Part shown: one piece after another, positions 1 through 64,000 of the stretch
Layout: each line of letters starts with the position of its first letter
Numbering within the stretch: position 1 is the first letter of the stretch
Notes under the pieces: generated by a model
Databases searched by the model: none
The model's input: the letters and a program-made list of their open reading frames with translations, nothing else
Told to the model about the DNA's origin: nothing
Assembly (NCBI GenBank): GCA_963815115.1
Contig: CAWFFN010000005.1
Coordinates: forward strand, 448,001 to 512,000
DNA from: an uncultured delta proteobacterium
GTDB lineage: Bacteria; Desulfobacterota; Binatia; DP-6
Reading direction: 5' to 3'
Length of the DNA stretch: 64,000 nt
Translations under genes and position numbers: made by a program

Positions 1-677
1 CGATCGTGAGCTGCGACCTGGGCACGTTGGCGGCCAACGCCACGGCCACGGTGACCGTCACGGCGACCCGCGAGGTGGCGGAGCCGATCAGCAACACGGC
101 AAGCGTCACGTCGCCCACCACACCGGACCCGGCCCCGGAGGACAACACGGCCACGGCGGTCCTGCCGAGCGTCTCCGGGGAGACCTGCGACAACTGTCAG
201 GACGACGACGGCGATGGGCTGGTGGACAGCGAGGATCCGGATTGCTGCACGGCGCAGGGGCTCACGGTCGACCGGGCCCGCTACCGGGCCGGCAAGACCA
301 CGCTGCACGTGAACGCCACCCTGGCGAACGGCACCTTCACGGGCTTCGACCCGCGCCAGCAGGACCTGCAGCTCCAGGTCCGCGGTCAGGGAGGAGAGCT
401 GGTCTGCTGCACGCTCGGGCACGAGAACTGGCAGAAGCTCTTCCGCCGCAACTTCGGCTTCTTCGACCAGCGCTTGACGATCTGCCCGCCGATCAAGTGC
501 GTGAAGCTCGCGTTCCCGAAGAACGGGCCGCCCCGGGTGACCGTCATCGCCGGCGGCGTGCAGCCAGGCAGCTCGCTGCTCTCCCCCGTGCAGATCACCC
601 TCAGCGTGGGCGGTCAGTGCACCACGGGCTCGATGACCCTGCGCCCCAGGGGCAAGAACGGCGCGGTGTTCCCGTGA
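1..677 (+). CDS. Secreted/surface protein, C-terminal part (DUF11-like Ig domain, CDNCQDDDGDGLVD Ca-binding-like motif, C-terminal beta domain); 5' end lies outside the window
   Basis: Frame open from the window edge; SCDLGTLA...ISNTASVTS..PDP..EDNTAT is the DUF11 signature; stop TGA at 675-677. Confidence 0.7.
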   Translation, partial: IVSCDLGTLAANATATVTVTATREVAEPISNTASVTSPTTPDPAPEDNTATAVLPSVSGETCDNCQDDDGDGLVDSEDPDCCTAQGLTVDRARYRAGKTTLHVNATLANGTFTGFDPRQQDLQLQVRGQGGELVCCTLGHENWQKLFRRNFGFFDQRLTICPPIKCVKLAFPKNGPPRVTVIAGGVQPGSSLLSPVQITLSVGGQCTTGSMTLRPRGKNGAVFP

Positions 678-731
678 CCCGGCAGCCGGAGCGGGAGGGT
701 CGTTCGAGCCGGCGACGAGCCCGTCGCCGAC

Positions 732-2216
732 TCAACGCCGGATGACGAGCGCGGCGATCCGGCCGCCGCGCGCCTGCGCGCGCTCCCAGTCGTCCTCCGA
801 CACCACGAAGCGGACGGGCCGTCCATCGACGGTACTGTCGGGGAAGAACACCACGAACATGCCGGCCCATCCCGGGAACATGCTCGGGAAGCCGTGGCTC
901 AACCCGAAGGGCTGATTCTCGATCGTCGCCACCTCGCCCGGCGCGGTGCTCGCAACGTGCTCCCGGATGTCGTCCAGCATCGCCATGGTCTCGGCGCGCT
1001 GCGCGTCCCAGTGATCGATGGGGAAGGGACGTAGCACGAGCGCGGCGATGCGGGCGACGATCCAGATGCCGATCGACCCGCGAACCAGCGCGCTCGCGGT
1101 GGGGCCGCGCCCCGCCACCTGGGCGAGTGCCGTGCAGACGAGCACCGCGACGACCGCGAGCGCCAGGTACTGGTAGCGCGCGCCCATGGCGGCGACCGCG
1201 GCTGGCGTGTGCGCGGCCTCGAAGAGGATCGCTCGTCCAGCCGAGATCGTCCCGTATGCGGCGGCGGCGAGCGTCGCCAGAGCGAGGAGGCTGCGGCGCG
1301 CGCTGCCCGATCCGCACAGCAAGCCGATCCCGAGCAGGAGTGCGAGCGCCGCGCCTCCCACCACCTGCATGGACGCCGGGAACCGCGGGTGCGCGCCGAC
1401 GAAGTCGAAGCCGAGCGCGGCGGCTCCGAAGCCGAAGAGGTGGGCGACGAAGATCAACACGGGCGCGAGCGAGGCGACCACCGTGGTGACCGAGAACAGC
1501 TTGGCCTCGGGCCCGACCACCTCGGGCGAGTAGGTGATGACGATCCGGTAGAGCGCGAAGGACGCCGCGGCGCCGACGACGAGCACGATCAGGCTTCGGA
1601 GTGGAAGCTGCCGGCGAGGCAGGGCGAGCGCCGCGACCAGCGGAAACGCAATCGCGACCCCGAGGCCGATCCCGAAGCACGTGCTGCCGGCGAGCAGGAG
1701 CCCGGCCCAGCAGGCGGCGGTGCCGGTCGACACCGACGTCCCGGTGGCGATCCGCTGCCCGAGGCTGAAGAGGACGCTCAGCACGATGGCGGTGAGCAGT
1801 ACCTGGCCGTACACCGCGTACCATCCGAGCGCTTCCTGTAGCACCGGAGAGGTTCCCCACAACGTGGCGCCGAACGTGGCCAGCACGACGCTGGCGGTGA
1901 AGCGGCGGATCACCCCGTAGAGCAGCGCCGTGTTCAGGGCGTGGGTCAGCAGCACGCTCCAGAAGTAGGGCCGTGGATCGGCCCCGAAGAGCCGGAACAT
2001 GACGGCGAAGACGGTATTGCGGACGGTGTAGAGGTGGCCGGCCCAGGGCAGGATCAGCAGCCGTACGAACGGCTTGGTGGCGATGTCGTAGAGGTGAACG
2101 AAGTCGTCGCCGTTGAAGTAGTTGTCGAGGAGCGGCGCCCAGGCGAGCAGCGCGCAGCCGACGGGGAGCAGAGGCGCCAGGCGCCGGAGCCAGGCGGGCG
2201 ACTCCTCGGGGTTCAC
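732..2216 (-). CDS. Polytopic membrane protein, GT-C/ArnT-like glycosyltransferase superfamily candidate
   Basis: GTG at 2216 overlaps the upstream TGA (GTGA); first TM helix followed by DDFVHL acidic loop, then about 10-12 hydrophobic segments. Confidence 0.6.
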   Translation of the reverse strand: MNPEESPAWLRRLAPLLPVGCALLAWAPLLDNYFNGDDFVHLYDIATKPFVRLLILPWAGHLYTVRNTVFAVMFRLFGADPRPYFWSVLLTHALNTALLYGVIRRFTASVVLATFGATLWGTSPVLQEALGWYAVYGQVLLTAIVLSVLFSLGQRIATGTSVSTGTAACWAGLLLAGSTCFGIGLGVAIAFPLVAALALPRRQLPLRSLIVLVVGAAASFALYRIVITYSPEVVGPEAKLFSVTTVVASLAPVLIFVAHLFGFGAAALGFDFVGAHPRFPASMQVVGGAALALLLGIGLLCGSGSARRSLLALATLAAAAYGTISAGRAILFEAAHTPAAVAAMGARYQYLALAVVAVLVCTALAQVAGRGPTASALVRGSIGIWIVARIAALVLRPFPIDHWDAQRAETMAMLDDIREHVASTAPGEVATIENQPFGLSHGFPSMFPGWAGMFVVFFPDSTVDGRPVRFVVSEDDWERAQARGGRIAALVIRR

Positions 2217-3286
2217 GCCGCCAGCCGGTAGAAGCGCTCCGCGTTCTCTCCCATGATCTTCGCGCGCACCGCGTCGGAGATGTCCCGGCGCTCGCGCAAC
2301 GGCTTCGTCGAGTTCGGGAAGTCCGAGTCCCAGTGCGGGTAGTCGCTGGCGTACATGATGAAGTGGTCGCCCAGGGCTTCCACCGCGAGCGGCACCGAGA
2401 CCTCCTCGGGCTCGCAGCTGACGTAGAGCTGTCCCCGCGCGATGTACTCCCGGGGCTCGCGCTTGCACTCGGGCGTCAGCCGGCCGCGCTTCTCGAGGTG
2501 CTCCTCCATGCGCTCCATGAAGTAGGGCACCCAGCCCACGCCCGACTCGAGCAGCGCGACCCGCAACGTCGGATGGCGCTCGAACACGCCGCCGAGGATG
2601 AGCGCCGTCGACGCCACCATCATGTCGAACGGGAAGCTCACGCAGTGCACCTGGAGATAGTTGTCGAAGCGGTGCGAGCCCAGGTTGGGCAGATGGATGC
2701 CGGGCGCGCCGTGGATGCCGAGCGGCATCTCGAGGTCGGCGGCGGCGGCGTAGAAGGGCTCCAGGTCCGGGTGGTCGAGATTGCGGTCCTTCAGGACCGC
2801 CGGGACCATGATGGCCTTCAGGCCGAGCCCCTTCGCGTCCCGCATGATGCCGATCGAGGTGGCGACGTCCTCGATGGGAACGAGTCCGACGCCGTAGAAG
2901 CGGCCCTTCCCGCGCCCGCACCAGTCGGCCATCCAGGCGTTGTAGGCGCGGGCCATCTCCGCCGCGAAACGCTGGTCCTCGTACGCGGGCAGGCCGAGCG
3001 CCGCGCTCGGGAAGAACACCATGCCGTCGATGCCCTCGCGATCGGCGTCCGCCAGCACGCCCTCGGCCGTGAAGGGATTCGCGCCGCGGTCGAGGCACAT
3101 GCCCTCGTCGGCGCGGCAGCCGGCGCCCGGTCCCCACGACTTCGGATACGGCCTGCCCTCGATGTAGAGCGCGGTGGCCTCCTCGCCCTGCGCGAAGCGG
3201 ATCTTGTCCGGAAAGCGCTCGAGCATCTGGGCCATGAACTCGCGGCCCTCGACCACGTGCGCGTCGCTGTCGATCACTCGTGCCAT
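2213..3286 (-). CDS. Amidohydrolase family 2 protein
   Basis: IDSDAHVVE, GIHG, LESGVGW and YASDYPHWD motifs; GGAGGA RBS. Confidence 0.9.
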   Translation of the reverse strand: MARVIDSDAHVVEGREFMAQMLERFPDKIRFAQGEEATALYIEGRPYPKSWGPGAGCRADEGMCLDRGANPFTAEGVLADADREGIDGMVFFPSAALGLPAYEDQRFAAEMARAYNAWMADWCGRGKGRFYGVGLVPIEDVATSIGIMRDAKGLGLKAIMVPAVLKDRNLDHPDLEPFYAAAADLEMPLGIHGAPGIHLPNLGSHRFDNYLQVHCVSFPFDMMVASTALILGGVFERHPTLRVALLESGVGWVPYFMERMEEHLEKRGRLTPECKREPREYIARGQLYVSCEPEEVSVPLAVEALGDHFIMYASDYPHWDSDFPNSTKPLRERRDISDAVRAKIMGENAERFYRLAA

Positions 3287-3305
3287 GTCGGATCCTCCGT
3301 CCGCG

Positions 3306-4448
3306 TCACCCGATCACACCCTGGTCGCGCAGCGCCGCGATGTCGCCGGCGGCATACCCCAGGCCGCGCAGGACGGCGTCGGTATGCTCGCCCAGCACGG
3401 GCAGCGCCGGCGCCGTCGCGCGCGGCGCGTCCGAGAGCTTGATCGGCGAGCTGATGTAGCTCCGGGTGCCGGCCGGGGTCTCCATGTCGACCACCATGCC
3501 GCGGTGACGCAGCTGCGGGTCGTCGTAGGCTTCCTCGATGTTCAGCACCGGGCCGAAGCAGATCTCCTGACCGGCGAGCTCGGCCATCCACTGGTCGAGC
3601 GTCTTCTCCCGGAACGCGGCACGGAAGAAGCGGAACATCTCCTCGCGCCGCGCCTCCGAGAATTGCTCGGGAGCGAAGTCGTCGCGGCCGAAGTGGCGGC
3701 AGAGCGTGGCCCAGAAGTGCGGCTCGTACGCCCCGACCGTGACGTAGCGACCGTCGCGCGTCTCGTACACGGCATAGCAGGGCCAGTGGCCGGTGAGCTG
3801 CTCCTTGCCCCGCTGCGGGAGCTGCCCCGAGAACCAGTGGATGGTCTGGTGGCAGACGTTCCACGCGGCGGCGCCGTCGAGCATCGCGATGTCCACGAGC
3901 TGGCCGCGCCCGGTCTGCTCGCGGGCGACGATGGCGGAGAGGATGCCCACCGCGGCCATCAGCGATCCCGCCCCGACGTCCGCGACCTGGACGGGGGGGA
4001 TCATCGGCGGGCCGTCGGGTGCGCCGGCGTACTCCAGCACCCCGGCATAGCCGAGGTAGTTGACGTCGTGCCCGACCTTGTCGCGGTACGGCCCGTCCTG
4101 TCCGTAGCCCGAGATGGCGCAGTAGATCAGCCGGGGATTGCGGGCGTGCAGCGTCTCCCAGTCGAACCCGAGGCGCTTCATGACCCCGGGCCGGAACCCC
4201 TCGAGCAGCACGTCGGACTGATCCACGAGCTTCGCGAAGATCTCCCGTCCGGGATCGGTCTTCAGGTCGAGCGTCATGCTGCGCTTGTTGCGCGCGAGGA
4301 ACGGGATGCCGAGGCCGAACGGATCGCGCGGCGCGGTGACGACCAGGACGTCCATGCCCAGGTCGGCGAGGAGCGTCGAGCAGAACGGACCCGGGAGCTG
4401 GCGGGAGAGGTCGAGCATCCGGAAGCGGCCGAGCGGCGGTGCAGGCAT
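3306..4448 (-). CDS. CaiB/BaiF family III CoA transferase
   Basis: LDLSRQLPGPFCSTLLADLG, RNKRSMTLDLK, EGFRPGV, SGYGQDGP and GHDVNY motifs. Confidence 0.92.
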   Translation of the reverse strand: MPAPPLGRFRMLDLSRQLPGPFCSTLLADLGMDVLVVTAPRDPFGLGIPFLARNKRSMTLDLKTDPGREIFAKLVDQSDVLLEGFRPGVMKRLGFDWETLHARNPRLIYCAISGYGQDGPYRDKVGHDVNYLGYAGVLEYAGAPDGPPMIPPVQVADVGAGSLMAAVGILSAIVAREQTGRGQLVDIAMLDGAAAWNVCHQTIHWFSGQLPQRGKEQLTGHWPCYAVYETRDGRYVTVGAYEPHFWATLCRHFGRDDFAPEQFSEARREEMFRFFRAAFREKTLDQWMAELAGQEICFGPVLNIEEAYDDPQLRHRGMVVDMETPAGTRSYISSPIKLSDAPRATAPALPVLGEHTDAVLRGLGYAAGDIAALRDQGVIG

Positions 4449-4461
4449 GTGTCCCGGCTCC

Positions 4462-5679
4462 TTACCAGAGCCCGCGCAGCCAGAGCCAGAGTACGGCGAG
4501 AGCCAGGGTGAGCAGCGTCACGGGGACGCCCATGCGCGCGTGCTCGCGCCAGCTGATGCGGAGATCGTGCAGCGCCGCCTGCTCCGCCACGATCAGGTTG
4601 GCGATGCTACCGACCATGAGCAGGTTGCCCGCGAGCGTGCTGGCCAGCGCGAGGATGGGGCCGGCGGAGGGCCGGGGCGCGACGGCCAGGAGCAGCATCA
4701 CCGCCGGGACGTTCGAGACCAGGTTCGAGAGCACCACCGTGGCGGCGAAGAGCCAGGTGGGATGGGCGAGATCGATGCCCGCGCCGCGACTCGCCCGCAC
4801 CGCGTCATCGAGCAGCCCGGTGTCCGCGAGGGCCCCGTTCACGACGAAGAGCCCGATGAAGAGGACGAGCAGGTGCCAGTCGACCAGGGCGAGCATGGGC
4901 CGCGACGCCATCCGCCGGCTGGTGAGGACGATGCCTGCGGCTCCGAGCGCCAGCAGATCGCGCGGCCACGTCCCGAGCAGGAAGAGCACGACCAGGCCGG
5001 CGAGGACCGCGACGCCCTTCGACGCCTGCCAGGCGTCGAAGGGCGCGGCGACGACGTGCACCGGCCGCATCGGCGCGTGCCAGCGTCCCGCGGTCATCCG
5101 GCGCACCACCCACCACACCACGACGAGGCCCAGGGCGGAGGGCGGGGCGGCGTCGAGCAGATAGCCGGCGAAGGAGAGGTGGAGCCGTTCCCCGATGAGC
5201 ATGTTCTGCGGGTTGCCGATCAGGGTCGCGGCCGAGCCGACGTTGGACGCCGCCGCGAGTGCGAGCAGGAACGGCGTCGCGCGCAAGCCGCGACGGGCGC
5301 AGCCCTCGATCAGGATCGGGGCCATGGCGAGACAGACGATGTCGTTGGCCAGCAGCGCCGAGAGCACCCCCGCGACCGCGACCAGCATCGCGAGCAGGGC
5401 GCCGGGGCCGAGGGCCGCGGTCGCGATCCGGCGCGTCACCTGGTCGTAGAAGCCGCCGAGGCGGAGCTGCGCCGAGACGACCATGAGGCCGAAGAGGAGG
5501 CACAGCGTCGGGGTGTCGATGGCGCGCCACGCTTGCTGCGGCGAGATGAGCTCGGTGGCGACGAGCACGATCGCGCCGAGCAGGGCCGCGCCGGTGCGGT
5601 CGAGGGCGAGCCCCGGCAGCTCGCCGAGCAGCATCGCCAGATAGACCAGCGCGAAGACGATGAGGACGGCGGCGGACAC
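4462..5679 (-). CDS. ArsB/NhaD/SLC13 (CitMHS-like) anion permease
   Basis: LDRTGAALLGA, ASNVGSAATLIGNPQN, SNLVSNVPA and GSIANLIV motifs. Confidence 0.9.
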   Translation of the reverse strand: MSAAVLIVFALVYLAMLLGELPGLALDRTGAALLGAIVLVATELISPQQAWRAIDTPTLCLLFGLMVVSAQLRLGGFYDQVTRRIATAALGPGALLAMLVAVAGVLSALLANDIVCLAMAPILIEGCARRGLRATPFLLALAAASNVGSAATLIGNPQNMLIGERLHLSFAGYLLDAAPPSALGLVVVWWVVRRMTAGRWHAPMRPVHVVAAPFDAWQASKGVAVLAGLVVLFLLGTWPRDLLALGAAGIVLTSRRMASRPMLALVDWHLLVLFIGLFVVNGALADTGLLDDAVRASRGAGIDLAHPTWLFAATVVLSNLVSNVPAVMLLLAVAPRPSAGPILALASTLAGNLLMVGSIANLIVAEQAALHDLRISWREHARMGVPVTLLTLALAVLWLWLRGLW

Positions 5680-5688
5680 GCGCGCCGC

Positions 5689-6297
5689 TCAGCCGTCGAC
5701 GAGGCGCTTTCCCAGGTTGCCCACCCCGACGGCCGCGCAGCCGTAGAGCCAGGGAAGCCACACGGTGACGCCGGCGAGCGAGGGCTCGAGGTAGACGAAC
5801 GTTCCCGTGCGGACGAGCGTGATCTCGACCGCCGTGCCGATGACCGCCGTCAGCGCGGCCAGCACGAGGCCCAGCCCGGTGCGATCCCAGAGCACCCAGG
5901 CGACGACGAACATCGCGGCAAGGAGAAGGGAGCGGGGGACGGGGCCGCCGCCGACGAGGCCGCTCGCCGCGTATGCGAGGACGAAGACCGCCATGCCGCC
6001 GGCCACCGCGGCGTCCGTCGGCACGGGGCGGCGCAGCCCGAGCATTCGCTCCACCACCGGACGCCCGAGCCCGATCGCCAGTGCCGCGCTGGCGAAGAGT
6101 AGCGGCACCCACCATGCCTGTCCGAAGAGGACCGGCCGTGCGTACGCAGTGGTGCCGGTGTGGACGTGGATCGCATCGAGGCCGGTGCCGACGGTTGCGC
6201 CGGCGAGGGCGAGCGTGGCGCCGGCCGGAAGCCAGCGTGGAGTGTCCTGGGCCACCTCGCTCCCTGCGCCCGAGCTCGGCGCGGCCGCCATCGCCAT
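5689..6297 (-). CDS. INSIG-like six-TM membrane protein (resembles mycobacterial MvINS)
   Basis: DAIHVHTGTTAY...WWVPLL and VIGTAVEITLVRTGTFVY...WLPWLY match the recalled MvINS pattern; start uncertain (6297, 6291 or GTG 6255). Confidence 0.65.
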   Translation of the reverse strand: MAMAAAPSSGAGSEVAQDTPRWLPAGATLALAGATVGTGLDAIHVHTGTTAYARPVLFGQAWWVPLLFASAALAIGLGRPVVERMLGLRRPVPTDAAVAGGMAVFVLAYAASGLVGGGPVPRSLLLAAMFVVAWVLWDRTGLGLVLAALTAVIGTAVEITLVRTGTFVYLEPSLAGVTVWLPWLYGCAAVGVGNLGKRLVDG

Positions 6298-6390
6298 GCC
6301 CGGTCGGCTAGCATGCGTCGGCTCGCGGAGCCAGCCACCAGACGTCTGCAATCATTTGCGGCTGGGCGTTCCGACCGGTAGGTCTCGGCT

Positions 6391-7980
6391 GTGTCCTCGA
6401 GCTCCTCGCCCGATCTCGCCTTCGGCGCCTTCAGCGAGCGCGGCCCGTGGACCATCGACCCCGAGCAGCTCAGCTGGCGTGCCGGCATCGACGCACGACG
6501 TGCCGGCGCCCAGGCCGAGGTCCCGGAGCTGGTTCGCCGTCGCATCCTGCCGCCGCTCGGCCGGTTCACCGAGGCCGCCGCGGTGCTCGGCTCCGCGCTC
6601 GCCGGCTGGCAGCTCCGCGAGCGCCGCGCGGGCGGCGCGGCGTCACGGGCGGGCCTCTCGCGGCGATTGCGCCGCGCCTTCGAGCGGCTGGGCCCGGCGT
6701 ACATCAAGCTCGGCCAGATCGTGTCGTCCGGCCAGGGCTTCTTCCCGCCCGAGCTGGTCGACGAGTTCAAGCACTGCCGCGACCAGGTGCCGGCCGAGCC
6801 CTTCCGGCTCGTGCGGCGCGTCGTCGAGGAGGACCTCGGCGCGCCGCTCGAGCGCAGCTTCGCCTGGTTCGACGAGCAGCCGATCGCGGCGGCGTCGATC
6901 GCGCAGGTGCACGCGGCGCGCCTGCCCGGCGGCGAGGAGGTGGTGGTGAAGGTGCAGCGGCCGAAGGTCGCGCGCCTCGTGCGCCGCGACATCGGGTCGA
7001 TGGCATGGATCGCGCCGCTGCTCGTCGGCCGCATCCCGATCGCGGCGCTCGCCAACCCGCCCGCCCTGGTCGAGCTGTTCGCGGAGACCATCGTCGAGGA
7101 GCTGGACTTCCGCCTCGAGGCCCAGAACATGCTCGACGTCGCCCGCGTGCTGCGTGACGCCGGCCAGCGCATCATCGTGGTGCCGCGCCCGCATCCGCGG
7201 CTGGTCACGCAGCGCGTCCTCGTGATGGAGCGCCTGCACGGCTTCAAGTACGACGACGTCGAGGGCATGCGCGCGGCGGGCGTCGACACCGCCGAGCTGG
7301 TGCGCGCGTTGATGATCGCCTTCCTGGAAGGCGCGATGATCTACGGCGTCTTCCACGGCGACTTTCACGGCGGCAACCTGCTCGTGATGCCGGATGGCCG
7401 CGTCGCGCTCTTCGACTACGGCATCACCGGGCGCATGGCGGAGCCACAGCGGCTCGCCTTCCTGCGCATGATGCTGACCGGCGCCGTGAACGACGTCAGG
7501 GGCCAGCTGGTCGCGTTTCGCGACCTGGGTGCGCTGCCGCCCGACGCCGACCTGGACTCGCTGGAGAAGCTGCTCAAGCTCGATCAGCCGGTGAAGGACC
7601 CGACCACGATGTCGGGCGAGGAGCTGGTCCACGAGATCCAGGATCTCCTGAAGGGGCTTCTCAAGCAGGGTGCCAAGCTGCCGAAGAACCTCATGCTGTA
7701 CGTGAAGGACATGATCTTCTTCGACGGCGCCACCACGCGGCTCGCGCCCGACGTCAACCTGTTCGAGCAGATGACCAGAATCTATGGCTATTTCGCGCAG
7801 CACCATGGCGATCGCATCGCGCGCGACATCGGCTTCGATCCCCGCGTGTTCACGGTCGACCTGGCGGGGGTGAAACGCTCCCTCGGGCTCGACGAGGAGA
7901 CGGCGTCGCTCACCCAGCGCGAGCTGGTCGGGCGGCGGGCCGTGATCCAGGAGCGTCTGGAAGGGACCGGCGACGCCTGA
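6391..7980 (+). CDS. AarF/UbiB/ABC1 atypical kinase
   Basis: GPAYIKLGQ, PIAAASIAQVH, VVVKVQRP, EELDFRLEA, FHGDFHGGN and FDYG motifs. Confidence 0.93.
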   Translation: MSSSSSPDLAFGAFSERGPWTIDPEQLSWRAGIDARRAGAQAEVPELVRRRILPPLGRFTEAAAVLGSALAGWQLRERRAGGAASRAGLSRRLRRAFERLGPAYIKLGQIVSSGQGFFPPELVDEFKHCRDQVPAEPFRLVRRVVEEDLGAPLERSFAWFDEQPIAAASIAQVHAARLPGGEEVVVKVQRPKVARLVRRDIGSMAWIAPLLVGRIPIAALANPPALVELFAETIVEELDFRLEAQNMLDVARVLRDAGQRIIVVPRPHPRLVTQRVLVMERLHGFKYDDVEGMRAAGVDTAELVRALMIAFLEGAMIYGVFHGDFHGGNLLVMPDGRVALFDYGITGRMAEPQRLAFLRMMLTGAVNDVRGQLVAFRDLGALPPDADLDSLEKLLKLDQPVKDPTTMSGEELVHEIQDLLKGLLKQGAKLPKNLMLYVKDMIFFDGATTRLAPDVNLFEQMTRIYGYFAQHHGDRIARDIGFDPRVFTVDLAGVKRSLGLDEETASLTQRELVGRRAVIQERLEGTGDA

Positions 7981-7984
7981 TCGT

Positions 7985-9481
7985 TCAGCCCCCGGTGGGA
8001 AGCCAGCCGTGGCTCTCGAGGAACTCTCGGAGCCGGCGATCCTGGGCTGACAGCGGCGGGAGCCAGGTGCCCAGGCGCTCGCGTCTCCACCACGCACCGC
8101 TCGGATCCCCGGGCGGCGCGAATCGATAGCGATAGAGCGACGCGCGGATGAAGCGCGGCGGCGCGTCCGGGAACGGATCGCCGGCGAGGAGGCCGAGCGC
8201 GCCGGGATCGGCGTGCAGCAGCTTCCAGACCAGGTGCAGGGTCCAGGGATAGGCCTCGGGCCGCGACATCGCCGCGAACCACATGAGCCAGTCGAGCCGG
8301 TAGTGATACGGCGAGATCACGCAGGGCCGTCGCATCGGATCGCCGGGCTTGCACTTGAACTCGTACGGCCGCCAGTCGGCCGCGTCGCCGGGCACGGCAT
8401 CGTCGGTACCCTCGAGGACGATCTCGTCGCGCTCGCGGCCCACGCTGCCGAAGGCGCCGTACGTGTTGACGAGATCCAGCGGATCGAAGGAGGTGTTCAT
8501 CACCTGGTGGCCGGAGAGCAGGTTGCCGACCGGCGCCACGCTGAGCACCGCGACCAGGACCGCGACGGCTCCGGCCACGACCTGCTGCGCTCGCGACGGC
8601 CGGGCCTCGTCCGCCGCCCGGAGGCTCGCGCGCGCGAGCCGCGCGGGAAGCACGCGGGCGAGGAAGCGATCGTCGAAGCACGCCAGCACCGGCACCACGG
8701 TGAGCCAGTTCAGGAAGGACAGGTTGCCGCTCAGGATGAGGAAGACCTGAAACGCCGTCATGAGCGTGCCGGCGGCGAGGCGCGCCGGGCGCGGGCCGAA
8801 GACGAACCACGGCGCCACCAGCTCGGTCAGGTGGTTGAACAGCACCCCGCCGCGGTTGAACCAGTGCGGCATGAAGTGCAGCGAGCGGCTGAGCGGATTC
8901 GGGATCGGCTGGGTCTCGTAGTGGAAGTACAGGCAGGTGAGATCGCGCCAGCACGAGTCGCCGCGCAGCTTGATCAGGCCCGCGCCGAGCATGATGCGGA
9001 ACGCGAGCCAGCGCAGCAGCCAGATGACGGCCGTCGGCGGCGGCCGTCGCGGGAAGGGACGAGCGTCGAGGGGAGGGCAGAGGAAGATGGCCAGGAAGCC
9101 GGTCTCGAGGAGCTGGATCTCCCAGCCGAAGCCGTACCAGACCTGCCCGACGTGGACGAAGGAGAGGTAGAGAAACCAGAGCGCCGCCAGCAGCACCCCG
9201 TTGGCGAAGCCGAGCAGCACCGGCACGGAGAGCGCGACGCCGAGCCACGCCATCGCCTGCAGGAAGCCGTCCGAGGCGTCGAGCCAGAAGAGGCTCGGGA
9301 CGTGCCGGAACGCGACGGCGCGCGAGCCGTAGCGATCGGCGACCCGCTCGAGGAAGAGCGGGATCGGCGTCAGGCCGTGCGAGCCGAGGAGCGGCAGGAG
9401 CTGCTGGACGAGGACGAGGAACGCGACCAGGTAGACGAGCCCGAGGAGGCGGAGGACGAGGAAGCGCGCGAGCCAGTAGGT
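7985..9481 (-). CDS. Lipase maturation factor (LMF1) family protein; start codon unresolved
   Basis: WYGFGWEIQLLETGF, GLIKLRGD, YETQPIPNP, VNTYGAFGSV, YEFKCKPG and PYHYRLDWLMWF motifs. Homology runs upstream of the called ATG (9253) to TYWLARFLVLRLLGLVYL at 9481, with no ATG/GTG/TTG before the in-frame TAG at 9566-9568. Confidence 0.85.
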   Translation of the reverse strand, partial: TYWLARFLVLRLLGLVYLVAFLVLVQQLLPLLGSHGLTPIPLFLERVADRYGSRAVAFRHVPSLFWLDASDGFLQAMAWLGVALSVPVLLGFANGVLLAALWFLYLSFVHVGQVWYGFGWEIQLLETGFLAIFLCPPLDARPFPRRPPPTAVIWLLRWLAFRIMLGAGLIKLRGDSCWRDLTCLYFHYETQPIPNPLSRSLHFMPHWFNRGGVLFNHLTELVAPWFVFGPRPARLAAGTLMTAFQVFLILSGNLSFLNWLTVVPVLACFDDRFLARVLPARLARASLRAADEARPSRAQQVVAGAVAVLVAVLSVAPVGNLLSGHQVMNTSFDPLDLVNTYGAFGSVGRERDEIVLEGTDDAVPGDAADWRPYEFKCKPGDPMRRPCVISPYHYRLDWLMWFAAMSRPEAYPWTLHLVWKLLHADPGALGLLAGDPFPDAPPRFIRASLYRYRFAPPGDPSGAWWRRERLGTWLPPLSAQDRRLREFLESHGWLPTGG

Positions 9482-9489
9482 CCGCCGCG

Positions 9490-9530
9490 AAGAAAACGGC
9501 CCCGGCGGAGGGGTCTCTCCGCCGGGGCCG
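9490..9530 (-). terminator. Rho-independent terminator of the 9561-11718 gene
   Basis: 14-bp perfect stem CGGCCCCGGCGGAG/CTCCGCCGGGGCCG, 6-nt loop, followed by UUUUCUU on the minus strand, 30 nt after the stop. Confidence 0.75.
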
Positions 9531-9560
9531 GGTGGCTGCTCGGGGACGTCGGTCGTTCGG

Positions 9561-11718
9561 TCAGTCTAGCAGATCATGCGAGTCGTCCAGGAACGCCCGG
9601 CTCGGACTGCCATAGATCGTGGTCGAGGTGGTGGTGGAGGTCGTAGTGGTGGTGGTCGGCGCCGACGTGCTCGTGGTGCTGCTGGTCGTCGTGGTCGTCG
9701 CCTGCGTGGTCGTCGTCGTGGTGGAGCTCGGGTTCTTGGTCGACGGCACGCAGAACCGCGGGCGATGCGACAGGCGGACGCCGTTCAGCGGTCCAAACTG
9801 GTTGTTGAGCCAGACTACCTTGGTGCCGAAGGGTGCGTCCCCCTTCGCCTTGTAGCACATCAGGTGGAACGGGTGCTGGTCGGCTCCGGGCTCCTCGCCC
9901 CGCTTGTTGACCGGGGCGCACAGGTCCGAGGGCTTCGTCAGGGAGATCACGCCGGTGCCGAACTGGTCCTTGACGTTGACGCTGACAATCTTCGTGAACT
10001 TCGGGAAGCCCTTCGACGCGCTTCACCTTGTAGCACTGGAAGTGGTCGACTGCCGGGTCGGTCGGCGCCGGCGGAGCCGGAGCGGTGAGGGTCTTGGCGC
10101 TCGGCACCATGAGCAGGGAGGGCTTGACGACGTCGACGTGGAGGGTGCCGAACTGGTTCACGATCGTCTGGTTGATCTTCTTCACGGACGGGCCCTTCAA
10201 TTTGTACAGGGTCAGGTGATCGGGGTGCAGGTCGGCGCCGGTCGGCATCCTCGCCGTTCTTGTCGGCGGGCGCGCACAGGAAGTGCGGCTTGCTCACGGT
10301 CCCGGACGACGTCCCGAACTGGTCGACCAGGCTCACGTTGGGGACCGTCGTGAACGGCGTCGGCAGGATCTCGTAGCACGCGAAGTGGTCGGGCGGCGTC
10401 GGGCAGCCGTTCGAGATGTGCGACTGGTTGCAGACCCCTGCATCGCACCCCGCTACCGTGCAGACGTTGCCGTCGGTGTCGGGGCCGCACGGCGTGCTGT
10501 CGGGCACGTTCGGGTGCGTGCACTGGCCGTTGGCCGGGTTGCACGGTGGATCCTGCGTGCACTGGTTGTTGTCCGGTGGGCAGACGGTGGTCTGGTGCGT
10601 CTGGACGCACTGGCCCGCCTCGCAGCCCGCGGCGGTGCAGGCGTTGTGAGTCGGCGTCGGTGCACGGCGTGCTGTTGGGCCCGTTCGGGTGGTGGCACAT
10701 GCCCGTCGTCGGGTCGCAGGCCAGGTCGTCGGTGCACTCGTTGCTGTCCGGGTGACAGGGCGTGTTCACGTGGGCCTGGACGCACTGGCCGACCTCGCAG
10801 CCCGCCTTCGTGCAGGCGTTGCTGTCGGTGTCGGTGCACGGCGTGCTGTCGGGCAGGTTCGGATGGGGGCACATGCCCGTCGTCGGGTTGCACGCCAGGT
10901 CGTCGGTGCACACGTTGTTGTCCGGGGGGCAGGGCGTGGTTACGTGGTTCTGGACGCACTGGCCCGCCTCGCAGCCCGCCATGGTGCAGGCGTTCTGGTC
11001 GGTGTCGCCGCACGTGCGTGCTGTCGGGCTTCGGGCTGTTGTCGCAGCCGGTGACGAGGTCAGTCGAGGCGGTGAACTGCACGGTATTCAGAGCCATGTT
11101 GCAGCCCAAGGCTCCGGCATTGCACAGATCGTTGACCCCCACGTTCCCCTGGTCGGGCAGCGGATCGGGATCGTTGGGCTGGATCACATAGGCGTTCGAG
11201 ACGGAAGGTCACGATGCCAGCCGTGGCGGTTGCCCGGCAGTGGCAGGTTGCCGCAGCCGCTGTCGGAGTTGGGCACGACGAAGAACGAGCCGGCCGGTCC
11301 CACGAAGCAGGGGAGCGCCGGACCCGCGCAGCAGACCGCATTCCCGAACACGCCGCTGATCGGCAGGTTGCCGAGCCCCGGGGGCACGCGCACGTTGTCG
11401 CCGCCGAAGTCGGCGACGTCGAAGGACGAGGCGATCTTCGTCGTGTCGCCGCAGGTGTCGGCGTGCCCGAGGCTGATCGTGCAGTTCGTGACGTTGCTGA
11501 TCGACGTGTCGCAGATGTCGTTGGTACACTCGAGCCCGTCGACGCAGTCGGCGTTCGGTGGCGCAGCTTCGCTTCACGCTCTCGCAGGTCTTGAAGATGC
11601 TGGCTCCGTGCTGGCACGGTTGCGCCTCCACCGGGGAAGGCCCGATGATGCCGAGTGCGGCGACGACAACTGCGGCGAACCCGGTGACTCCGAATCTCCT
11701 GGCGCTTTCCCTGTTCAT
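9561..11718 (-). CDS. Large Cys-rich secreted protein (signal peptide, 58-aa Cys repeats, DHFxCY-type modules, poly-Thr linker, GSPSRAFLD tail), broken by about 7 frameshifts
   Basis: ORF-track fragments 11209-11718, 11184-11393, 10453-11187, 10212-10982, 9947-10507, 9574-10248 and 9561-9950 join end to end by single-base shifts; GGGAGG RBS upstream of 11718. Confidence 0.75.
10430..11030 (-). repeat. Intragenic tandem repeat, about 3.5 copies of a 174-nt (58-aa) Cys-rich unit PDSTPCxDTDxNxCTxAGCExGQCVQxH...CxPDxNxCTxDxxCxPxxGxCxHPN
   Basis: Anchor (g/t)gcgtgctgt recurs at 10491, 10666, 10840 and 11015. Confidence 0.85.
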
Positions 11719-12009
11719 CTCGCTGGCCTCCCCCTCGCTCGACGAGCGAGCACGCGTGTCGCTAGTTCCCTCGGTGCAGGACCGACTCTAGATGGTGTGG
11801 CGTCTCTCAGAAGGCAGGCCATTGTCAAGGAAAAAATGCTGGAAAGCGTGGGACGCCCCTGCCACCCTCCGTGGAATCGTTGGACAAATGGTGTCAACGG
11901 AGAGCCGCTGAGGGCCGGCCCGGTAGGCCGGAGACACGGCGACGGCCCTGAAACAAACCGTTGTCCGACGCATCGGAGGTCAGGTTAGATCAGGGCGGTG
12001 GAGCTGGCG

Positions 12010-13417
12010 ATGGACCCGACGGCCGCGACGACCGGGTCAGGCGTCTCTTTGCAAATCCAGTCGTTTAGCTCCGTCGCGCGACGGGGATGGCGCGCGGCGC
12101 TCTCGGCACTCTTCACCCTCGGGATCGTGCTTCACCCACCGGCGGCGCGCGCCAAGACCTACTACGTCCGCCAGACGGTCGGCGACGACGCCAACGACGG
12201 CCTCACGCCGGCGACGGCATGGAAGCACTTCTCCCGGCTCTCGCCGACGATGACCGCGGGAGACACCGCGTTCGTCGGGCCCGGCCTCTACCGTGAGCAG
12301 GTCTCGGTCGAGCACGACGGAACGCCCGAAGGGTCATCTCACCTTCATCGCGGACACCACCGGCCAGCACACCGGCGATCCGCCCGGGGTGGTGATGGTG
12401 GCCGGCTCGGAGCCGGTCGACGGGAAGATCTTCACCCCGGCGGGCCACCGGGGGTGTATTCCGCCAAGTTCCCTGCCTGGAAGGTGTGGGGCGCGGTCGA
12501 GATGGACGGCCCCCAGCAGCGCTACGAGAGCGTGCTCATCACGAGCGAGAACCTGGTGGAGAAGATGGCCCCGGTGGACATCGTGGCCAAGCTGCCGTCG
12601 AGCTGGTTCTACGACGACGACACCAAGGTGCTCACCCTCCACACGAGCGACGGCCGCCCGCCGGCCGAGCACGAGATGGAGCTGATCCAGCGGGGTGACG
12701 GTATCTTCGTCCGGGGCAAGCATCACGTGACGGTGATCGGCTTCACGTTCCGCCACATGCAGGACGCGGGGGTGAGCTTCTTCATCGACTCGGGCGACGG
12801 CGTGATCATGGACGTCACGTCCTGGGGGAGCCGGCAGGGCGTCAGGGTGTACGGGGCGAACGAGCGTGTTCCTCTACGGCAACACGCTCTTCCGCAACGA
12901 GAACTCGGGCGTCTACTTCGCTGCCAAGTCGGTGAACGGGCTCGCCGTCGGCAACACGGCCTACGAGAACGTGAAGGGCCTGCGCTGGAGCAGCGACTCG
13001 GCCGGCGGCATGGCGATCGACAACGTGCTCTTCGACAACACGGAGCGCGGCATCTCGATCGAGAACGCCGACGGCGCCATCCTGCGAGGCAACCGGCTGG
13101 TGGACAACGCGGTCTCCCAGCTCCTGGTGCTCCAGACCCGCTACACCTCGGAGGACAACTGCTTCGCCAACGGGGGCGACAAGCAGCTGGTGGCCGACTT
13201 CACCCCCTTCGGTCCGCTCGACCGCTATCCCACGCTGCCCGAGTACCGCGCCGCCAAGGGACAGGACCTGCACTCGCGCTGGGGATCGTGCGGCCCCCTG
13301 CCGGCGAAGGTCGACGTGCACGCCCTGCACGCCGCCGCGCTGGCGTATCCGGGAAAGCCGCCCGCCGCCCAGACGGCGGGCGCCGGCGGCTGGCTCGACT
13401 GGCTGCGGGGGCGGTGA
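12010..13417 (+). CDS. Secreted right-handed parallel beta-helix protein, about 3 frameshifts
   Basis: KTYYVRQTVGDDANDGLTPATAWK, GDTAFVGPGLYRE and NxxFxNxxxG beta-helix repeats; shifts near 12335, 12450 and 12865. Confidence 0.75.
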
Positions 13418-13429
13418 GCCGGGCGCCGG

Positions 13430-14455
13430 TCAGCCGGCGTGCGGCATCGTGAGCACCGAGCGGAAGCGGACGCGCCCGGTGATCATGCGGTCGTAGGCCT
13501 CCGCGACGCGCTCGAGCGGGAACGTCTCCACCATGGGGCGGATGCCCGAGCGCGCGCAGAACTCCAGCGTCTCCTCCGAGTCCTTGGCGTGCCCGCTCGG
13601 CCAGCCCTGGATCGACCGGCGCATCAGCACGATCGCGAGCGGCGAAACGCTGATCGGCTCGGGCGCCACGGCAACCACCAGGAGCTGTCCCCCGACGCCG
13701 AGGCCCCCGACCATCTCCTCGATGGCGCGGCCGCTGGGTGCGGTCGCCAGGACGACCTTCGCCCCCCCCATCTCGGCCAGGCGCTTCGCCGCGTCGCTCG
13801 CCGCGGCGTCGATGTACTCGTGCGCCCCGAGCTTGGTCGCGAGCGGGCGCTTGTCGTCGCCGCGCGCGATGGCCACGGTGTGGAACCCGAGCTTGGCCGC
13901 GAACTGGACCCCGAGGTGCCCGAGGCCGCCGAGGCCCTGCACGGCCACCAGGTCGCCGGGACCGGCAGGGGAATGGCGAAGCGCGTTGAATGTCGTGATG
14001 CCGGCGCACAGGAGCGGGGCCGCCTCGGCGTCGGTCAGCCCCTCCGGCACCCGCACGACCGCCTCGGCGCGAGCCAGCATGTACTCGGCGTAGCCGCCGT
14101 CGTAGCTGACGCCGCAGACCTTCTCCTCGCGGCAGGTGACGAAGTCGCCGACGCGGCACGACGGACAGATGAAGCAGTGGCCGCCATGCCATCCGACCCC
14201 GACCCGCTCTCCAGGCTTCCAGGGCCGCACGCCGGCGCCGATCGCGGTGACGATGCCGACGACCTCGTGACCGGGCACCCGGGGGAGCTGCAGGCCCGGG
14301 AACTGGCCCTCCTTCACGACGCTGTCGCTGTGACAGACTCCGGAGGCCGAGACCCTGATCTCGACTTCTCCCGGGCCCGGCGCGCGGCGCTCGCGGGTGA
14401 CGATCTCGAAAGTGCCGCCGGGGGAGGAGACCTGGACCGCACGCATCGTCGCCAT
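13430..14455 (-). CDS. Zn-dependent alcohol dehydrogenase (MDR family)
   Basis: GVCHSD, PGHEVVG, CFICPSCRVGDFVTC and GLGGLGHLG motifs. Confidence 0.93.
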   Translation of the reverse strand: MATMRAVQVSSPGGTFEIVTRERRAPGPGEVEIRVSASGVCHSDSVVKEGQFPGLQLPRVPGHEVVGIVTAIGAGVRPWKPGERVGVGWHGGHCFICPSCRVGDFVTCREEKVCGVSYDGGYAEYMLARAEAVVRVPEGLTDAEAAPLLCAGITTFNALRHSPAGPGDLVAVQGLGGLGHLGVQFAAKLGFHTVAIARGDDKRPLATKLGAHEYIDAAASDAAKRLAEMGGAKVVLATAPSGRAIEEMVGGLGVGGQLLVVAVAPEPISVSPLAIVLMRRSIQGWPSGHAKDSEETLEFCARSGIRPMVETFPLERVAEAYDRMITGRVRFRSVLTMPHAG

Positions 14456-14512
14456 GGCGTGGACCGTATCCGACGATACGGCTGAGGCAACCCTTCCTGC
14501 GGACCCCGAAGC

Positions 14513-14550
14513 TGAAGCCCCCGGGTCCCTTTCGAGACCCGGGGGCTTCA
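14513..14550 (-). terminator. Stem-loop, probable terminator of the 14575-16167 gene
   Basis: 15-bp perfect inverted repeat TGAAGCCCCCGGGTC/GACCCGGGGGCTTCA with an 8-nt loop, 24 nt after the stop; weak U-tract. Confidence 0.65.
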
Positions 14551-14574
14551 CGTGCAGTGCGGACGAGTTGTCGC

Positions 14575-16167
14575 TTACGGGCTGGCTACGAAGACGCCAG
14601 GCAGGCTGATGGCTCCGGGCCCGGGTAGGCTGGCCGCGGCGTCCACGAGTCCGTTGTTCGTCTTCGCGATGCAGAAGACCGACGCAAGTGTCGCGGCCGT
14701 CGGAACCCCGGTTGCAACTGGCCCGGCGGGCACGCCCGTCTCCGTGATGGCGCGGCAGGTTGGCGCGCCGAAGCAGCCGGTGTTCTGCTGGTTCAGGCAG
14801 AAGGATCCTGCCGCCGTGACGTTGTTGACGGTGCCGGTCGTGAGCGGCGCGAGATTGACGTTGATCGGACCCGTGTGCGAGCCGTCGATGCACGGGCCGT
14901 TCCCGCCGATGCCGCAGGGATGCGTGGCGTCCATCCCGCCGGTGAGGCAGTCATTGGTCAGGCCGACCGAGTTCTGAGATACGCAGGCCTGGCCGGTCCT
15001 GGGGCCGCGGTCGCAGGTGCCCGTGGCAGGACTGGCCGGGGTGCCGTGGACCGGCGTCCCGCCAGAGCGGCACCGCGGGCAGGGCTGTCCGAGGTTGCCG
15101 GTGACGTAGATGTCCGAGATCAGGGGGACGCTGGTGATCGACGTGCCGTCGGTGCGATTCACGGTGCCGGTCGCCGGCGCGGACCAGCTGTTCAGCACGC
15201 AGGTGGTGAGGGTGGCGGCCGCCGGGTTCGGGATCTCGAGCGGCGTCCCGAACTTGCACCCCGTGTTGGTGCAGTCGAAGCCGACCCCGGCCTTGGTCGT
15301 AGGCCCGAGCGTGCACACCCCGGTGACGTCCGGGCATGCCAGCGTGAACCGGCTGGTCGAGCCGTCGGGCGTCGGACCCTCGGGTACGATGGAGGCGCCG
15401 CCACCGATGTTGAGACCGCCGCACGTGAGGTTCCTGATGATGGCGTTGGTGCCGTCCTTGATGCTACCGCAGATACCGCCAGCGGCAGTGAGGGTGAAGT
15501 CGAGGTGTGGAGTCAGGTCGTTGAAGACGTCGAGGGAGAACGCATCCACCTTCGCCTCGAGGGCGTCGCTGTCGTGCATCGTGAGGCACGGCGGCTTCGC
15601 CTCCAGCTTCGCGAAGCAGCCCTTCGACGGGTCGGCGCCGCCGTCGAACTTGTCCTGCGCCTTCTGGATGCACTCCTGATCGACCGGCGTGCCCGAGCTG
15701 GCGGCCTTGCCGTAGCAGCCGAGGATCGCCTTCACCTTGTTGGCGACGCACTTCTTCTTGCCGGCGGAGCACTTGTTCAGGACAGGCGTCGGATAGCCGG
15801 GATCGAGCTCATTCACGACGTCGAGCACGAAGGCGTCGACCTTCGCCTCGAGCGGCGTGGCATCTCCACCCGTGGAGCACGGAGACTTCACGAGATCCTT
15901 CTGGGCCTTGTCCATGCAGCCCTTCTGGTCGGCAGGGGAGGAGAACTTGATGTCCGCCTTGCTGACGCACTCGGGATCGACCGCCACGTCCTTGGTCTCG
16001 GCCTTGTTGTGGCAGCTGAGCAGCGCGGTGGCCTTGGTGACGGCGCATTTGATCTTCGCGGAGTTACACTTCCCGGTCGGCGGTCCCTTGGCGTCGGCGC
16101 CGACGGTGCCAAGCAGGAGAGCCGCCGCCGACATCGCGACCGCTCCGAGCATCGAGAATCTCTTCAT
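14575..16167 (-). CDS. Cys-rich secreted protein (paralogue A): two Lys/Cys helical repeats plus a C-terminal beta domain ending FCIxxTxNxxxDxxAxLPGPG
   Basis: Signal peptide MKRFSMLGAVAMSAAALLLGTVGADA; AAGGGGG RBS; clear similarity to 18293-20461. Confidence 0.8.
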   Translation of the reverse strand: MKRFSMLGAVAMSAAALLLGTVGADAKGPPTGKCNSAKIKCAVTKATALLSCHNKAETKDVAVDPECVSKADIKFSSPADQKGCMDKAQKDLVKSPCSTGGDATPLEAKVDAFVLDVVNELDPGYPTPVLNKCSAGKKKCVANKVKAILGCYGKAASSGTPVDQECIQKAQDKFDGGADPSKGCFAKLEAKPPCLTMHDSDALEAKVDAFSLDVFNDLTPHLDFTLTAAGGICGSIKDGTNAIIRNLTCGGLNIGGGASIVPEGPTPDGSTSRFTLACPDVTGVCTLGPTTKAGVGFDCTNTGCKFGTPLEIPNPAAATLTTCVLNSWSAPATGTVNRTDGTSITSVPLISDIYVTGNLGQPCPRCRSGGTPVHGTPASPATGTCDRGPRTGQACVSQNSVGLTNDCLTGGMDATHPCGIGGNGPCIDGSHTGPINVNLAPLTTGTVNNVTAAGSFCLNQQNTGCFGAPTCRAITETGVPAGPVATGVPTAATLASVFCIAKTNNGLVDAAASLPGPGAISLPGVFVASP

Positions 16168-16442
16168 AACTACGACCCCCTTCGTGTCTTCTGAAATTGG
16201 TTTCGTGAACCGGAGCCCGGGCGAAAGAACGTCCAATCGGATGCTCCTCGATACCCTGGAGGTCCGACTCCGCGGCGTCAACGGTCCGGCCGGCGATCAA
16301 CGCGCCGGGCGACCTGGCGGTGCGCGAGAGGATGCTCCAAGCGCTGGCGATTGGCGAAGCGCGCGAGAAGCCCGCGCCGAGCCCGTGAGCATGCGGGCGC
16401 GGTACGGCCTTTCGCCGGGAACATCGCGAGATGATCTTGAGC

Positions 16443-16503
16443 AGACTGACATGTCAGTCTCCAGCTGGTGTCCCTCCGACAGGCGTTGATGTCAAGAGGT
16501 TTC
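16443..16503 (-). promoter_or_regulatory. Palindromic operator AGACTGACATGTCAGTCT plus GAAACCTCTTGACA -35-like box (copy 1)
   Basis: Perfect 18-bp palindrome at 16443-16460; TTGACA on the minus strand at 16495-16490; both elements repeated at 20519-20576. Confidence 0.7.
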
Positions 16504-16571
16504 TTCAGGCCTGGGGGAAGGGCAGGGAGCGGCGGGTGGAGCCTGGCACCGCGACCGCCTAGTATGCCGGC

Positions 16572-17855
16572 GTGCCTGCGCGCGTCGAGTACGTGACCAC
16601 CGCTGACGGCGTGCGGATCGCCTACTCCAGGCGTGGCAGGGGACGTACGGTCGTCTGGATGCCCCCGCTGCCAGCCCGTCACCTCGAGCTGGAATGGGAG
16701 CAGCCCGGAGATCGTCGATGGCTCGAGTGGCTGGCGAGCCGCTACACCCTCGTGCAGTACGATCCGCGCGGTCTCGGGCTCTCCGAGCGCGCCGTCACCT
16801 CCTTCTCGCTCGACGACTTCGAGCGCGACATCGACGCCGTCGTCGAGCGGGTTGCGACCGAGCCGGCGATCCTCTTCGCGAAGGTCAACGCAGGGCCGCT
16901 CGCCATCGCGTACGCTGCCCGGCACCCCGAACGGGTCTCTCACCTGATCCTCTGGTGCGCGACGACGAGGGTCGCCGATGGCATCGGCGGCCACCTGGAG
17001 GCGCTGCGCGGCCTCGCCGAGCAGGACTGGGAGCTGTTCCTTCACACCGCGGCGCACCTGGTGCGGGGCTGGTCGGCGGGCCAGTCCGCGGAGCAGGCGG
17101 TGACGCTGCTGCGAGCCGCCATGAGTCCGGACGCGGTCCCCGCCCTGGTTCGCGATGCGTTCCCGATCGACGTCACGGACCGCCTTCCGCTGGTTCGGTC
17201 GCCGACCCTCGTCTGCCACCGGCGGGGGGTCACGTGGGTTCCGATGGAACGCGCCGTCGAGCTGGCGTCGACCATTCCCGGAGCGCGCCTGGTGCTGCTC
17301 GATGGTACCTCGATGGCGATGTGGTCCGGCGGGCTGAGCGACGTCATCCACGCGTTCGAGGACTTTCTGGGGGCCGCCGAGCCGGACGAGCGTTCGCCCA
17401 ATCTGCCCCCGGAGACGTTCCGCTATGAAGGGGACTACTGGACGCTCGCCTACGGCGGCCGCCTGTGTCGGCTACGCGATGCCAAGGGGTTTCATCACAT
17501 CGCTCACCTGCTGGCGCACCCGGGAGAGCACATCGCCGCTCTCGATCTCCTGACGGCACTGGAGCGGGACGCATCGCCCCCCCTCGTCCACTCCTCCAAC
17601 GGCGCAATGGCGTCGGTCGCCGGTGACGCCGGACCAATCCTCGACGGACACGCCAGAGGCGCCTACCGGGATCGGCGTGCCGCCTCGGCTGCCGAACGAG
17701 CGCGTCTGACGGTGACCAAGCGCATCAAGGGCGTCCTCGAGCGCATCGGCTCTCGCCATCCCGCGCTCGCCGATCATCTCGCTCGCACCATCAGGACTGG
17801 CCTGGTCTGCGCCTACATTCCCGATCCAGACCGGACGGCTCACTGGTCGCTCTGA
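16572..17855 (+). CDS. Alpha/beta-hydrolase-fold sensor fused to a C-terminal regulator-type domain (FRxEGDYW...AERARxxVTKRI...IRTG)
   Basis: YVTTADGVRIAY, YDPRGLGLS and VRSPTLVCH motifs; nucleophile elbow reads AKVNAG instead of GxSxG. Confidence 0.75.
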   Translation: MPARVEYVTTADGVRIAYSRRGRGRTVVWMPPLPARHLELEWEQPGDRRWLEWLASRYTLVQYDPRGLGLSERAVTSFSLDDFERDIDAVVERVATEPAILFAKVNAGPLAIAYAARHPERVSHLILWCATTRVADGIGGHLEALRGLAEQDWELFLHTAAHLVRGWSAGQSAEQAVTLLRAAMSPDAVPALVRDAFPIDVTDRLPLVRSPTLVCHRRGVTWVPMERAVELASTIPGARLVLLDGTSMAMWSGGLSDVIHAFEDFLGAAEPDERSPNLPPETFRYEGDYWTLAYGGRLCRLRDAKGFHHIAHLLAHPGEHIAALDLLTALERDASPPLVHSSNGAMASVAGDAGPILDGHARGAYRDRRAASAAERARLTVTKRIKGVLERIGSRHPALADHLARTIRTGLVCAYIPDPDRTAHWSL

Positions 17856-17972
17856 GCCGCCGGTTCACGCGGTGCGTTTCACGCCGAGTGGACGAGGGCG
17901 ACGCAGCGGAGTAGGGGACGCCGGCTCGGGAGCTCGGCTGGGCGACAAGAGGGGCAACCGCTGGCGAGTCTG

Positions 17973-18006
17973 GAACTGGGCCGAAGCTGTCACTTCGGCC
18001 CAGTTC
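17973..18006. repeat. Perfect 14-bp inverted repeat in an intergenic region
   Basis: GAACTGGGCCGAAG-ctgtca-CTTCGGCCCAGTTC. Confidence 0.7.
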
Positions 18007-18230
18007 ACCCGACACGCCGCCTCGCTCAAAGTGCCCGCGACGCGCCCGGAGGACTCAGGGCATAACCCCACTGACTACCTACATCTCTCGACTTCCCGCA
18101 GCAAGCGGCGGCCCCCAACTCCGGATTGGCTCGGTGGCAGACATCGAGCCCTGAATCGACCTGCCGCGGATGGAGTTCGAGCGGGGATTCATCGCTGCCG
18201 TCCCGCGAGGCGCGTGTCGCACACGTCGGC

Positions 18231-18266
18231 GCTCCCGGCGCCGGCCAGATGGCCGGCGCCGGGAGC
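18231..18266 (-). terminator. GC-rich stem-loop after the 18293-20461 gene
   Basis: 16-bp perfect stem GCTCCCGGCGCCGGCC/GGCCGGCGCCGGGAGC, 4-nt loop, 26 nt after the stop; no U-tract. Confidence 0.55.
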
Positions 18267-18292
18267 CCGGAACGCTGGAGCGATGCGTCCGA

Positions 18293-20461
18293 TCAGTCGC
18301 CGAGGCTGTACTGCGCGTTCCCGGGCAGGCTGAGCGAGCCCGGTCCCGGCAGGTCGGCCGTGTTGTCGAGGGCGACGTTGTTGGTCGGCGGGATGCAGAA
18401 GCTGCTCACCAGCACCGACGGATGAGGCAGATGATCGTTCAGGTCGCCGGACGGCGAGCCCGTCTGCTGGATCGCCTGGGCATCCGGGAATCTGAACGCG
18501 CCCGGCGTCTTCTGCGAGGTACAGAACACCCCGTCCGCCGCCGAGACGATGTTGTGTCCGGTGGTGAGCGGAGTCAGGTCCACCGGCAGCGTCGCCAGGA
18601 ACGTGCCGTCACTGGGCGGACAGTCGAGAGTCGTCATCGAGGTATTGTCCGTGGTGCACGCGCCGCCCGCGTTCTTGCCGAAGGAGCAGGTCCCGCCGAG
18701 GCACTGCGGGCACGCCGAGGAGGCGACGGTCGTGATGTAGACGCGCGACGCGAGATTGATGCTGACGCTGGAAGAGCCGGTGCCGAGGTCGAGGGTTCCG
18801 CTGCCGTCGGCAGCGAACGTGTTCACCACGCAGGTCTGCGGGAAGCCGTTGACCGGGACCGGGGGACCGAAGAAGCAGTTCGCATCGAAGGCGCAGCCCC
18901 CAGGCGCGTTGGCGCAATCGGCGTCAGTGCTGCACGCGACGGTCGTGTCGTTGACGCAGTGCTGGGTTGGTTCCGGACCGCGCGAGCAGTCGCGCTGCCC
19001 GGTGCCGAAGCTGGCGACCAGGTTCGTCCCGTCGGGGGAATCGAAGATCGTGGAGGCATTCTCCGGGATCAGCGACGGCGCAACGGCGGCGGCTCCGCCG
19101 CCGATGTAGAGGCAGCCGAGGCCCAGATCGGTGATCTTCGTCGTGCCGGCCGCGTCGGAGTCCAGCTCGCCCGAGAGCGGCGGGGCCGGCGACGGCGGGT
19201 CGTTCGTCGGGCTCAGCGAGCAGTCCGCCGTCCCCGGCGTGGTGGTGAAGGACAGATGCGGTCCGAGCGGCGGCGGGGCGGTGGTGGTGGTGGTGGTGCT
19301 GGTCGTCGTCGTGGTGGTCGTCGTCGGAACGGTCACGGCCCTCGACAGGCTGCTGCCGAAGCCGTCGACGAGTGCCTCGAGCGGAGCCAGCTGGTCGGCC
19401 GTTCCGCACTGCTTGAGCGAGGACGTGAAGCTGGTCGCCGCCTTGGTCACGCAGTCGGGGGCGGCGACAGTGCCGTTCTTCGCCCCATTCGAGAAGCACT
19501 TGGTCATGCTGCTCGCCTTCTTCCCCACGGCCGCCATCTTCTTGCCGAAGCAGATGTTGGGTCCCGGCGCACCGCCGGTCACCATCTGGACGCTGCTCGC
19601 GATCAGGTTGTCGACGGCGGCCTCGAGCTGGCTCACGTCCTGATTGTCACCGTGGCGGCCGCCGACCACGCAATCGCCCTTGTCCTGCGACTTGGCGACG
19701 CCGCTGTCGAAGGCGTTGACGGCCTTCTGGATGCAGTTCTGATCGACCTCGAGGCCCTTCTGGAGCGCCTTGGAGTAGCAGCTCGCGATGGCCTTGGCCT
19801 TCTTGCCGGCGGCGTCGATCTCGCCCTGCGCGCACTTGCTCGCGGCCGAGGGCACGCCGATGAAGGCGATGTTGTCGACGGTGAGAAGCTCGACACCCTG
19901 GAACAGCGACGTCCCGCACGTATGCGTCGTGGTGAGCTGCGCGGTCGACGCCCCCGGGGAAGAGAAGGAGAGGGTCAGCTGGGTCCCCTCGACCGGGACC
20001 GTCACCGTGCCGCTCCCCACCGGCGAGCTGTCGGCGGCGAAGCCCTGAACGGTCACCGCCATCGTCCCCTCGCAGTCGAATCCCAGGGTGGTGAAGTCGA
20101 GCTGCAGGGACTGGATCGGCGGATAGAAGGAGAGGAATTCCGGCGACTGCATGAGGCCGCCGTTCTGCATGTTGCCGATGCTGATGAAGTACATGACGTT
20201 GGGCAGGGAGACCGCCCCGTTGTCGTTGCTGCCGAAGAAGTTGGTCAGCGCGCCACCGTTCTGTCCGAATCCGGCGAACGTGATTCCGCGGTCGTTGTAT
20301 TCCGTGCTCAGCGGTCCGACGACGTCTGCGACGCTCGGCGCGCCCGGCATGTCGTCGAAATTGACCACGGTGGCGTTCGCCGGTGGTGGAGCGATCTGCG
20401 CCCTTGCATCGTGGACCAGCGCGGCCAGGATCAGGGCACTCACGACTCGCATCGTTCTCAT
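18293..20461 (-). CDS. Cys-rich secreted protein (paralogue B): N-terminal beta domain, two Lys/Cys helical repeats, poly-Thr linker, LPGPG C-terminal domain
   Basis: Signal peptide MRTMRVVSALILAALVHDARA; KCAQGEIDAAGKKAKAIASCYSKA matches the repeats of 14575-16167; C-terminus FCIPPTNNVALDNTADLPGPGSLSLPG. Confidence 0.85.
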   Translation of the reverse strand: MRTMRVVSALILAALVHDARAQIAPPPANATVVNFDDMPGAPSVADVVGPLSTEYNDRGITFAGFGQNGGALTNFFGSNDNGAVSLPNVMYFISIGNMQNGGLMQSPEFLSFYPPIQSLQLDFTTLGFDCEGTMAVTVQGFAADSSPVGSGTVTVPVEGTQLTLSFSSPGASTAQLTTTHTCGTSLFQGVELLTVDNIAFIGVPSAASKCAQGEIDAAGKKAKAIASCYSKALQKGLEVDQNCIQKAVNAFDSGVAKSQDKGDCVVGGRHGDNQDVSQLEAAVDNLIASSVQMVTGGAPGPNICFGKKMAAVGKKASSMTKCFSNGAKNGTVAAPDCVTKAATSFTSSLKQCGTADQLAPLEALVDGFGSSLSRAVTVPTTTTTTTTSTTTTTTAPPPLGPHLSFTTTPGTADCSLSPTNDPPSPAPPLSGELDSDAAGTTKITDLGLGCLYIGGGAAAVAPSLIPENASTIFDSPDGTNLVASFGTGQRDCSRGPEPTQHCVNDTTVACSTDADCANAPGGCAFDANCFFGPPVPVNGFPQTCVVNTFAADGSGTLDLGTGSSSVSINLASRVYITTVASSACPQCLGGTCSFGKNAGGACTTDNTSMTTLDCPPSDGTFLATLPVDLTPLTTGHNIVSAADGVFCTSQKTPGAFRFPDAQAIQQTGSPSGDLNDHLPHPSVLVSSFCIPPTNNVALDNTADLPGPGSLSLPGNAQYSLGD

Positions 20462-20518
20462 GAAACCCCCTCTTCGATCCGAATGGCACGGGTGTTTGTC
20501 CGTCCGCTGGCATGGCTG

Positions 20519-20576
20519 CGGACTGACATGTCAGTCCGGCCGTAGCCCCCGGTCGAGCGGGCTGTCAAGAGGTTTC
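20519..20576 (-). promoter_or_regulatory. Palindromic operator CGGACTGACATGTCAGTCCG plus GAAACCTCTTGACA -35-like box (copy 2)
   Basis: Perfect 20-bp palindrome at 20519-20538; TTGACA on the minus strand at 20568-20563. Confidence 0.72.
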
Positions 20577-20688
20577 CCGCTTGCGCGACTGCATTCAGGC
20601 TCGATCCGTTGGTGAATCCCGCATTTCTGTCAGACCGGCGTGTGGCGGGCGCTTGCCGGACTCGTGCATCGTGCGGCAGTAAGGAGTC

Positions 20689-21858
20689 ATGCCGCGGAAT
20701 GCCGCCGGCGCGATCAAGAGACTTTTCCTCGTTGCCTTGCTCGCCGGCGGGCACGTCGTCCTCGAACAGGAATCGTCTGCCGCGCCTCCGGGTCCGAGCT
20801 CGCTGCAGACGGTCTCGTACACCAGCACGTTGCTGTCCGAGTTCTCGGGCGTGCCGACCCGGATGGCGGCCAGGGTGTTCGTTCCGGCGTCGTGTCGCCG
20901 AGCGACGACCCCGTGCGCCGTCTTCTACCACCTTCCCGGCTACGGGGGATCGCTCGATACGGCGTGGTCGACGCTGGCGGACTTCGCGCGGCTGAGCGGG
21001 CGCTTCCGGCGGCTCGCCATGGCGCACGTGTTCATCGACCCGAGCGTCAACGGGGGCTACAGCTACTTCACCGACTCGCAGAACAACGGGCCGTGGAACA
21101 CCGCCCTCACGCAGGAGTTCATCCCGTACATCGAGGACCAGCTCGGCGTGGGCGGGTCGCCGCGCAGCCGGTTCCTGGAGGGGCACTCGTCGGGCGGATG
21201 GACGGTGACGTGGCTCCAGGTTTCGAACCCCGACTTCTTCCGGGCGGTCTGGGCCATCTCGCCCGACCCGCTGGACTTTCGACACTTCTACCAGATCGAC
21301 GTCACGCCGGGGTCCACCGACAACTTCTATGCGAAGCCCGACGGGGCGCTGCGCTTCTTGACGCGGAGGCGCGACATCACCATGCAGCGCCTCATGCAGC
21401 ACGTCGACGACGACCTCACACAGGGGGGCATCATCTCCTCGTACGAGTTCGCGTGGAGTCCCCGGGGCGCAGACGGCCTGCCGCTGCGGTTCTTCGACCG
21501 GGCCGACGGCAGCCTCGTGGAGCAGACGCTCGAGTCCTGGCAGTCCTACGACGTGCATACGGTGCTGAGCGCCGGCGGCGCACCGCTGCGCCAGGCGCTC
21601 GACGGAAAGCTGCACATCTTCTGCGGGACGGAGGACGACTTCCACTACAACGAGCCGACGGCGGCGATCTGCCGGTTCCTGCGGGAGAGCCACTACACCG
21701 CGGTCTGCAAGCTGATCCCGGGCCGGACCCACTCCACGGTCTTCGCGCCCACCGGGCTGTACCCGTCCGGCTTGATACGCCTCATCGTGGGCCAGGCATC
21801 GACGATCTGGCGCCGGGAAGGGCGCCGCGATCGACCCGCCGCCCGCCACCGGCGATGA
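20689..21858 (+). CDS. Exported putative esterase (alpha/beta hydrolase)
   Basis: PGYGG, DSQNNGPW, EFIPYIE and GHSSGG nucleophile motif; AAGGAG RBS. Confidence 0.85.
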   Translation: MPRNAAGAIKRLFLVALLAGGHVVLEQESSAAPPGPSSLQTVSYTSTLLSEFSGVPTRMAARVFVPASCRRATTPCAVFYHLPGYGGSLDTAWSTLADFARLSGRFRRLAMAHVFIDPSVNGGYSYFTDSQNNGPWNTALTQEFIPYIEDQLGVGGSPRSRFLEGHSSGGWTVTWLQVSNPDFFRAVWAISPDPLDFRHFYQIDVTPGSTDNFYAKPDGALRFLTRRRDITMQRLMQHVDDDLTQGGIISSYEFAWSPRGADGLPLRFFDRADGSLVEQTLESWQSYDVHTVLSAGGAPLRQALDGKLHIFCGTEDDFHYNEPTAAICRFLRESHYTAVCKLIPGRTHSTVFAPTGLYPSGLIRLIVGQASTIWRREGRRDRPAARHRR

Positions 21859-21872
21859 CGGAGGGTGCTTCC

Positions 21873-22844
21873 ATGCCGCACGCCATCGTGGTGCACGAGC
21901 GAGGTGGCCCCGAGGTGCTGCGGCTCGAGCCGCACGACCCCGGCGAGCCGGGGCAGGGACAGGTGCGCGTCCGGGTCGCCGCCGCGGGCGTCAACTTCGT
22001 CGACGTCTACTTCCGCACCGGTCTCTACCCGAGACCGTGCCCCTTCGTCGCGGGGCTGGAGGGCGCGGGCACCGTCGAGCGCGTCGGCCCCGGCGTGACC
22101 GGATTCGCGCCCGGTGACCGGGTCGCGTGGGCCTCGGTGCCGGGGTCCTACGCCCAGGTAGTGACCGCCGGCGTCGATCTCGTGCTGCACGTCCCCGCGG
22201 CGGTGAGCGACGAGGTCGCAGCCGGCTGCATGCTGCAGGGCATGACCGCGCACTACCTGGCGCACGGAACGCGGACCACGAAGCCGGGCGACACCGCGCT
22301 GGTGCATGCCGCCGCGGGCGGTGTGGGACTTCTCCTGGTCCAGATGCTCAAGACCGCGGGGGCGCGCGTGATCGCCACGTGTTCGACGGAGGAGAAGGCA
22401 GCGCTCGTCCAGGAGGCGGGTGCCGACGAGGTGGTTCGCTACACGAGCGAGGACTTCGTCGCGGCAGCTCACCGCTTCAACTCGGGCATCGGGGTCGACG
22501 TCGTGTATGACTCCGTCGGCCAGAGCACGTTCGACGGCAGCGTGCGGGCCCTGCGCCCGCGCGGCCTGCTGGTCTCCTACGGACAATCGAGTGGCCCGAT
22601 CCCGCCATTCGAGCTGCGCCGTCTGGGCGATGGCGGCTCCCTCTTCGTGACCCGCCCCTCGCTGACGCACTACACCGCGACGCGCGCGGAGCTCGAGATG
22701 CGCGCCGCCGCCGTCTTCTCCGCCATCGCCGCCCGTACGCTCCACGTCCGGATCGGTGCGCGATTCCCGCTCGGCGAAGCCGCCGCGGCGCACCGCGCGC
22801 TCGAGGGGCGAACGACCACCGGAAAGGTGCTGCTGATTCCCTGA
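21873..22844 (+). CDS. qor: NADPH:quinone oxidoreductase (zeta-crystallin/MDR)
   Basis: GGPEVL, GVNFVDVYFRTGLY, GMTAHYL, HAAAGGVG, YDSVG and TTGKVLL motifs; GGAGGG RBS (alternative start 21855). Confidence 0.92.
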   Translation: MPHAIVVHERGGPEVLRLEPHDPGEPGQGQVRVRVAAAGVNFVDVYFRTGLYPRPCPFVAGLEGAGTVERVGPGVTGFAPGDRVAWASVPGSYAQVVTAGVDLVLHVPAAVSDEVAAGCMLQGMTAHYLAHGTRTTKPGDTALVHAAAGGVGLLLVQMLKTAGARVIATCSTEEKAALVQEAGADEVVRYTSEDFVAAAHRFNSGIGVDVVYDSVGQSTFDGSVRALRPRGLLVSYGQSSGPIPPFELRRLGDGGSLFVTRPSLTHYTATRAELEMRAAAVFSAIAARTLHVRIGARFPLGEAAAAHRALEGRTTTGKVLLIP

Positions 22845-22908
22845 TCGCCGCGGTCGTCCCGTCGACCGCCTGCTGGCGACGGAGGGCCGGACGCGATACC
22901 GGTGGACG

Positions 22909-23631
22909 ATGCCGTCCTCCGGGTCGCCACGTCCGCTCTGGGCGCTGACCGTGTTCTTCGCTCTGGCCACCATCGTCTTCATCGTGTGGTTCATCAGGGT
23001 GGTGCCGGCGGGTGGCTGCCAGGGGCCGCCCCGACCCGGCGTGAGCGCGCTGCTGCAATTTCAGCTGGCTCGCACGCCCGAGGACATGGAGGCCGTGTTC
23101 GGACGCGAGGGAGATCCTTGTCGTGCCGGAATGGTCGCGGCGCTCGACCGCGCCAACACGATGGATCTTTACGGGTTCATCGCCACCTACGGTGCGTTCC
23201 TGCTCTGCTTCCTCCTCGCCATGCGGCGAGCGGGCGACGACACGGCAGCGCGACTCGGGCTGGTGGCACTCGCGGCGGGGCTCGGGTTCGACGTGCTGGA
23301 GACGGCCACCCAGCTCCGCCTGACCCATGAGCTTCCGGGCTCTCCGGGCGCCCTCCAGGCGCTCGCGATCGGTAGCACCGGCAAGTACGCCGCCCTCGCC
23401 CTCCTGGGTTTCTGCGCCGGTGCCGCCATGTTTGCCCGCGGCGGTGGGGCGGGCAGGCTCGCGGCCCTGGTGTGCATCGCGGGCAGCGCCGCCGTCATCC
23501 GCGGTCTCATCAGCCCGCCCGTCCGCGCGTTGCTGGGCACCGGCACGGGGATCACCTGGCTGGTCATGTTTCTCTACGCGGTGGCGGCCCTCCTCTGGCA
23601 GGGGCGCGAGCGTCGCGACGTGCTGGCGTAA
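22909..23631 (+). CDS. Hypothetical membrane protein
   Basis: About 6 hydrophobic segments; FQLART...DLYGFIATY...FDVLE pattern. Confidence 0.7.
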   Translation: MPSSGSPRPLWALTVFFALATIVFIVWFIRVVPAGGCQGPPRPGVSALLQFQLARTPEDMEAVFGREGDPCRAGMVAALDRANTMDLYGFIATYGAFLLCFLLAMRRAGDDTAARLGLVALAAGLGFDVLETATQLRLTHELPGSPGALQALAIGSTGKYAALALLGFCAGAAMFARGGGAGRLAALVCIAGSAAVIRGLISPPVRALLGTGTGITWLVMFLYAVAALLWQGRERRDVLA

Positions 23632-23806
23632 CGCGTAGCCGTGTGAGCGTCCGGTTCGCGCCGCAAACCGGCGCATGTTCACGGCCGTATGCAAAAGAGC
23701 GCGGTTCGCCGGGCGGTTTGCAACCTTGCCAGCCAGTACAATCCGGTGCTATGGCCCCAGCGTGCAAGGCGGCGCCTCTGCGGGCGACCCCGCCGGGCTC
23801 ATCTCC

Positions 23807-25555
23807 ATGACGTGTCGGTTCCTCGGCGGGCGAGGAGTGCTTCTCCTCGCCGCAAGCGTCTTTGCCGGATGCGGGGGGTGTCAGACCGGGCGCGGCGAGC
23901 ACGCACCGGCTCCGATCGACTTCCGCGTGACGCCGCCGCGCGCCGGGTCGGTCGAGATCCAGCGCCTTCCCGGCGCCGGCGACATGACACGCGTATCCGT
24001 GACCTTCGCCAGGGACCCGCGGCTGTCGGACCGCCTTCGGGTCGAGCTCGACGGCCAGGACGTGGTGCTCACGCGGCAAGCGGCGGATCCGTCCCGCTAT
24101 GACGGGACCATGAGGCTCGACGTGGGGCCCCTGGTTGCCCGGCAGAAGGAGCTCGACGACCTGCAGTCCCACCAGGAGAAGCCGCTCACCGTCCCGATCT
24201 TCAGGGACCGCGTGCTCGTCGAGCGGGTCCCGATCGGCAAGCTCGACGTGGCCGGCCTGCTGGCGGGGGCCGCCGTCAAGATCCCGCCCAACTGGGCGGC
24301 GCCAGCCCTGATCGATGCCGCCCGCTCGCTCGTGATCACCGATCCCAGCGTCATCGGTGACTGCACCCGCACCTACGATTCCTGTCGGAGCCTCGGGACG
24401 CCGCTCGGGAAGTGGACCTTCGGATATCTCATGCAGCAGCTCGCGGGCGCCGCCGACCCCGCCACCTTCACGCGAAGCTGGCTCGACCGGTGGGTCACCG
24501 ACCGGACCATCAACGGGTGGACGGTGAAGGCGCGCGGTCAGATGAGCCCCGACGTGATCGCAGCCTGGCCGAGGGTCGGGACCGGTGCGACCGCGCCGCT
24601 CGATCTGAGCAAGGCGCCTTTTCGCCTGGTGGCGATCGTGAACCGCGTCGATCTCGCCGAGAACCTCGCCTACGGCTCGGGGAGCGGTGGCGAAGCGCGC
24701 TTCGTCTTCCAGCTGGTTACTCCCGGACCCGCTCCGCACGTCTGCCGGCCGCTCGACTTCACCGTCATCTTCGAATACCGCATCGACAAATCGACCTGCA
24801 GCCAGCTGCACGACTGGGCCAAGCAGTGGCGAGACCTCGCCACGCTGGCCTTTCCTTCGGCCGCCTACAACTCCGCTCTGGAAGCGATCACGGAGCAGTT
24901 CGTCAAACCCGCGAGCATGCTGTCCCAGCTTCGCACCAACGAGATCGCCCTCGCAGGTCCTGGCGTGAACTCCTGGGACATGCGTGAGTTCCGGCTCGAC
25001 TCGGGCGCGCTGGAGGAGACGACGGTCCGCCGCACCCCCGACATCTCCCTCGACGAGACGGCGGTGCTCGCGACGTGGGTCAACGCCAACCCCGGGTCCG
25101 AGGACGCGCCGGTGGAGGTCCCGTTGCAGGAGCCCGCGGGATCGCCGTTCCAGGCCGGCAGCGCCCTCATGCCGACCGATCAGTTCTTCTGGCAGGGGCC
25201 GTCCGGGACACCGATTGCGCCGCCCGAGGTCCGCCGGGTCTTCTCGCTCAACACGTGTAACGGCTGCCACGCGGGCGAGACGACCACGCACTTCACCCAC
25301 ATGCACCTGGTCGTCCCATCGAGCTCGACGACGACGACCACCCTTCCCGGCTGTGTGAGCACCACGTCGTGGACCGTGGCGCTCTCGGGGTTCCTGACCG
25401 GGATCGACGTACCCCAGCCCCCCCTACCTTCGACGTCGACGTCTCCTACCCAGCACTACGAGGATCTGGAGCGGCGACGGGAGAAGCTCGCGGACTTCAC
25501 GACCGGCACCTGCATACCCTTCTTCTTCTTCCATCCTCTGAACATGGTCCACTGA
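23807..25555 (+). CDS. Lipoprotein of unknown function with a single CxxCH heme-c motif near the C-terminus
   Basis: Lipobox-like LAASVFAGC; APFRLVAIVNRVDL, QLRTNEIAL and FSLNTCNGCH motifs. Confidence 0.75.
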   Translation: MTCRFLGGRGVLLLAASVFAGCGGCQTGRGEHAPAPIDFRVTPPRAGSVEIQRLPGAGDMTRVSVTFARDPRLSDRLRVELDGQDVVLTRQAADPSRYDGTMRLDVGPLVARQKELDDLQSHQEKPLTVPIFRDRVLVERVPIGKLDVAGLLAGAAVKIPPNWAAPALIDAARSLVITDPSVIGDCTRTYDSCRSLGTPLGKWTFGYLMQQLAGAADPATFTRSWLDRWVTDRTINGWTVKARGQMSPDVIAAWPRVGTGATAPLDLSKAPFRLVAIVNRVDLAENLAYGSGSGGEARFVFQLVTPGPAPHVCRPLDFTVIFEYRIDKSTCSQLHDWAKQWRDLATLAFPSAAYNSALEAITEQFVKPASMLSQLRTNEIALAGPGVNSWDMREFRLDSGALEETTVRRTPDISLDETAVLATWVNANPGSEDAPVEVPLQEPAGSPFQAGSALMPTDQFFWQGPSGTPIAPPEVRRVFSLNTCNGCHAGETTTHFTHMHLVVPSSSTTTTTLPGCVSTTSWTVALSGFLTGIDVPQPPLPSTSTSPTQHYEDLERRREKLADFTTGTCIPFFFFHPLNMVH

Positions 25556-25586
25556 AGATGGCGGTCCGGCCGGCGGCGAGGTCGGC

Positions 25587-28500
25587 GTGAACCTCGAGGT
25601 CGAGGGCGCCGGAACCGGTGGTCATCCCGACGGACCGCGGACGGCGCCGCCGTTCGTGGGGCGGGCGGCCCAGCTCGCGTGGCTGATCCGGGGGCTCGAG
25701 GGCGCTCGCGGTGGCCGGCCGGGAGTGGCGCTCGTCGTGGGTGAGCCGGGAATCGGCAAGACGCGCCTGCTTCGCGAGCTGCAGGCGGCGTCGACGGAAC
25801 GCGGCGTCGACGTGTGCGCGGGACGCGGATACGAGGGCTTCACCCAGCCCTTCCTTCCCTTCGTGGAGGCGCTGTCGCGCCGCATCCGTGAGATGCCGGT
25901 CCCCCTGGCGCGCGTGCTGGGCGGCGACGCGGAGGTGCTCCGCGGGTTGATCGAGACCGGCGGCGAACGCCCCGCGTCGGCCCGGCCAGCCGGCGACGCC
26001 CAGGTTCGCCTGCTCCTCGCGATCTCGCGCGCGGTCCTCGAGCTCGCCCGGCGCGGGCCGATGCTGCTGATGCTCGACGACCTCCACTGGGTCGACGAGG
26101 CCTCGCTGGAGGTGTTCGCGCACCTCGTCCTCGCCATCGCCGACGCTGCGCGCCGTGAGCCGATGCCGCTCCTCGTCGTCGGAGCGACGCGGCCTGCCGA
26201 GCCGGACCAGGCCCTCGGTCGCGTCCTGGCGCGCTTCCGGCGCGAGGACGTCTGCCAGACTCTCGAGCTGGCGGGGCTCGGCGAGGCGGAGACGCACGAG
26301 CTCATCCGGGGCCTGGGTGTCGCCAAGCCGTCGCACCAGATGATCGCCACGGTCAACGAGGCGACGCGCGGCAATCCGCTCTTCATCCAGGAGGTGGTTC
26401 ACCAGCTCGTTCGGCGCAACGCGCTTCGCGAGCAGGGCGGCTTTCTCACTACCGGCACCGCACCGCTCGACGTGCCGCTGCCGCCCGATGTGACCGTGGC
26501 CATCGCCGCGCGCATCGGCGAGGTGGGAGAGGCGTGCCGGAGGACGCTCGCGGTCGCGGCGGTGCTCGGGGACCCCTTCGTGCTGCCAACGCTCGCCACG
26601 GTTGCCGGACGCGCCGCGGAGGAGATCGGCGAGCACCTCGAGGAGGGCGAGCGGCTGGGGCTGCTCATCGTGGACGGCGAGGCGTTCCGGTTCACGCATC
26701 CACTCGTCCGGGAGGTGCTCTACGCGGAGTCCACGCTCTCGGAACGCCAACGGCTTCACGCCCGGATCGCAGACGCATTGACCACGCCGTCCGACCGCGC
26801 CGACGAGCACGTGCTCGAGGTCGCCCACCACCTCATCGCCGCAGGACCGATGGCCGACCCGGAACGCGTGATCGAGGTGGCACGGCGCGCCGGCGATCGG
26901 GCGTTCGCCGGTGCGGCGTTCCGCGAGGCGGCACGGTTCTACCAGGCGGCGCTGGCGGCAGGAGTCGACGACTCGCGTCTCTCCACCGTCGAGCGCGCCC
27001 AGCTGCACTATCGCGCCGGGCTCGCCAGCTTCCGCGAGCAGGACGTGGGCCCATGCCTCGAGAACTACGAGCGCGCGATCGCCGGGTTCCGCGAGGCTGG
27101 CGACCTGCACGGACTGGCGCGTGCGCTCATGGGGCGCACGCGGGCCTCCTTCACGCTCGCCTCCGTCGGCTACGGCACGCTGATCGATCCGCAGCCTCTG
27201 GAAGAGGTCGCGGAGCGTGCCGCGGCCGAGGACCCGGTGCTGTGCGGGCTCATCCGGGCCGAGCTGTCGCAGGTGTTCTGGACGGCCTGCGAGCCGGAGA
27301 AGGCGCGCGAGATGGCGACGAGGGCGCTCGCGACCGCGCGCCAGGAACGCGACGACGAGCTGGCGGCCGAGTCTCATCGAGCCCTCGCCCTGGTGTCGAG
27401 CCAGACCATGGACGTGAGCGACGTGCTTGCCAACCTCGAGGCGGGCCTTGCCTGTGCGCGGCGTTCTTCCAACGACTGGCTCGAGAGCCAGCTGCTCCAG
27501 CGCCTCCCGCTGCCGCTCATGTGGCTCGGGCGGCTGGATGCCGCGGTGGCTGCGGCGCGCGATGCGGAGCACAGCACCCGGCGGCTCCATGACTGGGGCG
27601 ATCACTCGCTCGCTCAGGGCGCGCTCGTCTGCGTGGCGGTCGCTCGAGGAGACTTCGAAGCCGCCGAGCGCCACGCCCAGCAGGTCATGATGATGCGGCA
27701 GCGTTCGGGCTATCCGTGGGCCGGCCCGACGGCGCTTCCCGCGCTGGCGTATGCCCGGGCCCTGCGCGGAGCGTGGTCGGAAGCGGACGACGTGCTCGCC
27801 TATCTGATCGAGCCGGGGCAGGTGTTCGAGGACCCCGGCGGAGCCGTGCAGGTCTCCACCTTCCTGATGCGGCATCTCGTCGAGGGCTGGTCCAGCACGT
27901 CGGGCGACGTGCGCGCAGGGCTCCGCGAGCGGCTCACCCGCGAGGTGACGGACGGCATCACGCGGGGCAGCGGGCGAGACGTCTACGCGCTCGGCACCCT
28001 GTGCACGGTGGTGGAGCTTGCGGAGACGCTGAGCGCGCCCGCGCTCGCGGAAGCACCATCCGAGATCCTCGCGCTCGCCGTCGAGCGTGGCGTCGTCTTC
28101 TCGAGTGGCTGGGTGTGCCTGCTCGCCCGCGTCCTGGGCGTGGCCGCCACGCTGCTGAAGCAGTGGGATCGTGCGACGGCGTGGTTCGAGCGCGCCATCG
28201 CCGAGGCCACCACCCTTGATGCAGGTCCGGAGCTGGGGCGTGCATGCCTGGGCCACGCGACCATGCTGGTGGCGCGCGGCAACCGGCTCGACCGCGAGCT
28301 CGCCGCGGACCTCGTGAAGCGGGCATTGCCCCTGTTTCACACCCTCGGGATGGAGCCGGCGATCCAGGCTGCGCGAAGGCTGGCCAGGACGCTGGAGGCC
28401 CCCCTCGTGCGCATGCCTCGCCAGCGGCCTGGGGGGTCCAGGGGACTCGGCCGGAGAGAGCTGGCGCTGCTGAGCCATCTGGTCCGTGGTCGTGACGATC

Positions 28501-29171
28501 GCGAGATCGCCAACGAATTGCTGCTTCGGCCCGAGACCGTGGCGCGCCACGTGCGAAAGCTGCTCGACCGGATCGGGGTGAAGAGCCGCGCCGCCGCGGT
28601 CGCCTGGGCCGTCGAGCATCGGCTGTCGTCGGCGGACGAGCTTCCTCGGCTTCCGCCGGCCGTGGGCGACTCGCTCGCCATCCTGCTCTTCACCGATCTC
28701 GCCGGCTCCACGGCCATGTTCGAGCGGCTCGGCGACGTCGAGGCGCGCGCAGTTCTGCGCACGCACGACACGATCGTCCGGCGCGAGCTCGGCCGCCATG
28801 GCGGTACGGAGATCAAGCACACCGGCGACGGGTTCCTCGCGAAGTTCACCTCGGCAGTCGCCGCCATCGACGCCGCGATCGCCATGCAACGCGCATTTGC
28901 AGCGCACACCGTCCGGCATCCCGATCGACCGATCAGCGTCCGCATGGGTTTCGATGCAGGGGAGCCGATGGCCGAAGAGGGTGATCTCTTCGGTTCGACG
29001 GTCAACGCCGCGGCGCGCATCTGTGAACGCGCCGAAGCCGGCCATATCCTGGTCTCCGAGGTCGTCCGGCATCTGTGCGCCGGCAAGGACGTGCGCTTCG
29101 TCGATCGCGGGCGCAGCACGCTTCCAGGTTTCGAGAAGAGACGCTTCAGATTGTTCGAGGTTCCGTGGTAG
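25587..29171 (+). CDS. MalT-like STAND ATPase (AAA_16) with helical repeats, LuxR HTH and C-terminal class III adenylate cyclase
   Basis: GEPGIGKT, LDDLHWVD and TRGNPLF; REIANELLLRPETVARHVRKLLDRIGVKSR; FTDLAGST, KHTGDG and DLFGSTVNAAARI. Confidence 0.9.
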   Translation: MNLEVEGAGTGGHPDGPRTAPPFVGRAAQLAWLIRGLEGARGGRPGVALVVGEPGIGKTRLLRELQAASTERGVDVCAGRGYEGFTQPFLPFVEALSRRIREMPVPLARVLGGDAEVLRGLIETGGERPASARPAGDAQVRLLLAISRAVLELARRGPMLLMLDDLHWVDEASLEVFAHLVLAIADAARREPMPLLVVGATRPAEPDQALGRVLARFRREDVCQTLELAGLGEAETHELIRGLGVAKPSHQMIATVNEATRGNPLFIQEVVHQLVRRNALREQGGFLTTGTAPLDVPLPPDVTVAIAARIGEVGEACRRTLAVAAVLGDPFVLPTLATVAGRAAEEIGEHLEEGERLGLLIVDGEAFRFTHPLVREVLYAESTLSERQRLHARIADALTTPSDRADEHVLEVAHHLIAAGPMADPERVIEVARRAGDRAFAGAAFREAARFYQAALAAGVDDSRLSTVERAQLHYRAGLASFREQDVGPCLENYERAIAGFREAGDLHGLARALMGRTRASFTLASVGYGTLIDPQPLEEVAERAAAEDPVLCGLIRAELSQVFWTACEPEKAREMATRALATARQERDDELAAESHRALALVSSQTMDVSDVLANLEAGLACARRSSNDWLESQLLQRLPLPLMWLGRLDAAVAAARDAEHSTRRLHDWGDHSLAQGALVCVAVARGDFEAAERHAQQVMMMRQRSGYPWAGPTALPALAYARALRGAWSEADDVLAYLIEPGQVFEDPGGAVQVSTFLMRHLVEGWSSTSGDVRAGLRERLTREVTDGITRGSGRDVYALGTLCTVVELAETLSAPALAEAPSEILALAVERGVVFSSGWVCLLARVLGVAATLLKQWDRATAWFERAIAEATTLDAGPELGRACLGHATMLVARGNRLDRELAADLVKRALPLFHTLGMEPAIQAARRLARTLEAPLVRMPRQRPGGSRGLGRRELALLSHLVRGRDDREIANELLLRPETVARHVRKLLDRIGVKSRAAAVAWAVEHRLSSADELPRLPPAVGDSLAILLFTDLAGSTAMFERLGDVEARAVLRTHDTIVRRELGRHGGTEIKHTGDGFLAKFTSAVAAIDAAIAMQRAFAAHTVRHPDRPISVRMGFDAGEPMAEEGDLFGSTVNAAARICERAEAGHILVSEVVRHLCAGKDVRFVDRGRSTLPGFEKRRFRLFEVPW

Positions 29172-29222
29172 TGCGCTGACGGTCACGGTGTGGATACCTC
29201 GCACCATCGAAAGGAGTGAGGC

Positions 29223-29867
29223 ATGCCAGGCATGCTCGATATCATCTTGAAGGCGCCGATCTTCGACCGGCTGGTGGCGGCATCGAACGTTCCCGGCGCA
29301 CAGAACGATCCCCTGCTCGACAAGATCATCAAGCAGCTGAAGGATCCCACCTACAGCCTCGCCGATATCGGCCTCGACATGGGGTTCTACGGCAGCCCCG
29401 CGCAGGCGGAGCATCTGAAGAAGCACTGGCTGAACGACCCGCCGGGCGACGGCTTCTGGCAGGGCATCGACACCGAGCCGATCATCCGGGCTGGACTGCT
29501 GAAGGCCGCGGAGGTGTTCAAGCAGCACGGGCGCGGGCTCGAGATCTTCTGGGCCATGTCGGGGAGCCAGGCGAGCAACGACTGGGAAGTGTCCGTCTCG
29601 CTGTGCCGGCGAACGACCCTCGTCATCTTTCACACGCCGCGCGTTCCCTGCCAGCTCCAGCAGGTCCCGAGCCAGGACATGTGGGTCATCGTCGAGGATC
29701 CGGGAACGGGCGCCGTGGTCACCCGTCCCGTGAACGTTCCCGTGGATGCCTTCGAGGGCACCTATCCCCCGACAGTCGGCACGAAGAAACCCAAGAAGCC
29801 CAAGAAGCCGAAGAAACCGAAGAAGCCCAAGAAGCCGCCCAAGGGACCGAAGAAGAAGAGGAAGTAG
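29223..29867 (+). CDS. Hypothetical protein with a Lys/Pro-rich (KKP)n C-terminal tail
   Basis: AAGGAG RBS, typical codon usage, tail KKPKKPKKPKKPKKPKKPPKGPKKKRK. Confidence 0.8.
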   Translation: MPGMLDIILKAPIFDRLVAASNVPGAQNDPLLDKIIKQLKDPTYSLADIGLDMGFYGSPAQAEHLKKHWLNDPPGDGFWQGIDTEPIIRAGLLKAAEVFKQHGRGLEIFWAMSGSQASNDWEVSVSLCRRTTLVIFHTPRVPCQLQQVPSQDMWVIVEDPGTGAVVTRPVNVPVDAFEGTYPPTVGTKKPKKPKKPKKPKKPKKPPKGPKKKRK

Positions 29868-29917
29868 CTCGGCGTTCGATGTGGCCGCCGGCCCCGCGTC
29901 TTCCCACGGGCCGGCGG

Positions 29918-31864
29918 CTACCGGGACGCCGCCAGCGCGCGCCGGGCACTCTCGCACGCCGGGTCGAGCTCGAGCGCCTGCGTCCACTGCCGGCGGGCGT
30001 CCTCGCGCTGGCCGCTCTGCTCGAGCGCGACGCCGAGATTGGTCGCCGCCTGGCAGCTCTTCGGCTGGAGGCGCAGCGCCGTGCGGAACGACTCGATCGC
30101 CTTCGCCGTGTCGCCCCTGCGCGCGTAGACGATGCCCAGGTTGTCGTGTGCCTGCGCGAACCGGGGCTTCAGCTCGACCGCCCGCAGGTAGGACTGCTCG
30201 GCCCGCTCGAGGTCGCCTCGCTGCTGGTACCAGCTGCCGAGGTTGTTGTACGCGACCGGGTCCGGACTCGACGCGACCGATCGGACGTAGAACGGCCCCG
30301 CCTCGTCCCCGCGGCCGAGCTGGTCGAGCACGATGCCCATCCCGAGATTCGCCTGCGCGCTCTCCGCGTCGAGCGACAGCGCCTGCTGGTAGAGCGAGCG
30401 GGCCCGGGGATAGTCCCTGGCCTCGAGGCGGAGATTGCCGGCGTTCACGTAGTCGCGCGCGGGATCGATCGGCACCAGGGCCAGCCGCGTGACCCAGCTC
30501 GTCGCCACGACCACCAGTCCCCAGATCGCGAGCGAGCGCCACGCCCGCGCGCGGACGTCGAGCGCGAGCGCGCGCAGCCCGAGAGCCGCGAGCACGAACC
30601 ACACGCCGAGCATGGGCAGCCGGTAGCGCGCGTTCACGAAGAAGGTCGCCAGGCCCGCGAGGTAGGTTGCGATCCAGAGCACGACGCACCAGCGATGCCG
30701 CGGCACCGGCCCGAGCAGCAGGCCGGCGACGACGAGCGGCCCGAGCACGGCGAAGCTCGGCCAGGGGAAGCGCATGAGCGGATTGAAGCGCCCGGCGGAG
30801 CCGTAGTCCTGCAGGTCGGAGAGCTCGCGCGCGTCGAGCGCCAGGAGGAGCTTGCGTGCCGAGAGCGCCAGGAAGCGAACCGGATGGTCGCGGATGAAGT
30901 CGCGCGCCTTGCCGGACCAGTAGGCGGAGACCTCCGAGGGCTTCAATGGACGACCCGCGGCGGCCTCCGCGATGGCGCGGGAGTCGGCGATCTGGGCCTC
31001 GAGCGCGATGCCGGTCCCCTCCGGCGCGCGGAAGACGCCCTCGGCCTGCGGGTTGTTGCCGATGTAGAAGTTCAGGCCGGCGTGGGAGGTGAGCAGCACC
31101 CAGTCACCACCGGCCACGCGATTGTGCAGGGTGACCGGCGCCAGCACGGCGGCGAACGACAGGATCATGGCCGCCAGCGCACCCGGCGACGGGCGGGCCG
31201 CGGCCAGGGCGGGCCGCACGGCGAGCGCGGCCACGAAGAGGAGGACGAAAGGCATCACGCCCGCCTTCGTGAGGCAGGCGAGTCCGAGGACCACGCCCGC
31301 GAGCGCCCCGCGCCGGACCGATGGCGCGTCGAGGAACAGGCAGCAGCAGTAGAAGCCCGCGGCGTAGAGCGGGACGCCGATGGCTTCGGGAACGAGCATG
31401 GCCTCGTGGAAGAAGAGCGGCCCGTAGAGCGCGGCGAGCGCCGCGGCGAGGAGGCCGGTCGTCGCGTCGGCCAGCCGTTCGCCGATCCGGTAGGTGAAGA
31501 GGATGGTGACCAGCCCGAGCAGGATCTGCACCACCTTGACCGCGACGACCGAGCCGCCGAGGAGTCCCAGACAGAGCGCCAGGAAGTAGGGATAGAGCGG
31601 GAGGCCGTAGAAGACGCCGCTCCCCACGAGATCGCCGGCGAGGATGCGCTGCGCCCATTGATGGTAGTACCTCGCGTCGAGGAGCACGGGCTCGAAGAAC
31701 GGATCGCCGCGGTCGAGCAGCAGGTACGCGATCCTGACGGCGAGGCCGGCGGCGAGCACGAGCGGGAGCAGCCGCCGCGCGTCGCGCGTGCCGCTGATGC
31801 GCGGGGTGGGCGCCGGCTTCGCCGGCCGCGCACGAGACCGCGGTGTCTGCCGTCCGGATCCCAT
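29918..31864 (-). CDS. ArnT/PMT-like (GT-C) membrane glycosyltransferase with C-terminal TPRs
   Basis: LDARYY, PLYPYFL, GLNFYIGNN and RYRLP motifs; AYNNLG and AHDNLG TPR repeats. Confidence 0.88.
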   Translation of the reverse strand: MGSGRQTPRSRARPAKPAPTPRISGTRDARRLLPLVLAAGLAVRIAYLLLDRGDPFFEPVLLDARYYHQWAQRILAGDLVGSGVFYGLPLYPYFLALCLGLLGGSVVAVKVVQILLGLVTILFTYRIGERLADATTGLLAAALAALYGPLFFHEAMLVPEAIGVPLYAAGFYCCCLFLDAPSVRRGALAGVVLGLACLTKAGVMPFVLLFVAALAVRPALAAARPSPGALAAMILSFAAVLAPVTLHNRVAGGDWVLLTSHAGLNFYIGNNPQAEGVFRAPEGTGIALEAQIADSRAIAEAAAGRPLKPSEVSAYWSGKARDFIRDHPVRFLALSARKLLLALDARELSDLQDYGSAGRFNPLMRFPWPSFAVLGPLVVAGLLLGPVPRHRWCVVLWIATYLAGLATFFVNARYRLPMLGVWFVLAALGLRALALDVRARAWRSLAIWGLVVVATSWVTRLALVPIDPARDYVNAGNLRLEARDYPRARSLYQQALSLDAESAQANLGMGIVLDQLGRGDEAGPFYVRSVASSPDPVAYNNLGSWYQQRGDLERAEQSYLRAVELKPRFAQAHDNLGIVYARRGDTAKAIESFRTALRLQPKSCQAATNLGVALEQSGQREDARRQWTQALELDPACESARRALAASR

Positions 31865-32020
31865 CGGGGAATTGGATGAACGTCGCGAGGGACGGCTTCC
31901 AGATAGCGCAGGACCGAGGATGTCCACCATCCGGCGGCGACGCGTGCCGGTCGATGCTGGCTCGCCAAAGCTCCCCGAGCCCGGACAATGGACGCCGGCG
32001 GCGTCCAGCAGATGCAGGCG

Positions 32021-33880
<1,860 letters not shown>

Positions 33881-34020
33881 GACGCATCCGGCGCCCGCCG
33901 CCCACGACGTTGACCGTAGGTGGTCCGGGGCGTATTCAGACGCTCGGGTTGGAGGCAGTCTCGGCGTCACGCGAACGGGAACGAACCAGCGCTGCCATGC
34001 GGACACCCTGACCGGCCCAG

Positions 34021-34461
34021 ATGACGTCCTGGTTCGTCTGGGTCATCGTCGCCGGTCTCCTCACCCTGCTCGAGCTCCTGGTGCCGACGGGCTTCGTGCT
34101 CCTCTGCTTCGCCGTCGCATGTCTGGCGACGGCGGCCGTCAGCCTCGTCAGCGAGCGCCTGCAGGTACAGCTCGCCGCTTTCAGCGTTGCGACCACGGTG
34201 TGCTTCGTCGCCCTCCGTCCCTTCTTCCAGCGCCGGTCGCATCCACCCGGAGGCCCGGTCAGGACCAACGTGCATGCGCTCCTCGATCGCGAGGCGCGCG
34301 TCACCGCCGAGGTCACCGCGCTCGGAGGACAGGTGAAGGTGGGGGGCGAGGAATGGGCCGCGTTCTCGGAAGGTCCCGCCGCCATCCCCGTGGGAACCAT
34401 GGTACGCGTCGTCGCCATCACGGGGAATCGACTGCGCGTCGCGCTGGGCAACCAGGGCTGA
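34021..34461 (+). CDS. NfeD family protein
   Basis: Hydrophobic N-terminus, TNVHAL, GQVKVGGEEWAA OB-fold; directly upstream of the SPFH gene. Confidence 0.88.
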   Translation: MTSWFVWVIVAGLLTLLELLVPTGFVLLCFAVACLATAAVSLVSERLQVQLAAFSVATTVCFVALRPFFQRRSHPPGGPVRTNVHALLDREARVTAEVTALGGQVKVGGEEWAAFSEGPAAIPVGTMVRVVAITGNRLRVALGNQG

Positions 34462-34472
34462 GGAGGTCACTC

Positions 34473-35462
34473 ATGGGGCTCGCGATCCTCGTCATCCTCG
34501 CCGTCATCGTCGTCGTGATGGCGATCCGGGGGGTTCAGATCGTGCAGCAGGCGGAAGCGGTGATCGTCGAGCGCCTGGGCAGATACGACCGGACGCTGCA
34601 CAGCGGCATCAACATCATCTGGCCGTTCCTGGACCAACCTCGCACCATCCGACAGCGCTACGTCGAGATCGACGTCGACGGAGAGCGCAAGGTCCGCTTC
34701 CGCGATGGCGAGCGTATCGATCTCCGGGAGACCGTCTACGACTTCCCGAAGCAGAACGTGATCACGCGCGACAACGTGACGATCACCATCGACGCGCTGA
34801 TCTACTTCCAGATCACGGATCCCATGCGGGCCGTGTACGAGATCGCGAATCTGCCCGACGCGCTCGAGAAGCTGACCCAGACCACGCTGCGCAACGTGAT
34901 CGGCGAGCTCGATCTCGACCACACGTTGACGTCCCGGGACACGATCAACGCCAAGCTCCGGGCGATCCTCGACGAAGCGACCGACAAGTGGGGGGTCAAG
35001 GTCAATCGCGTCGAGCTGCAGGACATCGTGCCGCCGGCCGACGTGAAGGACGCCATGGAGAAGCAGATGCGCGCGGAGCGCGACCGGCGGGCGGCGATCC
35101 TCGAGGCCGAGGGTCAGAAGGCGGCGGCGGTCCTCGTCGCGGAAGGACGGCAGCAGGCCGACGTGACCCAGGCGGAGGGCGAGAAGCGGGCAACGGCCCT
35201 GCGCGCGGAGGGGCAGGCGGAGGCGATCCTCCGGGTGGCCGAGGCCGAGGCGCAGTCCATCCGGAAGCTCACCGAGGCCATGGCGGACGGCCGGCGCGAT
35301 CCGGCGGCCTACCTCGTCGCGATCAAGTACATCCAGGCGTTGCGCGACATGGTGTCGGGTCAGGAGAGCAAGGTCGTCTACGTTCCCTACGAGGCGACGT
35401 CGATCCTCGGGTCGATCGGCATGGTCCGCGACCTGTTCGAGAAGCGTCCCGGCGCAGAGTGA
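34473..35462 (+). CDS. SPFH/band 7 (stomatin/paraslipin-like) protein
   Basis: IVERLGRY, QNVITRDNV, QTTLRNVIG, KWGVKVNRVE and KQMRAER motifs; AGGAGG RBS. Confidence 0.93.
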   Translation: MGLAILVILAVIVVVMAIRGVQIVQQAEAVIVERLGRYDRTLHSGINIIWPFLDQPRTIRQRYVEIDVDGERKVRFRDGERIDLRETVYDFPKQNVITRDNVTITIDALIYFQITDPMRAVYEIANLPDALEKLTQTTLRNVIGELDLDHTLTSRDTINAKLRAILDEATDKWGVKVNRVELQDIVPPADVKDAMEKQMRAERDRRAAILEAEGQKAAAVLVAEGRQQADVTQAEGEKRATALRAEGQAEAILRVAEAEAQSIRKLTEAMADGRRDPAAYLVAIKYIQALRDMVSGQESKVVYVPYEATSILGSIGMVRDLFEKRPGAE

Positions 35463-35484
35463 GCGATCGGGGGCGGGTCCGGCG

Positions 35485-36297
<813 letters not shown>

Positions 36298-36300
36298 CGT

Positions 36301-37452
36301 CTAGCGCTCCGAGCTCACGATCCACATGGCGAAGTACTGCGCGCCGCCGCCGTAGGCGTGGCCGAGCGCCGTCGTGGCGCCTTCCACCTGGTGCTCGCCC
36401 GCGCGGCCCATGACCTGGAGCGCGGCCTCGCCGAGCCGGAGCATGCCCGAGGCCCCGATCGGGTTCGTGCACAGGACGCCCCCCGACGGGTTGATGGGCA
36501 GATGGGCGCCGAAGCGCACCTCGCCGCGGTCGACCAGCTTCCACCCGTCGCCCTCGTCGCAGAAGCCGAGGTTCTCGAGCCACATGGCCTCGAACCAGGC
36601 GAACGGGACGTAGATCTCGGCGGTGTGGATCTGTCTCCAGGGATCGGTGATCCCGGCCTGACCGTAGACGTGCCTGGCGCACACCTTGCCGGCCGTCGGG
36701 CTCACCTGATCGCGTCCCGGCACCCACATCGCCTCCGCGTACGAGGCGGCGCCCTTGATCCAGGCGGGCGTGCGCGGACCCTTCCTGGCGGCGTCCTCGC
36801 TCGCCACCACCAGCGCGACGGCCCCGTCGGACGACGGGCAGGTCTCGAGGTAGCGGATGGGATCCCACAGCACGGGCGAGTTCATCACGTCCTCGACGCT
36901 CATGGGCTCGCGCAGGTGGGCGTACTCGTTGCGGCCGGCGTTGTCGCGCGCGCTGGCCGCGGTCATCGGACCGATGTGCGGCGGGCAGCCGCTGCGCGCG
37001 ATGTAGGCGCGGCAGTAGGGGGCGAAGAAGCCGCCCGCGCCGGCGACCAGCGGCGGGGTGAAGGGCATGCTGGGCGACAGCGCCCACATCGCGTTGCCCT
37101 CGGACTGCTTCTCGAAGGCGACGGTGAGGACGCGGTCGTAAAGGCCCGACGCGACGTGGGTCATGGCGGTGATCGCGGTCGACGCCCCGACCGACCCCGC
37201 CGTGTGCACCCGGAGCAGCGGCTTCAGATGCGCGCCCAGCGCTCCGGCGAGGAACTGCTCCGGCTGCATGACGCCTTCCAGCATGTCCGGCGCCTTGCCC
37301 ACGACCACGGCATCGATGTCCTCGTGCTGCAGCCCCGCGTCGGCGAGCGCGCGGTCGACCGCCTCGCGCACGAGACCGGGGATGCTCACGTCGGAGCGCC
37401 GCGCCTTGTGGTGCGTCTGTCCGACCCCGACGACGGCGACCGGCCGTTTCAC
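36301..37452 (-). CDS. ltp3: SCP2-thiolase-like aldolase subunit, Ltp3-like
   Basis: GKAPDMLEGVMQPE, RVHTAGSVG, FEKQSE, ETCPSSDGA and HAYGGGAQYF; GGAGG RBS and GTGA overlap. Confidence 0.85.
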   Translation of the reverse strand: MKRPVAVVGVGQTHHKARRSDVSIPGLVREAVDRALADAGLQHEDIDAVVVGKAPDMLEGVMQPEQFLAGALGAHLKPLLRVHTAGSVGASTAITAMTHVASGLYDRVLTVAFEKQSEGNAMWALSPSMPFTPPLVAGAGGFFAPYCRAYIARSGCPPHIGPMTAASARDNAGRNEYAHLREPMSVEDVMNSPVLWDPIRYLETCPSSDGAVALVVASEDAARKGPRTPAWIKGAASYAEAMWVPGRDQVSPTAGKVCARHVYGQAGITDPWRQIHTAEIYVPFAWFEAMWLENLGFCDEGDGWKLVDRGEVRFGAHLPINPSGGVLCTNPIGASGMLRLGEAALQVMGRAGEHQVEGATTALGHAYGGGAQYFAMWIVSSER

Positions 37453-38570
37453 GTCCACCTCCGCTCGCTCCCGAGCACCCAGACGACGTTCTGCTGGAGA
37501 CAGTGGCCCTGGGCGGCATGGGCGATCGCTCGGCGCGCGCCCGCGACGGTGCGCTCGCCGGCGCGCCCGGAGAGCTGGCGGAAGACCTCGCCGAGCCTGA
37601 TGAGGCCGGTGCTCATCACGGGATTGCCGCACAGCGCGCCGCCCGACGGGTTGACGGCGGGCTTGGTCGCATGCGCATCGAGCCCGAGCGCCTCGCAGAC
37701 GATGAGCTCCTCGGCGGGGTTGGCGGCGAGCAGCTCGACCAGGTCGACGTCGCCCGCGCGCTGCAGCCCCGCCATGGCGAACGCCTTCTGCGCGGCGAGG
37801 GCGGTGCCCGGGCTGCGCGACAGGTCGCGCGCGCCGATCGACTGGAGCTCGGTGCGGTGATCCACGCCGTGGATCCACACCGGCCTGTCGCACAGCGTCT
37901 CGGCCTTCCCCTCCGCCGCGAGCACGAGGCAGGTGGCGCTCTCCCCGAGCGGCGGCAGGTAGCCCCGGCGGAGCGGCTCGACGACCCACGGCGTCTGCCG
38001 GAGCGCGTCCGCGGTCGCGGCCTCGCGCACCTGGTTGTCCGGATTGCGGGCGCCGGCCGTGCGGTTGCGGGCCGCGATCGCCGCGAGGTCGGCGTCGGTG
38101 ACGCCGGTACGTGCCTGGTGGGCGCTCGCCTGGAGCGCCGACGTGGCGGTCGGGGTCAGTCCGAGCGGCGCCTGGTAGTAGGGGTCGAGCTGCAGGTTGA
38201 GCACGCGCTCGGGCTCGCCCTCGGACGTCTTCCCGTGTGCGCACACGATGGCGCTGTCGACCTCGCCCGTCTGCATCTTCAGCCAGGCGTAGTAGGTGGC
38301 GAACGAGCCGTCCATCTCGAGGTGCAGGTCCTGCCGCGGCGGCCACGAGCCCATGACGTCGAGCGCGGCGACGAAGCCGAACGGGCGGCCGTCCATGTAG
38401 TCGGCCGACGCCGACACCTGGTAGTCGATGGCATCGCGCTCCGCCCCGACCTGCGCCAGGGCCTCGCGGACGACGGGATAGAGCATCTCGGTGGACATGC
38501 GATGCGCATCGCGTGCCACCACCGGAAGCTGCGCGAAGCCCACGATCGCGACGTTGCGGAGCGCGCTCAT
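37449..38570 (-). CDS. ltp4: SCP2-thiolase-like aldolase subunit, Ltp4-like
   Basis: DYMDGRPFGFV, WPP..HLEMDG, QLDPY, NPSGGAL and GHCLQQNVV; ATGA overlap with the upstream gene. Confidence 0.85.
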   Translation of the reverse strand: MSALRNVAIVGFAQLPVVARDAHRMSTEMLYPVVREALAQVGAERDAIDYQVSASADYMDGRPFGFVAALDVMGSWPPRQDLHLEMDGSFATYYAWLKMQTGEVDSAIVCAHGKTSEGEPERVLNLQLDPYYQAPLGLTPTATSALQASAHQARTGVTDADLAAIAARNRTAGARNPDNQVREAATADALRQTPWVVEPLRRGYLPPLGESATCLVLAAEGKAETLCDRPVWIHGVDHRTELQSIGARDLSRSPGTALAAQKAFAMAGLQRAGDVDLVELLAANPAEELIVCEALGLDAHATKPAVNPSGGALCGNPVMSTGLIRLGEVFRQLSGRAGERTVAGARRAIAHAAQGHCLQQNVVWVLGSERRWT

Positions 38571-39068
38571 AGGCGATGGATGAACGACGCGAACGGCTCG
38601 TCGGGCTCGCCCGTGGGCCGGAAGTACTGGATGTCCTCGTGGTCGCCCTGGCGCTCGCCGTCCGGCTTCCACACCGCCTCGACGCGCATGCCCATGCGGA
38701 CGTCCTCGGCCTTGCACTCCTGGATGAGCGCGAAGATCGAGATGTCGGCGCCGTCGAGCGCGACCGACGCGGCCACGTACGGGATACTCGAGGGTCCGGC
38801 CGATCACCGGGATGTTGACGATGCAGAACGTGGTGACGACGCCACGATCGGCCACCTCGACCAGCTCGTCGCAGGGGGCGAAGCTCTCGGGCGAGGCGAC
38901 GATCGGCATGACGAACACCTTGCCGGTCTTCGAGTCCTTCGAGCCGAGGATCTTCTTGTCCTTCAGGGCGCGCAGGTAGCGGGCGCGGTAGTCGCCGGCG
39001 ACGTAATGGTACGGCAGCCGGACCTCGGCGTCGATGTACTTCACCGGCTCCTTCGGCGGTTCGTCCAT
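38567..39068 (-). CDS. DUF35/OB-fold (ChsH2/Rv3521-like) protein 2; one frameshift near 38780
   Basis: GVVTTFCIVN...(shift)...PYVAASVALDGAD, VRMGMRVEAVW and DIQYFRP motifs. Confidence 0.8.
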
Positions 39069-39075
39069 GCGATCC

Positions 39076-39534
39076 TCAGTCGATCGGCCGGAAGCCGGCG
39101 ATGTCACGGATGGAGCCGATGCGCTCGCCGTCCGGCTTCCACAGGGCCTCGACGCGCGACCCCACCCGCAGGCGCTGCAGGCCCTCGGTGACGATGTGGG
39201 GCAGGGCGGTGTCCGCGCCGCCGAGCTTCACCAGCACGAAGGCGAACGGCGCCGCGGCGGGATGGAGGCCCTCGACGGCTTCGTGCACGACGGCGACGGC
39301 CGTCACCACGCCGGTGTTCGCGACCGCCACCCACTCGCCGGCGTCCGCGCCGGTGGTCTCGGAGTAGCCGAGGGGTGGGACCACCACACCCTGGCCCGGT
39401 ACGCGCTGTCCCCAGATGCGGCACTGGTCGCGCAGGCCGGCGAGGAAGCGCCCGATGGTCTCGCCGGTGGAGTGCTTGTAGGGGAACTCCATCGTCGTGT
39501 CGGCGAACAGCGGGTCGACGGTCTGCGCGGACAT
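39076..39534 (-). CDS. DUF35/OB-fold (ChsH2/Rv3521-like) protein 1
   Basis: FPYKHSTG, FLAGLRD, PFAFVLVKLGGADTAL, GSRVEALW and GSIRDI motifs. Confidence 0.85.
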   Translation of the reverse strand: MSAQTVDPLFADTTMEFPYKHSTGETIGRFLAGLRDQCRIWGQRVPGQGVVVPPLGYSETTGADAGEWVAVANTGVVTAVAVVHEAVEGLHPAAAPFAFVLVKLGGADTALPHIVTEGLQRLRVGSRVEALWKPDGERIGSIRDIAGFRPID

Positions 39535-39555
39535 GAGGCGCCTGGGGTAGTGCAG

Positions 39556-39573
39556 CAAACGAGCGTTTGTCAA
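39556..39573 (-). promoter_or_regulatory. TTGACA -35 box overlapped by the palindrome CAAACG-AG-CGTTTG (putative repressor site of the steroid operon)
   Basis: Palindrome at 39556-39569; TTGACA on the minus strand at 39573-39568, 34-39 nt before the start. Confidence 0.55.
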
Positions 39574-39710
39574 GGACGACGAGCGCCGCGCGCCGTTCGC
39601 GCTCGATGCCGGCGTGCGCTGGCCGCGGAGCCGGCTTTCTTGCAGGTGCCGGGGCCGTGCGCTACGCTTCCGGCGAGAGCGGATGCGGCGGATGCCGCGG
39701 GAGGTGGGTG

Positions 39711-40151
39711 ATGAAGCGTCTGCTCGCGACCTATGACTCGTGGGCGCTGGCCGGAGCGCGCCTTGCCCTCGGGCTGGTCATGTTCCCGCACGGAGCCCAG
39801 AAGATGCTCGGCTGGTTCGGCGGCCCCGGCTTCAGCGCCACGATGGGGTTCTTCACCAAGCAAGGCATCCCGTCGGTCCTCGCCTTTCTCGCCATCGTGG
39901 CGGAGTTCTTCGGCTCGCTCGGACTCATCGTCGGCCTGCTCGGACGCGTGGCCGCGTTCGGCATCTTCTGCGTCATGGTGGTGGCGATCGTCATCGTTCA
40001 CTTGCCGAACGGCTTCTTCATGAACTGGTCGGGCCAGCAGGCGGGCGAGGGATTCGAGTACCACATGCTCGCGATCGGCCTCGCGCTCGCCGTCATGATC
40101 GGCGGCAGCGGGGCCATGTCGTTCGATCGCGCGCTGAACGACGATCGCTGA
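39711..40151 (+). CDS. DoxX family membrane protein
   Basis: RLALGLVMFPHGAQK, AEFFG and GEGFEYH motifs; GGAGGT RBS. Confidence 0.92.
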   Translation: MKRLLATYDSWALAGARLALGLVMFPHGAQKMLGWFGGPGFSATMGFFTKQGIPSVLAFLAIVAEFFGSLGLIVGLLGRVAAFGIFCVMVVAIVIVHLPNGFFMNWSGQQAGEGFEYHMLAIGLALAVMIGGSGAMSFDRALNDDR

Positions 40152-40181
40152 GCACTCGCCGCCCGACGAGCGGTCAACCGG

Positions 40182-40976
40182 TCAGGCGTCGTGCGGACGC
40201 CGGCCGGCGGCCGCTCGCAGCACCATGCGTTGCACGCGGGCGTCGCGCTCGCTCCACGACGCGTGCGCGGCCGTCGCCGCCTCCAGCTCCGGCTGGGCGA
40301 GGAAGCCGGCGCCCACGATCGTCGGCCCCATGCTCTCCATGACCTGGCGCCAGAGCGCGAGCCCCTCGTCGAACCCGCGCTGGTCGCGGACGGCGACCTC
40401 GTCCTCGACGCTCACGACCACGTCGCGATAGCCGGCAGCGGCGAGCATCCCGGCGAGGCGGTCGCCGAGGCGGTTGTCCCACCCGCTGGCGTTCCGCCAC
40501 GCGAGGAAGGCGTCGTAGAACCGCCGCACCCCGGCGGGAGGTGCCGGCTCCCACGTCAGGTCGGCGTGCGTGTATTCGAGCACCACGGCCCGGCCGCCGG
40601 GACGCGTGGCCGCGAACATCCGTGCGAGCGCGCGCTCCGGGTGCTCGATCCACTGCAGGGCGCGCGCGGCGGTCACGACGTCGAAGCGGACCTCGTCGCG
40701 CAGCTCGAGGACGTCGCGCTGCTCGAACGCGAGATTGGCGACGTCGCCGTGACGCTCGCGGGCGAGGCGGATCATCGACTCGTCGCGGTCGATCCCGAGC
40801 GCCGATCCCCGCGGTCCGACGGCGCGTGCGATGTCGGCCGTGATGGCGCCCGTCCCGGCGCCCACGTCGAGCACGGCCATGCCGGGACGCAGGATCGTGG
40901 CCAGCCGGCGGTGGTCGCGCGCCAGGGTGCGGCGATCGAGGATGCGCGTGTCGGAGGTGTGGCTCTGGGCGCTCAC
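40182..40976 (-). CDS. Class I SAM-dependent methyltransferase
   Basis: VLDVGAGTG, FDVVTAARALQW and RPGG motifs; GTG overlaps the upstream TGA. Confidence 0.88.
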   Translation of the reverse strand: MSAQSHTSDTRILDRRTLARDHRRLATILRPGMAVLDVGAGTGAITADIARAVGPRGSALGIDRDESMIRLARERHGDVANLAFEQRDVLELRDEVRFDVVTAARALQWIEHPERALARMFAATRPGGRAVVLEYTHADLTWEPAPPAGVRRFYDAFLAWRNASGWDNRLGDRLAGMLAAAGYRDVVVSVEDEVAVRDQRGFDEGLALWRQVMESMGPTIVGAGFLAQPELEAATAAHASWSERDARVQRMVLRAAAGRRPHDA

Positions 40977-42604
40977 CCGAGGCCCGACAGGCGCTTCATG
41001 CGACGCAGCAGCCCTTCGTCCTTGCGACGTTCGGACAGGATCTTCGAGATGTAGGCTCGCTTGAACGCCGCGCGTTGCGTGCCCGTGCGCACCACCTCCG
41101 GCACGTACTCCCAGCCTTCGTCCTGCTCGAAGGGCTCGATCTCCTGGTGCAGCCGGAAGAAGTATGCGGCGAGGTCGGGATCGACCCCGAGGCGCTCGAA
41201 GGCGAGGGTGAGCGGATGGCGCGCGCGCGCCGCGAGCGGCTGGATCAGACCCTCGCCGGCGACGCCGCCCTGGCCGAGTCCGAGCGCGGCCTTTCCCATG
41301 CGCTCGCGCGCGCCCGGCGGCGGGCCGAGGTGGAACGCCGCGATCGCCTCCTCGGGCGCCGAGTGCACCAGGAACCAGGAGGTGACGTAGCCGCCGGCGA
41401 TGGTCTCGATCGGCGGCGTCCAGCGGAAGAGGTCCTCGCGCGTGATCCCGAGCGCGCGCTCGGCGAAATCGGCCCAGATCTCCATGTGGTTGCGCGTCAG
41501 GTATCCACCCGACTCCGTGGCGAACGCCTGGCCGATGGCGCGCAGCGCCCGGGGCGTGCGCTGGCGCGAGAGCTGCCCCGCGATGTTGCGGGTGGCATCG
41601 AGGTGGATGAAGTCGCGCACCAGCTCCTTCGCCGCGTCCAGCGACGCCTTGCCCGAGAGCAGGAAGCCGAACGCCGTCTCCGACGGCCGGGTGAGCGTCA
41701 TGCAGAACGCGCCCAGCTCGTCCTCCATCTCCTCGTGCGTCTGCTCGCTGCCCGCCCGGAAGCGCTCGCCGGGCGGCGGCCAGACGAACTCGGGAAGCGG
41801 GTAGCGGCCTGCGACGATCTCGTTCCACGCGCGCCGCATGTTCTGGTAGATCAGCAGCCAGTGATGCACGGTGGTGCGCAGCACCGCCTGCTGCGAACCG
41901 TCGCTGGCGAGCTCGCGCACGACGTCCCACACCGGCTCGGTGACGAAGCCGCGGAAGTCCTCGTACGCGCGCCAGTAGGCCACCGCCTCGTCGTCGAGGT
42001 GCCAGGCGCGCTTCATGTACTCCGCGAGCCCGCGCTGGCAGAGCCACGGACGCTCGTCGCGGCAGACGTCGAGCAGGGAGCCCTCGCCCGCCAGCGCGCT
42101 GACCACGAACCCCTCCTCGAAGCTCGAGAACTGGAAGTGGAGCCGGGTGAAGGTGGCCTGCATGGTCTCGGGACAGGCGAGGTGCGCCTCGAGCTCGGCC
42201 TGCTCCAGGCCGAAGGCGGCCGCGAAGCGCAGGAAGAGCTCGAGCGGCGGCCGCGTCACCTGGTGGAATCCGGTCTTCCGGTTCACCAGCGGCGACAGGG
42301 CGATGAAGAGCCCGCGCCGGCGGCAGCGCGCGATCGAGGCCGCCGTACCCTGCGCGTCGAGTCGGATGAACTGGTAGTACTCCTTCAGCCAGCGGCGCAG
42401 CGCCGCGCGCTCGCAGCCGCCGTACTTGAGGGCCTCGGCGAGCACCGGCTCGACGGGATGGGCCCGCACGAGGCCCTTCAGCTCGTCGATGAAGTCGTCG
42501 ACGGGCAGCGGTGGTGCCGGTCGCTCGAAGGCGTAGAGCTCGAGAAAGTCGCTGGCGTTCGGAGCGGCGGAGGTCGGGTTCGGCTGCCGCAGCGGCGTGG
42601 CCAT
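40973..42604 (-). CDS. Tandem heme-oxygenase-like (TenA/PqqC/CADD) domain protein
   Basis: Two helical repeats with LFLRFAAAFGL/IWADFAERALGI, (P/I)ET, and AYWRAY/AYFFRLH; E-x8-H and H-x3-E only in the second repeat. Confidence 0.7.
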   Translation of the reverse strand: MATPLRQPNPTSAAPNASDFLELYAFERPAPPLPVDDFIDELKGLVRAHPVEPVLAEALKYGGCERAALRRWLKEYYQFIRLDAQGTAASIARCRRRGLFIALSPLVNRKTGFHQVTRPPLELFLRFAAAFGLEQAELEAHLACPETMQATFTRLHFQFSSFEEGFVVSALAGEGSLLDVCRDERPWLCQRGLAEYMKRAWHLDDEAVAYWRAYEDFRGFVTEPVWDVVRELASDGSQQAVLRTTVHHWLLIYQNMRRAWNEIVAGRYPLPEFVWPPPGERFRAGSEQTHEEMEDELGAFCMTLTRPSETAFGFLLSGKASLDAAKELVRDFIHLDATRNIAGQLSRQRTPRALRAIGQAFATESGGYLTRNHMEIWADFAERALGITREDLFRWTPPIETIAGGYVTSWFLVHSAPEEAIAAFHLGPPPGARERMGKAALGLGQGGVAGEGLIQPLAARARHPLTLAFERLGVDPDLAAYFFRLHQEIEPFEQDEGWEYVPEVVRTGTQRAAFKRAYISKILSERRKDEGLLRRMKRLSGLG

Positions 42605-42720
42605 GGCGCTCGGTACCAAGACGATGCGAGGTCACGCAACCCCTCGGAGCGGACACGAAGTTGACACCGGCCGGAGGCGAGGCAAAAGAAGGGGGCGACG
42701 GATGCGATTGCGGGCGCGAG

Positions 42721-44236
42721 ATGACTGAGACGAGTGAGGGCAACGCGCTCCGCTCCCTGCGCGAGATCCTCGGCTCGGGCCGGCCGCTGGTGTACATCCG
42801 GTCGCCCGAGGAGCAGCGCGTCGAGGGGCTCCTGCGCAACGTGGCGCGCTCGTTCTTCCCGTCGCCGGTCCCGCTCTGGACCTGGAGTCTCACCGAGGGC
42901 ATGCGCGGAGAAGACGGGGCGGCGGCGGGCGCAGAGGTGCTCGGCCCTCGCGCGGCGCTCGACTTCATCGTCGCGTACGACGGGCCGGCGCTCTTCGTGC
43001 TGCGAGACTTCCACGAGCCGCTGCGCGACTCGCCCGAGATCCGCCGTCGCGTGCGCGACCTCTACGAGGCCTGCCTCGACCGCGGCAAGTTCATCTTCAT
43101 CTGCTCGCCCGTCAAGGTCATCCCCGAGGAGATCGAGCGCGACCTCAGCTTCTTCGAGCTCGCGCTTCCCGATCAAGCCGAGCTCATCGCGTTCCTCCGT
43201 GAGCAGGCGGCAGCCATCAAGGCCGCCGGCGGGACGGCCGACGACAGCGACCCGACGCTGGCCCAGCTGGCGCGCGCGCTCCAGGGCCTCACGCTCGACG
43301 AGTCCCTGCATGCGATCCGGCGCGCGAAGACGACGCGGCAGGCACTCGATCGGGAGTCCGTCCCGGTCCTGCTCGAGGAGAAGCGGCAGCTGGTGAACCG
43401 CGTCGGTCTCATCGAGTACATCCCCAGCGTGACCGGCATCGAGCAGATCGGCGGTCTCGAGATCATGAAGAAGTGGCTGCTCGAGCGTCGCAAGCTGTTC
43501 GAGATGCGCGACGAGGTCGGAGCGGAGATCGTGCCCAAGGGCGTCCTGGTCATGGGCATCTCCGGCTGCGGCAAGAGCCTCTGCATCAAGGCGATCGCGT
43601 CGTGCTTCGAGCTGCCGCTCTATCGCATCGACATGGTCGAGATCTTCTCCGGACGCCACGGGCAGGCGGAGAGCGCGTTCGCGCGCGCCTGTCACATGCT
43701 CGAGGCGATCTCTCCCGCCGTGGTGTGGTTCGACGAGATCGAGGCCGCGATCAACACCCAGGCGAAGGAGGGCGAACAGGGGCGCATCTTCGGGTTCTTC
43801 CTCACCTGGATGCAGGAGAAGACCCGCGGCCTGTTCGTCGGCGCCACGGCCAACCGCATCGACCTGCTGCCCGCGGAGATGATCCGCAAGGGGCGCTTCG
43901 ACGAGGTGTTCTTCGTCGACCTGCCGCTCGACGAGGAGCGGATCGACATCGTGCGCGTGCACCTGCGGCGGCGCGGGATCGATCCGTCGGCCTTCAACCT
44001 CGAGCGCCATGAAGAAGTTCACCCGCGGCTGGACCGGGGCCGAGCTCGAGCAGTGCGTGGTGTCGGCCCTCACGACCGCCCGCCTCGAGGACCGTGAGCT
44101 CACCGCCGACGACTTGCTGAACGCCACCGCCCGCGTCGTGCCGCTGTCGAAGACGATGAAGGAGCAGGTCGAGCACATCCGCAACTGGGCGTTCGACCGC
44201 GCGGTGCGGGCGTCGCCGCGCGACGCCGCGCGCTAG
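42721..44236 (+). CDS. Ycf46-like AAA+ ATPase; frameshift near 44005
   Basis: FVLRDFH, IGGLEIMKKW, GISGCGKS, WFDEIE and IRKGRFDE; continues in another frame as TRGWTGAELEQ...VPLSKTM...IRNWA. Confidence 0.88.
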
Positions 44237-44256
44237 CTAGCGGCCCCGGCGCACCG

Positions 44257-44958
44257 TCACCAGCGCTCGCCGAACGGGCGCACGTCGATCTCGAACGTCC
44301 AGGCCGAGCGGTCCTGCCGGGCCAGCTGCCAGAACGTCTCGGCGATGGCGTCGGGCTTCAAGAAGAAGTCGTCTGGCCGATCCCCGAAGAACGCGCGCGT
44401 GTTCGGGATGTCGATGACGCCGTCGACGACGACGTAGGCGACGTGGATGCCGCCCGGCCCGAGGCTGCGTGCCATCGACTGCGCGAGGACGCGCTGGGCC
44501 GCCTTGGCGGGCGCGAAGGCCGCGAAGTTGGCTCCTCCACGCAGCGAGGCGGTGGCACCCGTGATCAGGATCGACCCGCGGCCGGCCTCGAGCATCGCCG
44601 GCGCCACCTCGCGGCTACACAGCAGGAGTCCGAGTGCGTTGACGCGCCAGGCGGCCTCGAAGGCGTCGGGCGGCGTATCGAGGAACTGGGCGAACATCCC
44701 GCTGCCCGCGTTGTAGAGAAGCGTCTCGACCGGACCCAGATCCGATCGGATGCGCGCGAAGGCGTCGCGCACGGCCTCGGCGTCACCGACGTCGGCGGCA
44801 TACGCCCGCGCACCCGGAACGCTGCGCGCCAGCTCGTCCAGGCGCTCGGCCGACCGCGCGAGCATGGCGACGCGAAATCCCTCGGCGGCGAAGCGGCGCA
44901 CCAGTGCGGCGCCGGTGCCCGGCCCGACCCCCGTGACTGCACACACCCGATCGCTCAT
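44257..44958 (-). CDS. Short-chain dehydrogenase/reductase
   Basis: TGVGPGTG, YNAG, TGATASLRG, FAPAK and GIHVAYVVVDG motifs. Confidence 0.92.
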   Translation of the reverse strand: MSDRVCAVTGVGPGTGAALVRRFAAEGFRVAMLARSAERLDELARSVPGARAYAADVGDAEAVRDAFARIRSDLGPVETLLYNAGSGMFAQFLDTPPDAFEAAWRVNALGLLLCSREVAPAMLEAGRGSILITGATASLRGGANFAAFAPAKAAQRVLAQSMARSLGPGGIHVAYVVVDGVIDIPNTRAFFGDRPDDFFLKPDAIAETFWQLARQDRSAWTFEIDVRPFGERW

Positions 44959-45004
44959 GCCGCCGACGCTACTCTGGTCGCGGAGCTCAGGGTAGAAGGC
45001 GAGC

Positions 45005-46066
45005 GTGGCCCACATCGCGACGGTGTCCCCGGCCCGGGCGACCGGTGAGACCGCCCGGGTCTACGACCAGCTCCGCCGCATGAGCGGCTCGGACCTCGTC
45101 GCGGGCGTGGTGCAGGTCTTCAGCCTGCGGCCCGCGTCGATGCGCCGCATGATCCGGAGCTGGGAGCTGGCGATGTGGGTCGGCGACGTGCCGCGGGCGG
45201 ACCGGGAGCTGGTCGCCGCGGCAGTGTCGCGGCTCAACGACTGCCACTACTGAATCGACGCCCACGAGGGCTTCCTGCAGGCTGCAGGAGGGGACGCGAG
45301 CCGGGTGGCGCCGCTGCTGGCCGGAACAGGTGCCCCCCCGACGCAGCTCGAGCGTGCCCTGGTCGATCTCGTGCGGCGGGCACACGAGGCGCCGGCGCTG
45401 CTCCGGCCCGCCGATCTGGACCCGCTGCGCGCGGTCGCCGGCGACGATGCCCTCGACTACCTGCTCGTCCTCTGCGCCTTCCACTTCATCAACCGGATCG
45501 CCGACCTGCTCGCCGTGCCCCCGGAGGTGCTCCCGGTCGCGCTGCGGCGTTTCGAGCCGTTGCGGCGACTCGGCGTACGCATGGCGAGCATGCTGCTGCG
45601 GCGGATGGACCTCGCGAACCGGCCGGACCGGACGTCGTTCGAGGACGCTTGCACCCGCGTCGAGGCGGTGGTCGGGCGGAGCGTGGCTGCCGCGCTCGAG
45701 CCCCTGCGCCCGCGCCCCAAGGTCGTCGAGTCGCTCGCGCTGGCGCTCGAGGAGCGTGACGGTGCGAGCAGCCTCGACAGCGCGACGCTGGCCCGCGTGC
45801 ACCGGGTCGTCGAGGCGGCGCTGCCCCGCTCGGCGGGCGATGCGGCGGGTTTCCATCCGCGACCGGAGGATCCGCTGGACGCGTTCGCCTTCGTCGGCAC
45901 GCGCTACGCCCCCCGGACGACCCCGGCGATGATCGCGGCGCTGCGGGGGACGGGATACGGCGACCTCGGCATCCTGGACCTCGCCGTCGCGGTGGCGGAC
46001 GCCAACCAGTGGGCGCGGATGCACCGGTTGGCTGGCCTTCCGCCGGATCTCTTCCTGGTCGCCTGA
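45005..46066 (+). CDS. AhpD/carboxymuconolactone decarboxylase-family selenoprotein (CxxU), UGA read-through at 45251-45253
   Basis: ELVAAAVSRLNDCHY-TGA-IDAH fits the AhpD ExxAxxVSxxNxCxYCxxxH core; ORFs 45005-45253 and 45305-46066 are in the same frame; SECIS-like hairpin follows. Confidence 0.82.
45271..45291 (+). promoter_or_regulatory. Bacterial SECIS-like hairpin
   Basis: CUUCCUGCA-GGC-UGCAGGAGG, starting 18 nt after UGA, with a G-containing apical loop at +27 to +29. Confidence 0.7.
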
Positions 46067-46073
46067 GCGCGCG

Positions 46074-46400
46074 CTACCTGGCCCGGGCCCACCGCGTCGC
46101 CCACGCCTGGAGCGGGGTGAGCGCGCGCAGCAGCTCGCGCCCCGCGGCGGCGAGCCGGTAGCCGCCACCCGGGTCGAGCTCGACGAGGCCCGCCTGGCGC
46201 AGCTCGGCCAGCCGCTGGTTCAGCACGCTCGGCGACATGGCGTCGCAGCGGGCGCGCAGCCCGCGAAAGGTGAGCGCCTCGGAGCGCAGCTCCCAGAGCA
46301 CGCGCAGCGTCCAGCGGCGCCCGAGGAGATCGAGCGCCGCCATGATCGGCCGTCCCGTCCGCGAGCCGCGGACCGGGCTGCCCGGGCCCGGAGCCGCCAT
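46074..46400 (-). CDS. HxlR-family winged-helix transcriptional regulator
   Basis: ALDLLGRRWTLRVLWEL, FRGL and SPSVLNQRLAEL motifs. Confidence 0.9.
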   Translation of the reverse strand: MAAPGPGSPVRGSRTGRPIMAALDLLGRRWTLRVLWELRSEALTFRGLRARCDAMSPSVLNQRLAELRQAGLVELDPGGGYRLAAAGRELLRALTPLQAWATRWARAR

Positions 46401-46405
46401 CTTGC

Positions 46406-46445
46406 GCTACGCTTTCAGAAGCGCTAGTGCTACGAATTCAGAAGC
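46406..46445. promoter_or_regulatory. Tandem operator pair GCTACGnnTTCAGAAGC between the divergent hxlR-like and CMD genes
   Basis: Copies at 46406-46422 and 46429-46445 (15/17 identical, 23-bp period), each pseudo-palindromic GCTAC-N7-GAAGC. Confidence 0.65.
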
Positions 46446-46464
46446 CACGAAGAGGAGAAGTCGC

Positions 46465-47064
46465 ATGACGCCGCCCGGACTGCAAGCCCGCATCGCCCCG
46501 CTCGAGCCGCCGTATCCGCCCGAGATCGACGCCAGCCTCCGCGCCATGATGCCGCGGAACTCGCCGATCCCCCCGCTGCGCCTGTTCCGGACACTGGTCC
46601 ACGACCCGCGGCTCTCCGAGGCCATGACCGCGCTCGGACGCTTTCTCCTCGGCCGCGAGTGCGCACTCGACCTCCACGACCGCGAGCTGGTCATCGACCG
46701 GGTGTGCGCCCGCTGCGCGTGCGAGTACGAGTGGGGCGTGCACGTCACGGTCTACGGAGCCCGGGCCGGTCTCTCGCCGGCACAGCTCGACGCCACGGTG
46801 AGCGGAGACGCGGGCACGCCGGTGTGGAGCGAGCGCGAGACCCTGCTCGTCCGACTGGTCGACGAGCTGCACGACGCCGCGCGCGTGTCGGACGACCTGT
46901 GGGCGCAGCTCGTGAGCCACTGGTCCACGCCGCAGCTGCTCGAGCTGCTGCTGCTCACCGGCTGGTATCACGCCATCGCGTTTCTCGGGAACGGCGCGCG
47001 CGTCGAGCCCGAGGAGTGGGCGGCGCGCTTCCCTCCGGCCGCACCGGTGGCCGCCGCCCGTTGA
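46465..47064 (+). CDS. Carboxymuconolactone decarboxylase (CMD) family protein
   Basis: LFRTLVH, RELVIDRVCARCACEYEWGVH and VDELH motifs; GAGGAG RBS. Confidence 0.88.
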   Translation: MTPPGLQARIAPLEPPYPPEIDASLRAMMPRNSPIPPLRLFRTLVHDPRLSEAMTALGRFLLGRECALDLHDRELVIDRVCARCACEYEWGVHVTVYGARAGLSPAQLDATVSGDAGTPVWSERETLLVRLVDELHDAARVSDDLWAQLVSHWSTPQLLELLLLTGWYHAIAFLGNGARVEPEEWAARFPPAAPVAAAR

Positions 47065-47111
47065 TCGCCAGCTCCGTGCAGCACCGCGAAGCCGAGACCC
47101 GACGCTAGCGC

Positions 47112-48746
47112 CTACGGCGTCTTGTATGGCGCCCGGTCGCCGACGTTCGCCGCCGGCGTGTAGCGGCAGAAGACGTGGATCTGCCCGTCCGGGCACTTCG
47201 CGGCCCCGCATCCGACCTTCGGGGCGAGGTCGCGTGTCTCCGCCTGGTCGTTCTTGGTGTCCCAGATGATCTGCGTGTAGTGCCCGCAGCCCGGCTTCCC
47301 CGAGTCGTCCGGCGGACAGCAGTCGAACTTGCCCCTGATCTTGAAGCAGCCTTTCTTCTGGGCATCCCCCTCGCTCAGCGCCGTGCACGTCCTCGGATAG
47401 GTGTAGCAGTGCACTTCGCCGCTCCAGAGCTTCACCGAGGTCTGCGCGATCTGCGTGGCCGTGAACGTGCCGGGCACGATCGCCAGGTTCTCGCCGACCG
47501 CGCCGCGCTGCTTGTCGTGCGTACACCCTGGACACGTCTCCGCGTAGGCGAGCGCGGCGGCCGCGAGGTCGCCGCTCCACGTGAAGGGTTTGAGCGCGGC
47601 GGCCGGCGCGGGGTCGAGCTTCCCCTCGCGTACCGCGTTGTGGGCCTTCAGGAAGGCCTCCGTATCGACCTCGACGGCCTCGCCCCGCGGCTTGGGTGTC
47701 GGCGTGGCATCATCCGCCAGAACGGGGCCGCCCGCGCCCGCGGAAGCCTCATCCCCTTCGACTGCGTCGCACTGGTCCGCACCGCAGCCCCCGACGTAGG
47801 GCGCATGGCCGAGCACCTGGCCGTCGAGCTCGACCGTTCCGACCGTCCGGACGGCGCCACGCACTCCGGTCAGGTAGATCCGCCCAGCCCGGTCGAACGG
47901 GTCGCGCGCCTCGACGCGGCTCGCCGCGAAGAGGCACGCGTCGTCGGTCCGCCGCTTCGTGGACAGGCGGACGTTTCGTCCGGAGTCGACCAGGGCGCCG
48001 GGCCCGACCGTCATTGGCCCCGTGATGGCGAGCAGCACGTCGCTGGCCGGCCCGACGCCCGTGCGGGCCGGGTCGGTCGTGAGCAGCGTCCCGTCCCGCA
48101 GGACCAGCTCTTTGGCGCCGATGACCGACAGGTTCGCGACGGCGTCGAGCTCGACCCGTCGAGAGGCCAGGCCGGCGCCCAGGAGCTCGATGACTCCCTC
48201 GGCTCCTTTTGCCCGTACGTCGATGCGCCGCCCGCCGAAGACGGTCGGCGGCCCCGGCGAGAGTCCCGTCGGGACGAGCGAGACGCCGCCGCCACGCGCG
48301 TCGATCAGCACGCGGTCCAGCGCGCCGAGGACGGTCGGTCCAGTGAGCACGATCGTGCCACGCGCGGTGAGCAGCAGATCGTCGTATGCCCGGAGATCGA
48401 GGGTGCCGGCGCTCGCCAGGTCGTCGAGGACCGCGACCATCGTCAGCGTGTCGAGGGTCGTCGGCTCCCCGTGGAGGAGTGCCCCCGGTTCGATGACGAT
48501 CCGGTCGGCCTCGACGATCGTGTCCCCGTGGAACTCCACGCGGTCCTCGCCAGAGAACCGAAGGACACCGTGCAGATGCGTCTTGCCGTCGGGGAAGTCG
48601 CAGAGACCGTTGCCGTCGGCGTCGTCGAGTGCAAGGTCGATCTGGCCGTCGCCGTCGACGTCGAAGTCGCAGAGCAACTTCGCGCCTCCCGGCGCAGCGA
48701 CGAGGAGGACGGCGGTCGTGATGACGCGCGCGAGACGGAGCATCAT
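47112..48746 (-). CDS. Secreted protein: N-terminal beta-rich region plus C-terminal CAP (SCP/PR-1) domain
   Basis: Signal peptide; HNAVR, GENLA, GHYTQIIW, VGCG and CRYTP CAP motifs. Confidence 0.82.
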   Translation of the reverse strand: MMLRLARVITTAVLLVAAPGGAKLLCDFDVDGDGQIDLALDDADGNGLCDFPDGKTHLHGVLRFSGEDRVEFHGDTIVEADRIVIEPGALLHGEPTTLDTLTMVAVLDDLASAGTLDLRAYDDLLLTARGTIVLTGPTVLGALDRVLIDARGGGVSLVPTGLSPGPPTVFGGRRIDVRAKGAEGVIELLGAGLASRRVELDAVANLSVIGAKELVLRDGTLLTTDPARTGVGPASDVLLAITGPMTVGPGALVDSGRNVRLSTKRRTDDACLFAASRVEARDPFDRAGRIYLTGVRGAVRTVGTVELDGQVLGHAPYVGGCGADQCDAVEGDEASAGAGGPVLADDATPTPKPRGEAVEVDTEAFLKAHNAVREGKLDPAPAAALKPFTWSGDLAAAALAYAETCPGCTHDKQRGAVGENLAIVPGTFTATQIAQTSVKLWSGEVHCYTYPRTCTALSEGDAQKKGCFKIRGKFDCCPPDDSGKPGCGHYTQIIWDTKNDQAETRDLAPKVGCGAAKCPDGQIHVFCRYTPAANVGDRAPYKTP

Positions 48747-49178
48747 GGGGGCCCCCCGGCGATCGGGGTTTTCCACCGCGGCCACCGGCTCCCGCTGCCG
48801 ATCGCCAGGCTTCGAGTGTCGGACGCCGTGCGGCGTGTTGTCAAGGCGAATTGGGAGGGATGCCGGGGATTTCTCGCCGTAGGACCCTCCCGCCCCGGGA
48901 TCATCTGACCGAGCTGGTCCAGCGCTGCCTTTCGGCGCAGTTGCAGGCCGCATCCAGCACCGTCAGTCGCGCGCAGTGCACCGACGGAACGCGCAGCAAG
49001 ACGGGTGCTCCACCGGGCCCCATGCGCGGTCTGTCTCCAAGGACAATGTGTCGGGACGCCGTGACGGGAGGCGCATTCTTCTCCACGACCGAACCGATCG
49101 CGGTCCGCGCCCAATGCCTTCTCGCCCGAGCTTGCGCGCCGGTTGCGCCCGGCGGGGGCGGGGACTACCACGCCACGA

Positions 49179-50297
49179 GTGCCGCCGCCTCCCCGGGTCA
49201 GCGTCGTCGTCCCGAGCTACAACGCGGAGCGCTTCCTCCCCGCCGCGCTCGACAGCGCGCTCGCGCAGACAGGGGTCGCGCTCGAGGTGGTGGTCGTCGA
49301 CGACGGGTCGAGCGACGGCACCGGCGTGATCCTCCAGCGTTACGCCGACCGCATCCGGGCCATGCACCAGGACCATCGCGGACCCGCCGCGGCGCGCAAC
49401 GCGGCCATCCGCGACGCGCACGGCGAGTACGTCGCCCTGCTCGACGCCGACGATCGCTTCCGCCCCGGCAAGCTGGCACGCCAGGTGGCCGTGCTCGACG
49501 CCCAGCCCGACGTCGGGATCGTCTACACGGGCTGGGACGTCGTCGACGGCGATGGCAGCCCGCTGCCGCATCAGGGCTGGTCACGCGACGAGGGCGACGT
49601 GCTTCCCCGGCTGCTCCTCGGCAACCTCGCCCATCCGGTCGCGGTCCTGCTGCGGCGCGCGCAGATCCTGGACGCCGGCGGCTTCGACGAGACCCTGCAG
49701 GTGAACGAGGACTGGGACCTCTTCCTCCGTCTCACCCTGCGCGGGGCGCGCTGGGCGTGCGTCGATGCGCCGCTGTGCGAGTACCGCGTGCACGGAGGGC
49801 AGAGCCATCGCCGTGCGCAGCTCGTCTACCTGACGCGGCTGCGCATCCTCGAAGGCTTCTTCGCACGTCCGGACCTCCCCGCCGAAGCGCGCGCGGTGCG
49901 GGCCGCTGCGTTCCACGAGGCCCACCTCGTGGGGGCCGCGGAGCTCTTCGCCGCCGGACGGCAGGCCGCGGCGCAGGCCGCGTTCCTCGCCGCCATCCGC
50001 GTCCGTCCGGAAAGCCTGCGGGACCCGCGGACGATGCGGCGTTTCGCCCGCCTCCTGCAGCCGACGGGCTGGCAGCACCAGACCGTGGCGGCGGGGGGCT
50101 GGCGCGACGTCATGCGGACGCTGTGGGGAGCGGTCGAGGCGACGCTCGCGACGCCGGGCCTCGAGGAGGAGATCGCCGGCCAGCGCTGGGCCGCGCGCGG
50201 GGCGGTGTTGCGCACGGGCGCGCGACTGCTGCGCAAGCGCCTCGGGCGCACGGAGCCGATCGCGGCGCCGGTTGCGCCGCGCCAGAGCGACCGGTAG
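49179..50297 (+). CDS. GT2 family glycosyltransferase
   Basis: VSVVVPSYN, VVDDGSSD, ARNAAI, LDADD, GGFDE and EDWDL motifs; start uncertain. Confidence 0.92.
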   Translation: MPPPPRVSVVVPSYNAERFLPAALDSALAQTGVALEVVVVDDGSSDGTGVILQRYADRIRAMHQDHRGPAAARNAAIRDAHGEYVALLDADDRFRPGKLARQVAVLDAQPDVGIVYTGWDVVDGDGSPLPHQGWSRDEGDVLPRLLLGNLAHPVAVLLRRAQILDAGGFDETLQVNEDWDLFLRLTLRGARWACVDAPLCEYRVHGGQSHRRAQLVYLTRLRILEGFFARPDLPAEARAVRAAAFHEAHLVGAAELFAAGRQAAAQAAFLAAIRVRPESLRDPRTMRRFARLLQPTGWQHQTVAAGGWRDVMRTLWGAVEATLATPGLEEEIAGQRWAARGAVLRTGARLLRKRLGRTEPIAAPVAPRQSDR

Positions 50298-50314
50298 ACG
50301 TCCGCGCGCTTCCG

Positions 50315-51937
50315 ATGCCGCAGAGCGTACTCGTGATCGGGCTCGACGGCGCCTGCTGGCGGCTCTTCCTGCCCTGGGTCCGTTCCGGGCGCATGCCGGC
50401 GCTCGCCGCCCTGATGGAGCGCGGCGCGTGGGGACCGCTCGCCTCCACGGTGCCGGCGCTGACGCTCCCGGCCTGGTCGTCCTTCATGACGGGCAAGAAC
50501 CCCGGCGGGCACGGCGTGTACGCGTTCCATCGCATGGCGTTCGACCGCTACGACTCGGCCGGGCTCGCGAACGCCGCCGACCTGCGAGCGACCCGCATCT
50601 GGGACGTGGCCGCGCGGGACGGCAAGCGCGTCGGCGTGATCAACCTGCCCCCGTCGTACCCGCTGCGGCCGATCCCGAACGGCTACCTCGTGAGCTGCAT
50701 GCTGACGCCGCCGGGCGAGCGCTACGCCGATCCGCCCGAGGTCGCCGACGAGCTGGGCGAGTACGAGATCGACCTGCCACCGCCGAAGGGGCTGCGGCGC
50801 GGCCTGCCCGACTATGGCGAGCGGGCGCTCGCCTACCTCGCCGGCATGCGCCGGCAGACGCGGCTGCGCGGCGAGGCGACGCTGCGCGTGATGGAGCGCA
50901 GGCCGACCGACGCCACGTGCGTGGTCTTCTATGCGCCCGACCGCGTGCAGCACTATTTCTGGGAATACGTCGATCCCGAGCACCCGGCTCCGGACGGCGC
51001 GCTCGACGAGCCCGTGCGGGCCGCGCTGCTCGCGGTCTACGACGAGCTCGACCGGGCCGTCGGCCGGCTGGTGGACGCGGCGGGACCCGAGGCGAACGTC
51101 GTCCTCCTCTCCGACCACGGCTTCGGGACCAAGCCGGAGCGCTCGGTGCGCGTCAACCGCTGGCTCGCCGATCGGGGCCTGCTCAGGCGCCATCCGCTCT
51201 GGACACTGCGCCGGCGCATCGTGCGCAAGACCTTCCCCGCGGCGTGGCGCGCGCGCTACGACACGCTCGATCACATCCTGGTGAACCGCCCGCGCAGCCG
51301 GGCGTGGAGCGAGGCGCTCTTCACCGGCACCGCCGGAATCTGGGTGCACGAGCGCGGCCGCTATCCGCTCGGCTGCGTCGAGCCGGGCGAGGAGTACGAG
51401 CGCGTCCGGACGCAGATCCTGGAGGGGCTGCGCGGGCTCACCGACCCGGGCGGCCACCGCGTGTTCCGCAACGTGCAGCGGCGGGAGGACCTGTACCGCG
51501 GGCCCTACGTCGCGACCGCGCCGGATCTGGTGGCGGTGTGCGAGTCGCGCTTCGGCATCATCTTCGAGAGCCTGCGCCGCGAGCTGCGCTCGCCCGAGCT
51601 CTTCGGGCCCTACGAGGAGCTCGGCTACACGGGCACGCACGACCCGAGCGGGCTCTACCTGCTCGCGGGCCCCGCCGTCGCGGCGCTCGGCGAGGGTCCC
51701 GAGTATCCCATCGAGGCCGTCGCGCCGACCGTCCTCCATCTGCTCGGCGTCCCGGTGCCGGCGGACTTCGAGGCGGCGGTGATGGCCGCCGCGCTGCGTC
51801 CGGAGTTCCTCGCGGCGCATCCCGTGCGCTCGCAGCCGGCCGTCGGCGACGCGGCGGCCGAGGCCGCAGGGTGGCGGTCGAGCGAGGACGAGGCGCACGT
51901 CGCCGAGCACCTGCGCGCGCTCGGCTACTTCGAGTGA
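50315..51937 (+). CDS. Alkaline phosphatase superfamily, type I phosphodiesterase/nucleotide pyrophosphatase-like protein
   Basis: VIGLDG, PAWSSFMTGKNPGGHG, DRVQH, SDHGF, GTH and LRALGY motifs. Confidence 0.9.
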   Translation: MPQSVLVIGLDGACWRLFLPWVRSGRMPALAALMERGAWGPLASTVPALTLPAWSSFMTGKNPGGHGVYAFHRMAFDRYDSAGLANAADLRATRIWDVAARDGKRVGVINLPPSYPLRPIPNGYLVSCMLTPPGERYADPPEVADELGEYEIDLPPPKGLRRGLPDYGERALAYLAGMRRQTRLRGEATLRVMERRPTDATCVVFYAPDRVQHYFWEYVDPEHPAPDGALDEPVRAALLAVYDELDRAVGRLVDAAGPEANVVLLSDHGFGTKPERSVRVNRWLADRGLLRRHPLWTLRRRIVRKTFPAAWRARYDTLDHILVNRPRSRAWSEALFTGTAGIWVHERGRYPLGCVEPGEEYERVRTQILEGLRGLTDPGGHRVFRNVQRREDLYRGPYVATAPDLVAVCESRFGIIFESLRRELRSPELFGPYEELGYTGTHDPSGLYLLAGPAVAALGEGPEYPIEAVAPTVLHLLGVPVPADFEAAVMAAALRPEFLAAHPVRSQPAVGDAAAEAAGWRSSEDEAHVAEHLRALGYFE

Positions 51938-51938
51938 T

Positions 51939-53135
51939 TCAGCGCGGCGCGCTCGCCGTCCCCAGCGCCACCGCCGGCGGCAGCCCGGCGCCCATCAGGT
52001 CGACGAAGTTGTCGCAGTAGAAGCGCTGCTTCGCCTCCTCCGGGACGCCGGCCAGGCTGGCCTCGAAGCGCCGGATCGGATTCCGCCCGCCCTCGACGTG
52101 CGGCCAGTCGGACGAGAAGAGGCAGACCTCGGGACCGGTCTGCTCGATGATCCAGCCGACGGGCTCGGTGGGGTAGGGGGTGACGCGGACCTGACGGCGA
52201 ACGTACTCGCTGGGCCTGAGCGCGAGCTTGCGCAGGCGCTCCTCGCCCTTGGCGAACGCCTCGAAGGCAGCCTCGAGCTGTCGCATCCAGCTCGGCAGCC
52301 AGATCGCGCCCTGCTCGATGACGCCCACCTTCAGGCGGGGGAAGCGATCGAAGATGCCGTCGAAGATCATGGTGGCGAGCGTCTGCATGGGCGGGTGGGG
52401 GATCGCCATGTAGTCGACGGAGCGAAAGTTCTCGGCGCCGCCGTGGAAGTCCGGCACCGGCGGCAGGCCGTTGTCGAAGTAGCGCGGCGAGAGCAGCTGG
52501 CCGCCGCCGCCGACGTGGAAGACGATCGGGAGGCCCGCTTCCTCGGCGACGGCCCAGACCGGAAACAGGCCGACGTGGCTCGGCGAGTGCGTCGCCGGGC
52601 AGGCGGACGGCACGAGCAGCGCCTGGCAGCCCATCGCCACCGCTTCCGCCGCCATCGTGCGGGCGCGTGCGAAGTCGGCGAGCGGGACGTATCCGACGGT
52701 CAGGAGCCGGCGATCGACGGCGCAGAAGTCGACCATGGCGCGGTTGTGCGCGCGCGCGAGGCCGTAGGCGAAGTCGCCGTCCGGCTCGTGCTCGGTCTGG
52801 CAGAGGTACTGGCTCAAGAACGTGTTGAACACCAGCTGGCTCGCGAAGCCGAGCAGGTCGAGGGCACGCGGCCGGTCCTCCTTCACGAACGAGCCCAGCG
52901 CGCTCCAGTTCTTGCGCAGCATGATCTCGGCCTCGGCCTGCGGCCGCTCGGCGGGATCGGCGTGCCGCCGCCGCAGCTCGTCGATGAAGGTCTCCTCACC
53001 GGGCTTGACGCGGCTCAGGTAGAGCGGCCGCATGCGCTCGCGGATTCCCGGATCGGCCCAGGGCACGAGCCAGTCGGGCGTCTCCACCACGTGGGAGTCG
53101 GCGTCGTGGATGGTGCGGCCTTCGGCGTAGGGCAT
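51939..53135 (-). CDS. Amidohydrolase family protein
   Basis: HDADSHVVE, FHVG, IEQGA and FSSDWPHVEGG motifs. Confidence 0.9.
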   Translation of the reverse strand: MPYAEGRTIHDADSHVVETPDWLVPWADPGIRERMRPLYLSRVKPGEETFIDELRRRHADPAERPQAEAEIMLRKNWSALGSFVKEDRPRALDLLGFASQLVFNTFLSQYLCQTEHEPDGDFAYGLARAHNRAMVDFCAVDRRLLTVGYVPLADFARARTMAAEAVAMGCQALLVPSACPATHSPSHVGLFPVWAVAEEAGLPIVFHVGGGGQLLSPRYFDNGLPPVPDFHGGAENFRSVDYMAIPHPPMQTLATMIFDGIFDRFPRLKVGVIEQGAIWLPSWMRQLEAAFEAFAKGEERLRKLALRPSEYVRRQVRVTPYPTEPVGWIIEQTGPEVCLFSSDWPHVEGGRNPIRRFEASLAGVPEEAKQRFYCDNFVDLMGAGLPPAVALGTASAPR

Positions 53136-53277
53136 GGGGGGACCTAACCGCGAGGGCTCGGGGGTCGTCAAGCGCGTGGCGTGACGATCGGCCCGGCTGG
53201 CGGCGGTACGGCGGGTGCTGTCCCCGTCGTGCCGCCGCGGACTCCTGACGGAGGATATCGGCGCGTGCGACCGGCGC

Positions 53278-54537
53278 TCAGTCCGCCTTGGCGGAGAACT
53301 TCGTGGGCTCGTTCGTCCCCGCGCTCGCGTGCGTCGTCTCCCAGCAGCCGCCTGCCGCCTGCAGCTGCACGCGGACCGGCATCGCGTAGGGCGGGTCATG
53401 GAGGATCGGGAGGCTCGATCCCTTGCCAGACGCGCTCAGCCGCGACTTCTCCACCGGACCGGCATACAGGACGATCTTGTTGATGCCGAGCTGTGACGAC
53501 GACTTGTCGGCATAGACGAACCCGTTCCCCTTCTTGGCGGCCTCCCAGCAGTCCTTGCCATCGCACGTCCCGCCGGCAGGGATGGGAGCGGCGAAGACCA
53601 GGCGGGGCGTGGCGTCGTAGATGCAGACGCGAACCGGATCCCCGTCGAGCGGGTCGCCGAATTCGGATGGGGCGACCGCGTCGCCCTTGCCGAGCTTCCA
53701 CTTGAAGATCTTCTTGTCCGCCTTCGTCTTGAGAACGACCGCACCCGCCTTCCCGCCGCTCGCGACGGAGCCCTTGCAGTTGGGGAGCGGTGCCGCAGCG
53801 CAGGAGCCGGGGCCGCCGCAATCGCCGAGGCCGGTGAGGGACGATTCGGAACTCACTTCCGGGGTTGGTGTCCCGAGCGCCCCGAGGCCTGGGATGGAGG
53901 GATTCACGAAACCAGCCTGGATGCAGAACTCGTCCGACAAGGGATCGTTTTCGACGACCTGTTTCGGTGTCTTGACGATGGCCGGCACGCCGGAGACGCC
54001 GGGAAAGTTGGCCTTGATCGCGTCGGCGACGTCTTTCGGGAAGGTCGAGCCGTCCAGCCAGAAGTCCGCGGGAATTTCCAGGAAGTTGTCCGTGGCGCAG
54101 AGGAAGACCGTGCGTCGCGGCTCGTTGTTGTCGCTGGCGCAGGTGTTGGTGTCGATGATGTCTTGCCCGCGCTCGCTGCAGCCGATGTTTCCTCCGAACG
54201 AGAACGTGAAGTCCGGAATGGTGAACGTGCTGCCATCCGACTTCTTGCCTGCCATGGCAACCGTCAGGCGTCGAGAGTCGTCGGGATCCGCCGAGATTCG
54301 GAGGCGCGCCGCAAAGCCGACCGTCGGCGCGAGGACGCATTGCGCGGACGGGCTCTGGCAGGACGTCTTGTCGAGGGCATCAGGGACGGTGCAGTTCCAG
54401 ATACACGGGGAGCCGTCGGTGCACCGGCCGAGCTGGTACTTCCGTTCGTCCGGACCCGGAGCGCCGGCCATGGCGTGCGTCCTAGCGCAGAGCGCAAGGA
54501 CGACGGCAGAGAGAACGATCCTCGCACGTCGAGTCAT
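53278..54537 (-). CDS. Secreted Cys-containing hypothetical protein with the shared C-terminal domain
   Basis: Signal peptide; AAAGGA RBS; last ~170 aa align with the C-terminus of 57354-59366. Confidence 0.8.
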   Translation of the reverse strand: MTRRARIVLSAVVLALCARTHAMAGAPGPDERKYQLGRCTDGSPCIWNCTVPDALDKTSCQSPSAQCVLAPTVGFAARLRISADPDDSRRLTVAMAGKKSDGSTFTIPDFTFSFGGNIGCSERGQDIIDTNTCASDNNEPRRTVFLCATDNFLEIPADFWLDGSTFPKDVADAIKANFPGVSGVPAIVKTPKQVVENDPLSDEFCIQAGFVNPSIPGLGALGTPTPEVSSESSLTGLGDCGGPGSCAAAPLPNCKGSVASGGKAGAVVLKTKADKKIFKWKLGKGDAVAPSEFGDPLDGDPVRVCIYDATPRLVFAAPIPAGGTCDGKDCWEAAKKGNGFVYADKSSSQLGINKIVLYAGPVEKSRLSASGKGSSLPILHDPPYAMPVRVQLQAAGGCWETTHASAGTNEPTKFSAKAD

Positions 54538-54713
54538 CTGGGGTCCTTTCTTCGTGAAGAGAGCTAGCTTGGTGCTGTACGCAACCCGCCTCGAGCTGTC
54601 AAGGTAATTGCCGGCTCTGTTCGGCGTGCGGCGACCTCACGGCCCAAACGCGGGCTCGGCCGGGAGGACGGTCTCGTTGACCGGCGGCGCACGCTCACAG
54701 TAGGACCACCGGG

Positions 54714-55712
54714 ATGAAGCTCGGCCTCATGGTCGGATACTGGATGTTCGGTCCGAACGATCCGTCGCCGCTCGCGCTCGAGGCGGAGCGGCTCGGCTAC
54801 GACTCGGTGTGGACCGCGGAGGCCTACGGCTCGGACGCCTTCTCGCCGCTCACCTGGATCGCCGCGCGCACCTCGCGCATCAAGCTGGGCACGGGGATCG
54901 TCCAGATCTCGGCGCGTACCCCGGCGTGCGTCGCGATGACCGCGATGACCATCGATCACCTCTCCGGCGGCCGCCTGATCCTCGGGCTCGGCGTCTCGGG
55001 GCCGCAGGTCGTCGAGGGATGGTACGGGCAGCCGTTCCCCAAGCCGCTCGGCCGCATGCGCGAGTACATCACGCTGCTCCGTCTGATGCTGAAGCGCGAG
55101 CAGCCGGTCACGTTCGACGGGGCGCACTACCAGCTGCCGCTGCGCGGCGGCTCGGGGCTGGGAAAGCCGCTCAAGCTCATCACCCGCCCGCTGCGCGAGC
55201 ACGTGCCGATCTACCTCGGCGCCGAGGGCCCGAAGAACATCGCCATGGCCACCGAGCTGTGCGACGGCTGGCTGCCGCTGTACTACTCGCCCTACCGGCC
55301 CGAGGTGTACGCGGACGCGCTGGGCGGTGCGAAGCCCGGATTCGAGATCGCCTGTCCGGTGACGGTGAACGTGAACGAGGACCTCGCGACGGCGTTGCTG
55401 CCCGTCAAGTACATGCTCGCCTTCTACATCGGCGGCATGGGCGCCAAGAAGCAGAACTTCCACGCCAACCTCGTGCGCCGCATGGGCTACGGCGAGGCCG
55501 TCGATCGCATCCAGGAGCTCTTCCTCGCCGGCCGGCGGGACGAGGCGGCCGCCGCGGTGCCCGACGACTTCGCCGACGAGATCTCGCTGGTGGGTCCGAA
55601 GGAACGCATCCGGGACCGCATCCAGATCTGGAAGCGGAGCGCGGTGACGACGCTGCTCGCCGGCACGGGCGACGTGCAGGCACTGCGGACGCTGGCGGAG
55701 GCGAGTGGCTGA
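54714..55712 (+). CDS. LLM-class (probably F420-dependent) oxidoreductase
   Basis: AERLGYDSVWTAEAYGSD, LSGGRLILGLGVSGPQVVEGWYG and YIGGMG motifs. Confidence 0.92.
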   Translation: MKLGLMVGYWMFGPNDPSPLALEAERLGYDSVWTAEAYGSDAFSPLTWIAARTSRIKLGTGIVQISARTPACVAMTAMTIDHLSGGRLILGLGVSGPQVVEGWYGQPFPKPLGRMREYITLLRLMLKREQPVTFDGAHYQLPLRGGSGLGKPLKLITRPLREHVPIYLGAEGPKNIAMATELCDGWLPLYYSPYRPEVYADALGGAKPGFEIACPVTVNVNEDLATALLPVKYMLAFYIGGMGAKKQNFHANLVRRMGYGEAVDRIQELFLAGRRDEAAAAVPDDFADEISLVGPKERIRDRIQIWKRSAVTTLLAGTGDVQALRTLAEASG

Positions 55713-55756
55713 CCGAGCACCTTGTTGGCCTGGCCTGGTTGTGCTATCCAGGTGTC

Positions 55757-56005
55757 ATGCCGAGGGTGAATTTGACCCTTGATACTGTAACGTTTGAACG
55801 GCTAGAGAAGCACGCCAGGCGACTGCGGAGGCCCTACGCCCGCCTGGTGACGGAGGTCCTGAAGGAGGGCCTCGACAGACGCGAGGCCGCCGAGCGGCGA
55901 ACGAAGCTCGCCCGCGACTATGCCGCCGGTCGAGCGGACGACGGATCCGTGCTCCGGGATCTCGAGGGGGCGCAGGACGAATTGCTCGATGATGAGGACG
56001 CCTGA
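55757..56005 (+). CDS. Putative RHH-type antitoxin
   Basis: RVNLTL beta-strand followed by helices, acidic C-terminus; overlaps the toxin start. Confidence 0.75.
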   Translation: MPRVNLTLDTVTFERLEKHARRLRRPYARLVTEVLKEGLDRREAAERRTKLARDYAAGRADDGSVLRDLEGAQDELLDDEDA

Positions 56006-56363
56006 GCCCGCGGAGGTTCGCCGTGGCGACGTCCTCTGGATCCGATGCGAGCCCTCCGTCGGTGTCGAACCCAGGAAGACGAGAACGTGTGTCGTGGTAT
56101 CGAACGACGTGGCAAACCGATACGGGCGAGCGATCACGGTCGTGCCGACTCAGGCATATAACGCCGAGCGCGCGCAGCGCGCCTACATCGTCGATCTGCG
56201 AAAGCCACGCTCGTCTCTCGATCAACCCCGGGTGGCCAACGCATCCATGGTGATGACCTACGACCGGGCCCGGGTCCTCAAGCGCGCAGGCCGCATCTCA
56301 TCGGAGGCTCGGCAGGCGCTGGACGAGGCGCTGCGCATCCATCTCGGGCTGAGAAGGCTCTGA
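55992..56363 (+). CDS. PemK/MazF family endoribonuclease toxin
   Basis: RRGDVLWI, PSVGVEPRKTRTCVVVSND, ITVVPT and LDEALRIHLGL motifs. Confidence 0.92.
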   Translation: MRTPEPAEVRRGDVLWIRCEPSVGVEPRKTRTCVVVSNDVANRYGRAITVVPTQAYNAERAQRAYIVDLRKPRSSLDQPRVANASMVMTYDRARVLKRAGRISSEARQALDEALRIHLGLRRL

Positions 56364-56425
56364 GCGCGCCGCCTTCGCGTTGACGGCGCGAAAGGCAGTT
56401 CGATATCGTCATCCTCGACCGCTCC

Positions 56426-57346
56426 ATGAACCCTCTCCGCGACATCGCCCGCCGCGTCTCCAACTGGGGTCGGTGGGGCGCCGAGGACGAGCGCGGCACC
56501 GTCAACTTCATCACTCCGGAGGTGATCCGCCATGGCGCCGGGTGCGTGAAGCGTGGGGTGGTGTTCAGCCTCGCCCTGCCGTTCGCCGGCGACGGCCCGC
56601 AGTTCGGCCAGGGGGGGCGCATCAATCCGGTGCACCTGATGACGTCGCTGCAGAATCAGCTCGGTCCCGATCCCGATGGCCCGCGCTACTCCGACGACGT
56701 CATCATGATGCCGCTGCAGTGCGCGACCCAGTGGGACTCGCTGGCGCACGTCCATTACGGCGGGCAGCTCTACAACGGTCACGCCGCGTCCACCCTCACG
56801 GCGGCGGGCGCCGCGCGCAACGGCATCGACAAGATGGCGGCGGGCATCGTGTCGCGGGGCGTGCTGCTCGATCTGGCGCGCGCCCAGGGCGTGGAGCGCC
56901 TGGCGCCGGGGCACGTGATCGTACCGGCCGCGCTCGAAGCGGCGGAGCGCGCCCAGGGCGTGCGCGTCGAGTCCGGCGACGTGCTCCTGGTGCGCACCGG
57001 CCACATGCGAGCCTTCACCGTCGATCGGGATCGGGTCGCCTACATGAAGCGGATGCCGGGACTGGGGGTGGCGTGCGTCGAGTGGCTGCACGCGCGCGAG
57101 GTCGCCGCGGTGGCCAGCGATACCAACATGGTCGAGGTCTTCCCGCTGGAAGATCCGGCCGTGATGCTGCCGGTGCACAGCCTGTGCATTCGCGACATGG
57201 GGCTCACCCTGGGGGAGATGTTCGACCTCGAGGCGCTCGCCGCCGACTGCGCGCAGGACGGGGCATGGACGTTTCTCTTCAGCGCCCCGCCGCTGCCCGT
57301 GACCGGGGGCGTCGGCTCGCCGATCAACCCGCTCGCGATCAAGTAG
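56426..57346 (+). CDS. Cyclase family (kynurenine formamidase-like) metallohydrolase
   Basis: NWGRWGAEDERGTVN, TQWDSLAH, RGVLLD, GDVLLVRTG and GSPINP motifs. Confidence 0.92.
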   Translation: MNPLRDIARRVSNWGRWGAEDERGTVNFITPEVIRHGAGCVKRGVVFSLALPFAGDGPQFGQGGRINPVHLMTSLQNQLGPDPDGPRYSDDVIMMPLQCATQWDSLAHVHYGGQLYNGHAASTLTAAGAARNGIDKMAAGIVSRGVLLDLARAQGVERLAPGHVIVPAALEAAERAQGVRVESGDVLLVRTGHMRAFTVDRDRVAYMKRMPGLGVACVEWLHAREVAAVASDTNMVEVFPLEDPAVMLPVHSLCIRDMGLTLGEMFDLEALAADCAQDGAWTFLFSAPPLPVTGGVGSPINPLAIK

Positions 57347-57353
57347 CACGCTC

Positions 57354-59366
57354 TCAGTCCGACTTGTCCTTCAGGATGCTTCCGTCCTGCTTGAGGAACG
57401 GCGCGCTGAAGTCCGAGCCCCAGCAGGTCGCAGCGCCGCTGCGATGGAGCCGCACGGCGAGCGGCCCCGCGAAGGCCGACGGCGCCGGCATCACCAGCGG
57501 ACCGCCCTTGCCCTTGAAGACGATCTTCGCCTTGCCGTCGATCAGTCCTTCCTTGAGCTGGATGGACTGGGTGCCGGTGGGTACGAGCGCCTTGTTCCTG
57601 TAGGCATAGCTCGTCGGCTTGGCGGTCCAGCAGGGCTTCCCCGCGCAGGTGCCGCCGTGCGCGGCCGTCGCGCTCGCGACCAGGGAGCCGCCGTCGTAGA
57701 GACAGAGGGCATAGTCGTCGCTCCCCGGCGGGTCGCCGAAGTCCGCCTTGGCGGTGGCCTGACCCGCCCACTTCCAGACCAGCTGATCGCCGGTGTCCGG
57801 CATCTTGTCCTTCAGCTGGAAGGACGACTTCGCGGTCTGGACGGTGGTCCGGCAGGTCGCGGGCGCCGGAGGGCAGAGCGTGCTGGGCCCGTTGGTGTTC
57901 TGCATGAGCACCACGACGTCGGCGATCTCGTCGCTCAGCGCGAGGTCGATGTCGCCGTCGTTGTCGAAGTCGACCAGCACGGCGCACGACGGATTCGAGG
58001 GCGCCTCGATGTCCTGGTTGAAGCTGAAGTGGCCGGCGCCGTCGTTCAAGTAGATGCGCCACAGCCCCGCGCTGTAGCTCGACAGTACCCAGTCGAGGTC
58101 GCCGTCGCCGTCGAGGTCGCCCAGGTCGCTGGCGGGGGTGTGATCGGGCATCGCTACCGTGACCGGTGCGGCGAGCGTCCCGTCGCCGTTGCCGCGCAGC
58201 AGCGCGCCGTTGGCGACTCCGGCGCCGCCCGCATTGGCGAGCGCCGCATCCATGTTCCCGTCGCCGTCGACGTCGCCCACGGCCACCTGCCAGGGCGGCC
58301 CCGCCGCATTCTGGGCCGGGCCCGCGGTGAGCGTGCCGTCGCCGTTGTTGCGCACGACGGTGGCCTTCATGTTGCCCACACAGCCGACCACCAGGTCGGT
58401 GATGCCGTCGTTGTCCATGTCGGCCGCGGCCATGCCCCAGGGGTTGCTGCATCCGGGGTCGAAGAACGTCGGCGGATCGCTGAACGTCCCGCTGCCGTCG
58501 TTCAGCAGCAGGGCGAGCGTGCTGTCGCCGGCGACGGCGTCGACGATGTCCATGTCGCCGTCCCCGTCCACGTCGAGCACGGCGACGCCGTGAGGCTGGT
58601 TGCCCGTGAGCACGGACTGCGAGCCGCTGAAGGTGCCGTCACCCTTGCCGTGGACGATCCACACGCCGCCGCTCTCGGTGGCGGAGACGGCGATGTCGAT
58701 CTTGCCGTCGTTGTCGAAGTCGCCGGGCTCGTTGGGGCTGGACTCGACGCCGACGGGCACCGGCGCGAGAAAGGGCTGCTGGTAGAGCCCCGAGCCGTCG
58801 CCGCGATTCAAGAACACGCGCAGGTCGGCGCTCACCTCGTTGACGGTGGCGAGATCGATCCAGCCGTCGCGGTCGAGGTCGGCCTGGACGGCGCCGTAGA
58901 TGCGAGTCTGGACCCCGTTCTTGCGGTTCGACATGACGTCGATCTGCTGGAAGTTCAGGGCGGCCGGCTGGGACCGGACGATGAACTCGAAGGCGAAGCC
59001 GGCGCTGCGCATCGGCGTGGCGTCGGCGGCATGCACGTCGTGTGACAGGTTCACGAGCACGGTCTCGCCGGCGGAGAAGGGCTTCGACGGCGTGAAGGTG
59101 AGCGTCTGGTTGCCGTTCGAGAACGCGACGGTGCCCGTCGCCGTCCCGGTGGCGCGTCCGAAGACCCGGAAGCTCGACGAGTCGATCGACGAGGTCTGCA
59201 ACGCCTGGTCGAAGGTCACGGAGATCGCGGTGCCGGCGGGAGCGAACGTGTGCCGCACCGGAACCGTCGACACCACGTTGGGCTGCGCGCCGAGGGCCGC
59301 ATGCGCCGCGATCAGGCTCAGCGCGGTCCCGAGGACGGTCGCCCGGACGCGATGGTGGCTCTGCAT
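57354..59366 (-). CDS. Secreted Ig-like (Big_5) plus FG-GAP/VCBS-repeat protein with the shared C-terminal domain
   Basis: Signal peptide; ISVTFDQAL and TLTFTP; six DxDxDGxxD repeats; GGGGAG RBS. Confidence 0.9.
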   Translation of the reverse strand: MQSHHRVRATVLGTALSLIAAHAALGAQPNVVSTVPVRHTFAPAGTAISVTFDQALQTSSIDSSSFRVFGRATGTATGTVAFSNGNQTLTFTPSKPFSAGETVLVNLSHDVHAADATPMRSAGFAFEFIVRSQPAALNFQQIDVMSNRKNGVQTRIYGAVQADLDRDGWIDLATVNEVSADLRVFLNRGDGSGLYQQPFLAPVPVGVESSPNEPGDFDNDGKIDIAVSATESGGVWIVHGKGDGTFSGSQSVLTGNQPHGVAVLDVDGDGDMDIVDAVAGDSTLALLLNDGSGTFSDPPTFFDPGCSNPWGMAAADMDNDGITDLVVGCVGNMKATVVRNNGDGTLTAGPAQNAAGPPWQVAVGDVDGDGNMDAALANAGGAGVANGALLRGNGDGTLAAPVTVAMPDHTPASDLGDLDGDGDLDWVLSSYSAGLWRIYLNDGAGHFSFNQDIEAPSNPSCAVLVDFDNDGDIDLALSDEIADVVVLMQNTNGPSTLCPPAPATCRTTVQTAKSSFQLKDKMPDTGDQLVWKWAGQATAKADFGDPPGSDDYALCLYDGGSLVASATAAHGGTCAGKPCWTAKPTSYAYRNKALVPTGTQSIQLKEGLIDGKAKIVFKGKGGPLVMPAPSAFAGPLAVRLHRSGAATCWGSDFSAPFLKQDGSILKDKSD

Positions 59367-59584
59367 GGATGTCTCCCCCTCCGCGCGACGACGGGTTCCG
59401 GCTCGCACGCTGCGCCAGCGTCCGCGCGGAGCGCTGATCTACCACGACACGGTAGCGCGAGGGTAGGCGATTCTGTCGCAGGCGCGGTGCGTTGCTTTGC
59501 CGTGGCCAGCAGGCTAGCACGGCGCGCGATGAGCCTCGTGATCGCCCGGGCGGCAAGGTTCGGCGCGCTCCTCCGTTGCCGCTG

Positions 59585-60976
59585 ATGCGTGGTCCCGACG
59601 GCTTCTCGCGGTCCTCGCTGCTCGCCTATGCCGGCAGCGCCCGCCGGCGGTACGAGCGCGAGCTCGCGACCCTGGTCGAGCTGCCGAGCGTCTCCGCCGA
59701 TCCGGCGCACGCCGGCGACGTCCGGCGCACCGCCGAAGCGGCGGCCCGCCTCGTCCGCTCGCTCGGCGGCCAGGCGGCGATCGTCCCGACCGGCGGCCAT
59801 CCGCTGGTTCACTGCACCTTCCAGCGCGACCCCCGGCTGCCCACCGTCACCATCTACAACCACCTCGACGTGCAGCCCGCGGGCGAGCCGGAGTGGCGCA
59901 GCGACCCCTTCCGCTTCACCCGGCGCGGCGATCGCTACGTCGGCCGGGGCACGACCGACGACAAGGGGCCGGCGCTCGCCGCGCTGTTCGGCGCCAAGTA
60001 TGCCGTCGATCACGACGTCGCGCTCAACGTCCAGCTCCTCTGGGAGCTCGAGGAGGAGATCGGCTCGCCGCATTTCGAGCCGGCGATCCGGCGGCACCGT
60101 CGCGCGCTCGCGACCGACGCCGTCGTCGTGTCGGACACCATCTGGGTGTCGCGCAATAGGCCGGCGTGTCCCGCGGGGCTGCGCGGCCTGCAGGGCTTCC
60201 GGCTGACGCTGCGCACCGGCACCACGGATCAGCACTCCGGCACCACGGGCGGGGTGGCTCGCAATCCGGTCGCGGAGCTGGCGGCGTTGCTCGCCGCGAT
60301 GGTCGACGCCGGGACCGGACGGGTGAAGATTCCCGGCTTCTATCGCGACGTGGTGCCGCCCTCACGCCACGAGCTGCACGACCTCGAGCGCGCCGGCTTC
60401 TCGCTCGCGCGCTTCAAGCGCGATCACGGCTTCCGTTCGCTGCGCACGGACGACGCGCTGGACGCCATGCGGCGACTCTGGTGCCGCCCGACCTTCGAGG
60501 TGCACGGGATCGCCGGCGGGTATCAGGGACCGGGGGTGAAGACGGTCGTGCCGCCGGCGGCGACCGCGATCGTCTCGTGCCGGCTCGTGCCGGACATGGC
60601 GCCCGCCAGGGTCGTGCGCCTCGTGCGCGAGTTCGTCCGCCGCCGCAACCCGGACGTGGTGGTCGCCCCGGAGCACGGGCTCGAGCCGTATCGCGGACGA
60701 ACGAGCGGCCCGCACGTGGACGCGATCCGCGCGGCGATGCGCTTCGCGTTCGGTCGTGAGCCGGTCCTGGTGCGGGAGGGAGGGTCGATCGGGGCGGTCG
60801 TCTCGATGGAGCGCGTGCTGCGGGCGCCGGTGCACTTCCTCGGACTCTCGCTGCCCGAGCACGGCTACCATGCGCCGAACGAGTGCTTCGACTGGCGTCA
60901 GGCCCGGGGCGGCATCCTGGCGTTCGCGAAATACCTCGAGCAGGTTGGCGCGCGGCGCTCCGCCGCGACGCGCTGA
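59585..60976 (+). CDS. M20/M25/M40 metallopeptidase (dipeptidase-like)
   Basis: YNHLDVQP, GRGTTDDKG, EEEIGS, HSG, EGGSIG and HAPNE motifs. Confidence 0.92.
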   Translation: MRGPDGFSRSSLLAYAGSARRRYERELATLVELPSVSADPAHAGDVRRTAEAAARLVRSLGGQAAIVPTGGHPLVHCTFQRDPRLPTVTIYNHLDVQPAGEPEWRSDPFRFTRRGDRYVGRGTTDDKGPALAALFGAKYAVDHDVALNVQLLWELEEEIGSPHFEPAIRRHRRALATDAVVVSDTIWVSRNRPACPAGLRGLQGFRLTLRTGTTDQHSGTTGGVARNPVAELAALLAAMVDAGTGRVKIPGFYRDVVPPSRHELHDLERAGFSLARFKRDHGFRSLRTDDALDAMRRLWCRPTFEVHGIAGGYQGPGVKTVVPPAATAIVSCRLVPDMAPARVVRLVREFVRRRNPDVVVAPEHGLEPYRGRTSGPHVDAIRAAMRFAFGREPVLVREGGSIGAVVSMERVLRAPVHFLGLSLPEHGYHAPNECFDWRQARGGILAFAKYLEQVGARRSAATR

Positions 60977-60984
60977 CGCGCCTC

Positions 60985-61638
60985 TCAGCGAGCCGCCGTC
61001 CGTCGCCGGGCCGTCGCCGGCAGGCAGAGCGCGCGTTCGACGAGCTCGCGCAGCCGCCGGGCGAGCGTGTCCCGGTCGGTGCGCATGCCGCCCGCGACCC
61101 AGTCGGCCAGCAGCACCTGATCCATGGCGCTGAACAGCTTGGCGAGGTAGCCCGGGTCCTCGTCGACGAACTCGCCGGCCGCCACGCCGCGGCGGAAGAT
61201 ACCCGCCTGGAGCTCGTGGATCTCCTGCCAGTAGCCCTGCTGCGTCGGGCTGCCGGTGACGGGACCGAGGGCCCACGAGGCGCCGGAGCGCAGGTGCATG
61301 CGCAGGAAATGGGGGTGGGAGACGAAGTAGTCGACGTAGACCTTGATCAGCGCCGCGAGTGCTTCCCGGGCATCGAGGTCGCGCGCGGCGAGATCGCGCG
61401 CGAGGCGCAGCAGCTCCTGACCGCGCTCCTCGAGCAGCGCGGCGTACAGCTCGGCCTTGCCGGGAAAGATGGCGTAGATCGTTCCCATCGAGAGGCCGGA
61501 GCGCCCCGAGATCTCGAGCACCTTGGCCGGCTCGTAGCCACGCTCGGCGAAGACCTGCTCGGCCGCGTCGAGGATGTGCTGGCGATACACGCCGGTGCGC
61601 GCGAGCCGGGCCTCGTCGCGGGCCTTCTTGCGGGGCAT
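60985..61638 (-). CDS. TetR/AcrR family regulator
   Basis: ILDAAEQVFAERGY...EISGRSGLSMGTIYAIFPGKAELY HTH. Confidence 0.93.
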   Translation of the reverse strand: MPRKKARDEARLARTGVYRQHILDAAEQVFAERGYEPAKVLEISGRSGLSMGTIYAIFPGKAELYAALLEERGQELLRLARDLAARDLDAREALAALIKVYVDYFVSHPHFLRMHLRSGASWALGPVTGSPTQQGYWQEIHELQAGIFRRGVAAGEFVDEDPGYLAKLFSAMDQVLLADWVAGGMRTDRDTLARRLRELVERALCLPATARRRTAAR

Positions 61639-61666
61639 GGCGGCATCGTACCATTCGTGATCGTAG

Positions 61667-61699
61667 TTGACAAATCGTATTTCCGAATGGTAATTCGGA
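61667..61699 (+). promoter_or_regulatory. Sigma70-type promoter (TTGACA...TG-G-TAATTC) overlapped by the palindrome TCCGAAT-N4-ATTCGGA, probable TetR operator
   Basis: TTGACA at 61667-61672; palindrome at 61682-61699; between divergent tetR and LLM genes. Confidence 0.68.
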
Positions 61700-61740
61700 G
61701 TCACGAGCGAGGGCTCGACGCCCGGCCGAAGGAGAAGCTG

Positions 61741-62865
61741 ATGGAATTCGGGATCTTCTCGCAGATGCACTGCCCGCCATGGGATGACGAGCATTCGCGC
61801 TACCTGCGGGAGCTCGAGATCTCGGAGCTCTGCGACGCGGTGGGATTCAAGTACGACTGGTCGCCGGAGCACCACTTCCTGCAGCACTACTCCCATCAGC
61901 CGGCGCCCGAGGTGTACCTCTCCTGGGTCGCCGCCCGCACCAAGCGCATCCACGTCGGCACCGCCATCACCAACATCACCGCCGCCGTGAACCACCCCGC
62001 TCGCGTTGCCGAACGCATCGCCACCATGGACCACCTCTCGGAGGGCCGGGTCGAGTTCGGCACCGGACGCGGGTCGTCGTCGGCCGAATGGGCGGGCTTC
62101 GACATCCCGTCGGCGGCCGAGACGAAGCCGATGTGGCGCGAGTCGCTCGAGCAGATCCCGCGCATGTGGCGTGACGAGCCCTACAGCTTCGACGGCCGCT
62201 ACTTCCGCATGCCCGAGCGCACCGTCCTGCCCAAGCCCTACTCCAAGCCGCACCCGCCCATGTGGGTGGCGTGCTCGAGCCCGCCGACCTTCATCGAGGC
62301 CGGAGAGCTCGGCCTGGGCGCGCTCTGCTTCACGTTCGGCACCCCGGCGGACATCGCCGAGCACGTCCGGAACTACAAGCAGGCCATCAAGCGCTGCACC
62401 AAGCCGGTCGGCGCGTACGTCAACGACAACATCGCCGTCACCACGAACATGTTCTGCTTCGAGGACGGCGACGAGGCCCGGCACCTCTACTCGAAGGCGA
62501 AGGTGGGTGCGTTCACGGGGTACTTCTTCAAGTGGCTCGACTCCATCCCGCGTCCGAAGGGCCTGCCTCCGACCGGGCCCATTCCGCCGTTGCCCGACCC
62601 GACGCCGGCCGAGCTCAAGGCCGGGCTCGCCGCCGGCGGCCGGCAGATCGGCTCGCCCGGGGAGATCGCCAAGGTGATCGACATGTACGTCGAGCTGGGA
62701 GTCGATCAGCTCATCTACGCGCCGCTCACCCTGACCCTCGACCAGAAGCACGTCCTGCGCTCGATCGAGACCTTCGGAAAGCACGTGCTGCCGCGCTTCG
62801 ACCGCGATCCGATGCACAGCACCACGCGGCAGCGGGAAGCGGCCCTGGCGGCACAGGCGGCGTAG
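61741..62865 (+). CDS. LLM-class flavin-dependent oxidoreductase
   Basis: EHHFLQHYSH, HPARVAERIATMDHLSEGRVEFGTGRG and PKPYSKPHPPMW motifs; AAGGAG RBS. Confidence 0.92.
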   Translation: MEFGIFSQMHCPPWDDEHSRYLRELEISELCDAVGFKYDWSPEHHFLQHYSHQPAPEVYLSWVAARTKRIHVGTAITNITAAVNHPARVAERIATMDHLSEGRVEFGTGRGSSSAEWAGFDIPSAAETKPMWRESLEQIPRMWRDEPYSFDGRYFRMPERTVLPKPYSKPHPPMWVACSSPPTFIEAGELGLGALCFTFGTPADIAEHVRNYKQAIKRCTKPVGAYVNDNIAVTTNMFCFEDGDEARHLYSKAKVGAFTGYFFKWLDSIPRPKGLPPTGPIPPLPDPTPAELKAGLAAGGRQIGSPGEIAKVIDMYVELGVDQLIYAPLTLTLDQKHVLRSIETFGKHVLPRFDRDPMHSTTRQREAALAAQAA

Positions 62866-62892
62866 CGCCGTCCGGGGGGTACGTCGCAGCAC

Positions 62893-64000
62893 ATGGCGGA
62901 GTCGACCCTCAGCGAGATCCTGATCGGCGGCCGCTGGGTGCCTGCCGCCGGCGGGACCTATCCGGTGATCGACCCGGCAACCGAGGAGATCGCCGGCCGC
63001 GCCCCCGAGGCGTCGACGGACCAGGTGCGGGAGGCGGCACGCGCGGCGCGCGCGGCGTTCGAGCGGGGACCGTGGCCGCGCATGTCGGGCGCGGAGCGCG
63101 GCGCGCGGCTGCGCGAGGCGGCCGCGCGGTTCCGCCAGGCCGCGCCCGGCCTGGTCGATCTGACCATCGCGGAGACCGGCTCCGTGCGACCGGTCGCCGA
63201 GTCGCAGCAGGTCGGCGCGGTGCCGCTGCGCCTGGAGCGATACGCCGAGCTGGCGAGCCTGGGAGCCGACACGCCGGTGGCACCGCGCGAGGGACCGGGC
63301 GGCATCGCCTTCGGCGTCGCCGCGCGGGAGCCCGTCGGCGTGGTCGCCTGCATCACGCCGTACAACTTCCCGATGACCAACTGCGCCGGGAAGATCGGTC
63401 CGGCGCTGGCGTGCGGCAACACGGTGGTGGTGAAGCCGGCGCCGGTGGACCCCCTCGGCGTGGGCGCGCTCTGTCGCATCGTGAACGACGTCCTTCCGCC
63501 GGGCGTGCTGAACTTCGTGTGCGGCGCGGGACCCGCGAGCGGCGAGGCGCTCGTCGAGGCGCCCGAGGTGGACATGATCTCGTTCACGGGCTCGACGACC
63601 GTGGGGCTGCGCATCCAGGAGACCGCTGCGCGCAGCCTCAAGCGGACGCTCCTCGAGCTGGGCGGCAAATCGCCGCAGATCGTCTTCGCCGACGCCGACC
63701 GCGAGGCGGCCCTGCGGGGCGCCGCCCAGGTGTGGACGTTCCACACCGGCCAGATCTGCATCGCGGGAACCCGGCTGCTGGTCGAGGCGTCGATCTACGA
63801 CGAGTTCACCGCGGCGCTGGTCGAGCGCGCGAGCGCCATCAGGATCGGCGACCCGCGCGAGCCGGGCGTGGTGATGGGGCCGCTCGTCTCCGCCGCTCAG
63901 CGCGAACGCGTCGAGGGCCACGTCGCGCACGGCCTGGAGGAGGGCGCCGTGCTCGCCTGCGGCGGGAAGCGCCCGGCGCACCTCCGGCGCGGGTGGTTCG
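62893..64000 (+). CDS. Aldehyde dehydrogenase (runs off the 3' edge of the window)
   Basis: REPVGVVACITPYNFP, GNTVVVKP, SFTGST, LELGGKSP and GQICIAG motifs. Confidence 0.92.
   Translation, partial: MAESTLSEILIGGRWVPAAGGTYPVIDPATEEIAGRAPEASTDQVREAARAARAAFERGPWPRMSGAERGARLREAAARFRQAAPGLVDLTIAETGSVRPVAESQQVGAVPLRLERYAELASLGADTPVAPREGPGGIAFGVAAREPVGVVACITPYNFPMTNCAGKIGPALACGNTVVVKPAPVDPLGVGALCRIVNDVLPPGVLNFVCGAGPASGEALVEAPEVDMISFTGSTTVGLRIQETAARSLKRTLLELGGKSPQIVFADADREAALRGAAQVWTFHTGQICIAGTRLLVEASIYDEFTAALVERASAIRIGDPREPGVVMGPLVSAAQRERVEGHVAHGLEEGAVLACGGKRPAHLRRGWF

Follow-up and report, generated by a model that had tools for sequence, protein, structure and literature searches.

An in-frame TGA codon and a SECIS-like hairpin point to a two-lobed AhpD-type selenoprotein in a Binatia genome

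Gene layout and annotation

The window (the whole stretch of DNA that was analysed, 64,000 nucleotides long) carries on its forward strand a single frame of 353 codons, in which codon 83 is the sole internal TGA (Table 1). An earlier note on this DNA had claimed that an 82-aa open reading frame (ORF; 45005–45253) and a 253-aa ORF (45305–46066) share one frame, and that reading through the TGA would give a protein of about 353 residues. Both claims held: the two ORFs are in the same frame and the continuous translation, ...SRLNDCHY-TGA-IDAHEGFLQAAGG..., runs to 353 residues. An upstream stop lies three codons 5′ of the GTG, and the orthologues have their starts at the aligned position.

Table 1: Features of the candidate selenoprotein gene, with positions in the window.
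Feature	Positions	Strand	Details
Complete coding sequence of the predicted selenoprotein	45005..46066	+	GTG start, 353 codons, stop TGA 46064-46066
N-terminal lobe, AhpD-like, predicted catalytic, residues 1-176	45005..45532	+	TIGR01926, PF02627, structural matches
Putative active-site motif C80-H-Y82-U83-I-D85-A-H87	45242..45265	+	TGC 45242-45244, TGA 45251-45253, His87 45263-45265
In-frame TGA, predicted selenocysteine codon	45251..45253	+	Cys in homologues, TGA in related sequences
Predicted SECIS hairpin	45271..45291	+	8-bp stem 45272-45279/45283-45290, apical loop GGC 45280-45282
C-terminal lobe, predicted degenerate AhpD/CMD fold, residues 177-353	45533..46063	+	No CxxC motif; structural matches

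Searches with the read-through protein returned domain matches that run across the internal TGA. The Pfam CMD domain (PF02627) spans it from residue 43 to residue 106 (E 3.7e-10; 40.1 bits against a cut-off of 23), as does the NCBIfam model TIGR00778 (45 bits against a cut-off of 27.8). The best-scoring model, TIGR01926 of NCBIfam, covers residues 5–173 with model positions 4–175 of 178 and likewise spans the TGA; its score of 77.6 bits narrowly misses the curated cut-off of 81.8, so we regard the protein as a variant form within the kind of the AhpD-like selenoprotein subfamily and not as a strict member.

Gene callers split the gene in two, as the earlier note had expected. C-terminal pieces account for 112 of the best 120 database matches, cluster representatives include N-terminal pieces of 82–83 aa terminating right at the TGA, and in public protein sets the gene is found mostly as its 82-aa and ~253-aa halves. 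Since the gene is stored as halves, selenoproteome counts for these lineages are too low. Joining the halves would correct the annotation of a gene carried by a clade of soil and sediment bacteria and on record almost solely as two meaningless fragments.

The in-frame TGA, its hairpin and the decoding machinery

According to the earlier note, the TGA occupies the place of the second Cys of the AhpD CxxC motif, with the conserved His four residues further on, and this was borne out by the pairing of Sec and Cys at that position among relatives. Residues E68, C80, Y82, C/U83, D85 and H87 are invariant across 23 full-length sequences. The search for homologues with Cys at the TGA codon that the same note had proposed found seven of full length (P0003, P0004, P0007, P0008, P0010, P0016 and P0037), and the Cys forms are single ORFs of 354–363 aa; residue 83 is W in P0011 and G in P0167, a distant relative. 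The spacing of E68/C80/Y82/U83/H87 equals that of the Glu74/Cys86/Tyr88/Cys89/His93 set described for YP_296737.1 (PDB 2prr; PMC4674687).

A TGA stands at the identical codon in 20 distinct related sequences from independent assemblies. In the class, 19 of 401 genomes were matched at E ≤ 1e-40, and every full-length match (18 of 18) has exactly one TGA, always at the same codon; a phylum-wide sample gave matches at the same threshold in 2 of 401 genomes, the present genome (G000) being one of them. Of four further genomes in the genus, two gave no match (G001, 95% complete, and G003, 100% complete), and the gene is accordingly accessory. Positions 45251–45253 are covered by contigs from sequencing runs X2, X3 and X7, which belong to three studies and show no variant there among the rows listed; X2 may be the source sample. 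The 20 run rows listed include no RNA run; all are contigs of DNA, assembled from metagenomes of soil, peat or other sources. Together with the hairpin and the decoding machinery described below, these comparisons make it almost certain that codon 83 is read as selenocysteine.

The hairpin claimed by the earlier note, CTTCCTGCA-GGC-TGCAGGAGG, was found where it had been placed, its first base being the 18th nucleotide past the TGA, and its loop starts 26 nt downstream of the TGA. A ninth pair, C-G (45271/45291), is present here and unconserved, and the stretch holds two CTGCAG palindromes. The core, TTCCTGCA-GGC-TGCAGGAG, is identical in 18 of the 20 distinct sequences; in the other two an A>G change turns a U-A pair into U-G, so that pairing is kept. 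Synonymous freedom was compared among 18 distinct orthologues with 49–75% amino-acid identity: within codons 90–96, four of the five invariant columns with four- or six-fold degeneracy use a single codon, against 0 of 41 elsewhere (Fisher p 3e-5, a value that overstates the signal because the orthologues are related to one another). The frozen codons are 91, 93, 94 and 95, and the triplets GCT, GCA and GGA that occupy them are seldom used in these genes (9%, 10% and 16%, respectively). The first free synonymous site is the third base of codon 96, just beyond the 8-bp stem and the optional ninth pair. No compensatory double changes in the stem were seen across the 20 distinct sequences and, with the stem nearly invariant, the structure is argued from the freezing of synonymous sites and the two wobble changes. 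The Cys-form gene at locus L055 reads ATG ATG GAA GCG GCG GGG at this position and lacks the hairpin, and Cys-form peptides differ there from one another (AFLQAVGG, AFLAAVGG and AMMEAAGG).

The published bSECIS model, as set out in a passage of PMC13188914, specifies a loop of 3–9 nt, an upper stem of 4–16 bp, a loop that has G among its first two positions, a UGA-to-loop distance of 16–37 nt and a minimum free energy of −7.5 kcal/mol or lower. The present hairpin lies within all of these bounds, with a 3-nt GGC loop, a stem of 8–9 bp, a spacing of 26 nt and −12.2 kcal/mol when folded alone; its loop also reads A-GGC-U under the N1-G[G|U]N-N2 pattern. RNA folding of the region, which the earlier note had put forward as a check, turned out unfavourably: RNAfold on 45245–45320 (76 nt) gave a z of +0.58, no better than shuffles, with the hairpin present in the centroid structure and absent from the minimum-free-energy structure. 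Support for the hairpin comes, therefore, from comparison and not from folding energy. An Rfam scan of 44000–47000 at E ≤ 10 returned no SECIS family, just four weak and unrelated matches.

The resemblance to the apex of the E. coli fdhF SECIS that had been pointed out was confirmed, with UGCA-GGUC-UGCA in strain K-12 against UGCA-GGC-UGCA here, and both elements lie within the coding sequence just past the UGA. The E. coli loop is one base longer and starts 18 nt after the UGA, as against 26 nt here; the E. coli element has, in RNAfold, a long interrupted stem that reaches nearly back to the UGA, whereas no such conserved extension exists here.

The earlier note had also proposed looking for selA, selB, selC and selD, and selA, selB, selD and tRNA-Sec are all present in this genome, which is rated 100% complete. 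The genes selA, selB and selD adjoin one another on contig C12 (C12:419444–423705), all scoring above curated cut-offs. The tRNA-Sec gene (C12:592977–593068) scores 65.8 bits in Rfam, where the gathering score is 47, and is identified by ARAGORN as tRNA-SeC with anticodon tca. The genome also carries a Sec-type FdhA gene, in which an in-frame TGA precedes a hairpin whose loop reads GGUCU.

Two-lobed fold and proposed mechanism

The AlphaFold model of the read-through protein (pLDDT 94.7, pTM 0.93) is a compact single body with two AhpD-like lobes. Its best whole-chain match among solved structures is human Sestrin2 (Z 23.0–23.2, rmsd 2.9–3.1, 253–259 residues, model residues 15–345). Taken by itself, the N lobe matches 6k40, 2oyo and 2prr with Z of about 15 over 178 residues, and a profile search matched 6k40 at E 3e-17. 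When the C lobe (residues 177–353) was modelled alone, pLDDT was 87.7 and, in a search of 48,161 solved chains, the best match was 2pfx (Z 10.4); the nine best matches (Z 10.4 to 5.2) were all AhpD/CMD-fold proteins or Sestrin2 and the first unrelated row stood at Z 4.7, although Z values of 5–10 may also arise by chance between helical bundles.

In the alignment, none of the Cys residues of the C lobe is conserved and the lobe lacks a CxxC motif, and Pfam searches with the C-terminal 183 and 253 residues matched nothing at E ≤ 10. The second, motif-less CMD-like domain postulated by the earlier note thus finds support in the modelled structure, through the matches of the C lobe to AhpD, CMD and Sestrin2 folds and its lack of a conserved Cys. 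A comparison by hhalign between the N and C halves of alignment A2 gave a probability of 3.3% and an E of 0.013, over the last helix pair only, so internal duplication is not shown by sequence; on the same result, ADANQWARMH was dropped as a candidate relic of the CxxU motif. Judging from the model, the C lobe most likely stands in for the partner subunit of an AhpD-type dimer, and the protein would then be a Sestrin-like pseudo-dimer having just one active site.

Decoding would follow the standard bacterial Sec pathway, all parts of which were found: the ribosome would meet UGA at codon 83, and the downstream hairpin within the coding sequence would recruit SelB with Sec-tRNA(Sec), leading to insertion of Sec and not to termination. 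In the N lobe, C80-x-x-U83 would form a selenenylsulfide redox centre served by a proton relay of E68, Y82 and H87, with the C lobe presumably a degenerate copy without redox residues. By homology, the selenolate of U83 may attack a hydroperoxide or an oxidised thiol partner, after which C80 would resolve the intermediate with formation of an Se-S bond, to be reduced again by a thiol system.

No neighbouring gene was shared by more than three loci when ORFs from 19 loci, with flanks of 1.5–3 kb, were clustered all against all, and tblastn of five window neighbours against nine related loci found solely the second CMD gene, adjoining the L025 copy. As no neighbour is conserved across the 19 loci, no partner or substrate can be inferred.

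Alternative readings and known relatives

We put at about 92% the probability that 45005–46066 is one gene, encoding a 353-residue two-lobed AhpD-type selenoprotein in which UGA is decoded as Sec by way of the hairpin. Taken at face value, the TGA would instead be a true stop between two genes, one for an 82-aa peptide and one for a 253-aa protein starting at the GTG at 45305. This is how gene callers themselves read the locus, and databases contain the window's own 253-aa product, more than 100 look-alikes of ~250 aa and also 82–83-aa pieces; automatic calling of a Sec gene would, however, be expected to leave such pieces in databases anyway. Two genes would also mean that the 17 codons from the TGA to the GTG at 45305 are non-coding, yet these hold the invariant D85 and H87; one Pfam and one TIGR domain cross the TGA, the Cys forms are uninterrupted genes and the confidently modelled read-through product is one body with two lobes, all of which makes a true stop highly improbable. 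It is exceedingly unlikely that we are dealing with a pseudogene, or that faulty sequencing or assembly turned a TGC or TGT Cys codon into the TGA. TGA is one base away from either Cys codon and the family does have Cys forms, but the same codon is TGA in 20 distinct sequences from independent assemblies, among them every one of the 18 full-length matches of the class sample, and no variant stands among the rows listed for the contigs of the three runs; moreover, the frame is otherwise unbroken and conserved, and the hairpin under selection comes after the TGA.

Readthrough might also occur with Trp, Cys or Gly in place of Sec, through a near-cognate or suppressor tRNA or a reassigned code. 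The W on record in P0011 and the G in the distant P0167 speak for this, although the W may most simply come from gene calling under table 4. The gene itself ends in TGA, as do most orthologues, which speaks against reassignment of the code; the residue is the redox Cys in a CxxC motif, for which Sec is a known replacement, and the genome combines complete Sec machinery with a SECIS that conforms to the model. Insertion of another residue therefore seems very unlikely. It is scarcely probable, too, that the frozen stretch 45272–45290 serves some other role than SECIS, as a protein-binding site, a regulatory hairpin or an antisense feature: the lack of compensatory double changes and of an Rfam match, and the presence of the two palindromes, would suit such a role, but the element is confined to TGA forms, being missing from the Cys-form gene at a place where Cys-form peptides vary, both its placement and its loop agree with the bSECIS model, and its apex matches that of the E. 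coli fdhF SECIS.

AhpD-like selenoproteins are one of the commonest kinds of bacterial selenoprotein and, to our knowledge, the published members are all single-domain proteins. Passages in the literature (PMC1088965, PMC2398784, PMC13188914, PMC9312934) document the AhpD-like family (TIGR01926 / COG2128 'YciW') with CxxU, in agreement with the earlier note, which had called such selenoproteins known. The family goes back to the Sargasso Sea metagenome in 2005 and bears the name 'AhpD-like 1' in the GOS study. Like that family, the protein predicted here has CxxU followed by a His at +4, and its model shows the fold of the TIGR01926-type structures 2prr, 2oyo and 6k40; these solved relatives have 186–197 residues, as against 353 here with a fused, degenerate second lobe. 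The kind of protein is thus well known and its two-lobed layout less so. AhpD-like selenoproteins would gain a fused form with a single active site, which does not overturn current understanding. A literature search on Binatia and selenocysteine found no paper, and one on YciW and selenoprotein yielded, in the passages retrieved, nothing beyond the naming of COG2128.

The whole-chain likeness to human Sestrin2 (PDB 5dj4, 5t0n, 5cuf) extends over both lobes, with 15% identity in the structural alignment. In Sestrin2, as a passage of PMC4674687 describes it, and in the protein modelled here, the N lobe carries an AhpD-type helix-turn-helix redox site and the C lobe does not. Of the two Cys positions, Sestrin2 retains just the first (Cys125), the second being Leu (PMC4674687), whereas both are retained here, the second as predicted Sec. 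Searches for kinship in sequence gave no Pfam PA26 match at E ≤ 1, where CMD was the sole family, and no Sestrin chain among profile matches at E ≤ 10. By inspection, the 353-residue sequence lacks the electronegative DDYDY hinge with which Sestrin binds GATOR2, according to a passage of PMC11429811. The fold common to this protein and Sestrin2 does not show direct descent. The same general architecture, with two AhpD-like domains per chain, is found in bacterial 'Sestrin analogues', E. coli YciW among them (PMC11429811); the passages of that paper on two-AhpD-domain bacterial proteins present them as a possible route to Sestrins and do not mention selenocysteine.

A more far-reaching proposal, which we regard as unlikely, would make the clade a selenoenzyme family in its own right, missed by every curated model, in which an AhpD-type dimer became a fused pseudo-dimer with one active site and Sec was fixed (18 of 18 full-length matches in the class sample), and would at its boldest place it on the very bacterial lineage that gave rise to the eukaryotic Sestrins. 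If that were true, the protein would offer a catalytically intact model of an ancestral Sestrin. As a Sestrin2-like bacterial protein (Z 23) with a complete redox centre, apparently strengthened by selenium, it may help in studying the past role of the Sestrin N lobe.

Other curated models lie further from the protein than TIGR01926. The YciW-related model NF053654 scores 17.2 bits against a cut-off of 310, and NF041238 (AhpD_rel_CFYUT, alkylhydroperoxidase-related (seleno)protein, 'hypothetical protein 1' of the Sargasso Sea), a curated selenoprotein model close in length to the present protein (357 positions) and with an AhpD-type CxxU, scores 42.2 bits against a cut-off of 175. Because the protein falls under the NCBIfam cut-offs of TIGR01926, NF041238 and NF053654, automatic pipelines will keep splitting the gene. 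In the NF041238 match, residues 59–168 align with profile positions 215–330, which indicates that the redox domain makes up the C-terminal half in the NF041238 family and the N-terminal half here.

A single reading frame across an in-frame TGA

The 353-codon AhpD-like gene is a real selenoprotein gene. Its two apparent open reading frames lie in the same frame, as the earlier note had read them, and read-through of the single internal TGA (codon 83, 45251–45253, in the context SRLNDCHY-TGA-IDAHEGFLQAAGG) joins them into 353 residues; the terminal stop is likewise TGA. The GTG start is well placed, since a stop lies three codons upstream and orthologues start at the aligned position. The frame continues through the TGA, which is spanned by Pfam CMD (PF02627; residues 43–106, E 3.7e-10), by TIGR00778 for the AhpD core domain (residues 61–108, cut-off exceeded) and by the NCBIfam ‘peroxidase-related enzyme’ model TIGR01926 (residues 5–173; 77.6 bits, slightly below the cut-off of 81.8), and the AlphaFold2 model of the read-through protein, built on a 47-sequence alignment, has a mean pLDDT of 94.7 and a pTM of 0.93.

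Features of the selenoprotein gene and its surroundings (window positions)
Feature	Positions	Strand	Remark
AAA-ATPase gene	42511–44097	+	Flanks the region; nothing ties it to the selenoprotein
Short-chain dehydrogenase (SDR) gene	44257–44958	−	Divergent from the selenoprotein gene
Selenoprotein gene	45005–46066	+	GTG start
82-aa ORF	45005–45253	+	Same frame as the 253-aa ORF
Hairpin CTTCCTGCA-GGC-TGCAGGAGG	45271–45291	+	Window sequence
253-aa ORF	45305–46066	+	Same frame as the 82-aa ORF
HxlR-type regulator gene	46074–46400	−	Divergent from the second CMD-family gene
Second CMD-family gene	about 46462–47064	+	Ordinary Cys motif (CARCACEYEWGVH); downstream of the selenoprotein gene
Large CAP/SCP-domain protein gene	47112–48953	−	Flanks the region; nothing ties it to the selenoprotein

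The search for selA, selB, selC and selD that the earlier note had proposed found all of them in the source genome (6.89 Mb in 12 contigs, rated 100% complete). Three genes, selA, selB and selD, adjoin in one tight cluster (C12:419444–423705), each above its curated cut-off, and contig C12 also carries, at a distance of about 170 kb, a tRNA-Sec (C12:592977–593068; 65.8 bits, with a gathering score of 47), called by ARAGORN as tRNA-SeC with anticodon tca. Outside the window, the genome has a second selenoprotein gene, FdhA, for a formate dehydrogenase alpha subunit of the TIGR01553 type (C9:1744540–1747661); its in-frame TGA is at C9:1744998, and 11 nt downstream comes a GGUGCCC-GGUCU-GGGCGCC hairpin (loop GGUCU).

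Sequencing error as the origin of the TGA is improbable: contigs from runs X2 (identical, and perhaps from the source sample of the assembly), X3 and X7 span 45251–45253 and show no variant there among the matches listed, in which 45236–45325 is free of differences and many differences lie on either side. Full-length matches in 61 relatives carry one TGA each, with no exception. Of 401 genomes sampled evenly over the class and searched at E ≤ 1e-40, 19 gave matches, with exactly one TGA in all 18 full-length matches; the four remaining match rows came from a copy in G016 broken off at a contig end, a paralogue in G547 (39% identity, no TGA) and a second copy in G555. When three MAG contigs labelled Candidatus Binatia or Deltaproteobacteria are added, TGA occupies the same codon in 20 of 20 distinct sequences. 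The second copy in G555 (loci L068 and L070, G555:C23:296711–297720) falls into two reading frames and keeps the TGA and an A>G variant of the hairpin; decay of a duplicate or a frameshift introduced in assembly may explain it.

The Sec position and the probable SECIS element

Nine homologues from a 5.8-billion-protein collection were inspected. In seven full-length proteins (P0003, P0004, P0007, P0008, P0010, P0016 and P0037; 51–69% identity, motif C-x-Y-C-[TI]-D-[AG]-H) the residue aligned with codon 83 is Cys, in line with the proposal that the TGA replaces the second Cys of the AhpD motif; P0021 is a C-terminal piece. The W at this position in P0011 most likely comes from a caller that took TGA for Trp, the G in P0167 could likewise stem from a genetic code in which TGA encodes a residue, and the M in P0141 would be a true loss of the redox residue. 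Across a 23-sequence full-length alignment E68, N78, C80, Y82, C/U83, D85 and H87, the last being the motif’s expected His, are invariant, and the spacing of E68/C80/Y82/U83/H87 equals that of the catalytic residues Glu74/Cys86/Tyr88/Cys89/His93 in R. eutropha YP_296737.1 (PDB 2prr) (PMC4674687).

Judged by comparison between sequences, the hairpin downstream of the TGA is very probably the SECIS. Its core, TTCCTGCA-GGC-TGCAGGAG, is unchanged in 18 of 20 distinct sequences, the remaining two having an A>G in the core by which a U-A pair becomes U-G; the ninth pair of the window hairpin is not conserved, because the base preceding the core varies. In a codon alignment of 18 distinct orthologues (49–75% amino-acid identity), 46 columns hold an invariant residue of four- or sixfold degeneracy, and a single codon serves all 18 in four of the five such columns within codons 90–96 against none of 41 elsewhere (Fisher p 3e-5, which overstates the signal because the sequences are related). 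The frozen codons are L91 CTG, A93 GCT, A94 GCA and G95 GGA, the last three of them rare (9%, 10% and 16% of their own codon families in these genes), and all four letters occur at the third base of codon 96, immediately beyond the stem. The one Cys-form gene seen as DNA (L055, encoding P0016) reads ATG ATG GAA GCG GCG GGG at this site and lacks the hairpin, and Cys-form peptides vary there (AFLQAVGG, AFLAAVGG, AMMEAAGG).

The hairpin fits the bacterial SECIS model given in the Fig. 2 legend of PMC13188914 on all four of its constraints. Its loop is 3 nt long, its stem 8–9 bp and its UGA-to-loop spacing 26 nt; the loop begins GG, or is A-GGC-U under the N1-G[G|U]N-N2 pattern. In isolation it folds at −12.2 kcal/mol, and its apex is nearly the same as that of the E. 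coli K-12 fdhF SECIS (UGCA-GGUC-UGCA), a likeness already remarked on in the earlier note. Folded as a whole, the 76-nt region does not outperform its shuffled versions, the hairpin being absent from its minimum-free-energy structure and present only in the centroid; an Rfam search of the hairpin region gave no match, and no compensatory double changes were found in the stem among the 20 distinct sequences. The SECIS-like character claimed for the hairpin is thus upheld by core conservation, frozen synonymous sites and model fit, but not by the folding of its region.

Two lobes and a proposed mode of action

Foldseek gave human Sestrin2 as the top match of the whole-protein model. By VIA-align, Sestrin2 covers model residues 15–345 (Z 23.0–23.2, rmsd 2.9–3.1, 253–259 residues), whereas the single-domain AhpD-like proteins 6k40, 2oyo, 3c1l, 2prr and 2pfx match residues 1–196 only (Z 14.7–15.5). 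The C lobe (residues 177–353), modelled alone, has a pLDDT of 87.7; in a direct alignment against 48,161 solved chains, bypassing Foldseek, its best nine matches are all AhpD/CMD-fold proteins or Sestrin2 (2pfx, Z 10.4; 6ohi, 9.5; 2gmy, 9.4; 3lvy, 8.4; 2q0t, 7.8; 4g9q, 7.2; 1gu9, 6.3; 5cuf, 5.6; 2ouw, 5.2), values that are modest for a helical domain, and the next row has Z 4.7. Because these top rows are uniform and the whole chain matches Sestrin2, the C lobe is assigned an AhpD/CMD fold, and the models indicate that the description of it as a second, motif-less CMD-like domain was right at the level of fold. By sequence, no internal repeat was seen (hhalign probability 3%) and Pfam gave no match on the C lobe. 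Sestrin2 is a pseudo-symmetric pair of lobes, of which the N lobe is an alkylhydroperoxide reductase acting via Cys125 and has Leu at the second Cys position (PMC4674687); among bacterial proteins, a 2024 review names those with two AhpD-like domains, YciW for example, as analogues of Sestrin (PMC11429811).

On the known bacterial model of Sec decoding, the hairpin would bind SelB with its Sec-tRNA(Sec), and SelB would deliver Sec at UGA-83. By analogy with AhpD and Sestrin, a hydroperoxide or oxidised thiol would be attacked by the selenolate of U83, and C80 would resolve the intermediate, giving a Se-S bond; the proton relay would consist of E68, Y82 and H87, and a thiol system would re-reduce the redox centre. 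From the predicted fold, the C lobe most likely substitutes for the partner subunit in an AhpD-type dimer.

Annotation, distribution and genomic setting

AhpD-like CxxU selenoproteins had, as the earlier note stated, already been reported in bacteria: 27 sequences (COG2128) came from the Sargasso Sea in 2005 (PMC1088965), AhpD-like 1 was among the most abundant families in the GOS data, with 299 genes (PMC2398784), recent reviews place these proteins under TIGR01926/COG2128 (PMC13188914, PMC9312934) and BSepDB has a page for the family (PMC13326102). The window protein is of the same kind but falls below the cut-off of TIGR01926 and of every other curated AhpD-related selenoprotein model, and it adds a fused second lobe. 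A link between Sec and the two-lobed form was not found in the literature consulted; paper supplements and BSepDB may contain such members. The gene matters mainly for correcting annotation and as a curiosity of structure.

Gene callers do split it, as anticipated. Among the best 120 protein-collection matches, eight cover 89–99% of the query (seven Cys forms and one W), and the other 112 are C-terminal pieces of 62–76% coverage, the window’s own 253-aa product among them, called ‘hypothetical protein’ or ‘alkylhydroperoxidase family enzyme’ where named. A library of 1.84 billion proteins gave 44 cluster representatives at E ≤ 1e-30: four span profile position 83 (Cys in P0147, P0165 and P0010, Met in P0141), three are 82–83-aa pieces ending at position 82 (the two inspected, P0156 and P0159, both end ...NDCHY) and 37 start at or beyond position 96. 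These counts indicate a family mostly of Sec form and mostly split in public data.

The distribution is patchy: the gene is present in two of four other genomes of the genus, four of 24 in the family and two of 401 in a phylum-wide sample. In the sequencing-run search, parts of it turned up only in metagenomic DNA contigs from soil and peat.

No neighbouring gene is conserved across 19 loci. The likely ATG of the SDR gene (complementary to 44956–44958) is 46 bp from the GTG, leaving very little room for two promoters, and this pairing is not kept in relatives. Directly 3′ of the selenoprotein gene stands the pair of HxlR regulator and Cys-type CMD gene; at L025, a locus in a relative, a 50%-identical copy of the latter is immediately upstream of the orthologue. 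The SDR, HxlR and Cys-type CMD context, which is not common to relatives, fits a redox or electrophile-stress setting.

Many weaker AhpD-like matches in class genomes, each with one in-frame TGA, occur, at G036:C190:6216–6569 (on the contig of the orthologue, some 3 kb upstream of it), at G048:C1:39637–40152, on G053:C28 and G009:C6, and elsewhere, and point to several further AhpD-like selenoprotein families.
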